Source: Lama glama (taxonomy: Eukaryota). Taken from it: DNA of 64,000 nt. Positions 1 to 64,000 of this stretch are shown one piece after another. A model generated the notes under the pieces. The model saw only the letters and a list, made by a program, of their open reading frames with translations, was not told the origin of the DNA and made no database searches. The stretch lies in the NCBI GenBank assembly GCA_028534125.1, contig CM052832.1:34596001-34660000 (forward strand), in the 5' to 3' direction. The translations under genes and the position numbers were made by a program. How positions within the stretch are numbered: position 1 is the first letter of the stretch; the number at the start of each line of letters is the position of its first letter.

Positions 1-952
1 TGTTAGGTTAGCATCCAATAAAGTTAGGGTATAGCGTTCAGTCCTCAGCCACTGAAAACGCTTGTGTAGAGCGGACGGGTGTAGTCAGAGGGATGCGGGC
101 CTGTGGGCGTGTCCATGGCGCGAGGCTCCTAAAGAGGCAGCTTTGGCTAACGGAGCCCGCTGTCAGTACCTGGGACGTTGTTTGTAAGTACTGGATTTTT
201 CAAGCCCCCTTTTCATTTATCCCTGTGACTGAAAGTAGAATCTCATTCTTAACGTTTACTGCTCACTAACTGCCATATGATCTTAGCTTGTCTGAAGTTT
301 TCTTGAACACTCAGGTGATGTTCGTGTCGACCTGAAGGTTCAGTGCAGGTGACTCAATCAAGAAGAAAAAGCTGAAAAGAAAACACGGTTGAGTTTAGCT
401 TATAGATCAGGGTAGCAAAATGTTCCACCTGATGTCCAAATACAGTCACTCTTAGTTTGAAAACATCAAAATTCAAAGCTTAAAGATGGTGCTTTTATGT
501 CAGATGAAAAGAAATACGTATTCAGTTCAGCAGACAGTAGAGCCGGGAGCTCTGTTGTCCAACCCAGAGCGGCACACCCAGGGCGAAGTGTTTGTTTTCA
601 TCTAAGGAGACTCCAATCCAGGGCGCTTCTGGGTCTGTAATTTCCTCTCTAGAAATCATGTTTCTTCTTGTGAAAAGGTCAAGAGAAGAGGAAATTTTAA
701 AGCAGTTCTAGTTTGTCGCCATCGGTGGCACCTCTCAGTTTGCCAGTGCAGTTTGAGAGAGGAGTTTGTCACGGGTCAGTGACCACAGCTGGAGTGTGAG
801 CCTGTGTTTCCTTCCACACCGGAGTCTGATCCTGCAGGAACACGGCTTAGAAGAGCTGAGTTATGTTGCCTTGTGATTCCTTTGTTTTTAACAAACTCCG
901 TCGAGGGAAGTTCCAGTAACGTGTTGTCCCTTCCTCTTTGAACCCCCGCCAG

Positions 953-1075
953 GTGTTCGCGGTCTCCAAGGAGCTGGTGCCCCGGGTGCTGTGCAGGGTG
1001 GTGGAGGCCGTCTCCGAGGAGCTGAGCCGGCTCGTGCAGTGTGCCTCGTCCTTCAGCCGGAACGGAGCCCTACAG
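953..1075 (+). CDS. EXOC2: Exocyst complex component 2 (Sec5), fourth-from-last coding exon
   Basis: cag| acceptor at 951-952 and |gt at 1076; 123 nt encoding [41 protein letters not shown], recognisable as the EXOC2 C-terminal region; upstream exons lie outside the window. Confidence 0.96.
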
Positions 1076-1654
1076 GTGCCCCCGCCTCAGCTCCGGCTTG
1101 AGCTCGTTGTGTGAAACACCGATTCGGGCTTCCTTCCCCAGTCGTGGGACGCGTTCGGGCTTTGTGTTTTCGGGTGGGTCTGCTGGGTGCAGATGAGCCG
1201 CGTCTCCTGCGCGAGCGTCCCCGTGGTATCCCCGCCCCAGGGCTTCGGTCCCGTTAGAGCAGAGCGAGAACTTTGTGATGCTCATCAGCTATCTGACTGC
1301 GGATTCCTTCCAGAGCTCTGTGATTTTCTGTTTGTTCTGCAGTTGTCTTCGCTGCGCTCAGTTTAACAGGACATTTTTAGCCCCTAACTTGTAAGTGGTC
1401 TTTCCAGAGCATTCGGTGTCGTTCGCAGAGGAACAACCAGTACCTGTCTCTTTCTGCTCATATTCCGTTGGTTTACGTTGCATTTGTTTAAATTGTGTAA
1501 TTACAACAACAAATGTAACTTACGTAAACCAGATGATTCTTGGTTTGTGTGTGACAGATTGGCGGGAGCCACGGTGTGTGCTGGGGTGGGGTGTGTCCCT
1601 GAGGTGGAAAGACTGCACAGCTCAGAGACCGTCCTCCTGCCCCGCTCAGAGTCC

Positions 1655-2690
1655 TGCAGTCCATCACCTCAGCATCGCCCCATGGAGAAACCCTGGACCC
1701 GCCGGCGGTCTCACTGTCCACTTCCCTCCCAGCCCCCCAGCCACAGCCGGACACCTGTCTGTGCTTTGCCTGTTCTAAACATGTCGTAAAAGTGGAATCA
1801 CATACAGGGGCTTTTGTGGCTGGCATCTGTCACTGCGCGTGTTTGCGGCGTCCAGCCACGTTGTAGCAGCTGTTGCTCCTTTCTGGGGCTGTGTGACATT
1901 CCGTTGGGTAGACGTACCACGCAGCCTTTGATGGACATTTAGGTTTGCACTTTTTGGCTCAAGTGAAGATTGCTTCTGTGGACTCTTGTTCCGGGTGTTC
2001 GTTTCTCGGGTGTGTACCTGGGACGGGGCTGGCGTGGTTACGCGGTTGCTCCGTGTTCAGCCTTTGGATGAACCTCCAGACCGTTTCACAGCAGCCGCTC
2101 CACTTTCCTGCAGCAGGTTCTGCAGACCCGTTGCTCCGCGTCCTCGCAGCACGGGTGGCCAGCCCAGTGCGCGTGCAGCGGTAGCTCGCCCTGTGCAGTC
2201 ATCTTGCTTTTGTGAGGGCGTCCTTTGCAGCACAGGAGGTTCAGGTTACCTGCTTTTTCTTTTGCTGTTTGTCCCTCTGTTGTCACTTCCAAGGAGGCAG
2301 GCCGAGCCTAACGTCACAGACGTGTCCTCCTGCTTCCTTCTGAGTGTGTTGTAGTTTTCTCACCTGCATCTGGGTCTGCGATCCATTTGGAGCTGGTTTT
2401 CGTCTTCAGGGAGGGACCGACTGCAGTCACTTCCCGGTGCCCAGCACCCTGGGTCAAAGGGATGTGCGCCCCACCGAGCGGCCGGGCCCTTGTAGAACGT
2501 CGGCCGGTGATAGCCGTGGGCTTGGTTTCTGCACAGTCAGCCCTGCTCTGCCAGCCTGTGTGTCTCCCGTGGGCCGGGGCCCGCGGTTCTGATGACTGCA
2601 GCTCCGTAGTGGGTGTTGGCATCAGCGGGCATGAGTCTCTCTGAGTGTGCTATTCCTCTTCCATGTTGTTTTGTCTCTTTGGAGTTAACT
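1655..2690 (-). mobile_element. Old L1 (L1MB-like) 3' end/ORF2 tail remnant, antisense
   Basis: Typical antisense L1 3' phrases (aagtggaatcacatacag, gatggacatttaggtttg, atccatttggagctggtttt), heavily GC-substituted; edges approximate. Confidence 0.75.
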
Positions 2691-3095
2691 TACCAAGTTT
2701 TGTTTTTAAAAAGAAAAGATAAAAGGGGAAAGCCAGCTGTGGTCTAACAGGCATCACAGTGCGTCCGCAGAGCCCGGGACCTGGGGTTGTCGTCGGGGTG
2801 CCTGGGGGGGCTTGGGTGTGAGGAACCCCTTCCCCGAGTCACGACCTTAGACTCCGCTTCCTCTGCGAGCCGCCGCGGTGTTTGCAGGTGCCTTTGCGGC
2901 GGGCTGCTGGGCAGCCGTGCTCAGCCTGGGCCTTCAGCGCAGGACCCCTGGCCCCTGCCTCACATGGTCCCGTGTGCCTGGAGGGCCGTTTCCAGTGAAA
3001 GGAAAGTTGTCCTGGCTGAGTGCTCTGGGCTGTTTAGGGGGTCTTCTCATAATCAGCGATCGCTGTGGCAGAGGGGTGTCTTTGTGGCTGCGGTG

Positions 3096-3145
3096 CCCCG
3101 CCAGCCCCGTCCCCGCCAGCCCCAACCCGCCAGCCCCGTCCCCGC
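3096..3145 (+). repeat. Short tandem repeat, ~3.4 copies of CCCCGCCAGCCCCGT
   Basis: Units start at 3096, 3111, 3126 and 3140. Confidence 0.85.
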
Positions 3146-3225
3146 AAGTGACAGTTCCCGCTCCTTCCCTTCTGTTTGATGATCTGCACGGCTCCCGTGG
3201 TCACCTGCCCTTCTCTCACCTGCAG

Positions 3226-3287
3226 GCAAGGCTTGAAATCTGCGCTCTGAGGGACACTGTGGCTGCTCACCTGACACCTGAAAGCCG
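3226..3287 (+). CDS. EXOC2: EXOC2 third-from-last coding exon
   Basis: ctgcag| acceptor, |gtgagg donor; 62 nt encoding ARLEICALRDTVAAHLTPES(R); frame continues from the previous exon. Confidence 0.96.
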
Positions 3288-4109
3288 GTGAGGGGCTGAC
3301 TGCTCTTGCTCTAAACGCTCCTTGGAGGTAACGCTGTTGGTGGAGATGGCTGAGCAGGGCGAACACATGACCTTGTGATGCGGCAGGGCTTACATGTGAC
3401 CAAGGATTTTGTTAAAAAGCGTGGCCTGCAGCAAGCCGCAGACTCCTGAGCTGCTGCTCTGCAGCTCAGTGTGAAGGCAAAACGGGTTTCATGTAATTGT
3501 TGCTCATTCACCAGGTAAGTCGTAGTCGCATGAATGGTGTAGCAGAGGGTCACATCCTCGTGCTAAAACGGAGAAAATAAGAACTGAGTCAGTCTTCACA
3601 GCAGCCTCGGAGGGCAGTCCAGGCACTGTAAGTGTCAGCGCGAGAGGAAGCCCTGTGGTTTCTGTGCAAAGTCTTGTAGTGGAAATTTGATGATAATTTT
3701 TAGCTGTTTTGAATGAAAGTCAGGATTTCCTATCACTGAAACATCAGTAGGTGAACTGAAACAGCTAACTGCTTGCCCATAGAAAATTGTTTACTCCGTT
3801 GGCAGCATTACCTGGGAAGCAGGGCTGTGTTGCTAACGTGCCAGGTCGCGCACAAGCCGAGCGTCTGGGACACTGGGTGCGATGTTCGCGCTCATTCGCG
3901 TCCAGCTTCCGGTACCGACGGTGCTGATCCCGACTGTCGGCGCCACAGCGAAGAGACTTCTGCCCCTTTTCCCACCACGTGAGGGCGGGCCGGAAGCCCC
4001 CTCTGCCTTCCCAACCACGCTGTTCTGCCCCGAGTCCCGAGTAGCGGAGGCTGGGGGCCCCACCCGCGGTCCGTGGGCACCTCGCTCTGTGGTTCGTTCC
4101 CACCAACCG

Positions 4110-4200
4110 GGCCTCTCGTAGCCTGACTTCCTCATCTGTGGAAGGAGGATAATAACACTTTGTAGACAAAGTTTGGGCAAATTAAAGGAGACAGTGTGTC
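4110..4200 (+). mobile_element. MIR fragment
   Basis: cctgacttcctcatctgtggaaggaggataataaca resembles the MIR core. Confidence 0.6.
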
Positions 4201-5051
4201 GAGACCTCACCACTTCACCACTGTTGGGTGTAAAAAATAAAGATAACGGCCTGCTCTTCTTTCTTGCTGACTGAGGAGAGGTTTCCGAGAAACAGAATGA
4301 TGTCAGGTGGAGGCAGAGGCGCGTCTCCACGTCAGGAGCGGGGAGAGTCCATCCCCCCCGGGAGGGGAGCTGAGCAGTTCAAGTTGCTACCAAATAATGT
4401 CCCTAAAATGCTTTTCGTTTGGTTCCGTAACTTTTCTGGTACTTCGTACTTTACAAAGTTGAATGTACCAAATTGGCAGTTTTTTAAATTCACTTCTTTT
4501 TCTATTTCTCATGAAATGAAATGATGTTGGACTTTCAAAGTACGTATATACCTGCATCTCTCCGTGATCCCACAGACTTTAGACATGGAGACAGCTAAGC
4601 AGAGGCGTGTCCGGTTACTCTGCGGCGCTGGCTGTACGTAGCTCAGGCCCCGCAACGTGTCTGCACTGGAGAAGCCCCGCTGGGCTCAGATTGCGCAGGA
4701 TCAGCCCTGTCTCCGCTTAGTTCCCTCCCTGCTTGCCAGGTGCTTTTCTACACAGTGCCGGTTTCTGTGAAGTAAAGACCCCTTTAAAATTTAGCACGTC
4801 CACGCTAAACTCATCCTCCATGAGCAGTACCTTGTGTAAAAATCGGTTTCTCGCTCGCTTTTCAAGTTGAGTGTTACCTCCTGGTTGAGTTTCTGGCCTG
4901 CTCCTGCAGACCCGCACTTTCACTTTCACTCTCCCTCCTGCTTCTGCTGCCGCGGCCCGTGTGCTTCTCTGCGCTCGGACAGGCTTCCCGCTGACGCTCC
5001 CGCCCCCGGGCTGGGCTCTCAGGCTCAAGGCGCTGTGTCTCTGTGTTGCAG

Positions 5052-5111
5052 GTCCAGTTTCAAGCAGGCTCTGGAAGCCCTGCCGCAGCTCTCGAGTGGA
5101 GCAGATGCAAA
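5052..5111 (+). CDS. EXOC2: EXOC2 penultimate coding exon
   Basis: ttgcag| acceptor, |gtaagt donor; 60 nt encoding (R)SSFKQALEALPQLSSGADA(K); phase 2 at both ends fits the neighbours. Confidence 0.96.
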
Positions 5112-5415
5112 GTAAGTTCCGGGCTGTCCTCGAGAGCTCAGACGGCCACACAAGGTCTGTTTCCTAAACGTGCTGTTGCAGCCGTGGCTCTGTCTGGGAG
5201 CAGCGGTGCTGGGCACCATCAAGTCTGCACTGTGGCTAAATGTGGCCAGACCTTCTGGGTTTGTGACAGTCTAGAAGTCAGTTCTTTGCTTGCTTTAAGC
5301 GACCGGCACAGAAAATTTGGGAAGGAAGTTTATCTTGACTCACTCACTAAACCGTCATTATCCTAGATTTCAAGAAGAAGGCGCTTAGAGAAGTACCAGA
5401 GAGGACGGGGAGTGC

Positions 5416-5456
5416 GGGGCCCGGGGCCCGGGGCCCGGGGCCCGGGGCCCGGGGCC
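5416..5456 (+). repeat. (GGGGCCC)5 GGGGCC heptamer repeat
   Basis: Read directly; lies in the last EXOC2 intron. Confidence 0.95.
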
Positions 5457-6221
5457 AGCAGTGTGCACCCCGCCCGCCCGGGGAGAGGGCGGAGGGTGTC
5501 CGTGCGGCGCGTCTCAGCCCCACCTGAAGCTCTGCTGCTTGCGCAGCAGGAAGCTCTGAGCTGAGACAGAACGAGGCCAGGCACATGTCGCAGAGTCCCA
5601 GCCACCTTCCCTTGAGGCGGTGTTCACGTGACGGAGGCAGGACGGGGCTGTGCTGGACTGCAGGGGGTGCACTGTGGAACCAGGAGGTCGTCTCTTGACC
5701 CCAGACCAGTACCTCTGGCCCGAAAACCACACAGAAATGTCGGCCCAGCTAAGGAAACAAGTTGAGCTGTCACCAGAGTGAGAACAGACCCTTCAGCTCA
5801 GCCCCGCCCAATATTTAAGGGCAGGAATGCAGAGTAAGGGGACCGGAGAACAGGCCAGAAGCTGTGGGGCGGGGGTGGTGGTGAAGGTGGCCCAGGGCCA
5901 CACTGGCGGGATCGGGGGCTTGGAGCACGGTGTGGGCTGTGTGCTCAGAAGCAGCATGGAGGGTGGGTTTCAGGGTCTGTGGACTGAAGGTTCAGGTGCA
6001 AACACCTGGGCAGCTGCCTGTTCTGGGGAGGGATCTAGCTCATCTGGGGAAGGGGCGGGAGGGCAACTGCGTGTATGAACATAAACGTGTGTAAAAGCGT
6101 GTGCTCCCTCTGACTTGTTGCTGTCATTGAGCCCAGAATCCACTTGTAAATGGCCTTTCCGCGGGAGAGGCCCCCCAGGCGGCCGGGTGTGGTTCTGAGC
6201 GGGTCTTGTCCCCCCCTGCAG

Positions 6222-6315
6222 GCTGCTGGAGGAGCTGCTGGGCCGGGTCCGGAGCGGCATGCACCTGCAGCTGGCCTGCTTCCAGGCCGCCCCACCGCCC
6301 AGCGCGAGGACCTAG
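6222..6315 (+). CDS. EXOC2: EXOC2 last coding exon with stop codon
   Basis: cccctgcag| acceptor; (K)LLEELLGRVRSGMHLQLACFQAAPPPSART then TAG at 6313-6315; matches the EXOC2 C-terminal LLEELL...MHLQLxCFQAA motif. Confidence 0.95.
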
Positions 6316-7472
6316 TGCCCTGCCGGAGGCTCCCTGGGCCCAGAGGTAGTTCTGGAAAGCTTGGCTGGGGGTGCGGTCTCTCCCTCTTTCTTTCCCTGGA
6401 ATTGGTAGCCTAGACGTCGGTGTATGTTTTATTTCAACCAAGACGCCCGAGCAGTATTTGTCTTGGCATTTGTTACTACTTTAGGTCTGTGTGACTTTAA
6501 AATACCTTTCTAAAAGAGAGAGAGATTTTTCCTTTGCCGAGTGCTGGTGGGAGTGGCTGCGGGAGGTGCTTCCGGGACGCCCGGGACCACCCTGAAGCAT
6601 TTTCCGGGTTCTCACTGCGGCCCCAGGAGATTGAGGAGAGATCTGGAGAGTGATGTTTGAACGTCATGGGAGCTTCTGCTGTCCTGAACTGTGCGGCTGC
6701 CCTTAAAGCTTTATTTCACACAGTTGGCTCGTATTACTGTCCTAAATCAAGTAGACTTTTAGAAAAATGTGTGGCCTGCATGAAAGGTGCTGTATTTGGG
6801 GGGATTACTTGTGCCCCAGCGTCGGAGTTGATTTTGCTGCCTGGTTTTTATGTCGGCAGCGCTCGTGACGTCAGGCTGCTTCGGTGACTCACCCCGAACG
6901 CGACGTGGGCTTCTCATCGGAGGTGTCCCTGCAGAGCCCGCCCTGCCCGCGCCCTCCCTCCGGCCCCTGGCAGCCCCTTCCCCTCAGCACTTCCCGCCCC
7001 AGCGGGCAGCAGCCGCACGGGATCTGCTCTGGCCGCGGTGGAGGAGCCGCTGCGACTCGCTTTACCAGAGCGGGCCAGGCCGCCGTGACCGGTCTCAGAG
7101 GCAGCTCTGCTACCTGACCTCGTCACGCCGTTTGCTTCAGACGGCTGAGTCAGGGTCTGTGTTTCTGCAGGGTGTCCCAGAGCCCCTTCCCACACTGACG
7201 CTCACGTCTGTGTCGGGATGGAGCCCTGGGGCCAGGGTGGCCATGTGCTTGTCCGTCCGGTGCCTCAGTCACCGTTGTGCTCGTTCATTTGGTGTCTGGT
7301 GGGGAAGTCCTAGCAACTGGAAGGGAAAGTTTAATCTTCTGCAAACATCTGGATAAAGCTTACTAAGAAACGCACAGTGTTGTCTTTCCTAAGTGTGTTA
7401 ACCCCTGTATCCACCGTGCTCACCATTTTCATTAGCGAAGTAGCCTTCTGTGCATGTAGTTCTCACACTCAG

Positions 7473-7478
7473 AATAAA
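7473..7478 (+). terminator. EXOC2: Probable EXOC2 polyadenylation signal AATAAA (3' UTR ~6316-7500)
   Basis: First AATAAA I see after the stop codon, followed by a GT/T-rich tract (ggttcacttttcgtctgtctgatcattttt). Confidence 0.75.
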
Positions 7479-10400
7479 TGCTTCCATCCCGGTTCACTTT
7501 TCGTCTGTCTGATCATTTTTCGGAAAGCGTTTACCAGGCGTCCCGGCTGACCCTCCTCCCGCCAGGCCCTTTCGTGTGCTGCCCCTGCCGGGGCTGTGTC
7601 TGCAGATGTCAGACCCTGGGTGCCAGGTGAGGGAGTCAGGTCTCGGGGAGCTTGGTGGCATCTCTGCATCCAGCGAACGGGCCTCCTGCGTCCCCCCACC
7701 AGGGAGCACGGGGCACTGGAGGACGACGAAATCTCAGTAAACGGGGAGGAGGTCGGAACTTGCATGGCTCGGAGTGGGGAGTGGGCACCTCAAGCCGCAG
7801 ACCCGGAGGAGAGGGTTCAAGGAGGGCTTCTTGGAAGAGGGGATTTCAGGAGCCGCCTGAGCCGCAGGAGAAGCACCAAGTGTGCAGGTGGAGGGCCTGA
7901 GTGTGACGACGTCACTAAAAAGCCGTGAGGAAACCGGGACTTGGGGCAGATTTTGTAGAAGGCGAAGACCAGCTGAGAAGAGCTGAGGGTCCCGGAGCTG
8001 CCTTCACAGTGTCGGACCCACTGTGGGCCTGGCCCTCTGCGCTCCGGAGCAGCCTGGGCGTCGTGAGACGGTGTCAGCGCCTCGGGGGGGGCACATCTAG
8101 AAAGGATGCCGTGCAGGCAGCGCCGAGGCACCGTCCTGTCTCCACCCTGCACGGTTTCCTGCGGAAGGGGGATGGCACGGGTGGCGCTCGGTTCTGATGT
8201 GGTGCGAGACGCCGGTGTGCGCCCGTCCGCGTCACGCACCCCGAGGATCAGCTGACGGCTGTGAGTGTCGTGACGCGCGTTCTCAGCGGCTCCCACGAAT
8301 TTCGACCAGCTGTTAAATCTACGTGGGGTTTCTAAAGCAAGTAGAGCAAGCTGCGGTTTACTTAATACACGCTTAAAATGACTGTCGTCAGCGTCTCCGT
8401 AGCCGTGCTACGTAAAGGCTTCCGTGTGGACTTGTAAGCCGGGTCGTGTGCTTGCTGTGTGCACGCCGAGCAGCGGCCTTCGCGTCAGCTTGGCTTCGCG
8501 CGCGGCGTGCACGCTCTTCCTACTAGAGTCGTCGTGCGTTTGCGCTGTCCCCTCGTTTTCTGTTCATCCACACTTTTAATCCACTTCCCCGTGTGTGTCG
8601 CTGGACAGTCTGTCTGTGCCTGCCCAGGTTATAAATTCATAACAACAAGCGCTCTACGAGCAGAGCTGGGCCTGCGGCGTCCTGTTGGTGGTGCGGGCAG
8701 TGAGCCAGCAGCGCCCCTCCACCAGGCCGGCCGGGCCCTGGCCCGCGGCCTCTCTGCACCGGACGCCTGGCCTCCAGGCTCGAGGAGCCCTGGCCGCTGC
8801 TGAGACCGTCGTGGTGGTTACAGTATTTCTGCCACGTTTCCCTTGAGTGTTCCTGCCCGCCTGTCCCCACACCTTCAGCCTGAGGACCCAGTGGGGCCAG
8901 GTCACAGGAGTCAGCAGCAGGAGGCCGACTGTGGGCCTGGGAGGTGCAGGTGTGTCCGGGGTGGCCTCCAGGAGGTGGAGGCCTGGCTGTGAGGAGCCCG
9001 TGAGTGGCCCGAGGGCGGTGAGGGCAGAACCAGAGAGGCTGGGGGCCTGGGCCGGCCCTGCCAGCTGCACTCTGTCTGCGGGCCACCGCTTCCCTGAAGA
9101 CCAGGGCTCCAGCCTTGCAGGACGTGCGGCTCTGAAGGGTCAGCCTGGCAGACTCCGCTGCCCAGTGGCTCCCCTGTCCATGTGCCCTTGCCCACCTCCC
9201 CCCCAGAGTCCCCTTTCCCTGGGCCTGCAGACTCGGGGACGTCCCCACCCCCCACGGCTGGGACCCTCCCCACGGCCCTCCTGTGTTTCCTCCATGAGTC
9301 CCTCTGACCCCCGGCCCCTCCACCCCAGCCCTGCGGACTCCCTCCAGCCAGTTCCGTGGTTCCTCTTGCGCCTGGCCAGCCTCACACCTGCCCCCGGGAG
9401 CTCCCTCTGCCTCACCTCCCCCAGCCCAGCTGCGCTGCCTTCCCTCGTGGTCTGGCACCTCCGGAAGGGAGTGTCCAGGAGGTGAGTTTCTGAGGCCTGA
9501 CTCGACGGTGGTCTGTGTGACCACTTGGCTGGACAGGAGTTCTACGTTGGGGTCGCTCTTCCTCGAATCTCAGGCCTGGCGTAGAGGGGTCTGTCTCCGC
9601 TTCCCTGTCTGTCGGGAGGACCTCCTCCTTTTCTGTGTTCGGAAGTTCACCGTCTTGTTCCGGGTGTGACACCTTTTTGTTCCCAGCGCTCAGTCTCATG
9701 TCTTTTGATTCCAGGGGTTTTTCTTGAATTACTTGTTTGAATCCCCTCTGCCCCTGGTGGGTTGTTCTTGTTTGTTTGTTTTTTCCCTCTGTTTTCAGTA
9801 TTTGGATTCCTATCCTGGTCCTTTTTTAAATTTTAAAAATCTCCTTTCCTCTTGTTCTCCTCGTCTTTGTCCTGTTTTCTGGGAAACGTCCTCATGTTGT
9901 GCTGCTCTGTCGGGTTCTCCGTTCTGCTGTGTTGCTTTTAACATACAGGAAGCTCTTGTTCTTCAGATGTTCTTTTCATAGAGTCCTGCTCATTTCTCAT
10001 TTCTCTGGGAACAATAATACCCTCCTGGAAGCTGTTTTCCTTTCTTTTTTTACGGTCTCCAGTTGCTTTATTCTTCTGTCTCATGTGTCACAATAAATGT
10101 CACAAGCCCTCTTCAGATTTCTAGCAAGCTTTGGGCATCTCTCCCTGTCTCCACAGAGCACCAGAAGCCCGAGTTGGACGGGGCGCTCCCTGCAGTGGGT
10201 CGGGGAGTCGGCTGCTAGCGTGCTTAGGCCACTTTTCTGGGGCTGATCAGATTTGCCAGGCAGGGCTCTTCTGAGCCCAGGGCACGTGGCCAGGGCGGCA
10301 CCCTGCTCTCAGCTGGGCCTGGTGTCGTGGGCGCCTGCGTTGCGCCTTCCGCCGCTCGGCTGTGGGGGTGCAGAGCCCCAGGGACGTCTGCCCTGTATAA

Positions 10401-11154
10401 GCCGGCCACCTTTATCCCCATTCCAGGAGCCCCCAGACGGCAGCTTCTTGAGCCCTTGGGGGTTTGCAGTGTGAACCAGGCTGCATCTTTGTTCCTCCGC
10501 GCTGACGACCTGGGATGTGTTTCCACTCGCCCGCGCACGTGGCAGCTTTCAGGCTCTTGTGGCTACTGCTCCCTCCCCTCCTCCGTTTTACTTTGAATCT
10601 GTCTACACACTTAACTGTGTTATTGACTGTCCGTGTACGACCGTATGTTACTGTTACGTGCAGTGAGTGACTGTATCTGCACGTCTCCAGTGTACGTCCT
10701 GGTAGACGCAGACACGCACGCGGAACCGCTCCGTCATATTTGCAGGGTTTGGTTAGAGCGAAGGTTAACGTGTGGTTTCAATCTGTCGTCTGTAGCTGAA
10801 AGTTCAGGCTGTTCGTTTGTTTGCTTTGCTTGCTCGTCACAGCAGACTGCTTGCACGTGCGGTCTTCAGACCTGCTGCTCGTTGGATGTGATCATTCACT
10901 GCAGCCTTTAAGACCTGAAGGAAGCGTTAGAGGAGGGAGGCCGCGGGCTCCCGCTTCGATGGCCTGCTCCCCCCGCCGGGTGACAGAGGCACCAGTGCAG
11001 AAACCGTCTTTTACTCCCCAGTCAGAACAAAGCCCCGCAGCACAACAGTGACGCCGTCTTGCCGAAAAGCCAGCGTGGAACGTCCGCGCCTGCGCCCTTA
11101 ACCATCTGCGGGGGGTACAGAGAACGCACGAGCGGACAGTCGGCAGGGTCGGCG

Positions 11155-11665
11155 CAGGCAGGCGTCGGGCGCGCCGCGGGTTCGGGTCCGACACTGCGGC
11201 AAGCGGGGCAGCGGCACAAGGCAGGCACGCGAGCGTCTGGTCTCACGGTGTCTGTGAGAGCTGCGCTGACACCGCGCTGTGAGTGCCGTGGCGTTGTGCC
11301 TGAAACGCGCTGAGCGTCATCTGAGCCTTCACGGGGAGCTGTCACCTATTTGCTGGTGGAGGGTCCGGCCTCGGTGTCGACAGCTGCTGACTGATCGGGG
11401 GGTTGCTGAAGTTGAGGGGGAGCTGTGGCAGTTTCCCAGAGTAAGGCGCCGTGCCTTCTGCGTCCGGTCGACTCTCTCGGTTTCTCTAGAGACTCGCTGC
11501 CGTTGGCAGCATTCGACCCACAGCAGAACCTCTTCCAAAACCGGAGTCACTTCTTCCAACCCTGCCCCTGTCTTGGCGACTGAGTTTGTGATGTATCCTG
11601 AGTTCCTCATCACGAGTGACGTGAGGCGCTGCCCTCGACACTGTGGGCCGTTCACCAGGGGAGAC
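11155..11665 (-). mobile_element. Tigger1 (TcMar-Tigger) DNA transposon 3' fragment with terminal inverted repeat
   Basis: Starts at a CAGGCA TIR; contains tcatctgagccttca, tgctggtggagggtc, gctgctgactgatc and cccacagcagaacctcttccaaaaccggagtca; the minus-strand ORF fragment GYITNSVAKTGAGLEE resembles the transposase C-terminus. Confidence 0.85.
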
Positions 11666-11925
11666 CGGGCACGGGGCTGCAGGCAGGTCTAAAAGCAGTG
11701 AAGTGCTTAAGTCGTACAGAGGATCAAGTTAGAAGTCAGTAACAGTAAAACAGTTCGAAAAACTGAATGTTTGGAAGTTACGCTGCACACTTCCAGGGAG
11801 CTCATGAGTTGAGGAGGAAGTCACCAGAGAATTTAGAAAACACTTAGGACTGAGCAAAAGATGAGCGACCTAAGAGAAGAGTGAAACGTCACAGCTGAGG
11901 GCGCAGTTCAAGGGGTGCTTAGAGC
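11666..11925 (+). mobile_element. Old L1 ORF2 endonuclease/linker remnant
   Basis: aagttagaagtcagtaacag...tttggaagtta...gaatttagaaaacactt...gtgcttagag follows the L1M ORF2 pattern. Confidence 0.7.
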
Positions 11926-13039
11926 GGGTGGGCGGCTTCAGCTGCCGTGCCGGGCAAGGGAGCCGGTGCAGATCGGTGGCCGGGGCTTCCAGCTCAGACG
12001 CCTGGAGCGGCGCAGGAGAAGCCCCAGGCTGTGGGAGGCGGGGCAGCTCGGGGCGTGCGCTGGGGGGTCCGAGCGGGCTCCTCCACCTGGCACCGGCCGG
12101 CCCGGCTCCGCAGTGGCTGGGAAGCACTTCCCTCCCGGGGGGTCTGCTCACGCCTCTGCACGCGGACTCGCCCTGTGCTGGCTTCCAGTGCCCCGGGGAG
12201 CAGAGCGGTCGGCAGCATGACACACGAGCGAGCGTGTGCGGACGCTGCTCAGGAGACAGGCTGAGTAAACGAAGCCTCCTGGGAGGTGCACTTCTCCTCC
12301 TTGAACCTCCTCGAGCTGGGCCGCGCGCCTGGTCCGCATCCTCCCAGCCCCGGGGGAGCCTCTGGCAGAGACCGTCGGCTGCTCTGCCAGTGACCTCGTC
12401 CACGCGGCCGCTGCAGAGGTGGGAGGGCCAGGCTTGATTTCTGTTTGACTTGCTCCTGAGGAGGCCCTTGGAAAACCACCGTCTTTGTTCTGCAGGTCTG
12501 TTTCTCCTTATGAGCTGTCTGCATTACTTCTAAGATTCAATCAGACCCTTGGGAAAGCCAAATGTTTTCTGCCTCAAAGCAAATTCTGGTAAGACTGCCG
12601 CAAGGAGCATCTCTGATTTGCCCCTTAATTCTCGTGAATTAAAGTCTTTTTTCTTAGCTTCTGGATTCTTGAAATAATGACTTAGAATCTGGTCTTAGTG
12701 ACGAGAAGGCAGCCATCACGGAAGTCTGAGACTTTGACGGCACTGCTCCTTCTGAGCAGGACTGGCAGTCTCAGACCGAGTCTCCAGACCAGCCCCGAGA
12801 GCCTCTCGGCAGCTGTCCCAGCACCCATGAGGGGTCTCTCCTCGCCCGTCGGACCCTGCAGGCTGCCTGGGCTGTCTCCCCGCCTCTGAATTAGGAGGTG
12901 TGGCCAGAAGGACAGGTGTGATGCGCCAGGTGTCTGGAACAAACAGCTCCAGTTGCCGGCAGGCAGCACTGACATAATTTTGGTAAAAATACCAGAGAAG
13001 CGTTGCTCGTGACTCAAGTTTACCCACAAGGAACCGTGG

Positions 13040-13405
13040 AATAAGCACCGTGAGGGGACACTTCACACAGCACCAAGCTGGTGGTCTCCAGGAGTGTCCA
13101 GCCCCTGAGCACAGCCAGGCCACCCAGGCTGGAGACGCAGAAGGCAGCTGTGACGTGTGGTCCCGTGGGGGGCCACCGTGGACGGGAGGTGGCCGTGAAG
13201 AAGGCCTGCAGCCTGCCCGGGAGAAGCCCTGTGGGTGCGACCCTTGCAGTCTCGGCCGCTGTGCAGCAGCCGCCTGAGGTGTTACTACTCGGAGAAGCTG
13301 GGTGAAGGGAAGGCACGTGGGAGTTCTTCATACTGTTTTTGAAACTTTGTGTGAGTTTTGGATAATTTAAAAATGAAAAATTATGTTTTAATTTTTAAAA
13401 AGAAA
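13040..13405 (+). mobile_element. L1MC/L1ME-like 3' end
   Basis: gaagctgggtgaagggg...catactgtttttgaaactttgtgtgag...A-rich tail. Confidence 0.65.
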
Positions 13406-13559
13406 AGATACATAGAATAGAAAACTTTCAAATCACTGTATGTTGGTGAGGAATTAAAAAAGCAATAGAAGTAATTAATCTGGAGGGTCCACAGCACAGT
13501 GAAGGGTAGATAGAAAATGCAAACCAAGAAGGTAAAAATACTTTAAATGAATTAACACA

Positions 13560-14200
13560 ATGTCAGGACTAATGTTTTCAGATAAAATAGAAGCTCAGGT
13601 TGGAACAACAGCAAAAACTCCATCCGCGTGGCATTTCTGGGCCCTGAAAGATAGAGATTCATAGAGATTGAGAGCAAGAGAATGCCAGACCGAAAAAAGA
13701 GGGTGCTGTGGAAGTATCGATGGGGAGAAAGCTCGAAGTGCTAATCTGTTATCAAAGGGGCTTTAAAGCAAGATGCGCTCAGGAAGACGAAACTGGGTCT
13801 AAACTTAGGAGCACTCAGCGCAGCCTCGGAACAGTGTGGGACCTGCTGGAGCCCACAGTCCACACTCCTCTCAGCGTGAGCGGATTAAGCAGGCAAAGTA
13901 ATTGTAAACATTAAAGACGTTTTTTGAAAAGCACAATTGGAGCCCTTAACTTGGCAGAACTATAAGCATCAGTCCGAGGCCTGACCGCAGAGGGATGGCA
14001 GCGAGCCGGCGGCAGGTTCTCTGACCTCAGCAGGACGTGATCAGAAACCAGTCGTAGAAGGTAACTTTTAAAACCCAATACGTGTGTGAAAATTTCAGGA
14101 CAGATTCTGAAGAACGCTTTGATCAAAAAAATAAACCATCACAAAAATTAGAAAAAATCAGGAGCCAAACAATAACGAAAAATTTTGCACCAAAACATGA
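13560..14200 (+). mobile_element. Degraded L1 ORF2 5' remnant
   Basis: A-rich; ttctctgacctcagc...atcagaaaccagt...atcacaaaaattagaaaa resemble L1 ORF2. Confidence 0.5.
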
Positions 14201-17200
14201 GGTGCAGTGGAGAAAAGCTTCAAGGAGAAGAGAGACTGGGCGTGAACTGGTCCAAGGAAAGCAGAGAGGGGAGTAAGAACGCAGAAAGGAAAGGAGAGAC
14301 GCAGTGCAGACAGCCAAACGGACAGGCTGGACGTGGCCCTTGGAGCAGGTGCGAGGGGCGGGCACGGCCCCAGGGGCCGCAAAGGACAGAGGCAAGGTGG
14401 GGACGTCGCGGGCACAGAGCCAGGTGCGGGAAACCTGAGTCAGTTTTTAAAAGCAGGATAATTCTCGGTCACACTGAGGCCCTGGATCTGACAGTCAGCA
14501 GAGAACGGCTGCCATCCGAGCAGGTCCTCGCCGATGGGAGCAGCTCCCCGTCCCGGCCGGGACTCGCACAAGACCTGCACCCTCATCAAGGAGAGTGTTG
14601 TGGGAGGGAAGCAGACGGACGGAGGGGTCCGTGCCTGGCAGCCCTGAGTTGCAGCGTGAAGCACCAGCGTGTAGAAGGTGACATTTCAAATGACAAACGG
14701 GTTTCGAACATGTAGGCCTCATCAGAAGCTTTGAAGAAGGCGGGTGTGATTAAGAAAGAGCAGTGTGTTGCCTCCGCTGGCGTCTCACAGGTAAGGAGGT
14801 GCGTCCCGCACTGTCCCCGTCGCCAGTGCTCCGTCTCCACCTGCCCCTGGGCACAAGCGCTCTGGTTACAGACTCTCCTTGTGAAGGAGCCGTGGCTCCT
14901 GTCTGAAGGCTGGTGTCCTCAGGTCTGCGAGGCCCACTTGGTGACCAGGCACGCTGTTCGAGCACAGACCCCCAGGCCCCGCCCCTCGAGGGCTCAGAGC
15001 ACTTCCTCTGTGGGCCCCGCCCTGCACTCACCTGCACGAGCGCTGTTCTCTCCTCCCCCGACTCCCTGGCATTCCTGGGTTTGGAGGAATTGGATGCACC
15101 ACTCAGGACTCCAAGGCCGTGAGCGAGAAGCCACAGCAGCTGGGAGACGCCAGCAGAGCCGTGGGGAGCGGGGTCCTTCCCCGGGAGAGTACTGGCCCCC
15201 ACACGAGTCCTAGGAGGCAGGCCCCCGGCAAGACCCCCTGCCTGTCACGGGGGCTCTGGGGCAAATGCAGCCAGAAAGATGACACAGGTCACTGTTTAGG
15301 AAATGTGCTCAAACTTAGTATTTAGCTGATCCATGTCCGAGAATCGTTAAGGGCCCTGGCCCAGCCCAGCTGCGCTGTGTCAACGCATGGACGGCCTCGA
15401 GGGGCTCCTGCTCCGCAAGCCAATGTGGGGGCCTCAGTTGTCTCCTCAGGTCCACATCCGTGAAACCGGGCAGCCCCACGTGGCTTCTGGTGCAGAGTTG
15501 CCAGGTTCTGAGCCTCCGCCACCCTGGCCTTGCTTGCTGGGCCCCGGGAAGGCTGGAGGGAATCGGCTGCGAGAGGCCCGAGACAAGCTCGTGCTGGGCA
15601 GGGTGCTGGGCCAGATGCTGGGGGCCCGGGGGCAGAGCGTCCGTGTTGGCAGCTGGGCCCCTCCCACCGCACCCCAGGTCTGACAGAGAGGAGGGGCTCG
15701 GCCAGTGCAAGACCCTGGTTCTCCTCTCCTCGCTTTCAGGCAGGTGGGGGCTGGGCTGGGCAGAGGGCTGACTCCCACCCTGTGTGTGGGGCCGTCTCCA
15801 GTTAAGCCCAAGGCAGGGGTCAGCACCCAGTGGTGCCTGCACAGGGGCCCTCCCTCCCTCCGCTCCCCGCCGACCCCGGGGGCCAGGCCTCGTCCACTTC
15901 ATCCCAGGAAAGCTCAGTGTCGTTTCATCTGTAAGAAAACCCACACACACTTTCATTCACGAAAAGTTTCTTTGTAAAAATAGGCAACACAGTTGCTAAC
16001 TCACCTCGCAAATGAAACTGATGTACTCTGGGATATTTCAGAACACACACATACCGGGTTCGAGAGCACAAGAGGACAGGGGCCCCGCGTCCTTGCGGGA
16101 AAGTGTCCCCAGGGCTCAGGACAGACGCCTCGGAGCCGGGGAGCAGCACCAGCTCCAGCCCCGGGGTCGGGCCAGCTCCTCTTCCCCACGGCCTGGATAG
16201 CTGGTCCCAGTTCGCGGCACAGTCTTCCATCTTGGGGAGAAGACGCTGTGAAGACCAGGTCGCACCATCTGCTCCTTAGATGTGAGTCTTGCCGCCTGAG
16301 TTGGGTTTTCTGGAGGGCAGAGCGAAGCATCAGGTGGATCGGAAGCCCTCCCTGAGCTGGGGACCAGCAGGAGTTCCGGGCAGCCGACGCTCGACCTGAG
16401 GGGTGGCCAGGTCCCTCGCTTGCCTGCGGTTAGACAGGCCAGATACCAGACCCCCATGCCCCGTCGTCGTTTTGTGGAAGTCCGTGAACTACAAGGCGCC
16501 AGGGCCGTTACCGCGGCATCAGGCGGCCGTCCCTTCCCACAACCACCCTCCACGAGCTGGTGCCTTCACCCTCTCGGCCAGGGGAGCTGCAGACCGTCCA
16601 CCCCCCAGCCCCTCCCCTGTGCCCACCGCACCCCACGGGGCTGCACCAGACGTCCCGAGTCGCGCGTGACTTCGCCCGGCCGCCGCAGAGGGCACAGGAG
16701 GCGCCCGTTCTGGCTGAGAGGCCTGTGTCTGCAGGGCTGGTGCCGCCACTCACACAGCTGCGGGGCACCCCTGGGGGTGCAGCTGTCGGGGAGGCCAGCG
16801 CGAGGCGTGCGGGCGCACCTGAGCCCCGGGATATTCCAGAATAAGTCACTGGGGGAGAGTTTGAGGAGCACTTTCTCAACCTGCTGGAAGTTCAAGTGAG
16901 AAGGGCCACCGAGGAGATTCTGGGCAGCTCTGCATCTGGCACAGGCCCTCAGGGCAGAGGAAGTGGTTTGGGAAGGGAGTCAAAACCCGCCGCTGGCTCG
17001 CAGCTTCCAGGCACCCCTCGGCACTTTGCGGCAGGCCAGCCCCTACCCCGCTGCCCCCTCGCCACCAGCTCTGCAGAGCCCAGCCCCGCCCCCGGCTTCT
17101 GGTGGCAGGAGAGGAGGTGAGAGTGGCTGCACCGCCCCCAGGGTGTTTCTGGGAGGCCTTCTCACCTTCCGTGAGGGCCACCCCAGCTCCATGGGCCTTG

Positions 17201-17346
17201 CTGGCGCCTGGCCGGTGCTCAGGCGACCACGAGACCTGTCCACCTGTCACCCTCGCCTCTGCCCTCAGGCCACACGCTCCGCCTCCCTCCTTGTCACACA
17301 ACCTTGCCTTCTCCTTACTGGTCCTTAGGCTCGACGCCTTCAACCT

Positions 17347-17366
17347 CTAACCCTAACCCTAACCCT
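17347..17366 (+). repeat. Short interstitial telomere-like repeat (TAACCC)3
   Basis: ctaaccctaaccctaaccct read directly. Confidence 0.85.
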
Positions 17367-17719
17367 GAAAATGACCTTCGTCCCCCCTCCAGTGGCAGGT
17401 CTACCTCGCAGCCTCTCTTGCTCTGGGGGCTTTAGTCTTTGTCACATGGCCCTTTTCTCTGCGTCCCAGGCCCCAGCCCACCCCGCTAAACGCCACCTCC
17501 ACGGCTGTGATGGCCAAGATGCACCCACCCACTTCCCGGCCCCACAAGTGTTGTCTGGTGAGTGTGTTCACCATGCGGTCCTGCGGGGAAAGCCCTGTTC
17601 AGACACACGTGTAAGACTGTCCCCCTCAGGCGCTCACTGAACATGGAGAGCAGTGTGGTTGGTGGGCATGGTTCCCGCCCCCCCCCACTGGCAGCAGCGG
17701 GGCTCCAGAAACACCTCCA

Positions 17720-18100
17720 CGACGTGGCCTGGTCCCAGGCTCGCGCTCACCACCCTCCTGCACACACGCACTTTCTCACTGCTCCCAGACGTGCCTCCAT
17801 GCCTCGCGTTTACCGCCCAGAGGCCCGCCTCCCCCTGCGTCCCCGACGAGCTCCCACTTCCCCATCTCAGCTCTTCCGGGCATCCCTTCCGAGCACTTTG
17901 TCCCTCCGGCCAGACTCCCTTCCCTGTGTTCCCAGACGCGCTGTGGACGTTTCCATCCCGGCTGCTACCGTCTCGCCCTGGTGTCGCCTTCACTCTAGAC
18001 TCTGAGACCCTGGAGCGCAAGGTTCTATGTTTCCATCTCTGAATGTCTCACAGTGTCTGGCACTTTGGCACGAAGTGTTTTAATTAATATGTGGATGAAT
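17720..18100 (+). mobile_element. L2 3' end remnant
   Basis: ctagactctgagaccctggagcgcaagg...cacagtgtctggcac...aatatgtggatgaat is the typical L2 terminus. Confidence 0.6.
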
Positions 18101-18849
18101 AATATTTGTCTTCAAGTGTTTGAAGAGCTGTCACGTAGAAGATGTATTGAACTTATTTTTAGCCTAAACATGTGGGTTTCATGGGTAGAAATTACAGGCG
18201 GACCAGCCCTCCCGGCACAGAGCTGGGCGGAGGTGGGCCTGTGGCCCAGGGCCGTGTGAACGCGGGGAACGGGCCGGAGGAGCTCTTGGGCCAGGCGGTC
18301 CGTTCAGCTCTCAGGGTCTGTAGGTTTAAGAGGCGACTAGATCTTCAATGAAGGCAGGTGCTGGAATGTTGCTGGAGACCGAGCAGTGAGAGGGAGGGAC
18401 CCCAGGAAGGCCCAGGAGGCGTCAAGGAGCCGCTCTCCCCTCAGGGTGGGTGGAGCAGAAGCCAGACCCCCTGCGGCACGGGCAGGCAGGGACCACTGAA
18501 GACGGGGCTCCCAGCCGGGGGGTCCCACTCAGCGCCAAGTCGCAGGTGCCACCACTCGAGGACTTTGACCCTCACGGGCAGCAAAGGCAAATGCTTGTTT
18601 GGAAGCGGAATGAAACCCAAACGCAGCCCGGCTCCTGGCTGACCCCACGCCCCACGGCAGCGGTGATGGAGGAGGTCAGCCTGCTTCTACACGTGATGTT
18701 GTCCTTCAGCCAGGGTCCGAGACACACACGGGACCTGAGGGGGAACCTTCCTCAGGAAATCAAACGATCAGCAGACCATCCCCAGAGACGCCCCAGGCGG
18801 GGGGAACGCCATGCAGATCACTCGAGAAGCCAGCGGAGGACACGAGCGT

Positions 18850-19640
18850 GGGGTGGAAACAGAGGTCCACGTGCAAACGTTAGAAACGAAGACACAGCAT
18901 CAGGAATGGACGTAACTGAGGGAAAGGTCGGCAGAGATGATCCAAAGAGAAACAAGGCGGTGGGGAAACCTGAACAGGGCGTCCGGAAACTGGGAACAGT
19001 GTCAGGTGGTCTAACGTCCTTTTTTGGAGACAGAATAGGACAGAAATACTGAAGAGATGATACCTGGAACTTTTCCAAAATTAATGAAAACAACAAACCA
19101 CAGATCCAATAAGCTCTGAGAACTCCAAACAGGAAAAATAAGAACGTAATTCACGCGCGCACACCTGTGCACTCAAGCCAGTCCCTTCCAAACACAGGCA
19201 GCCAGAGGGAAAGCAATACTGTGTGCAGAATCGCAGACGGCGTCTCCTCCCAGCTACGCGTGACAAAGACGGGTAACTGTCCTCAGTCCTGAAGGAAGTC
19301 ACCTGTCCAGAATTCTGTGCCAAGTCAAAGGATCTCTCGAAAGCGAGGGTGTCGAGTGCAGATGTTTTCAGATAAACTGAAGCTGAGACCATTAATTTCC
19401 AGCCGAGGCTGAGAGGCCTCACAGCAGACCTGCACTGCAAAAAAAAAGCCGAAGGAAGCTTTTCAATCAAAACATGATACCAGGTGGAAACTGTTACCTG
19501 CACGTGCACAGAGGAGCACTGGGAATTGTAGAAATGGGACTATCGCAGACGTTTTTCTTACTTCTAACTTTTTTGAAAGGCTGTCTGCACCGTTGTTGGG
19601 TTTACAGATGTAGAAGTGAGACTTGTGACAGGAGCCCGAA
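18850..19640 (+). mobile_element. Old L1 ORF1 remnant
   Basis: tgaagagatgatacctggaacttttccaaaattaatgaaa...aaccacagatccaataagctctgagaactccaaacagg...cagcagacctgcactgcaa. Confidence 0.75.
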
Positions 19641-20299
19641 GGAGAGAAGGGAGCCACGTGGCAAGTCCTGGCTCCCGGCGCCTGGGACTGAAGGGGGCAG
19701 GCGCTGCGTCAGAGGCTGCCGCCCCTGGAACTGGCGGGCACCCTGCTGGAATGCGGCTCCGGCCCGGCTCCCCCAGGTCGTCCGCCTTTCTCCCCCGAGC
19801 CCTTGGGGCCACTCTTGGCTGGTCTTTCTCTTGTGCCCACATGCGTTCTACGAGCGGATATTGTTCATGTGCCTTAAAATCAGGTCCAGGATCTGCCCTG
19901 CTGGACCTTGGACTCTGCAGGGGCCTCTTGCCACCCGGCCTTCCCGTGCAGCCCTAGTGACCCCTCTCCAGGGCTGGTGGGCTCAGGGCCGTCCCGGCTC
20001 CCTGCTGCACCTCACGCCTATCACCAGAGCTGCCCCTCTGATGTCACCCCAGCTCGTCCAGTCCCTTCCTCCATCTGGAGCTCTCCTGCGGGGCCGCTCT
20101 CTCCTCCTCCTCCTTCTCCTCCTCTGGGCGCAGGCGCACCTGCCTGGTTCCCCGGGGGGCGGGAGCCCCTTGGTCGCTCGTTGAGCGCTGGTTGGACACA
20201 GTCACTGAGACTTAGGGGCCCAGTTCCCTCACTATAGAGTGAGCTGCTCATCAGCTTCCAGGTTCCTCTTTAAACACGAGTCTCTAGAAACGCGGCATG

Positions 20300-20620
20300 T
20301 TGGTCGGCAAGGGCCGTGGGCACTGAGTCCAGGGGGCGGCTCAGACACAGGAGGTTTAAGGCCACTCAGTCCGGAGGCCAGAATCCAAGACCCGGGTGCG
20401 AGCAGGGCTGCCTCTCCCAAGGCCACCCTCCTGGGCACGCGGCCGCCGTCTCCTCTCCATGGGGACCTTTGTTCGCGTCCCCATGTCATCCTGGATCGGG
20501 GCCCAGCCTGGAGACCCCGTTTTACCTTGATCACCTCTCAAGGCCCGGCTCTAGACACAGCCGCGCTCTGAGGTGCTGGGGTCAAGCTGCAGCGGACACA
20601 TTGGGAGCAGCTCTGCCCAC
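20300..20620 (-). mobile_element. MLT1-like (ERVL-MaLR) solo LTR
   Basis: cagtccggaggccagaatccaagacc...gagcagggctg...ttttaccttgatcacctct...tctgaggtgctgggg. Confidence 0.65.
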
Positions 20621-23600
20621 GACAGAGGTGACCCTGCGGCCCAGGGTGGGCCTGCGAGGCCGCCGGAGGGCACTGGAGCCGGGCCCGCGGGGCAAGGCCT
20701 CAAGGCTGTGGCCCAGGAGAGGCGCGGCTTTGAGAACAACATTGGAATGATGGCAGGCTGTTTCAAGATCGCTGTGCAGCCCTTCCGACTCTGTTTATTA
20801 GAGATTTTCCAGTAAGCCTCCTTGTGAAAACGGGCTTTCTTTTTTGTCCCATCACTTGCTGCCCAATCACAGCCCCCACGGGGAGGGGCCCGGGCTCAGC
20901 CGCAACGCGGGGCCGGCAGGCAGGCCTGCTGTCGTCCGCAGGCTCTTTCCTCTGGTCTGTCTTTCGCTCCGGTTTAGATACAGGTGCGAACTCGGTATGT
21001 GACTTCACAGGCAGCGTGGTCCCCAGGGCTGCCTTCCAGGGAGAGGAGGCCAGCCCCACCCCAGCCGTGGCCCTGGGACCGCGGCCCTGCTCGCCCCGTG
21101 GTGCAGAAACCATCACCCGTCACCAGCACAGTCACCCTTCTCCCTGCAGCCCCTCCCCGCAGAGAAGGAGCTGTCACCTCTGGACCACGGAGCTGGCTTC
21201 CAGCCAAACTGCCGACGTCACTGAGAGTCCGCAGGACAGCAGTGCTCCAGCGATCCCCGCGCCGGCACACCGGCTGTGTGCAGAGCGACCCCGGGCCACG
21301 CTGCCCACCCCGCGGAGGAGACAGGGCCCTGGGTTTCCATCCCTGCAACGGCCCAGAGAGCCGGGCGGTGAGCCCCCCTCCCTGGCGGGCGCCGTGGGTT
21401 TCCCCAGCGCCTCCCGGGGCTGCCACAGCCCCCCGCCTGTGTTCCACTGGGGGCTTCTTGTTTCTTGTAAAAGATGAGGTTAGAGTAACCTCGACGCCCT
21501 ATTCCCTCCTCTCGTAAACACAGCAGGGAAATGCCAGTGACACAGGCCGTCCTGAAACCACTTGTTTTGAGCTGCAGTGGAAACAGCACTTCCTTCCCCT
21601 GAGTCAGGCCGGTGCCGCGCACAGCTGCCTGACGCAGCCAGACACGGCTCCATCACTGTTTCCACTGTAGGGCTCGCGTTCCCGGGAGCCGTCAGCTGTG
21701 GGTGGTCGTGTGTGTGTGTGTCCTGTGCTGTCCCGGAGATCCAGTGGGTCACCGAGCAGGTTGGAGGGGGTGGGAACACATGCCCCAGCTCCACCGCCCA
21801 GGATGTCGGGCGTGATGCCTCGGTCCCCCGGCCCCCGGCCCCGGCCCTCGCCAGCACAGCCGCAGGGCCGGCGTGGGGCAGCAGTGGCATCGGGGCCCCG
21901 AGCCTCCCTGCCGTTGTCACTGGAACTGGCCCACCCTCACGTCCTGCTGTCCAGCTCTCTCCCCCCGGAGCCTTCCAGGTGCTGCAGCCAGAACAGCCCC
22001 TCCCCACCAGCCCCACTCCAGCCCCTCCGCTGCCGAGGACAGAACAGGCTGCCGCCAGGGCTCCCTCCGCTCGTGCCCCCTTCCTGCCCGCAAGGCGCCA
22101 GCTCTCCTTCCTCCCGAATGACATCTGCTCCTGGGGCCAGGGCGGCCAAGGGCTAGGGCAGGCAGGCGGAGGCCCGAGAAGGCCGTGGCTCTGGCCAGGC
22201 GGGCAGCCGGGCCTGGGAATCGGATGGGGAAGGGTTTGGAAGCCCAGGCCCAGAGCCTGAGTGTGCAGGTCCGGGAGTCAGGGAAGCGAGAATCACCATC
22301 TGGGGCAGGAGTTAAGGGATGAATTCCAGATATTTCCATGAAAGCTGTGACTCGGCTCCAAGCCCACAGAGACCCTCCAGAGGCCCCGGGGACCCCGGTG
22401 TCCTCACGCCCCCGGCACCTGGGTCCCGCCTTGAGGGGTAGCCTTGCTGAGGACCACGGCCCAGGCCCCCGGGTCCCTGGACCCACATCGGGGCCTGTCC
22501 GCCCCTGTGAGTCCCGCCCGAGTCTCCGGCCCCGCTGCCGGCCGGACCTCGTCAGGGGCGAGATGTGTCCGGCGCACTGTGGCCGTCTTCCCTCCGGTCC
22601 CTCCCATGGGTTCCCGTGACGGCTTCTGGAAAGGCCCAGCCCGGGCTCCTGGGTGAGGCCGTCTGCGCCTCACGCCGTGTGTCCCCGCAGCGCCGGCCTT
22701 GAAACCACGGAAACCAGGGACCTGGCTGTTTGTTCACAGTGATTCGTATGAAACCCTCACGTACCATCCAAACTCTGAAAAATCAGAAAGAGAACAAAAC
22801 AATCACCGCTGCCACCTGAAGAGGAAAAACCAGGGCCTCGCACAGCCTCCTGCAGGCCCGGCTTTTCCATCTCTCTGGGCGACGCAGCCCCACTCTCTCT
22901 GGAGCCGCCCCTCGTTTCCTCTCACGGGCGTTGTGGTTTCGTCTTTGATTTCAGGTTCATTCACGTTCATTCAGCGCAGCGCTGTCACGCGGATTCCCAC
23001 GTGCCCACCTCTGGGCCTCAGCGCGGCCCCCGGGCTGCCTGCCCCGGGCTGGGCCGAGTGGCAGGAGGCCGGGGAGCCACGGTCCAAAGCAAGCGCCCTT
23101 GGGTGGCCGGCGAATGGATGGAGCCAGAGGAGGCCCAGCGGGTAGGCCCAGTGGTGGGGGGCAGAGCTCAGGCCCCCAGGGACACACGCGCCTTAGCAGG
23201 AGGCGAGGGCCAGGCCTTCCAGGAAAAGGCAGAGAAGGCAGAGGTGAACGGAGGGAGGAGCCCGGGCAGGAGCAGACCCGCCCTGGTCGCGAAGGCAGCA
23301 GTGCAGCTGGGTAGCTGGGGGCCATGTCCCAGCCGAGGGGTCAACTGAGTCCCGGGGATTGAAGTGTAGGATAAAAGAGCTTTGGTGGCAGAATGGGAAG
23401 CCCTCCCTGACGATCAGAACCGTGAGAGGAGGGGGGTCCTGGGTGAGCAAGACAGTGGGGCTCGGGTGAGGGCCAGCCCCCCTGCCGCTGCCTGTGGCCC
23501 CACTGCCGTGGCCCCTCCCCCACCAGCAGCCGAGCGTGTCTCCCCCAGCCCCTCGTAAACGTCCTTTTACTCACACTGATTTGTAAAATGCAAGACAGGT

Positions 23601-24496
23601 GCTAAAAATGAAGTTAGCAGCACTTACGGGTGAGTTTGTACCTGCTTCATCCCAACAGCGGCGCGCTGCCCGGCCAGCTTCGCCCGACACTGCGAGTCCG
23701 CTGCTCACAGACTCACTGGCCTCTTGATAGCAGGCGGCCCCGCCACCAATTCCTTTTGTGTTGTTCTTCAATATTTAAGTCTGAAAGGTTATAGACTTGA
23801 AAAGCAGTTGCTTACGTAGAAGAACAAAGAATTCCCACGTTTCCGCCACTTGGCTTCCCGAGTGGAGGCTACACGTGCCTGCTTCTCTGCCCTGCCCCCG
23901 TCTGCCTGCCGGTCCCTCTCTCTGTTTCTCGCTCTCTCTGCACAGTGTTTCCCTGAGCTGTTTCAGATGTGGTACCCCTTCCCCACAAGCTCTCGCGTGT
24001 CCCCTGCGGTCACAGACCCAGGCACCCTCTGCGGGGCCAGGCACAGTTGTCCGCCCAGAGAGTCAACGGCACGCCCTCCAGTCGGCTCTCCAGACGACAG
24101 TCCAACGTCACCAGTCACAGCGTCCTTGATAGACGTTCAAGGACACCTGGCGTGTTGTCTCTGGCACAGGGTGGGGTGGGGGCCCCGCTGGATGTTGGGT
24201 GGGGTCCCCTCTGCTCCAAGAAGCCCCGACACCTCACCTGCAGGTCGTTTCTCTAGTGAAGTGTCCTTACCCCCGTGACACCATCTGTGTCTTGTCCTGT
24301 ATGCAGACATGTTCTCTGGTGCAGGCATTCAGCCCAGACAGACCACCCCACCTCCCAGGAGGCCACTACCGGTCTTTGCTGACGTGAGGCATAGAGCCGG
24401 CCTGCCCTCCGCGTCTGGTCACGGCTGCTGGGAGGCGTCCGTGCAGACAGGGCTGCAGGAGAAAGGGTGGGGCAATCGGGCACCATCTTCACGGCC

Positions 24497-24815
24497 TCTG
24501 CTGGGGAGGGAGCATGTCCCCCGAGTTCATGTGCTGGGTGGTGTGGTGTCAGGAGGGGCCCTGGGAGTGATGAGGTCGGGGTGGGGCCCCTGCGACGGGA
24601 CGAGCGTCCTCAGGAGAAGCTCTTTGGAGGGGACGTGTGAGGGCACAGTGAGAGGACAGCATCTCCAGACCAGGATGAGAGACCGGACACCAGCCTGGCC
24701 GGAACCCTGACCGGCACCCTGACCTTGGCCTGGCCTTCAGAAATGTGGGGACAAACGTCAGTGTCTAAGCCGGCCGGTCTGCGGTGTTTGTTACGGTGGC
24801 CGGGATGGACCGAGG
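24497..24815 (+). mobile_element. MLT1A/B-like solo LTR
   Basis: tgtccccgagttcatgtgctg...tgtgagggcacagtgagagg...gccttcagaaatgtggggacaaac...taagccggccggtctgcggtgtttgttacgg. Confidence 0.7.
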
Positions 24816-27800
24816 CGCTCTGACCAGGGAGCAGAGAAGGGCCACCCCGGCAGGCCGGGGCACAGAGCTGGCCGCAGAGGTGGAGCTGGGAGAGACCAGC
24901 GTGGAAGGGGCACTTCGCAGGCTGGGCAACGGAGTGGGAGCCGAGCTGCCCGAGGGCCTCAGGTGGGACCCCCACAGGTGGGCTCCGGCTTTGCACCCTT
25001 CGCCCAGTAACAGACCTGCCCACGGCGACCGAGCGAGGGTCTGCTATGTCCCCAGATGCCGACGCCGAGCTGAGAACGGTGGGCATATGTCTAGAGGGGA
25101 CACAGGGCGGGGCGCAGAGCGAGGAGGTGGGGGCCCTGGACCCCCCACCCACCCTGTAGGCAGTGTCCCCACGTGTGGCCACTTGGGGTCTCTGCAGGGG
25201 CACCTGGGATCAGGAGCCACAGGTCGTGGGGAGGCTGTGGGCAGGTCCCACTGCAGCAGCTCCAGGAGGGGCTGGCTCACGGGCAGCGTCTCTACATGTG
25301 GACGGCAACAGTGGAGATGGTCCCGCAGACGGTCCTGCACCTTTGGGGACGGCCTGGACCTTGGCTGTGAGGGGTCCTGCCTGGGGCAGGTACAGTGGGG
25401 TCCACCCACAGGCCCCCACTCAGTCTGCTTCCCAGCTGCTGCTGGTGCAGGGAACAGAGTTTCCATGGAGCGGTTTCTACTGGCTTCCGCACTGACCCCG
25501 TCACGTTGCCCTTTGGAGATGGGCACCTGCCCCAGGGGGGCACCCGGGGGGATCGGGGTCACCTGCTGTCCTCACCCCAACATTCGCAGACAGGGTGTGA
25601 CGAAGGCCAGCCCCTCTGTAGAGGCCAGTCTCCTGGAGTCTGGAGGGGCAGAAGGGCCTGAGAGGCCAGGTGGCATGTCCAGAGGTGGACGCAGTGCAGA
25701 CAGAGAATGAAGACCACCCTGGGTGCAAAGATAGACCGGGGGCTTTGACAAATCTTCCTCCCCCAGGCAGCGCTCCCAACCTTTCACCCCGGAGAGAGTT
25801 CTAGAACGTGGCTAACCCTGCCCAAAGCTTCCCCAATTACTTGAATGTAGGTGCCAGGGAAGGGCACTTGGCCGCCTGACGGGAGGTGGGGGGACAGCGA
25901 GCCTGTGTTGCCCCTTTGTCCTCACTGCCCCTGTGGCTGGTAGAATGCTTGCCACCATGTGCGTCCTTGGGCTCCTGGGCACACGGGCCAAGCCTGGGTC
26001 TTCGTGGCCTTTGTGGTCACGTGGTGGAGGGAGGCAAGGAGTGAGCCTGGGCAGGGACTGGAAATGCCCCCTTCCCTCGGACCGTCCACCACCCGTGGGA
26101 AGGGCAGTGATGCGTACGCGGACACACAGGGGAACCAGCCCCTCCTGTCTGCCGAGGACCCCCCTGAGCCCAGGGCAGCCAGGAGACTCCCGACAGTGGC
26201 GCGTCTGGCTCGGTGGGCATTGCGGGGAAGCCACCTGCGCTCCCCCTAAAACCACCCTCCCGGTCTCAGCCTCCACGCTGAGATGGAAAATGGTGCGTGC
26301 TGCCAAGGCCGGCACGGTCTGCAGCCTGTGAGGCCAGGAGCTGGGGAGGGGTCGGGCGGCCGCGGGGGCCGCAGGGTGGAACCCGGGTCCCAGGGCCATC
26401 ACGGCCTCTGGAGGAGGAGGCCCGATCCACCCGCAAGCCACACAGCACACTGCAGGCCCTCTGAGACTGTCCACCTGGAGGGGACACGTGTCACCTCCCC
26501 TCACATCTCCTCCATCTGAGCAAGGGGCATGACTGTGCTCACCTGCAGAGTAAGTGGGGAGCGGATGGGGGGCGGGGGGACGGACCACGGGGTGATGCCG
26601 AGGCCTCTGAACCACAGACCGCAATGGGCCTGAAGCCCCAGCTGGGGACATGGGCCCACAACCGCCTGCCCAGTCTCGTCCCACTGGTCCAGGGCATCCT
26701 CCCTGACAGCCTGGTGTGGAGGACGGACGAGCAGCCCCACAGGAGGCCTGTGTCCGGTCTCTGGGGGGGTAGGAGGCCGCACCAGCTGGACACTGGAGAG
26801 GAGCCGGGATCTGCACTCTCAGGGGACCGCACCAGGTTCTGGGGCACAAGTGAGTGACGGCAGCGTGTTCTGGGCTGAAAAGTGCTGGACAAGGGCCAGC
26901 ACGCCTTGCTGCCACGTCCAGGTCGCAGGCTGCAGAGCTAGCTAGCAGCGCACGTGCCCCCGTGCGCCGGCCCGTCTGGAGGAGCCGCTGCGAACCCGTT
27001 TCCATGGCGGCTCTGTGACCACCCTGACCACGGGGCCGCAGGGCTCACCTGGGAAATTAAAGATCCTGTGTTTTCTAAGGTTGTGTGATGTTCTTTGGGG
27101 CCTTTTTCTTTTAATGAACGTGCACAGGAATCTAATTTTCAGTGCAGCTCGAACAGTGGGATGTATTTGGTGCATTTATATCAGGAAATACTGAGGGTTT
27201 TCTTGGTGAACCCAGGTGACTGTAAACAACACAGGCTCATAGATGTTTGATACAGTTCTTAATTGATTTGCGCAAGATGTTTGCGTTAAATGAAAAGTTT
27301 TCCAAGCATATGTGCTTTAAAACTAATTTATTTCTTGGTGTCTTGCCTGGGACTTTTTCCAAAATAATCCTAGGGTGGGGGTAGCGGGAGGGTCACAGAT
27401 GAGCAAGACTGGCCGCCAGTCAGGAGCTGCTGGAGCTGCCACGAGTGCACGGCGGGGCTTGGAATGCGATGGGTGGTTTAAAAGCTGCTTTATTTACCCT
27501 TTGAGCAGACAAGGTCATTTAAGGTATCAGAGCAATTCCTGGAGCTGCTCTCAATAACGAAATGAGGTCAAACGCTACGGAACTAAGAAGAGTTTTTGCA
27601 TTTTTTTTACAGTTAGTGAAAAGTTCAAAGCCAGCGAGCTGAGTGGGACCCGCAGGCTGTGGTCTGCAGACCCTGCTGAGGTGGAGACATGTCTGAGACA
27701 AAAAGGAAGGCGACAGGCCCCCGGTGGGCACAGCAGCCCCGTTCTGGGGGCCCAATCTGATCAGACATGAAACTGCAGTTCCCATGAGTGGAGTTTAGTG

Positions 27801-28525
27801 GGGCCATGATCACGGGATTCTTGCTGTCTGCCCTCCGACGCCCTCCCCACCCGGTGGAGCCGGGGAGTTTGCAACACAGATGGACGGACTATTCTCGGTT
27901 TCCCCTTTAGGCCGCAGGGCCAAAGACGTCTACCATCTAGAACGTCTCAGAGAACGTCTGCCGCGCCCCGAGCCCCGAGTCCTGTGTCTGTGTGGATTCC
28001 AGCTCCTCCCTCCTGGAGCTGTGTCGAGCAGGCGACAAGTTAACTGCTGCCAACAACAGCTACTTGTATGTCGCTTTGGTTATCGCCCTCAAAACAGTCT
28101 GAATCCATGTCGGCGTGTCCCTTTATTGGACGTTCCTAGATCTGCCTCCTTGCAGAAAGCTCCCCCAGAACCTAAAAACCTGGTCCGCCCCAGGTGTGCG
28201 GGCTCCCCACCTCCCACCGGGTTCAGGCGGCACCTGGTCTCCCCGGCTGTCCTGATGCCGCGGGCAGAGGACTCGGCCACGGCCCTGCCCGGCCCCTGGG
28301 ACGCAGGGCGGGCTCTGCCCAGGGTGTCTGTGTTCCTCGCTGCCGCCTGCCGAAGTGCCCGCCTCGAAACTCGACCAAGGACACACCCTTGAAGGCGCCC
28401 GCCCCCGAACAGGCTGGAGGGCGTGTGGCCTGTCCTCCCTCGCCGCTCACACTCCTCTCATTACCCACGAACTCCACTCAGTTAAAGCTGCCTGTCTCCG
28501 ACATGAAGAAAATTCAGTCCTGGGG

Positions 28526-28775
28526 TGCTGTGGTCCGAATGCCCCAAACTCGTGTGCTGAAACCCTAACCCCAAGGTAACGGTGCGAGGGGGCTTCACCT
28601 CATGGGGTGGGTGACGCCTCGCCCCATCTGTCCACCCTGTGGGAGACAGCAGGACGACTGCCCACGAGCTGGGAAGGGGCTCCCGGACGCCACGTCTGCC
28701 GACACACGGTTGCGGGCTTCAGCCCCCAGAACCAAAGCCCCGGGAGCTGGCTGGAGGCCCAGGATGACTGAGACG
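28526..28775 (+). mobile_element. MLT1A-like solo LTR
   Basis: tgctgtggtccgaatg...tgctgaaaccctaaccccaagg...cttcagcccccagaac...gactgagac. Confidence 0.7.
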
Positions 28776-28779
28776 GTGG

Positions 28780-29350
28780 GAGGGCGGGAGTGTGAAACGG
28801 TGCAGCCGTGTGGAAAACAGCAGGCAGGCGCCTCAAAAAGTTAAACGCAGAACTACCACGTGGCCCAGCAATTCCACATCTGGGTACAAACCCAAAAGAC
28901 ATGAAAGCAGGGTCTCAGAGAGATACCTGTAACCCCACGGTCGTAGCACATCCGTGCACAGTGGCGAAGAGGTGGAAGCCACCCAGCCAGCGTCCACCTC
29001 GAAGGCTCGGTGGATGAGCAGTGCGGCCCACCACTCAGGCTTGGAGAGGAAGGCAGTGCTGACGCCTGCGCCAGCGCGGGTGACTGCGAGGACGAGACGT
29101 TCAGGAGATGGGCCCTTGCAGAGGACAGGCCGCGGGACAGACCACGGGAGTCCACTCACGTCAGGCCCGGAATCATTGGCTCCACCAGCTGGGCTGTGGC
29201 TCCAGGGGCCGGGGGGCCCGTGTTTAATGGGGACAGTCTCGGTTTCAGAGATGAGACCTTGGTGATGGTTGAACTGCCGTGTGAACGAACTGAAGGCCTG
29301 AGCTGCGCCCCAGAAAGTGGTTGGTGGGCACGTCTCACGCGCTGTGCGTG
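28780..29350 (+). mobile_element. L1MB-like 3' end
   Basis: gtggaaaacag...cctcaaaaagttaaacgcagaactaccacgtggcccagcaattccac...tgtttaatggggacagtctcggtttcagagatga. Confidence 0.85.
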
Positions 29351-31059
29351 AAGCCCAGTCAGAGCCAGCGCCCGCCGCCTGGCTGCCTTCCCCGGGCAGG
29401 ACGTAACACACTCTCCTGAGTTTTCTCAATGGCTGCCGACGAGACTGATTTGGGGAAAGAGCCAAGTAGTACTCAGGGTCCAGTCAACACACAGTCTTGA
29501 GTTCAAAGCCACACACAGCAGTGACCCGGAGCGACTTGGAGGCTCTCACGAGCGGTCATCAGGCAGCGTCCCTGAGGCCGGGAGCCTCCCGGCGGGGGCC
29601 TCGGGGGCCAGCACCCTGCCCCCGCCACCTCCCAAGCCGGCACTTCGGCCGTGGTGCCTCATGAAGGAAGGCTGCTTTCGTTTCTCTTCATGACACAAAG
29701 TTAATCTTAATCAAAAACAAATGAGGCCACTTGCGGGCAAACGCCCTTGTGCATCGGCTCGTGCCGGCGACTAAGGCCAAGGCTCTGGGGGAAACGCAGA
29801 GCGCTTCCAGCGGCTGGAGAGCTGTGCTTGATGCTTGACCGGGTGTCCCCCCCCCTCCCCGTGCACACTGACCGTCAACCCTGCGGAGTGGGAGGGGAGT
29901 CACTGCCCCGGGACCACGCGTCTTGGCATGCCTCCGCGGCCCCGCGCACTGGGGGTCTCACGGGCAAGCCCCCAGCGTAGAGGACCGACCGCACAGCACC
30001 GAAGGGCCAGCATGGACTGAACATCCTCCATTTAGAAGCCCCTTGGCCGGTTCTGCAATTAAAGCATTTCTCATTCCACTTATGAAAGATTCATTCTGAG
30101 TGTGTGTGGTCTGAGGTGCTGTGCAAACAGCCCGTCTGAGGTGAGCTACCTCTGCCCACGGGGTGCAATCTCCAGGGCTCTGCCATTTCCCCCTTCCTGG
30201 GAGAGGCAGAGCCAGGCAGCTTCCAAGCCCAGCTCCCCTGCCCCGAGCTCCTCTTTCCACACATCTTCACGAACCTTCAGTCCACCCTGAACTGCTGGCA
30301 GGTCTCTGGGGATGCAGAACAAACAGGACACAGCCCACAGCCCCGGCCACCCCGGGGCCCAGAGAGAGGAGAGGGCGTTGACTGCCCGGGGCCCCCGGCA
30401 CCTTCTAACCACGGCTCCCACCTAGTCTCGGGGGCCCGGCAGGTGGGCAGCCAAGGAATGGAGTGAGTGCAGGATTTTGGCTTCTCTGTGCTGAGGGTGC
30501 CTGGCGGGGGCTGTGGAAGGTTTCCAGGGCCCTAGAATTTTGAAACTTTGTCCAGCAAGAGAGAAACTCCATGGGAAGAGCCAGGGCCGTGAGAATTTGG
30601 TGGCAGACGCAGAAACAGCACCAGGGGCACACTTCGGGGCGCCTGCCCTCCGCCCACCCCCCGCCTCCTTCCTCGCCTGACGCCGCCCGCACCACGCACC
30701 GGTGGTCACCACCCCAGCGCGCGGACGTCCGGGCCCAGCGCTGGGCCCGGCCAAAGTGGCCTCTGGCCTCAGCTTCACGTTTACGGAAAAGCGAACAAAC
30801 TGCCCGACGCCGCAAGTGCCTTCGCACTTCGCCCCCTGTGGCTTCCAGGTGCCCCGACTCGGCCCCCTTCCCTCCTGACCCTACAGCGTGGGGGCTCGGC
30901 AGAAGCTGTTGGCGATGTCAGCGGCTCTCTTTTGTTTTTCTTTTTGAAATTTAGGTCGGCATTTCTAGGAATGTTATCTATTAGAAGAACAGAATTCTAT
31001 GACATTCTTCCAAAGGGAAAATGAATTTCCTGAGATTAGAAGCCGCCAGAAATGTGTAC

Positions 31060-32330
31060 TTTTGATGTAGTTTAATAGAAAAAAATGTACATCCAGTAAA
31101 AGTCACTCTTTTTAAAAAATTTTGGTTGAGTGACAGTCAGTTTACAGCGTTGTGTCACTTCCTGGTGCACAGCGCCAGCTTCCAGTCACACGTGAACCCG
31201 CGTACATTCATTCTCATCGTTCTCACCGTGAGCTGCCACAGGGTCTTGTGTTACCTCTCTGTGCTGTACAGGATAATCTGGTTTCTCTGTTCTACGTATG
31301 CCTGTTGGGATCTATAAATCTCGATCTCCCAGTCTGTCCCTTCCCACCCGCCTCCCCTCTGGCAACCACAAGCTTGTTTTCTATGCCCGTTTACGCTCAT
31401 GCGTCTGCTCCGTCTCCTCCTTCTCCTTCTCCTCCACATGTGAGCGACCTTATGTGGTGTTTTTCTTTCTCTGTTGGCTTACTTCACTTAGAATGACATT
31501 CTCCAGGGACATCGATGTTGCTGCAAACGGCATTATGTTGTTTTTTATGGCTGAGTAGTATTCCTTTGTATAAATACACCACAGCTGCTTTATCCAGGCA
31601 TCTGTCGATGACATTTAGGTGCTTCCATGTCTTGGCTGTTGTAAACAGTGCTGCTGTGAGCATCGGGGCGCAGGTGTCGTCCTGAAGTAGGGCTCCTTCT
31701 GGATGCATGCCCAGGAGCGGGACTGCTGGGTCCAGGGCACGTCTGTTTTCAGTCTTTTGAGGAATCCCCATGCTGTTAAAAGTCACCCTTTCTGACGTGC
31801 AGTTCTCAAGCGTCACTTGCCCAAGCTCCCTCATCCTCGCCCCGACATCCGCTGATCTGTTCTCCGTCCTGATCGTCTTTTGACTTTTCCAGGATGTCGC
31901 ATAAGTGGAATCATGTAAGAGGCCGCTTTTGAGTCTGGCCTCTTTCACTTAAAAAAATGCGTCTAAGATGGATTTATGTTTATGTGACGGTAAGTTTCCC
32001 CTTTCTCGGTTCGACCCCTGGTGGTGGGATAGTTCGGACGCAGGGTGGGGTCTGCTCGACTTGGTAAGAAACGGCCAAGGAGGCTGGCAGACTGGCCTTT
32101 GCACCTGCTCCTCACCTCTCCCCCACGACAGATGCGAGTGTGGGGCGGTCTGCGTCCTTGCCAGCGGGTCTGTTGTCAGGTTTTTCTTTCTCACCTTAGC
32201 CGTTCTCACAGGCGTACAGACCTCGTTGCAGTTTGTTTGAAGTTCTCGGATGACCAGTGGTGTCGAACATCTTTCCAGGTGGTTACTGGCCGTCCATACA
32301 CCTTCTTCGGTGGAGGCTGCTTTGCCAGTG
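31060..32330 (-). mobile_element. Old L1MB-like 3' end, antisense, interrupted by a younger L1 at 31112-31776
   Basis: Joining the flanks restores catccagtaaaagtcaccctttctgacgtgcagttc; continues with taagtggaatcatg...gtctggcctctttcactt...ttagccgttctcacagg. Confidence 0.75.
31112..31776 (-). mobile_element. 5'-truncated lineage-specific L1 (camelid-like) with 15-bp target-site duplication
   Basis: Flanked by TAAAAGTCACTCTTT (31097-31111) and TAAAAGTCACCCTTT (31777-31791); the ORF track shows an ORF2 C-terminus-like peptide (DPAVPLLGMHP...CAPMLTAALFTTAKTWK); family assignment from memory. Confidence 0.85.
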
Positions 32331-33289
32331 AAGGCCCGCCTGCCCCCACCACTCACGTCTCCGAGACTCGGCCGCGGTGCTGAGCTTGGCGGGTGTGACG
32401 TCCATGGGTGTGTTTGCTCACTTGCTGCTCACGTGACAATCTGCAAACAGCACAGCTGCAATGAAGATGGAGAATTCCTGGAAGCCCCGGTGGAAAGGAA
32501 CATCGCCGTCAGTTTTAAACTCTGTCTTCGAGCCGCCGCTTCCCAGGGGCTCCACGGCAGGACGGTCGTGTGTCCGAGCTCCGGCCCCTCGGGCCTTCCT
32601 CCTGCAGACTGTCCGTGGATGGGCTGGGCGAAAAAGTAACCCCTGTGGACGGTGTGGCCGCACCGACCGCCTCTCTCTGGGTTTCTGTTCCTGCTCCCGC
32701 GGGAAGGCTGGAGGCAGCGAGGCTCCCAGGCCCCCTCCTCCTCTGCCGAGGTGTTCGTTGTAGCTTGTTCAGAAAGACTCATGTGACGTGGACGGTGGGG
32801 CGGCACTCCCTGGGGCCAGGCCGTCCGGTGCATTTGCCTAGTGAGCAGGGCAGGAGGGCTAAGCCAGGACGTGGAAGCCTGAGGCCCCGGTGCTGGAAGA
32901 CAGCCCCCTCGAGCCCTGTGCTGGGGTCCAGGCCACGGTATTGGGGAGCAGCATGTGTTTCAAGGCTGCTCTCGGCGGCGGTGACGCTGGAGTGAAGAGG
33001 GCCATTGCTTCCCGGTGGATGTGTTGCCCCAGGAGAGTCGTGAGACCAACTGGGTGTCCCGTGTGGCCCCATGGTGCACATGGGCCCCGGCTCCTCCATG
33101 GCCGAGTCAGCGTCGGCTGCGTCCACCTCCCCGCAGCCAGCTGGTCCCCATTCCTGTCCTTATTCTGTTTGTCATCCTTGTCCTCGGCCTCCCCACACTT
33201 CTGTCTTCTTGTTATTGGACTTGGTTTGACTCACCTTTCGGTCTAGTAATTGGTCTGTGTTGGCCTGCCCCGTGGACGGACGGTGAAGG

Positions 33290-33345
33290 AGGGCTGCTGT
33301 GCACTGTTGTGCAGGTTGTCCACTGCACAACACTAGGGGCGCCGT
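33290..33345. mobile_element. MER91-like (hAT-Tip100) hairpin fragment
   Basis: gggctgc...tgttgtgcag-gttgtcca-ctgcacaaca-ctaggggcgcc with a 10-bp stem. Confidence 0.55.
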
Positions 33346-36300
33346 ACCCCTCCCAGTCTCATATCTGTGTTTGTAAATATACACATACATAATATTTGTA
33401 CATTTATCAGTACCACATCCTGGTTGCTGGCAAAAAAAAGGCTGTAAGAAAGAGGTACCTGTGCTAATTTGCACAAACTTCCCATCAGGCTAGGGATGGT
33501 GCTGATTGTAACCACCTGGGGCACTGACACTGTCTTCTTTTTAGGGAACAGCCTTTACCTTTCCGGGCAGCTTTAGGTCTACGGAACACTTGCACAGGGA
33601 GCACAGAGTTCCCATGTGCGGCCCCCACCCCGTCCCCCTGGGAACCGTGTCTCTGCAAGCATCAAGCCCGCCCAGGACCTGGGAGGGCTCCAGTAACGTC
33701 GTCTTAGGAGCTTGACTTGAAGTACTTGGCTGATACTCTGAGGAATGGCCAAATTTCCCAGAACCCTGCAGGGAGCCTCACCCAGCAAGGATGCCAGTCC
33801 CAGTGAGGCAGCAGTGAGCGCAGTGGACAGGACCAGAGGGCCCTTGCCCGAGGCCTTGCCCCAGGGCGCCCGGGGCCACCAAGGCCACACCTGTCGTACA
33901 GACGGGGCCCTGGGCTCACAGCCCCAGACCCGAGCTGCCGCCTGCCGCCGAGGCCCTCACAGAACCCCTCCCTGCGCCGCAGTCTCCACGTCCAGAAAAG
34001 TGGGTGGACGTCCGGGGCGGTGCCTGAGCTCCAGCTCAAGTTCGTATTTGAAAGCCAAAGGGACACGTGTGCTTCTGGTCACATGTGACCAGAAGGGTCA
34101 CAGGGGGGTGTGGTGCAAGCACACCCGTGCCCTCAGAAGATTACTGTCTCAGGACGGGAGCAGATGGTTCCAGCCGCGGTTCCTTCAGCCGCGAAGGCAC
34201 GCGGCCGTGCTACCCGCCACGCGCAGGACCCTTGTGGGCCGGGGCTTTTGGCTAGAGAGAGCCAGCCGGCTTTGCTTCTCAGCGACTCGTGCACTTCACT
34301 TCTTTCCTGTGGCTTAGTCCATCAACAGAGGACTTGGTGTGACCCCTTCCCTGTGATTTGCAGATAACATCTCTCCACTAAATGTAGAATGCTGCCTTTG
34401 TCAGTGGGTTTTACAGGCAAGCCCTGTCTTGTGTGGAAACTAAACAAGAAATAGGAATTACTAACAAGAACGTAACAGTGGTGTGGGTACGCAGCTGAAT
34501 CGAAGGTGTCTACACTTGGAGAATAACATCACTGGAATGAAGACACAGAGAACAAGTTACATCCGCAGCAGCACCCCGCCTGGTCCCAGACGCACACCTT
34601 CTGAAACAGCGCCTCCCCGCCACAGCCTGGGCACCTTGCTTCAGCCACTTGGTGGAAACATGGTCTCCAGAGACAGCAAAGCGTGACCCCTCCTGGTGCT
34701 GCAGGGCTCAGCTTGCACCTGGAGAATCTGCTTGACTGCAGCGACCCAGGAACAGAACGTGGCACCGAGGACAGAGCCCAGCTTGTCCACTCCGTCCGCA
34801 CAACCGCTCGAAGGTGTGAGGCCTGTCTTGGGGTCGAGGACTGGGGTCTGAGACTGTCGGTCCCTCAGAAAGCCAGGCTGCTCCCCTGGGCGCTCGCTGC
34901 CACGCGCCTTCCTGGCCTGGGTGACGTGCGGGAGGCGGGAAAGTCTCGGAACCTGGAAGCCTGCCGCTGACCAGGGAGATGGGGCCTGGACCGTGTCCCC
35001 TGAACTTTCTCCTCACCTGCTCCGATCTCCCCGCCCGCTCAGCTTGCACTGCCAGATCGGGGAGGAGGGGCTCGTCCGGACAGGAGGGCTGTCCTGAGGA
35101 GAAGGGCTGTGACCTGCTCTATTGAGCGGAGGGCCTCCCCTCTGAGGTCGCCGGGGACCATCCCTCCTGCTGGCTGACCCTCCCCGGGGCCCTGCAGGTG
35201 GAGGTCAGCCTCTTGGGGGGCTGGGCCTGGCTCCTGTGGGCCCTTCTCTCAGGGTGGCCCGTGCCCAGGGCCCTGCAGCCACCAACTCATCCTGGCGACC
35301 CCCCCCACCACAAGGGACCGCAGTGACAGGCAAGAGGAAGCCCAATAGGAAAGAAATCTGGACGCGCTCTGGGCCGAGCCCTCCCCAGACCAAGTGGCTC
35401 CCTTGCTCCCACCCGCACCGCCTCTCTTGGTTCGTTGAGGCCGATGGCCATGGCCAGGCAGGCCCTGGGAGCGCACAGCAGTGCAGGGTGGCTGTTCCTC
35501 TGTGCCCCAGCCCAGGGAGGGCTCCAGGCAACACTGGATTACTGAGAGGGGTTCGTGGCGCATCTCGGTGGCCCAGAGAAGGAGAACGGGGACTGGAGTG
35601 AGAGGCCCACAGGACACAGTACAGGGAGGCCACTGTCCGGGTCGGCAAGAGCTGCCTAAGGTCTGGGAGCAGCGAGAGAGCCCTGGATTGTCCCCGCCTC
35701 CATGCTCGCTCAAGAGACACCCTGGTTGCTTTCTGTCTGCAGGCCTGGAGGAGGCTGGAGGGGCCGCAGTGCTGTGGGGTGAAGGCTTCCCCCAAGGCCA
35801 GGTTCCAGCTATGGACACTGAGTGCAGAGCCAGCGGATGGCGGGCAGCACACGGCTGTGTGGTATTTCCACAGCACAGACACCATTACACAGTCCCCAGA
35901 GCAGAGAAAATGGTAATGTGTAACCACATAATTTGGAAGGAATGAATATTTTGAGGATTTGCTATTTTTCTTTTTTATATAATTGATCATGTACTTATAG
36001 TATTAAATTTTCAATAATATTTAATGACCACTGGAGCCAGTGCACCATGGCCCGAGCTGCATCCTCCTGTGCCCGGACACCCACCCCAAAGGGCAGAGCC
36101 TGGCTGCCCACCATGGCAGAGGGCACCGAGGCTTCTGACGCACATGGCCATCCTTTCCCCTCTGCAAAGAGGCAGCAGTGACACCAGGACAGGGGCCAAA
36201 ATGCACCTGAGAAAGCAGATCTTAGAGTTTCTTGGTTTCTGTTTAGCCTGACACATGGCCAGAGCGTCTGCCTGCAGCTTCCTCGGCCCTGGTCTGTGTC

Positions 36301-37834
36301 CAGCTCTGCCCAGGCTGTCAGCCTGGTGACCCCAGCACTGCCCTGCCAGCAGCCTCTAGGGTCTGGGCTGCCCCGGCTCTGTCCCTCTCTACAGGCCCCG
36401 TGGCCCCCTTGGGCTCTCCCCACAGGGGCTGCAGCCCCCTCTCTGCGGCCCCTCAGAGGTGAGGGTGGTCAACACCAGCCCCAGCCCCACAGGAAGCCTC
36501 CACTTGAGAGAGCCTGCAGAACCCTGATCCGAGGGGACAGCTGACACGCTGGAGGAGACCAGGAGCAGCAGAGGCAGGAGGGGAAACGCAGAATCCTGAA
36601 GGGGGGCACGCTCGTCAGTCAGCTGCGGGGCAGGGGGCAGCTCCACCCCGGCCTCCCCACACCCCTGCAGCGAGGGCTCACGCAGTGCCAGGGGTGAGAG
36701 CCCCAGGGCCCAGGCTGCCCCAAGGACTGGGTTGTGGGATGAGCAAAGGTCCGCTTTTCCCCTGACCCGAGGTTTTGCTTTTGCTGCTGGTGTTGCTTTC
36801 GAGTTGCAAAGCAGTTAATCATCACCCTGGACTGAAGGGACTTTCTCTGGGCTTACGGGGAACAGGCAGGCGGGCTCCTGGCACTCGCCCTGGGCTGCAG
36901 CAAGAAGAGCTGGGGGAGCCTTCCAGCCTGGGCCCCGAGTCCCCCGGAGGGGTCAGCAGCCCATGGTCACGCGGGTGGGCGCCCTCGGGGGAGGCACTCT
37001 GGCTGGAGCCTCGCAGGGTCTTAACCACAGCCCCAGCCGCCACGTCTCCCCGAGTCCGTCAACGGGAGACGCCAGAAGTTCCGCAGGGCTCACTGGGCAG
37101 CCTCGCGGGAGGACGGGTTTGCTTTCAAATATAGTTTGAGAAGTCACATTTTAAATAGAAGCTCACAAATTGAATAAATAGTATTTGTTATCATAAATGT
37201 TAATTAGGTAATATTCACATAATCATAAACAAAATTGTGAAGGCAGAGTATATGTGACTAAAATGTAGGAAACACTGAAATAAGACACCTTCCCTACCCT
37301 CAAAGAGGCTCGTAATAAAAACCAAGCTTTTACAAGTAATTTCCACAGCACTAACTCTCGTAGCATTTACCCACTAATGCTGGCAACAACCCTGTGACGG
37401 TCGAGCCCCCTTCACAGAAGGAACTAAGAGTCAGAGTGTTTTACAGAGGAAGCGGGGGGCCCGGGGCAGGACGGGCTGGGGGCGGTCCCTTCCCGGGGAC
37501 TCGCTGGCCATGCAGCCCCGCAAGGTGCCCACTCCAGGCGCTCAGCCCCCAACGACGAGGTAAGACAGGACCCACCTGTGCCCTGGGATCACGTCGAGGG
37601 CGGAGGAGCTGATGGTGTGGAAGCTCTCGGTGCCCAGGACGCAGAAATGTAATGAGAGCCCGGGAGCAGGTTTCTTCTGCCTTTCTGGACATCTCTGCTT
37701 CCAGTCTCTTCCCACCCACGTGGGGGCTCCTGTGTAGTTGTGGGCTTCTCCTGGCGAAAAAGTTGAAACGTCTCAGGAAGTCTGGGCTGGGTGCGTATCT
37801 CTGACCCCGGCCCCTGGGCTACCGCTCGGAATCA

Positions 37835-37945
37835 GAGCGATCTGGGCTAGAGTCCCGGCTCTGCCTCTTAGCAGCTGTTCAACACGAGGCAGGAACTTCA
37901 GCTTCTCCACCTGAAAAAAGGGGGACAAGAACACTTCCGTCCTGG
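37835..37945 (+). mobile_element. MIR fragment
   Basis: ctgggctagagtcccggctctgcctcttagcagctgt...ctccacctgaaaaaagggg. Confidence 0.65.
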
Positions 37946-38109
37946 AGGCAGGACTGGCCCCGCCACCCACAGCGCCTGCGCCGTCCTCACAGCCCCCTCA
38001 CCAGCCCACGGGCCCCGTGGGGCGTCCCTGGAAGCCAGACGAGGGCCAGGAGCGCAGTGGGTCTTCAGGAGGCGTCAGCTGGAGGGACAGAGTCTTCAAA
38101 AACTGTTCT

Positions 38110-38782
38110 TCAGAAAGTCACAAGTGTCAGTGAGGACGTGGGGACACTGGAACACTTGTAAACTGTTGGTGGGAATGAAAAATGGTGCTTCGGCTGTGGA
38201 AAACAGTACGGAAGTTCCTCAAAAATTAAACACAGAATTGCCATATGATCTAGCAATTCCATGTATACTCCAAAGAATTAGAAGCAGGGTCTCGAACAGA
38301 TATTTGCACCCCCACATTCATAGCAGGAACACTCACAACAGCCGAAAGGTGAAGGCAGCCCAGAAGGATGCCCACCCAGAAGAATGAGTGGGCATCGGCG
38401 GGCAGTCCCTCCACACACAGAGCCACGCCGAGCCCCAGGAAGGAAGGCCCTCCTGAGACTGGCTGCGACAGGACGGCCTTGCCGACATCGTGTTCAGTGA
38501 GCTAAACCAGTCACAGAGAGCAAATACTGAATGTCTCTCCTTCCGTGAGGTCCCCAGAGGAGCCTGATTCATCAACAGAAAGTAGATGGTGGTTTCCAGG
38601 GGCTGGGGGGGAGGGATGTTAGTGTCAAAGAGGACAGAGTTTCAGTTTGAGAGATGAAGAGCTCTGGGCAGGAACCGAGGTGACGGCTCACAGCACTAGG
38701 TGAACGTACTTAATGCCACTGAGCTGTGCACTTAAAGACAGTACATTTTACTTCTGTGTATTTTACCACAATTAAAAATATA
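38110..38782 (+). mobile_element. L1MB-like 3' end
   Basis: caagtgtcagtgaggacgtgg...ctgtggaaaacagtacggaagttcctcaaaaattaaacacagaattgccatatgatctagcaattcc...ttttaccacaattaaaaa. Confidence 0.9.
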
Positions 38783-38945
38783 CATCAGTGATCTTTTCCT
38801 TTCTGTTTCCAAGCAACCCTACCTTTTGGGTTCACAGGAATGGTAAATAGTGGGGCCAAAGGCGAAGAGTGAGCCAAGAGGAGGAAAGAGGGTTAGGGTT
38901 GGGGGGGGAGGAGGGAGGTCTCCCAGGGAGGGTGGCGGTGGGGGT

Positions 38946-39045
38946 NNNNNNNNNNNNNNNNNNNNNNNNNNNNNNNNNNNNNNNNNNNNNNNNNNNNNNN
39001 NNNNNNNNNNNNNNNNNNNNNNNNNNNNNNNNNNNNNNNNNNNNN
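38946..39045. other. Assembly gap (100 N, probably unsized)
   Basis: Run of exactly 100 N with G-rich flanks. Confidence 0.99.
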
Positions 39046-39249
39046 GGGGAGGGGGAGGGGGAGGGAGGGAGGGCCAGAGAAACTAGCACTGAGGCCCCTG
39101 GCTTCCAGGCAGGAAGGGTTACTCTGCACTGTGTCACCGGGAAACAGGGCCACTGGGGAGCCCAAGCAGCAACATAAGAAAGAGAAAGCATACGTACACA
39201 GAAGAGGACGCATCAACGTAGAAGGGTTGCCTCTGTGCTTTTTTCCCTT

Positions 39250-39570
39250 CTGGTAACTAAATATATGGTCATTGGAGAAACTTTGGAAAATACAGAAAAG
39301 CACCCATAAAAATTAAAAATCCCCGTTACTCCAACACTCAGGGATACAACTGATACTTTGGACTATTCTTTTAAAAATTTTTATGCACGGAGTCCATAAA
39401 AGTTTTCAACCTTTATCAACGTTGTTCTGAAACTTTGCTTTTTACCTAACAACATAAGAGAATGTCTCCCCATCAAGAAATGCTCATCCCTGCACACGTC
39501 TGGAGTGGCACCCGGTGTCCCATTCTGCGGGTGGGTGTCCCGTTTGTTTCAGTTCACATCCCACTGGACA
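39250..39570 (-). mobile_element. Ancient L1ME-like 3' end remnant
   Basis: gaaactttggaaaatacagaaaag...aaaaatccc...ctttgctttttacctaacaacat. Confidence 0.5.
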
Positions 39571-41980
39571 CTGCCGGACGCCACAGACCCTTCTGAGTCC
39601 CGAGTGCGGTGCCTGAGGGGCTGGGGGCTGCGGCTGGACAGGTCCACGGGGACCCAGCTCCTGTCTTCAAGGGTCCATATTAGGGAAGAAAGTCGATCAA
39701 CCAGCAACTGCAGTCGAGAACGGCCCGTGGCGTGCTGCAGACACGGCGGATGCCAAACCAAGTGCCGGGCTGTCGCCTTCTGGCAGTAGTTCCTGTTTTC
39801 TTGAACAGCGTAATTTTCATTTTAGCTCTTACTCCACTAGGATAATGGAAATTCAGTCTCAATTCACTGTGATGGCTCCCCTCTCCTTGAGGTGTTAGTA
39901 AATTTGGCGCTGCTTCCGTGGTGCCAGGCAGTGGGGGGTGGTCCCGAGGGGTGTCCACTCACACCCTGAACACGCACCTGCACAGGCACACGGAGCCCTC
40001 CCTCTGCAGCCCCTGCCCTCCCCACCAGCGGTAACCGTTCCTCCAGCAAGCTGCACTCGGGCTCGCTCCCTGCTTCTCTTACTGGGAGGCCAGGGCAGTG
40101 CTCCCTTCTCAGGGAGCCGCTGACAGCCGTGCACACATGTCTCCTTCTGGCGTCCTTCCTCAGCTCTGAGCATTTTCTCTGGTCAGAGTGGGAGTCCAGA
40201 AAGGGTGAAAGGGTTGTTCTTCCTTAAACCCCCAGCTTCCTTATGTCCTCTTTCTTCTCCCCAGGAACCAGTGTCTTTGGGTTACAAGAGCCACGTCATC
40301 TTCTGTCTGCCCTGGGAGTGAGCAGGCGGGTGCACCCAGTGGGGACATTTTTTCAATATTTCAACAACAGTATCCTTCACCGAGCCAGAAGGGTGTGACT
40401 AGGGACGCCTCCAGGAGGGTGAAGAAATGCCTCCAGAAAGAGACCGGTCAGACCTGCGGCCTGGGGGAGAGAAGGGTGCCCAGTGGCCGGGGCAGCAGGG
40501 GCCAGCTTCCAGGAGAGAGGAGATTCCTGTGGGCAGCACTTCAGCAGGACTGACAGGTGAGAAATGAAGGCAGAGGTGTCCGACGACCCGCCGATCTCCC
40601 TCCAGGTAGAGATCTCCGTGGAGACCTGACCCAGACGGAGAGGAAATGGGGGCAGAGATGTCTTGTTTGCTCGGATGATGCTCTGTGAAGCCGCCATCCT
40701 GCCTGTGCCTGTGGGGACAGGGAGGAACTGCAAATCGTAAATTCTAAAGAGAAGCAGCAGCTTCCAAGTGTCATAAAACGTCCGCAGATTCCAAACTCTT
40801 GCCATTTGCTCGAGGGTTGGGATCAAAATGGACTTCACAATGATCGTGCCAGACACCTGCTGAGAGCCCCCAGGCCCCTGCCTTCCAGAGGGCCTCCGAG
40901 GACAGCCACGGGCCACACGCCGTCCTGCTGGGGGACGGGGTGCCTGTAGCAGCCCAGAATTCGCAACTCCCCACCGCTTCGGAAGGTGTCCGGCCACCTG
41001 CCTGGGCTGATTTAGGTGTGACCCCGGGCACTTCTCGCCAGGGAGGTGCTGTCGGGCAGGGTCAGCTTTTCTGGCCCGGCAAGCTTGTCCACACACTCCA
41101 CGTGGAAGGGTTTACTTGTCAAGGAAACTGAATCCCATACAGCCAAACAAGCCCTGTGTGTAAAGAAAGGTTTACAAACGTGTGGCCTTGAGAACAAGCT
41201 GAGAGCGCAGAGTCCCTTTGAAACCCTCCTTCAGATGTGACGAGCTGATAAATCGCTTGAGAAGAGCTTGCTGTGAATACTGACTCGCGTCCATGCACTC
41301 TTGCTGAGCAGAGAGAGCCCCCAGATCAGTATAGATCATTTCTTCCCCTTATTTCTATCTGGCTACCACCTAGTAAATTCAAAATTATTCAAATCTAATA
41401 CTCTGGGGCTCCACATGCAAAGTAAACACATTTCTGACAGCTCCACACTGTCTTCAGCTGCAAGGATGTTAACCCCACAGGCTGCAGCCCTGCCCCCATG
41501 TTCCTGCTGGACCAGCAGGCCGGCAGCCGCCAGAGCTGGTGGGGGCGGGGTGTGCCCTCGTGTGGCCTCGGGGAGTCCGTCTCATCTGTGCTCTCTCCAC
41601 ACACACTTTCATGTAACTTTTCACATTCAGGATGCTACCGAACCTACAACTCCTTCCTTTAGCAACAGCAACAAAACAGAAAGAAACATTGACAGCGACG
41701 TGCCTGGCTTTGCGAGACCTTGTAAAACGCAGCTGGAGGGGAGAGGGCTGTTGTGCCCTCAGACGGTGCCCAAGGGCGGGAGGGGCGCTCTGTGCTGGGA
41801 CGCGTTTGGCAGGCTTTTTAGAACCAGCCGAACACTCTGAGATCTGATTTTAGGGGTGGGCACAGCAACCAGGAAGGAAGCAGGCTGTCGAAAGCAACAG
41901 AAGGAGGAAGTATTTAAAAAGCTACAAGATGAGTGTTTAATAACACACAGCCCATGACAGATTGTGTTCTTAAAAAAGTC

Positions 41981-41986
41981 TTTATT
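41981..41986 (-). terminator. IRF4: IRF4 polyadenylation signal AATAAA
   Basis: TTTATT on +; GT-rich downstream tract on - (tgtcatgggctgtgtgtt); ATTAAA variant at 41941-41936; other AATAAA copies at 42280-42275 and 43857-43852 could be proximal sites. Confidence 0.75.
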
Positions 41987-44674
41987 TGTCAAGTGCCTAA
42001 AACATCAGATCATCACCAATGTCAATCTGCTTTGAAAAGCGATTTACACCAGAATTCATGACAGCATCACGTACAGTTGTCCGAGGACGGTTGGGACTGG
42101 CTCTTGAGACGCCCTTGCCCGGGAGGCTGGGCAGCAAGATGAACCAGCCCAGCCTTGGGGTGAAGTCCAGAGGCCACTGCGTCCTCTCCCTCTGCACAGA
42201 GGGACGCGGGAGCCAGCCCTGCCCGCCAGGCCCCGCTCCTCTCCAAGAGTCTGAAGCAAAGTGTGAGCTTACAGTTTATTTTCTGTTCCACGCCTCCTGT
42301 GTCTTCTCCACATTGGCTGTACCCCCTCCCCCACATGGAGGGGTGGACAGCAGGGAAGCTGACAGGGGCTGCCTCCTGTGACGGCTCATCCAGAGTCAGC
42401 AGGGGTGCGGTCGCCCACGCTGCCACCGGCCAGTCTCCAGACAGGAAGGCAAGGTGCGAAATGAGCTGCATTTAGTCGGCACCAGTCAGCTACAGACTGT
42501 CTAGGGAGACACGCCATGAGAACAGAGAGCTTAAGGGAGCTCCCCACTGTCGGAAAGCATTCACCTGTGGGGAAGTGGAAAACTGGGACCAAACAGGAAT
42601 GAAAGCGGGTTGAACTGCATCTGGGTTTTTCCTAAAAAAAATGACTGATGCAAATAAACAAACAAACAAAAGACCTTCACTGGTGCAGCCCACACGGGCA
42701 CCAGCCGCGCCTGGAACTCTGCTCGGCCTTGAGACAAGCCCCCTCAGACCCGCACCGAGGCTCACACGCAGTGACACGAGGGAAAGCCTTGTTCACGCCT
42801 GAGCCCGAGGCCACGTTCTCCCTGTGGCCGGGCTCAGCTGTGCCCCTGTGACGCCCGCGCCGTCGTGGGCTCGTGCCCTGGCAGGCGGTGGAGCCTCTCC
42901 CGGGGGAGCAGTCTCTCCGGCTCAGACACAGCAAACACGACCGTCCTGCTGGTTCTCTGCCCCGCCTGCCAGCGACCGAGGGGCTCCCAGGGCTCTGGTC
43001 TCATGCGAGCTCCCTGCAGTGGTCAGAGGACACAGTCACTGTCCACAGCTCTACTAAATCCCAGGAACAAGGTTGCCTGGGGCTCACGCATCCCTCCCTG
43101 CCGTCTCCAAGCTCTTCAGAACAAGGGCCTAAGCCCACAGCCCCCTCCGCTGAGAACAGCCTAGGGTCAAGGAAGGAGGCCCTTCTCGAGGTCCTGAGAC
43201 AACTGTCAGGACCCTTTGCTGGCCGGCTGCATGGTCAGTTCACTTACAGGCTTACACTCTGGGTCTCTCCGAACTGAAGGACACACGAATGTGCACTGAC
43301 CAGAGGGGCCTGGCCCAGGCCACCAGCATTCTGCAGAAAGGTGGCCCCAGAGCAAAGCAGCTTGATACTAAAAAGGGGAGAAAAAAAGAAAAGGGTCCAA
43401 ATACCGACTGAGACTGAGGGTCTGCTCGGGGAGCCGGCCGAGCCACAGCGGCACCCCCGCCCATCTCCTCCCGGGGTAATATACCCCAAACACTCGCATC
43501 TATGAGATGCGCCAGTCACTGCTGCCCACGGAACACAGTCTACTGTCAGGTTCATCCTGAGTGGCTGAGGGACCCCTGCAGGGTGTCCTCGCCCCGTGGC
43601 AGGGTCCCCACTAACCCTCTGAGAAGAACGAGGTAACTCTGTACTGCTGGATTTAGGGAGCACAGAAGCCAGTGCGTCGTGAGCCCAGAGCTCTTTAATT
43701 TCCGTAAGTTTATAGAAAAGTGAAATGTATTGGGAGAATCCAATGCTGCTTGTGCACAGTTCTAGGGGGGAGGATTTGGGCTGGAAAAAAGGAAGATTTG
43801 TTTTGTTTTTGTTCTTTTATGCTGTTTACATTTTCTGTAGTTAATCTGTATTTTATTACTAAAAACTCCTTCAAAAAAAAAAGAAATGGCATTCCAAGCT
43901 TCACTGCTCACTGAATCGGATAAAGGCTGTAATCTGTCTGTTGAACGAACGAAGAAGTGCAGACGAGGAAGAGCAGTGCGCACTGGGGAGGCGCAGGGCT
44001 CTCGCTGAACCTCCACACAGTGGCGGTTGCTTCCCGGTGGCACGGAAACACCAGCGGCTGCATCACCATCGAAACGCCTGCACTTTTCCAAATGGGACAA
44101 GTAAGCGATCAGGTCTGTTCGAGCCCGTGGGGAGCTTGGTGGTTCTATAAAAAGATGTGTTTGAGAAAAGCCCGTAGTTCTAAGGCCCTGTCAGACCATC
44201 AGTGGCATGAGGAAGCATGTAATGCACAAAATAAGCAGGAACGGTGCACTGAGTCTGCAGTTACGCATCTGTGAAGCCCCCCCACCCCCCGCAGGGCTCA
44301 CCCTCGGACAAGCACGGCCCCGCCCTAGTGTTGTCATGGACAACTGGTCACCAAACAAAACAAGCGGGACAAGAGGGGAAATGTCGTTCAAGTTTCAAAA
44401 TACATCTTTAGTACTTGCATTATTCACCTGGTTTTTTTCCCTCTTTAAGAAAACGTTTGAGCAAGAATTTCTACAGAATGAGAGACAAAATGGCAAACAA
44501 AAAATGCCTTAACCATTCGTTACCAGGCAAATACACTACTCAGGGGCAGCCCTAATGCTCTTTGGCTCAAAAAAATAGCAATGAGTCTAGAACTGGCTTC
44601 AGGGACACCCAGGAGAGCGGGCGGGGGTCTGCGTAAGGAGGCCTGGGGCCCACCCTGGGGAGGGCCGGAGGGCA

Positions 44675-44695
44675 GGCGGCGGCGGCGGCGGCGGC
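44675..44695 (+). repeat. (GGC)7 trinucleotide repeat, (GCC)7 in the IRF4 mRNA
   Basis: Read directly. Confidence 0.95.
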
Positions 44696-45108
44696 GGGAG
44701 TGATGCCCTCAGGCAGAGTCTGTTTCCAGGTATCGGTCCATTTCTCTTGGGGCGGAAACTTGGGTTTTACTTCCCTGAGATACAGCGCGGCTCTCGGACC
44801 CTTCCTCGTGGTCAGCACTGGTAAAGGTTTTCTCAGGCTTCAGGCAAGAGAGAGTCCACATCAAACTGAAGACGGCACTTTGGTAAACATAAACTGATTT
44901 TTGTGCTTTTCACATTCTCGTCAGCGCGGGGTCTGCAGACGGTGCTGGGTGTGGTGCTCCCTTTCGTCTGTCAGTCACATGGGGCAGGTTCTCCACACGT
45001 TCCCCTCAAGTGTTGAACTGAAGCCCCGGGTTCCCCGAAAGAAAGGTGGGGGTCCCATCAGCTGTCCTAGGACAGGTATTTACAGCACAGTGTCTGGCCT
45101 GACGGTCC

Positions 45109-45252
45109 TCACTCTTGGATGGAGGAGTGGCGGATGGACCTGTGGTAATCCTCCGGGCTGCCCACGTGCTCAGGTAAGTCGTAGCCCCTCAGGAGGTGCC
45201 CGCTGTTCTGCTGAGCGAAGTAATACAGCTGCCTGGCGAGGAGAGGTTCAAC
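45109..45252 (-). CDS. IRF4: IRF4 exon 9 coding part with stop codon
   Basis: ttgaag| acceptor; 144 nt; VEPLLARQLYYFAQQNSGHLLRGYDLPEHVGSPEDYHRSIRHSSIQE then TGA at 45111-45109; exon lengths sum to 1356 nt (451 aa) if exon 2 contributes 216 nt. Confidence 0.97.
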   Translation of the reverse strand, partial: VEPLLARQLYYFAQQNSGHLLRGYDLPEHVGSPEDYHRSIRHSSIQE

Positions 45253-47114
45253 CTTCAACAGAAGATTTTCAAGAGAGCGTTACTGAGCTACTCCTTCTGA
45301 CTCCGTGCGGCAGCCTCCACAGCTGAGGGTGAGGTCCAGGTGCAGGTTCGTAACACACCAGAACAAGTCCCACTGGGGGCTTCTGGAGAACTAACTTTCT
45401 GTTACATGCACCAGCCTATAAACAGAACCTCCTTAACTCTGGGTTTCAATTGACAGGACAGGTAGAGATGGCATCTGTAAACCAACTGCTGCCTGAAATT
45501 CACGTTTAACTAAGACTGAAGCAAATCAGGCAAGAACAACCAAATTAAAAGTAAGTTTGAGGCAATCAGGTAATTTAGGCCAATGGATTTATATTTCCAC
45601 ACCTGCAGTCTGACAGGCCTGAGGGCTCAGGGACTCACAATTCATGGACAACCTGGATAATCTGCATATTTCTAAACCAAAGATTTGAAAAAAAAAGCAG
45701 CAAAATCAAACAAAAACAAACTGATATTGTGAAAAAAAGAGAAGTTAACTGATCCCAAATTCATCAAGTTTGGTTATTAGTGTAGACCACGTTCACCAAA
45801 CAAATAGTCAACATTCAGCTCTTCCTGAACCTAAGTGTCTAAGAAAACCGAATGCTTTCTTTCAGCCAATCAAGTGTGCTGTTAATTGAGCCTTGGTGTT
45901 ATTTGAGACAGACCGACTTAAGCATGCCTCACAGGAAGTAACTGAAATACATCCATAGTTAAAAGGAGCAGAACTCCGGAGTGTTCCCACGTCCACCTTC
46001 CATCCCCTCGATTTCGGGATCCCGGCTGGGGACAATCCTTGCCCAACCAGGGCCAGTGTGTCCAGCTCCACAGGCTCGGGGTCACCATTGCCGTCTGAGA
46101 TGCTATCTCCCAGGGCCAAGATGCTTTAGTCCTTTGACAGTTGTTAACAAGGATCAGTTACTAAATCAACAATTGTATCGATCCCGGGAGAGAACTTGTG
46201 AGAAAACCCTAAAGTTTATGGGGACTATACTTTTGTTTATTGGTTGGTTGTTTTTTGATTTTACAATCAGGAAGGGGGGGGTGCATTAGAGAGCGCACGT
46301 TAGACAGTGTTTTATGTCAGATTTCAACAAGAACCGGTATCAGAACTAAAATCTGACCTGAATTTTGTTATTATTTGGTGTAATTTTTTACCTGTTACTG
46401 CTCATTATCTGGGCCCATTAATAACGCTTGAATGCAATGCAAAGTCTTCAAATTTCAAGTTCAAAAATCTTAAGTATTCAAAACTCTGTTTTCTGTGGCA
46501 AAGGAATGCTAAATGTTATTTATCTAAGTCCCGTTTCTTTCCTTTTTTGTGAAATGTTTCCTTGCCACGGGTGAATCCCATCTTAAACTGCTGGTGAACC
46601 TGGTGATGAGCTGACCCATTCGAAATGCTTGAACGGTTTAGCTTCTTCCAGATAACACATGCTCTTGGTTTCCAGCAATTAAATAATTTTTAAAATTCAG
46701 AAATAAAAGAGGATCTGGGGAACATCTGGAGGGGCCTACAAGATACACAAAAGTCAGTTTGGGAAAAGCTTCTCCCCCCAAGGGAAGATGAGCACTTGAA
46801 AAGCAGTATTAAGGGGGAAGAATTCTAAAGGGCAACATTCAGCTTCCATCCTGTTAAATCCCCACAAAGGGGGATACGACAACTTCCTTGAAGAACAAAG
46901 GACACAGGAAGGATGCAGCCAGGGCTGGGGGTCACGGGCGGGCGGCAGCGCGGGGTCACGGGCGCCGGGAGGTGGGTGGGCTCGGGCTGCGCTGCTTGCT
47001 GCACCTGCTTTGCCTGGTCACTGGACACTCATGTCTCAACCGAACCTCTCTGAGCGGGACCTTGCTCTCCATGCAGGCCAAGGAAACGCTATCATTAAGG
47101 CAGCAAACACTCAC

Positions 47115-47227
47115 GTGAGCTGTAATGAGCTTCCGTTGCCTCTGAGGGTCTGGAAACTCTTCCCCGAAGCACAGAGTCACCTGGAACCTCGGCAGAGGCC
47201 GGCCGTGGTGGGCGAACGCTTGGAGCT
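47115..47227 (-). CDS. IRF4: IRF4 exon 8
   Basis: ctgcag| ... |gtgagt; 113 nt; (E)LQAFAHHGRPLPRFQVTLCFGEEFPDPQRQRKLITAH. Confidence 0.97.
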
Positions 47228-49616
47228 CTGCAGGGACCCACAAGAGAGGCGTTCAGAACCCCACAGGGATGGGATGCAGGCTGGAGCAGGGAGCCCACGC
47301 CTACTCAGGGACCAGGGCAGGAGGCAGGGAGGGCAGGACCACCGCGCGTTCATGGAGTCCCTCCCGCAGGCTCCCGCCTTCACCTCGAGCGGACGCAGCC
47401 TAAGACCAGGGCCTGCACTTTGCAGCTGGGGACCCGTGAGGAGGCAAAGGCGGCAGAGAGGAATGAAGGAGGAGGAAAAGGAAGCGAAGCCACATCGAGG
47501 CAAGAGAATAATTTATACCAAAGAGAAATTCTCTTTAAAAAAATAGAATGGTCTGATTTGACCCTGGTCTACTCATGAACCTCATCTCAAAACTGCTGAG
47601 CCCTTAATCCGTCCTCGCCACCGGGACCTCCACAGGCGCGACGCAGACACCGCCAAAGCGGAGACTCAGCCCCAGCCGTGGGCAGCTGCATCCCAAACTG
47701 ACTCTGGGCCGACTTCTTGCCATGGGTTTGAGACTGGGGTGGGGGTGATGGGCTGCGAGCCTGTGGGTGTGGGTGTGGGTGTGTCCCGGCGGCTATACCG
47801 CCACGCGAGGGGCACCGCTGAGCCATGTGCTCCCCTGCGGGGCCCCGGCCCCCAGCCTCAGTCAGGGTGACAGTGCCCCGGCTGGCCCTGCCCTCCTGCT
47901 ACAGCCAGATGTCACGTCTGCAGAGCTGCGGCTGCCTTCTTATCAGATGAGCACCCCGGGCCCCTTGGGGCTGTCCCCGGAGCCGGCAGGTCCTGAAAGG
48001 GCAGATATCAAAGATTTCCACTGTTCTCTTCAACTGAAGAAAAGTTTCTAGCTAACTCAGTGGACCATTTGACTTCCTGCTTTTCTTTTTGTCTTCCAGA
48101 ATTCAAATCAAACCCAACCGGCTTAGTCAGAACATGTGAAAGGCTTCCACGCTGCGAGGTGGGCAGAGGCGCCCACACCACACAGGCTGCTCGCAGGGGC
48201 ACGGTGGCACGGTTCTCTGAAGGCCGGTAACCTGCGGACACTCGTGGGAGCCCTTCGCTGGAGGGGCTGCTCTGCGCAGCTGCAGTTCTGAGCTCACAGG
48301 CCTCTTGAACCTCAGTGACACCTCAGGATATAAAAAGAGGCAGCACTGGGCTAAGGGCACAGCCCTGGGTCACAGAGGAAGAAAAAGCAAAACAGCCCTT
48401 GCTCACAGATAAACGTGAAGTGAGTGCAGCCCTCCAGGCCCCGAGGCTCAGGCGCAGCTTCTCGCCTGGCCAGAAAGGGAGGAGGCCCCCTTCCTAGGTG
48501 TGAGGGACTCGGGGAAGAAGGGCCACTGCCCGGGGGCCTGCCGTTAGAGCCCCCGCCCTGCGGTGCCTTCTGAGCCTCAGCCCCACCGCCTCGGAGAGAC
48601 CCATACCCAGGCGCCCTCCAGGCCCCCGGGAGGCAGCTCCGAGGCTCCGGGTGGGCGGGGCAGCCAGCCCCGCGCGCCTTCCCACCTCGGGTGCCAGGGC
48701 TCGGCTCTCCCTCTTGTCCGGCCCTGCAGGGGACCGGTTGTCTGGGGATGCGTTTGCTTCGGCACAAAAAGAGAATTTGGGTGACCCCAAGCAAACTCGG
48801 GCAACTTCAACCCCACATTTGAGCAAGTGCCTCCGGCAGTGAGGCTCCAGGATGCCTCATCCTGTTACTTGACGTGAGTGGAGTTGAGCAGCACCTTCAG
48901 GGAGAGCAGAGGCACGAGAAAGCCCAGGACAGAGTGTTTCTGGAGGGGCACTTGCACAGGGTCATTAGCGACAATGCGGACGCTCGGAGAACTGCTTCTG
49001 CCCCAGAAGAGGCAACACGAGTCCAGACGTAAACGGACATTGGGCAAAGCTTCCTCCGTGTGGTGGCCAGCGCTCTCCACAAAAGCCAGCCCAGGGCTCA
49101 GCTAACTACCACGAGATCAAAACTAGGGACACGACACCTACTGGTTCTGGAAAACGTGATGTGAAACCTACAGAGACAGCTCATAACTTCCCTGCTGCAA
49201 AATCAGTTCAACACACTCAGCCTTGGTCCCACCTGCTGGAAGGCCTCTCTTGAGGGTGACACACCTCACAGCCAGAGTGTTAACAACATACTTCCAACCT
49301 TACAATTTTTCTAGGAAACTTAAAGGAGCCAAAACATCGGCAGACATGCTCGCTGAGGCCACACTGCCAGCCAGATGTGAGCCTTGTTAGCTGGTGAGTA
49401 CTTGGTGAACACCAGAACTTCGAGACCTCAGCCTGAACCACAGTCCTCCTGAGGTCAGCCTCCTTCTCACACGCCTCTGCTGATGGGGTGACAGGCGAGC
49501 CCCCCAGAAACCTACCCTGGGGCCTTGCCCGGCAGGCCCGGGGTTAACAGACGGAAGACCCCTGAGGCAGGTCCTCCCCCCAGGACCTCCATCCTGACGG
49601 AGATCAGCGGCCTCAC

Positions 49617-49970
49617 CTGACAAGAACTGCTGAGTGTCGAAGAGCTTGCAGGTCTGGTCTCTCTCCAGCTTGTTGGGCCGGTCGCTGCACAGCGCCAGGG
49701 GCCCGTCCCAGTAGACCCTGCTCTGGCACAGTCTCTTGGCGTAAAGCCCGTCGGGGGCCACCCAGAGGACCACACCCCTTTCCAGGTGGCCCAGCAGCTT
49801 CTCGATGTTCTTCCGATGGCCGCTGTCCTCCGGGAAGGGGAAGACGACCTGGTCCAGGCTGCTGGCATCGTAGGTGTGCCCATGGGAGATCCGGCAGCCC
49901 TCAGGGCTGGACGTGGTCAGCTCCTTCACCAGGACCTCCCGGTAGTAGAGGCAGATGTGGAGCCGGCAGT
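49617..49970 (-). CDS. IRF4: IRF4 exon 7 (IRF association domain)
   Basis: ttgcag| ... |gtgagg; 354 nt; (D)CRLHICLYYREVLVKELTTSSPEGCRISHG...KLFDTQQFLS(E). Confidence 0.98.
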
Positions 49971-50438
49971 CTGCAAACAAAGTTTCCAGGGTCAGCGCTG
50001 AGGAGCCGCGCCGCGCCGGACCCCCGCCCCGGAGGCCAAGCCGCTGACCAGGGCGAGGGGCATCTGGTGGGACGTTGCTGAGGGGCCAAGAGGACCCTGC
50101 AAGACTCACGTCCCTCCTGGGGACTCGGAGGGAGGTGGAGACGTCTGCCAGGAGTCTCCTCACTGCCCTCTAACTGGGCACTTTCCAAACACACATGACA
50201 CGGATTTACTTTTTGCTGGCGGGGGCACCACACTGGTGACGAGGACACTCGTCTCCAATACACTAAGTCCTGTGCTGCTGAGCAAAAAATGCATTTTAAG
50301 CCAGACAAGCAGTTCTGATTTTGGAAGAAGTAAACCCTAAGTTCAACTTTCAGCAAAAAAAGTACAATGGTGTTTGAGAAAAAAAGCAAATATTTCCACA
50401 CACCTGAAGCCGCCCTGAAGTGTCAGGATGGTGCTCCC

Positions 50439-50462
50439 CACACGCACACGCACACGCACACG
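50439..50462 (+). repeat. (CACACG)4 alternating purine-pyrimidine repeat
   Basis: Read directly; IRF4 intron 6. Confidence 0.9.
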
Positions 50463-51982
50463 CAGAAGCCCTGGGACGGTGGTGCTCTCTGGGCGGTGGG
50501 ACTGTGACACTATCGTTTTTCATTGTTGCTTTTCTGATTTTTAAATTATTTTTCCACTGTTAATGTACCACTTGCTTAACGAAATTACCTTGTGAGGGCC
50601 ATGTTCCCAGGGCTGACACTTTGTGTTTGAGTTTGGCTCTAGAACTTCACTTCCTCAAACGTCAAACAAGATGAACTAATTTTTAAAATTTCGTTGATTT
50701 CAGAACCTTCTTTAAAATACAACCCACAGGCTGAAGGGACCAAGCCAGGCTGGAGAGGTGCCCTGATCTGAAAGGCCGAGGAGCTTCAGCCCGTCCTAAG
50801 TGACCGTGCAGGCTCACCACGAGGGACGGCGGTCCTCTGCTGAGCTGGCGAGGCTGGGACTTAGCTGAACTGTGTGCCCAGGGAAACCCACAAAAGCCTC
50901 TTGTTCCTCAATGGCAGGTTTTGACACTCAGACAACCCACATCACTGTCTCGAGCCTCCCCTTCGACTTCTGCTGCTCTGAGCCCCAGGAGTGGGTGTCG
51001 GCCACTAGAGGTTTCATTTCATTGAACGTCATCAGAAATCACGAGGTCACAGGGATATAAATAGCTATCTATTTCCTACTCTTCAGGGACCCACACAAGC
51101 CTGAGGTGTTCAAGAAAAGGGTTTGAAAGTTTCTAAAAACACACACAGGCCTTTCTGTTCAGAAGCCCCTCCTCCCTGAAACGTCCAGGGCCGGCGAGAC
51201 TCCTGCAGAGCCGCGGCACCAGGAAGGTCCGTGCGTGGAGGCCCAGGCCCCTGGGGGCGAGGACAGCCCAGCTCTCACCTCCCGGAACCTCGAGAACTCG
51301 GCTTACACTTTCTGTGGCTCATCTTCAAAGAGGCCGGGGGCAAGGCGGGGGGCTTAGCTATTCAGTTTTAATATTAACACAAATCCCACCTAAAAAAATC
51401 AGAACATTATCTAAAAACAAACACACATACACCACGCAAGTGCAGTGAGCCTTGGGGTGCCTTCCTTAAAACAGGCATGGTCTCCAAGCTGCAGGGAGTC
51501 TTTTAGAAATGAAACTTTAAAAACCAGATCGAATCCATGTTTGTCTGCAGGACACATCAAGTTCAGGGAGGCCACCACGCTTGTCTCCTCGGGCAGCGCA
51601 CACAGTGAGAAGGACCCAGGGCTAGTGTCCGCGGGAAGCTGACGAAGGCCCCTGGTTGCTCTTTCTAGGAGCCCCGCGCTCTGCTCTGAGGAGCCTACCG
51701 TGCCGCGAGGGTGCCGGCTGCAGAGGGCCTGGAGGAATGCACCGGGGGTCTGCACACTCCTGCAAGGTCAGCCTCCAGCGGGGCCAGGTGGGACCAGCGG
51801 TGGAGGCAGATTAGAGGAATGACCAGGATCGGAGCCCTCCTCCCCTTGCTAACCTTCCAACCTCGCTCACGGTCGGGGGTCAGGGGCGTCACTGCTCCGG
51901 GCCCAGCTGTGCTCACTGACCCCTCAAATCCACCCAGACGCGAGGGGAGCCTGCAGACGCCGCCTCGGGGCCCCCCACTCAC

Positions 51983-52090
51983 CTGAGAGCGCCAAGGCTT
52001 CAGCAGACCTTATGCTTGGCTCTATGGGGATCCCGGGGGCCTGGGACTCAGGCGGGGCACAAGCATAGAAGGTTCCTGTCACCTGGCAAC
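51983..52090 (-). CDS. IRF4: IRF4 exon 6
   Basis: tacag| ... |gtgagt; 108 nt; (G)CQVTGTFYACAPPESQAPGIPIEPSIRSAEALALS(D); absent from the ORF track, translated by hand. Confidence 0.96.
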
Positions 52091-53624
52091 CTGTATTTGC
52101 AAAGAAGAATCAGATGGCAGCCAGACAGTCCATCCAGCCCCGCAGGGTGTGTCCAGTCAGCCCCTGGGGTGCACCAGCCTGGGCGGAAGGGCTCGGGCCC
52201 TCCAGAGCCACAAGACAAGCTGGCATCCAGCCGGGAGACCAGGGTTGAAGGAGGAATGCACTTTCTCACTGAAGGAGACTTGGCGTCTCCCTGTTTTCTT
52301 CCTCCCTCCGTCCCTCATTTCCCTTTGGTTGGCTAACACCTCCTCACCTCACAGAAGGCCTGTGGGCCTGTGTGTGAGTTTGCTGAGAGAAAAGACCTAC
52401 CTTCCTGGCAACTCTCAATCTATGCCCTCGGACCCACATTCCTCCACGACTGACGTGCAGGGAAACTGGGGCTCAGACAGACGGCGGGGTTCGCCCCCGT
52501 TCACACAGCAGGTGCACAGCAGAGCTGTGAGCCCAGCTTAAAGAGCCTGATTAAAAAGAAGCCCCTACAAACTGCTCAGCCCACGTTTACTTAGCTTGCT
52601 GCTCATGGGTTTGGGGGAAAACTGGACCTTGTCTCTTGCCAGCAACGTTAATAGAGAAAGAACATGCAGTAGAACCCGATTTTGCTGGAGCTTCACTTAA
52701 TGTCGCCTGTGCTTCAAGGTATGTCTGCCTCACACACCCTGTCCCAGCTCCAGGTGGTGCCTCTTCACGCAGGTCACTAGTCTAGAGGTGCTGGCGCACT
52801 GGACATAGGTCTAGACTCTGGAAACCAGTCCAACGTCAGTTAACTCCTTCACTACATGGAAAGCCGACTTTGCTGCGAATCACTCTGGAAAAGCTATTAA
52901 AACCAAAATCTGAGCTTTTTAATAAACATGTCATGCAATACTAATCTGAAATAACCGTATATGTCGCCAATACCACAAGCCAAGAGTGACCGGGACGTGA
53001 CCAGAGAAAGAAGCAAATACTCCTAGAACATACAAAAGGATCTGTATGTTGACCAGTCTTAGAATTTCCACTCGGATAACTAACTCGGAAGTCCTAAAAG
53101 CTTGTGCTTTGATGTACTGAATCATACCATGTGAAATCTTCTCTGCACTTAGCAAGTCAGTGCTTCTGCGGCAAGATCTCATCTCGGTGTCTGGGGAAGG
53201 CTCTGGGCAAGCACTTCCAATCCAGACCAAACCGGCCCCAGCCAGGGGCTCGGGGGGCCTTTTACGTCCTCCTGACAGTGCTCATTCACTCCCTTCTTAT
53301 TGTCGCCCTAGCCCAGCAACAACTCGGTGGGCACGACTGCCGTGTAGGAGAAACACGCTGGGGCAGCGACCTCCCAGTGTCCCTGTGGAGGGAGGGCACG
53401 GGCACAGCTGCCATGTGCTGGTTTCACAGACACGTGGACAGGAACAGCCAGCATTAAGGGACAATTCCGTCTTCTCTGGGGAGACTGCCAAAATCTACTA
53501 CTTTTTCCCCAAGGTTGAAAACGAAGTTTAAGATTATTCAGGGAGGAAGAAACATGCTACCTTACTAAGCAGATAATTTAAGAAATACTGCCAACCAGTT
53601 TGAAATCTGACATCTTCTGTCTTA

Positions 53625-53815
53625 CGTGGCTGGACTTTGGGGTTAGGAGGCCTGACACTGAATCCCAGCCCTCCACTCTCACTGGGTAACTTTGGGCACG
53701 TTGCTTACATGGTGTGAGCTTGCACCTATAGAAACAGGGGCCTGGAAGGACCCCTGCAATGTTTAAAGAAGATTCCAGGAGGCAGCGCTGAGCCTAAGTC
53801 CTGGCACACGCAGGC
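53625..53815 (+). mobile_element. MIR fragment
   Basis: ggactttggggttagg...tgaatcccagccctccact...actttgggcacgttgctt...cctggcacac. Confidence 0.65.
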
Positions 53816-53974
53816 CAGGCGTCAGTGACCTTCAGTATCCCTCCTCTGGGGTCCCCTCCTCTCCTTCACTGCAGGGGGTGCCTTTCCCAGCAGCTCTGAG
53901 GAGGGACTGCCCAGAGGACAGGCCAGGAGGGGCAGGCCTTCTGGCCACAGGAGCTGTCCCAGTGCCCTCCTTAC

Positions 53975-54119
53975 CATTTTCACAGGATGGGCCTTGCCAG
54001 TGGTGGCTGCGGGGTCCAAAGGCCACAGGACACTGGTACGGGATCTCTGGGTGCGGCTGATCAGGGACGAACTCCCTCCAGCCTCGGTCGTGGGGCGGGA
54101 TCATGTAGTTGTGAACCTG
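53975..54119 (-). CDS. IRF4: IRF4 exon 5 (tandem CAGCAG acceptor; alternative start 54116)
   Basis: ctccag|CAG|GTT ... |gtaagg; 145 nt; QVHNYMIPPHDRGWREFVPDQPHPEIPYQCPVAFGPRSHHWQGPSCEN(G). Confidence 0.96.
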
Positions 54120-54299
54120 CTGGAGGGACCAGAGTGGAGCTTGAGGGGAGCCACCAGCTCAGGGGGCGGCCTCGAGGAGTCCTGCAAACTCCTCGGGAAC
54201 CTCTTGTGTGGCCGGCGGCCAAATTGTCTTATCATCCGAGAAGGCTTGGTGGAAACTCGCCACGAAGAACGAAAAGCACAGTGGAGACAGTGTTGTAAA

Positions 54300-54440
54300 G
54301 CTCATCACATGGTTAAACCTGCACCAGACGCGCTGCCGGGAAATGCGTCTTCTCCCACCCAGCAGAGCGGATCAAACAGAGCTGTAATTCACAGCAGTTG
54401 AGTCTGCAGGGATCATCTGCCCTGTGGTTTCACATGATAA
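54300..54440. promoter_or_regulatory. IRF4: Ortholog of the IRF4 intron-4 melanocyte enhancer (human rs12203592 region)
   Basis: 54322-54372 aligns without gaps to the recalled 51-nt human SNP flank; orthologous base 54347 is 383 nt from the exon 4 donor (human recalled as c.492+386); M-boxes TCACATGG 54305-54312 and TCACATGA 54430-54437. Confidence 0.7.
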
Positions 54441-54729
54441 AGCCCTGGTTCCAGAAGCTTTGACTTCCACAAAAGGCCTGTTTCCCAGATTTCAGCATCC
54501 GTAGTAGCATCTGGCCAACAGGCAGACACTCCCGCCCTCCTCCGCCTGAAACCTGCTCCCACGGCAACACCAGGTGGGAAGCCAGGCAGTCACCCAGTGG
54601 CCCAGGGTTTGCCTTGGCTGTTTGACTAAGAGCAAAAATGAAGTTCTGCTGTTTTGTCTTGGGTCTCTTCCGCTGTGTGTGCCTCACACAGACCCAGCCT
54701 CCCCTTCCTGAAGCCCTGCCCTCCCATAC

Positions 54730-54818
54730 CTGAGCCGGGAGTGGGGTGTAAGGTGCTGTCACGCTGTAGGGGTGGCTCATGGGCAGCTGTGGGTCCTCCA
54801 GGGCCAGCTGCTTTGCTC
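54730..54818 (-). CDS. IRF4: IRF4 exon 4
   Basis: tcag| ... |gtatgg; 89 nt; (G)AKQLALEDPQLPMSHPYSVTAPYTPLPAQ. Confidence 0.96.
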
Positions 54819-55069
54819 CTGAGTGTTTAGGCAGAAGGGAAGTGCACAGAGTGAAAAAGGGAACTGACATGACTAAACGTCAAATCTTAGAAAAATACCT
54901 GAGGGTTTAATTCCTAGAATGCATAACATTGTTGACAAATAAGGCATTTTTTTGCAATTCCCTTGGGCATTATTTGTCCAGGCCATTAAACTGGTTCCCG
55001 CGAGGTCCAACGCGTGTAGGGCAAGGAGGGAAGTGGGTGAAGCCATGGGCCATGAGCCTTGTGACGTGA

Positions 55070-55230
55070 CGGGCCCAGCAAATACGCTGCTGGTGAGGTC
55101 ACCTTGTGGTTTAAATGGCAGACTCCTGGGCTCTGTTTTGACACACTGGTCAGAATCTTGGAAAGTGGGAATCTGAATATTAATAAGCACCCAAGTTGAC
55201 CATGGCACACTTTGAAGTTGACACTTTTAT
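55070..55230. mobile_element. MER5-like (hAT-Charlie) fragment
   Basis: gcagactcctgggctc...tcagaatct...ggaatctgaatattaataagcacccaagt. Confidence 0.55.
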
Positions 55231-55591
55231 TAAGATGAATGGCAACAACATCTGGACTGTGTGCGCCTCCCTTCTACAAAACAGTTAATCATGAGAGAAC
55301 TGATAGAGAAGTAACGGTTCGAACAGCCTTTTCATTTTTGGTTTGGAAATTTGGCCCACATCTTAGCAGAACTGGAAAACATACATGCACGCACACACAG
55401 GTAGAGACTTGGAGTCTGAGAAATTAGCCTGCGCTGGAGAATTTCCATGTGTGACCCAAATAGCTTGCTGGGCTTGAATGGGAGGCTGAGGCTGGCAGAC
55501 AGGCTACAAAAAAACCAAGACCAGAAAAAGAGGCCCCGAGATTGAAATTAAGGCGTTAAAGTGGCGGCAGCCCCAGTCCAGGAAGCCCTAC

Positions 55592-55778
55592 CTTTCTTGG
55601 CGCCCTCGGGGACGATCCTGTACACTTTGTAGGGGTCCGAGATGTCCAGCTGGCTCCGCTCCACCAGCTCCTCGAAGTCGTTGCTCTTGTTCAGAGCACA
55701 TCGCAAACGTGTCTTCCAGGTAGGAGGGTCTGGCTTGTCGATGCCTTCTCGAAACTTTCCTTTGAATAGTGCCCAAGC
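55592..55778 (-). CDS. IRF4: IRF4 exon 3 (DNA-binding domain, C-terminal half)
   Basis: ccag| ... |gtaggg; 187 nt; AWALFKGKFREGIDKPDPPTWKTRLRCALNKSNDFEELVERSQLDISDPYKVYRIVPEGAKK(G). Confidence 0.98.
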
Positions 55779-56725
55779 CTGGGTGGAAGGAAGAGGGGGG
55801 AGGGTAAAATGTAGATCTTTCAGAAAAGAATCTGTGAACTGTATTTCTAAAGGAAAGAACAGTGTTAGGGCTTCAGATTCACAGGGTTGCCAGAACTGTG
55901 GAACAGAAAGATGCCAGGTTTTTGTGAAAGGTGCGTGAGGCTGCAGGACCCCTGGAAAGGGCCCCGCCCACCCAGCGTCTGAAGCGGGATAGGTTGGAAG
56001 TAGGGGCAGAGCTGTGGGGCGAGGGGCCGCCCACAGAGCACCTCTGGCCATCATTCGATCTGAGATGCTCTGAGGCAAGTTCCCTGAGGAAGTCCCCTCT
56101 GCTCTGCCCACAGGTGGTAGGGCTGAGTCTGAAAGCACAGGTCACTGGGTAAACTGCCCAAGGGGGAAGCGGTCATGACAGGGACACACACGGGGGGCGA
56201 GGGCAAACCGGTAGAGAGAGGCCCAAACAGAGGCCCTGAGAGGGAGAGAGAAGAAGAGGGTAGGCGCGAGAGCCTGCGAAAACTTCCCGGAGAGAAACTT
56301 GGAGAGACCGAGTCGGACCGAGATGACAGAGGGAGAAACACTGAAAGGGAAGGGCCCGAGAGAGCCGGGGGAGAGAGTGCAAGTCAGAGAGGGAGACGCG
56401 CCGAAGGGAAAGCGCCCGGAGCGGAGCCGGAGCGAGCACAACGGAGACGCAGGCCCCGGCGCCCGCGGCGCTGCCGGCAGGGGACGAGCGCCACGCGCGC
56501 GGGTCAGCCGCGGCGAGGAGGGCTCCGGCGCTCACCGGGGGGCTCCGGCGGAAGCAGAGGCGCCGTCTTTGGACGGCCCCACCGCCGGGAGAGCCCCCCG
56601 CGTCCGACCCCCCGGGTTCCGCGCGCGCCCCACGCGCCTCCCTCAGAGAGACTGAAGCCCCCCCCCCTTCCCACAGGGCCTCGCCCGCGTGCCCCTCCCC
56701 GCTGGGGGCCGCAGCCGGGCGCCGG

Positions 56726-56897
56726 NNNNNNNNNNNNNNNNNNNNNNNNNNNNNNNNNNNNNNNNNNNNNNNNNNNNNNNNNNNNNNNNNNNNNNNNNNN
56801 NNNNNNNNNNNNNNNNNNNNNNNNNNNNNNNNNNNNNNNNNNNNNNNNNNNNNNNNNNNNNNNNNNNNNNNNNNNNNNNNNNNNNNNNNNNNNNNNN
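56726..56897. other. Assembly gap (172 N) inside IRF4 exon 2
   Basis: N run interrupts the reading frame after MSAVSC. Confidence 0.99.
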
Positions 56898-56955
56898 CGC
56901 AGCTCACGGCGCTCATGCCGAAGTCCCCGCCGCGGCCGCTGCCCTCCAGGTTCAT
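56740..56955 (-). CDS. IRF4: Interferon regulatory factor 4, coding part of exon 2 (ATG at 56955; 3' part hidden in N gap, end coordinate inferred)
   Basis: MNLEGSGRGGDFGMSAVSC read directly from 56955-56898; acceptor cctgcag| puts the exon start near 57017; the 3' end at 56740 assumes a 216-nt coding length as recalled for human. Confidence 0.85.
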
Positions 56956-58123
56956 GCCCCGTGCGCAGACACCGTCCTCCCGCACGCCCGGGATCCGCCT
57001 CCCGCGCTCGCTCTGGGCTGCAGGGGAGAGGAGGGCCGCCCTCCGGCAATGACCACGAGGCCCCGGAGGCTCTGAGGTGGCGGGGCGAGCGCTACCGAGT
57101 CGGCGTTGCCGACGGCCCCCAGAGAAGGCACCTTCTCAGCGGGCCCGGGCTCCTGCCCTGGGCGCCACAGTCCCGCCGCCTCCCCAGTCCACCCTCCTAC
57201 CCAGCTTTCTGGACTCTCCATTCCTGTGACGCGCCCGCAGCACAAGCGCTGCCCAGACACGCAGCTCTAGCCTTCGCGCGCCCTCGCCGGTCCAGCCGCC
57301 ACGACGCGTGGCACTCCGTTTCTGCACTCACTCGTAGTTTCCGCCCCTCCGCCCATTCTCAAGCCGTGGCCAGTCAGGTCCCCTCTTGCTGTCAGTTTCC
57401 ACTCTTGCCCACTCCTGAGTTCCCGCTCCCTTGGTGGCCCCGCGTGCCAAGGATCTCGCATCTCAGGTGCGCCGCACCCAACAACTGCTCCACTCTTTGC
57501 CCCAAGAATGCCCTTGAGCCCCAGGCAGCGAGCAAAGATTAAGTGGGTCCCAGGAGCCACAGGCTGCGGAGACTCAGCCTCTTAGCGGGAGACCCCCGCG
57601 CGCAGAGCGTCAGCGGGACATGGAGACCGGCAAGGGAGAGTGGAGGCGGGGAGGGCGGGGGGTGGGTGGGTGGGGAAGGTGAGGGGGTCAAGGAGAGCAG
57701 GGCCCGGGTGGCCTAAATCTGGGGCTCCTCCTCTTCCATCACCAACCGGGAAGCCACGAGCCGGAGGCCCCGGTGAGTCTGAGCTCCTCAAGAACGAGAG
57801 GCAGAAGAAGCCTCGGGAGTAAGGGCTGTCCCCCGCGGGAAAGCCTGGCAGCTCCACCTCGGCCAGTCCTGGGCCCCCGTTACCCCACGCGGTCCGGCGC
57901 GTGGCCTCCTCGGGCCCGGGCTGGGTCGGCCCAAGGACGGCGGGGCCAAGCGGGAGTCCCCGGGGTGGGCGTCGGGGCTCCCTCGAGGGTCGTGCTCCCT
58001 CCCGGCTCCGAAGCTGGGGTGCCCTGCGCTGCCCTCGAGATGGACCCCAGGACCTCTGGTCTCTCGCCGGGCTCGCTGTGATGCCCTGCTCGCAGCGATG
58101 CTCCTGCCCGACCCAGGTCTTAC

Positions 58124-58193
58124 CTCGCCCCGGACTCGGAGTTGAGGGCCGCACTGAGCACCACGTTCAAGCAGTGAAACTAACCCGCGAGGT
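58124..58193 (-). other. IRF4: IRF4 non-coding exon 1 (5' end approximate)
   Basis: Minus strand ACCTCGCGGGTTAGTTTCAC...TCCGAGTCCGGGGCGAG|gtaaga resembles my recollection of human IRF4 exon 1; strong donor; lies just downstream of a TATA-like box and GC boxes. Confidence 0.8.
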
Positions 58194-58205
58194 GGGAAAG
58201 AGGAA

Positions 58206-58470
58206 CTTTATAAGCTTAAAAGCCCCGCTCGGGGCGGGGCCTGGGGCGGGGCGAGCCTGCTGCGCCCGCGGGCGGGGGTGGGGGCCACGGGCCGGGGCGG
58301 GGCCGGGCCGGGGCGGGGCTGGGGGCTGCCGGCCCCGAGCCCAGCGCGTGGCGAAGGGTGGGGGGGCCGCGGGCGGCGAGCTGGGCCCGCAGCAGAGCCT
58401 GGGGCGGGCTGGGGACGCACCACGAGTTGGGCGCACCGGTCCGGGAACTTCACTCGGGCGGTTTCCTGCG
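58206..58470 (-). promoter_or_regulatory. IRF4: IRF4 core/proximal promoter: TATA-like box, GC boxes, kB-like site
   Basis: TATAAAG on - at 58212-58206; repeated GGGGCGGGGC Sp/KLF boxes from 58231 to ~58320; GGGAACTTCA at 58443-58452 matches GGGRNYYYCC at 9/10. Confidence 0.7.
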
Positions 58471-59540
58471 AAGGGCAAGGCGCGAATAGGGACCTCGCCT
58501 CCGCGCTGGGGCTGCAGGAGGCCCGCGGGTTAACTAGGAACAGCGAAAAGACGGCAGCGCTGCCGAGGCGGGAAGTGGGGGGCGTGAAGGAGCCGGAATT
58601 TGGTGCGACGGGGGCTTGGCCTGCAGAGCGCTGTGACCAAAGACGGAGGGCTGCCCACCTCGAAGAACTGTGAGTGGGTGGGGGGCACCCTGGCACCGCC
58701 GCTGTCACCGAGGCCCCGCCCCTCCACGGTATTTACAGAACATCGTACTTGTTGAAAAGAAGAAAGGAAACGGCCCGGATCCCTTGAGCTACAAACTGCC
58801 GCGCACACGCCGTCTGCACGTTCGAGAAGCTCACAGACCTCTGCGTCTTGGGCAGGTGGATGGAGGTGACTCAGACGGCGCACGGTGCCCAGTGCCCAGA
58901 GTTCTAGCTACGCCGCGGGGAAGAGCGGGGAGAGTCTCCAAGTACCTAGTGGCTCCCGGGCTGCAGCCCCCCTCACAGGGACCTAGTTTTAACCTCAGCC
59001 GATAGGAGACAACTTACCAGCGGGGCATGAACGTCCGGAGTAGGACTCACATTTAAGTGGAGCAATTTTCCCTGATTCTCCAAAATCTCCTTAGTATCAA
59101 AATTAACTCCCCGAGCACCTGCCCACTCGACTCCCCCCAGAGCATCTCGGATGCTTTGGCACGTTTGTGTTGTAGGTAGCGATTTCAGGTAAAACGTCAG
59201 ATCACTGGTTTCTGTATGATTTTAGACCACCACCACCCCAGGTCAACTTGCAACTTTTGAAAAACTTTTGATTTCACTTATTTCTCAGTTTTTCTTTTAA
59301 TCTTGTGTATTGGCCCACTGTCTCCTACCCAAAGAACCAACTAAGTTAAGGCTGGAACAAAACAGGCAAGAGGCACAGAGTGACATGCTTTTCCTCAAAC
59401 CAGAGACTTTCTCAGAAATTAACAGGATGCCACACTTTTATTCAGTCAAGTTAAGTTTTCCATTATCAGAGTCTCTGTAATAAACAACAGGGTTTTTTCA
59501 AAGAAATTTCTGGCCGCAGCCTGTTTTTCTTCCTTTCTTC

Positions 59541-59670
59541 TTTCATTGATCCGTTCATTCAACAAATATTTTCTGAGCACCTGCTACCTGTCAGGAGCCG
59601 TTGGAAGCACTCGGGACACTTCAGCGAGCAAGGTGAAGACTGCTGCCTCCACGTGGCTTTGCATTTTAAT
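59541..59670 (-). mobile_element. L2 3' end
   Basis: ttcattcaacaaatattttctgagcacctgctacctgtcagg is the classic antisense L2 terminus. Confidence 0.8.
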
Positions 59671-62600
59671 CAGTGACTTGCTTTTCCCCAAAGTGCTCAC
59701 AACCAACAGACGAGAGGTCGTTAAGAACAAAAACGACAGACTAGAGCTTTTCGCACTTTCGCACACGTGTCCTCGGCCCGGGCTTAGTCGTTCGAACACT
59801 CCCCTCGCTCGCCACTTGCAGACGCTGAAAACCACGCTGACCCTGCCTTAAGCTGTGATCGCTAACCTTCAACGCCATCTTCTGGCTTACTCCTTTGCCA
59901 TATTGATCTCCTGGAAGTGATACAGATTTTTCACGATGAGGTGGATACAAAGAATTATGTGTCTTGATCACTAAACCTCCCGATGCCCTGTTCTCCGGGG
60001 AGCGAGGGGGTGGCAGGAAGGCGCTGCCTGGTGCTCACCAAAGACTTTTACATCTTAGTCATAGTTGAAACAGAAAGGACAGAAGCTTCTATGGTTGACC
60101 CTCCCCCACACACTTGAGAAAATCAAAGTGCTCCCCAGGAGAAGCCTGGACATCATCTTCACCTGTCACAGCTCACCAGCAAGTGAAAGCAAATAGGAAA
60201 TCAGTCCACTGAATGCTGTGGACACAAAAGCTGGTCGTCGCACTCTGCGAGGAGGCTATCTGCCCACGTTCGAGTGCTGTTCAGTGGAGCCCCATCTGAA
60301 GGGAGCTGTCCAATTTGCATTTCACATTTATTGTAAGGAAACTGTAAGAAAAGTTGAATTTACCTAAATTCAGTATTTTAAAAATCAATCTTTTAAAATT
60401 GTACATTCACGTGCTAGAAAAATGTTTCAGAAAAACTCATGCTAGACACACACCAAAAAATACTGAGACCTTGTTTTGGCTAAAACTACTTTCTCACAAA
60501 TTCATCCTTTAAAAAGGGGTGAGATTATACTGTATTAAAAACAGTGCAACTATATCATTGAAAAAGCTTAAGGGGCAGTAATTTTTAGTTACTTGTAAAA
60601 AAGCAGGACAATACTAAGAATGTTTTATTGTTGTGATGTAATTTATATAAGATAAATGTCTCCTCTAATGCTTTTTGGCTGAACACACATGCAGTATTAA
60701 TTATTACCTTTGCCCATGGCATCCTGTGTGGCAGGATTATGCTATTGTTGGATTATTTATTGTTATGTAAGTAGTGATGTATACTGTGCAACTGTACAGC
60801 AGTACACAGTGTGCTGTCCGAGAGTAACACGCTGCAGTGCCCCACACAGCACCCGACCGCGCTTCAGCGATGGAGGGCTCGTGTGTCACAGTGCGAGTGT
60901 GCTGCAGCACTGCGTGACGCGCAGTAGGGTATTACAGTGCTAACCGTTGTGCAACACTGTAGGACATCATTATCGTCTGCGGTTATTGACAGTTAAGTGC
61001 TCAGGCGTGGGGTCAGCGAGACTGGCTCCGATCTGTGAGGACTGTCGACTGAAGCCTCACCGTCCTGTCTCCGACAGAGGCAGTGCCTTCGCTGCCTCCA
61101 GCCCCGGGGCCAACGGGAGGGCGCTGAGCACACGTCTGGGGCGTCCCGTGCTCGGTTGTTGCTTATGCTGTGCTCGACATTTCGGGATGTTTCATGGACT
61201 TTGTCTCATTTGACCCCCCACCCCTAGGACAGGGCAGGCAGTGCTCAGGCCCCACCCTGGGCCGCCGTGGGCCATGGCCTGGGCCCCGTTCTGACCAGCC
61301 AGCGGTCCTTCACCCTGGTCTGCAGGCGTCTGGCTGCCTGCGGCGACAGTATCTCAGAATCAGCCTCCGAGTGCAGGCCTGCCAGCCTGGAGGGGACACT
61401 TCCACACTGGCCCGGCTCTGTCCGGGGTTGGGGGGTGACAGGCAGGCCTTCCGACCTTCTCGGCTGTGCCACCAGGCAGCCCCTGGACCTTCTTCCAGCC
61501 CTAGCTAGCTGTTTTCTTCCTTCCGCTCTTGGAACCAGTGGCCTTTTTGGTTATGCTGAGTTCAGAGTAAGAGAAGCTGCATTTTTTAAAGCCACTGACC
61601 TAACCACTGGCCCCCACTTCTTCCTCCAAAGCCGTATTCACACTGAGGAAACAAGGGAGCTGTCCTGACTCCCAGCCACTGCCCTCGAGTGTTTAATCCT
61701 CTGGGAAAACCTAACCTATAAGCCACTTGTGCAGGAGAGGAGTTGGGATAGAATGCTGTCTGGGAAAGAAATTAGTGTTAAATGCTGTCCCAGCACACCC
61801 GGATTAAAGGGTGGTGGACAAATCCCTGGCAATGCCAACGCGGCACTCAGATCTGGATCTTTTTGTACAGAGCTGTGTTCACTTTCCTAATTTAGTTCGC
61901 AGAGTGCCCTGAGCTTCAGTGAAGGAGCTTTGCAGAGGAGCCTGGAGGGCTCCCAGAGCTCAGCCACGGCAGCAGGAGTGACCTCACCACTCTGGGCAGG
62001 TTGGAAGCTGGGTTGTGATTTCAGTCAGTTATGCAGTAGAAAGTCAGGGAGTCAAAGACACTGTGTGAACAGCTGTCCCTTGTCTCCTCCTCTGGCCAGT
62101 GTTCTGAGAAGTGTCCTGTGACGCATCCTTTCTCTGACTCTACGTAAGCTTTAACAAGGGACCTCTTGATTCTGCGAACTCCCTTCTCCAAGTCAACAGA
62201 AGTGCGAGGTGTTTGCAATGACTTTGGGCAATTTTCTGAAAATTGAAGAAAGAGGTGAAAAGCCAGTTCCACTCATTTGCGGCAGTCCCTGAGGCTGGGC
62301 TTTCCTCAAGTTTGTTTGTCCACCCTCCTCCAGGCTGGACGTGGTGGGACATGCTGTCACCTGTCACACAGGAAGTGCCACTTCTGAGACTCGAGGGCCC
62401 TGTGGGTGGCAGGGTGTGTCTTCGGGAAAGGCTGCAGATCTCAGGGGCTTGGAGCCACGCAGGGCTGCCTCTTATTCACAGGAGCCATTCACTGCTGACC
62501 GTCACCACTCTGAGAATTCAGGCCAACAAAGCTGCATGTATCCAGAACAGTCCTGGTCACATGACATGGAGAAGGGGTGCAGGGAGGGCCACGCGGTGTT

Positions 62601-64000
62601 CCCTGAGCTTTCTCTCCAGTGACTCATGCTCCCCCATCACAAGGTGAGAGCTCTGCTGGAGAACAGACTGCCTGGTGAGCCTGGGGAGGCCGGAGAGGGA
62701 AGAAAGGCCAGGGACCCCGGGAGGCCCCAGGGAGAGCAGGGGGCTCTGGGACAAGGATGCGTGAAGGGGGGGTTAGAGGGGACGGCGTGCAGGAGGGTGG
62801 ATGTGGTACAGCGAGCTTGGAGCTAAAATTACTGGAGTTTCCAGGCTCAGAGATGGGGGAGGGTGTGACCAAGACCCAAACAAAGAAGTGTGGGGGAGGA
62901 GCAGACTTGTGTGGGACAAGACAGGGTGCTGGGGGCACGCCTCCCACCTGGCCTCCACGAGTGACCCCACTCCTAATCACCACCGGGCTCCCTGAGGCTG
63001 CATCCTGCTGAGGACACCTGTGGTGTGAGGTCCCACTCCTCCTGCCACCTCTTCCAGGCTGACCACCCCGTCCCCTTCCGTGTGGCCTTCTCTCTCTCCT
63101 CCTGGGCACCATCTTCTCTGCATGTGCCCAGCACCTCCCGGGCCTTGCGGGGTGTTCAGTCCTGCCTCTCTGGCCTGAAGGTACTTCAGCACCCTCAGAG
63201 CCATGTCCACGACCGCCTGCCTGCCTGGGTCCTGCTGGTCTCGGTGGGCGAGACTGAGGTTCCCGCTCACCCTCAGCCGGGCTGGCTAGCAACATGACAC
63301 CCATGACCAGCCAGGAGGAGCAGCAGGGCAGAGTCTGGGGGGCACATGTTGTCTGGCAGAAGAGGAGCCCCTGCCTCGTCTTCAAGTACGAGGAGCACCA
63401 GCCTTCGAAGGAGATGAGGGCCGCTCCTGCCGACTGAGCTTCAGGGCCGCCGACTCCGCAGCACGTCCACTGCGTGGCTGGGCCTTTGTCCTCACCTACT
63501 CGTCCCTCTTCACTGAGATGCAGTAGGCCCCCTCCCCTCAGCCTGTGGAGGGCAGGGCACGTCTCCCGAAGGGCAGTGGAGCAGAAAAACCCCTGTTCCA
63601 AGCAGGGCAAGGGGGCCTGAGGGCCAGGCAAGCAGCCAGACCGAGCCGGTGCGGGAACTGGGGGGAGGTGGGCACGGTGGTGCCTGGAGCGGGTGGAGGA
63701 GCCGCTGGCTGGGAAGCACCTGTCCCCCTGCCGCTTGGGGAGATTCTCCGCAGGCATCTTAGGCTGGAAATCATTGGTGCCTTATCTATGAGACAGCCTC
63801 TGACACAACAGATTAAGTGCTTTATACGCGTTAACTAATTTTAGCAAGAGTCCAAAGCTTTACCTTGGATTTTAGGCAACTCAAAAAAATCCTCTTTCAA
63901 CTCCTCTCCACATACGTTTAGCTCACAAAAATCGGAGCACATTTTCTATATAATGTTCTAAACTTTCATTTCTGAATGCAGATGACTGATTCGGTTTCAG

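What the first reader, a model, noticed from the sequence alone, without database searches (positions are those of the whole stretch)
54300..54440. IRF4 pigmentation enhancer ortholog keeps MITF boxes but has a changed rs12203592/TFAP2A context
Seen: 54322-54372 aligns ungapped to the recalled human flank. On the gene strand human reads AGAAGG[C]AAATTCCCC and this genome reads AGAAGA[C]GCATTTCCC. The SNP base itself (54347) is the ancestral C but its neighbours differ, while two M-boxes (54305-54312, 54430-54437) are intact. Established: in human the T allele weakens TFAP2A binding, lowers IRF4 and TYR in melanocytes, and lightens pigmentation. Inference: this lineage may have lost or relocated the TFAP2A input (a GCC-containing stretch lies ~10 nt away), making it a candidate for coat or fibre colour regulation.
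Basis: partly seen in the sequence, partly recalled or inferred. Interest (0 to 1): 0.7.

Follow-up and report, generated by a model that had tools for sequence, protein, structure and literature searches.

The report
Camelid IRF4 pigment enhancer, GC-rewritten patch
This is the camelid copy of a known human pigment-cell switch inside the IRF4 gene: its main MITF binding site is unchanged, the bases around the human hair-and-freckle variant differ and likely changed on the camelid branch, probably through a recombination bias towards G and C, and nothing found here ties it to coat colour.

Summary
Real but modest. The window is camelid IRF4 intron 4. A published human enhancer sequence aligns ungapped over 168 bases (128 identical, counted by eye) and puts 54347 on rs12203592. 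The MITF+RUNX core is nearly invariant (28/30). The second box is not 'kept': it is closer to the MITF consensus than the human one. A whale-type outgroup, read from codons of a chance reading frame, sides with human at -1 and +1, so those changes look camelid-derived. They belong to a ~60-base patch of extra, mostly A/T-to-G/C changes (10:2, against 5:10 elsewhere), 185 kb from the contig end; GC-biased gene conversion is the likely cause. The patch removes the human GGC half-site and a weak RUNX site and puts the SNP base in a CpG. The human SNP site is itself a poor TFAP2 match (5/12). The proposed relocated GCC is background, and the best AP-2alpha match in the intron is identical in both species. 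No camelid polymorphism data could be obtained, and no camelid colour paper seen names IRF4. The scan's notes hold no look-alike of this stretch. Main use: a natural test of TFAP2A-loss versus ZEB-gain models of rs12203592.

The parts
54730..54818 (-). IRF4 exon 4 (5' boundary of intron 4)
   Evidence: AG/GT borders; 100% to alpaca IRF4 P0001 by tblastn
53975..54119 (-). IRF4 exon 5 (3' boundary of intron 4), tandem CAG-CAG acceptor
54514..54523 (-). GCC-N4-GGC TFAP2-like palindrome; first 9 bases identical in human, in a 14/15 conserved block
   Evidence: about 2 expected by chance per intron; human by eye; N4 spacing is recalled knowledge
54430..54437 (-). MITF box 1 (TCATGTGA), identical to the human site mutated in reporter assays
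   Evidence: 9/10 to the MITF consensus, 0.05 expected; human site and mutant; activity loss
54422..54431 (-). RUNX site, perfect consensus, identical in human
   Evidence: 10/10, 0.03 expected
54417..54428 (+). best AP-2alpha consensus match in the intron (9/12), overlapping the RUNX site, identical in human
   Evidence: about 1 expected by chance, so weak alone
54374..54393 (-). ortholog of human SOX dimer site 1; 18/20 identical, but each half-site has one change (54386, 54379); the cetacean-type outgroup also lacks the human base at both
54327..54387 (.). patch of camelid-versus-cetacean differences, mostly A/T to G/C (12 of 34 fixed bases; 10:2)
54347..54347 (-). base orthologous to rs12203592; C as in the human reference allele, here inside a CpG (54346-54347)
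54316..54321 (-). ZEB-type CAGGT site, kept; one of two human ZEB sites whose joint mutation raised reporter activity (the other, upstream, is absent here)
54305..54312 (-). MITF box 2 (CCATGTGA); human has CATATG at the homologous, reporter-tested site
   Evidence: 8/10 to consensus, 0.87 expected
54275..54293 (-). ortholog of human SOX dimer site 2; strong half CATTGT reads CACTGT (54281), next to a deletion of 10 or more bases against human and the cetacean-type sequence

Best explanation
This is the camelid ortholog of the human IRF4 intron-4 melanocyte enhancer, predicted to be still driven by its unchanged MITF-RUNX core, and the bases around the rs12203592 position were likely rewritten on the camelid branch, probably by GC-biased gene conversion near the chromosome end rather than by selection on colour. 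Shown: orthology, SNP placement, the intact core, the differing flank, the subtelomeric GC-rich setting. Inferred: that the changes are camelid-derived (one outgroup, read from codons), that gene conversion caused them, and that enhancer output changes little because losses (GGC half-site, weak second RUNX site) are offset by a better second MITF box, loss of one ZEB repressor site and retained TFAP2-like sites. Untested: activity in camelid melanocytes, TFAP2A binding, variation among camelids.
For: Ungapped 128/168 identity to the published human enhancer, with 28/30 in the MITF-RUNX block and 18/20 in SOX site 1 against 25/40 in the SNP flank (by eye; Fisher p=0.001). At the 18 bases of 54327-54356 fixed by the cetacean-type codons, human differs at 1 and camelid at 8 (p=0.018), against 18 of 111 camelid-cetacean differences in the rest of the intron covered (p=0.010). 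A/T-to-G/C versus reverse: 10:2 in 54327-54387 against 5:10 elsewhere (p=0.019); human-to-camelid over the aligned block 25:9 (p=0.009). The site is 185 kb from the end of a 34.84-Mb contig; window GC 58% against 36% in two 10-kb samples at 20 and 30 Mb. [quoted passage not shown]
Against: The outgroup is one unnamed reading frame placed as cetacean by 21 exon-5 codons; only codon-fixed bases are known and the SNP base itself is undetermined. With the third of its three members (P0101) the contrast weakens to 7 versus 2 of 18 (p=0.12) and the rate test to p about 0.05. The window was chosen after seeing differences, so all p-values are post hoc. The -1 change that breaks GGC is G to A, against the GC bias. 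Exon 5 shows no camelid excess (1 weak-to-strong change among 77 comparable positions) and a 2-kb sample nearer the contig end is only 42% GC. No SOX10 match better than 8/10 remains in the intron although SOX sites are needed in human, so activity may be lower than assumed. Human-cetacean identity of 17/18 in the flank suggests the flank may be constrained elsewhere.
Confidence: 0.58

Rival explanations
1. The camelid flank removes a real TFAP2A contact, so all camelids would carry a fixed, T-allele-like weaker enhancer, partly compensated by the better second MITF box and loss of one ZEB site.
For: -1 G and +1 A are shared by human and the cetacean-type outgroup and changed in the camelid; human and cetacean agree at 17 of 18 fixed flank bases; reviews and introductions state that the SNP affects TFAP2A/MITF binding (passages).
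Against: The human site is a 5/12 match to the AP-2alpha consensus (by eye), camelid 4-5/12; better TFAP2-like matches are unchanged; the T allele can be explained by a new ZEB/SNAI motif; mouse Irf4 was not TFAP2A-dependent.
Confidence: 0.2
2. Plain neutral turnover of an unconstrained spacer; the apparent cluster and GC bias are sampling noise and no special process acted.
For: 3 of 6 nearest neighbours differing is ordinary (p=0.15-0.40) and the flank is not more diverged from human than the other non-core bases (25/40 versus 57/78, p=0.29); small numbers; weaker p-values with P0101.
Against: Rate and direction both depart from the rest of the same intron against the same outgroup (direction p=0.005-0.019); subtelomeric, GC-rich setting.
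Confidence: 0.16
3. The flank is a segregating or recently selected camelid variant that affects coat or fibre colour.
For: IRF4 affects pigmentation in human and mouse, and an IRF4-EXOC2 sweep was reported in a goat breed (passages); the SNP base now sits in a mutable CpG.
Against: Eight or more changes over 30 bases point to long accumulation, not one allele; IRF4 has 0 mentions in a camelid colour review and appears in 1 of 25 listed camelid/colour papers, a general ungulate review; the goat study found no plausible SNP in IRF4. No camelid variation data were obtained, so this is untested rather than excluded.
Confidence: 0.04
4. Assembly or alignment artefact.
For: Single assembled haplotype, no reads laid; human alignment done by eye.
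Against: Ungapped register over 168 bases, two independent published human sources, neighbouring exons match alpaca protein.
Confidence: 0.02

Closest known systems
Human IRF4 intron-4 melanocyte enhancer carrying rs12203592 (Praetorius 2013, not held, known here only through citing passages; Kircher 2019 PMC6687891; Minnoye 2020 PMC7706731 and preprint; Mauduit 2021 PMC8691835)
   Same: Same intron and position; MITF box 1, RUNX site, overlapping TFAP2-like match and downstream ZEB site unchanged; C at the SNP base.
   Different: GGC half-site at the SNP gone; second RUNX-like site gone; second E-box closer to MITF consensus; upstream ZEB site gone; strong halves of both SOX dimer sites each one base off; four CpGs in a 40-base flank that has none in human; a C>T here would give 7/10 instead of 9/10 to the ZEB1 consensus (by eye).
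GC-biased gene conversion tracts in subtelomeric mammalian DNA (recalled general knowledge, no paper read here)
   Same: Local cluster of lineage-specific weak-to-strong substitutions, CpG gain, chromosome-end position, GC-rich surroundings.
   Different: Very short (about 60 bases), few informative bases, one outgroup; no recombination or polymorphism-frequency data.
Binding-site turnover in orthologous melanocyte enhancers across dog, horse, pig, mouse and human (Minnoye 2020)
   Same: Point changes in SOX10, MITF and TFAP2 motifs between species in an alignable enhancer.
   Different: No camelid chromatin data exist in what was read; effect here is not measured.

Membership tests
Ortholog of the human IRF4 rs12203592 enhancer | Lies in IRF4 intron 4, single copy | tested here: met
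Ortholog of the human IRF4 rs12203592 enhancer | Aligns colinearly to the human element and places the SNP base | tested here: met
   primers and printed human sequence, compared by eye: 128/168 ungapped, SNP at 54347
Ortholog of the human IRF4 rs12203592 enhancer | MITF sites needed for activity | tested here: met
   box 1 identical, box 2 closer to consensus; sequence only
Ortholog of the human IRF4 rs12203592 enhancer | SOX10 dimer sites needed for activity | tested here: inconclusive
   both present but 8/10 with a core mismatch; site-1 states also non-human in the cetacean-type outgroup
Ortholog of the human IRF4 rs12203592 enhancer | Open chromatin, factor binding and reporter activity in melanocytes | not testable with these tools
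   no camelid melanocyte data reachable
TFAP2A binding site at or near the SNP | Match to GCCNNNGG or the AP-2alpha/AP-2gamma consensus at 54347 or at the GCC near 54335 | tested here: not met
   5/12 overlapping the SNP, 7/12 best in 54322-54372; nearest GCCNNNGG 128 or more bases away. Human site also fails (5/12 by eye)
GC-biased gene conversion tract | Lineage-specific excess of weak-to-strong substitutions in a cluster | tested here: met
   10:2 versus 5:10, p=0.019; rate p=0.01-0.05; post hoc, one outgroup
GC-biased gene conversion tract | High-recombination setting | tested here: inconclusive
   185 kb from contig end, GC 58%; no recombination map
GC-biased gene conversion tract | Higher frequency of derived G/C alleles in polymorphism data | not testable with these tools
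   no runs listed
Coat-colour regulatory variant | Segregates within the species and associates with colour | not testable with these tools
   no camelid variation obtained

The most novel reading that the evidence does not exclude
A burst of biased gene conversion rewired the camelid IRF4 pigment enhancer: it erased the switch that rs12203592 flips in humans, moved the element to a two-MITF-box design with one repressor site fewer, and put the SNP base and three more cytosines into CpGs, making melanocyte IRF4 output methylation-sensitive and prone to a parallel C>T variant. The camelid flank then serves as a natural probe that separates the TFAP2A-loss from the ZEB-gain model of the human variant.
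Probability: 0.12. Interest if true: 0.5.

Novelty: new member of a known kind. Interest (0 to 1): 0.24.

Why it matters
The human element is one of the best-studied pigmentation enhancers, yet two mechanisms are in print for its SNP (loss of TFAP2A binding; gain of a ZEB/SNAI repressor motif). The camelid flank removes the supposed TFAP2A half-site without creating the repressor motif, so it offers a cheap discriminating test. It also corrects a statement that this intron is not conserved in an artiodactyl (goat): here it aligns base for base. For camelid breeding it is a place worth genotyping, no more; a fixed difference from human cannot explain colour differences within a herd.

Tried and rejected
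Praetorius 2013 is not held under three identifiers, so the original TFAP2A evidence was not read. One of four Minnoye supplementary files could not be searched and bioRxiv supplements are closed; the figure showing which motifs carry MPRA effects is not held. An 18-base core pattern in metagenome contigs gave 4 hits, 0 of 4 aligning beyond the seed. Exon-5 search of prokaryote genomes gave 1 unrelated bacterial locus. The sequencing-run search (Hi-C libraries) listed none, so no reads were laid and camelid variation is unknown; none was listed, which is not evidence that none exists. No paper printed the 16-base core. A search with the frame covering the conserved core found no candidate; five window reading frames were not in the collection by exact match; the protein atlas could not read the query. 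Rejected readings: relocated TFAP2A site (background score); camelid-specific loss of SOX site 1 (first suspected from the human comparison, dropped because the cetacean-type frame is also non-human there); purely neutral spacer (my reading until, now a rival). Of 17 frames, 3 reach the SNP; only the cetacean-type one was counted. P0102/P0106 (unplaced mammal) was left out because two registers are possible, and P0092 because it is too diverged. Ruminant-type frames end before the SNP.

Full report
Gene and organism. IRF4 runs on the minus strand. Exon 3 (55592-55778) translates to 62 residues identical to IRF4 chains in the PDB; exons 4 and 5 have proper splice borders, so 54120-54729 is intron 4. 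Exon 7 is 100% identical to alpaca IRF4 and 93% or less to the other 82 proteins listed, so the genome is a camelid. A 271-base stretch over the finding has one match in G000.

Is 54347 the SNP? Yes. Two forensic papers print the human primers (PMC12111187, PMC12531009; passages). By eye the extension primer, which ends one base before the SNP, lies ungapped on 54371-54348 (17/24), the forward primer on 54423-54404 (17/20), and the amplicon is 124 bases against 126. Supplementary file 1 of Mauduit 2021 (PMC8691835; passages and supplement rows) prints the human enhancer and its tested mutants. By eye it aligns without gaps to 54489-54322 at 128/168. Identity is uneven: 28/30 in the MITF-RUNX block, 18/20 in SOX site 1, 25/40 around the SNP (core versus flank p=0.001). 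These counts are by eye, not from an aligner.

Motifs. Scored against consensus strings listed in Minnoye 2020's supplement, MITF box 1 is 9/10 and the adjacent RUNX site 10/10 (0.05 and 0.03 expected per intron); both are identical in human. Box 2 is CATGTG where human has CATATG; the human site was mutated as a MITF site, so it is homologous but not 'kept'. In the human reporter, mutating both MITF or both SOX sites brought activity near background in 4 of 4 replicates and mutating both ZEB sites raised it in 4 of 4 (I take IRF4_4-I and IRF4_1 to be the same construct). The camelid keeps one ZEB site and lacks the other. Both SOX dimer sites have lost a base of the strong half, and no SOX10 match above 8/10 remains.

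TFAP2A. That GCC lies where human has a RUNX-like TGTGGT. The human SNP site is also only a half-site (5/12 by eye). The best AP-2alpha match of the intron (9/12, 54417-54428, about 1 expected by chance) is identical in human, and a GCC-N4-GG at 54515-54523 is too. [quoted passage not shown] Seberg 2017 (PMC5352137, passages) reports that Irf4 was not TFAP2A-dependent in mouse melanocytes. The TFAP2A model itself was seen only as cited by others.

Which branch changed? No other mammal genome is held, but protein collections contain chance reading frames called on mammal contigs. The window's antisense frame found 5 of 284 candidates and 17 representatives; 3 of the 17 run through the SNP. One, P0101 with members P0104 and P0105, fits whale and dolphin IRF4 at 21 of 21 exon-5 codons against 19 for other artiodactyls. 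Its codons fix G at -1 and A at +1 like human, and C at +2 like the camelid; the SNP base is a third position and stays open. At 18 fixed bases in 54327-54356 human differs at 1 and the camelid at 8 (p=0.018), against 18 of 111 in the rest of the intron covered (p=0.010); over 54327-54387 the differences run 10:2 weak-to-strong, against 5:10 elsewhere (p=0.019). With P0101, which shares one camelid base, the figures are 7 versus 2 (p=0.12), p about 0.05 for rate and p=0.005 for direction. The same frame is non-human at both SOX-site-1 changes, so these are not camelid-specific. At the SOX-site-2 core base the cetacean codon is ambiguous and ruminant-type frames keep the human base. P0102/P0106 gives GG[n]A in one register but a different register by dynamic programming and was not counted.

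Mechanism. The locus is 185 kb from the end of a 34,835,487-base contig; the window is 58% GC with 46 CpG per kb, against 36% and 6 in two 10-kb samples at 20 and 30 Mb, though 42% in a 2-kb sample nearer the end. A short cluster of weak-to-strong changes in such a setting is the expected trace of GC-biased gene conversion (recalled knowledge). It left four CpGs in the 40-base flank, one holding the SNP base; the human flank has none. Against this: the -1 change is G to A, exon 5 shows no camelid excess, numbers are small and post hoc. I formed this reading before seeing two unchecked notes of this scan that propose the same process elsewhere in the genome; they are not evidence. The scan holds no look-alike of this stretch.

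Colour. No camelid variation was obtained. IRF4 occurs in 1 of the 25 listed papers of a search for IRF4, coat colour and camelid names (search listing, 1,796 papers matched) and 0 times in a review of llama and alpaca colour genetics that names MC1R, ASIP and KIT (PMC9374512, passages). A goat study saw a sweep over IRF4-EXOC2, no plausible SNP in IRF4, and called intron 4 not conserved by BLAST (PMC6039503, passages), while a human study lists the SNP region as conserved from opossum to cow (PMC3704782, passages). These searches cover open papers only. Kircher 2019 (passages; supplement without IRF4 data) and a DeepSCENIC preprint (passages) added no per-base values.

Verdict. The step to a lost or moved TFAP2A input is unproven, the relocated site is rejected, and the colour link has no support. 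It is an ortholog of a known enhancer with a small, probably mutation-driven rewrite; its value is as a natural test of how rs12203592 works.

Noticed in passing
P0092 (unnamed frame aligning to window 54111-54450): A GC-rich, unplaced non-artiodactyl mammal whose codons imply that both MITF E-boxes of this enhancer are broken; possible loss of the enhancer in another lineage.
   Followed up: partly
window 54275-54310; P0084, P0086, P0087, P0105, P0106: The stretch between SOX site 2 and MITF box 2 varies in length among mammals: long in human, cetacean-type and P0106, short in camelid and ruminant-type frames; ruminant-type codons also lack the box-2 E-box at the homologous place.
   Followed up: partly
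window 54114-54122: Tandem CAG-CAG acceptor at exon 5, matching the 450/451-residue IRF4 isoform pairs listed for many mammals.
   Followed up: no
window 55590-56138: The alpaca protein record P0001 (553 aa) reads through part of intron 2 with 100% identity to this window, which looks like a gene-model artefact.
   Followed up: no
window 54120-54729: Intron 4 is about 610 bases and the SNP position is only 228 bases from exon 5; frames from several other mammals show a similarly short distance, while the human sequence (first 400 bases seen) has not reached exon 5 at that distance.
   Followed up: no
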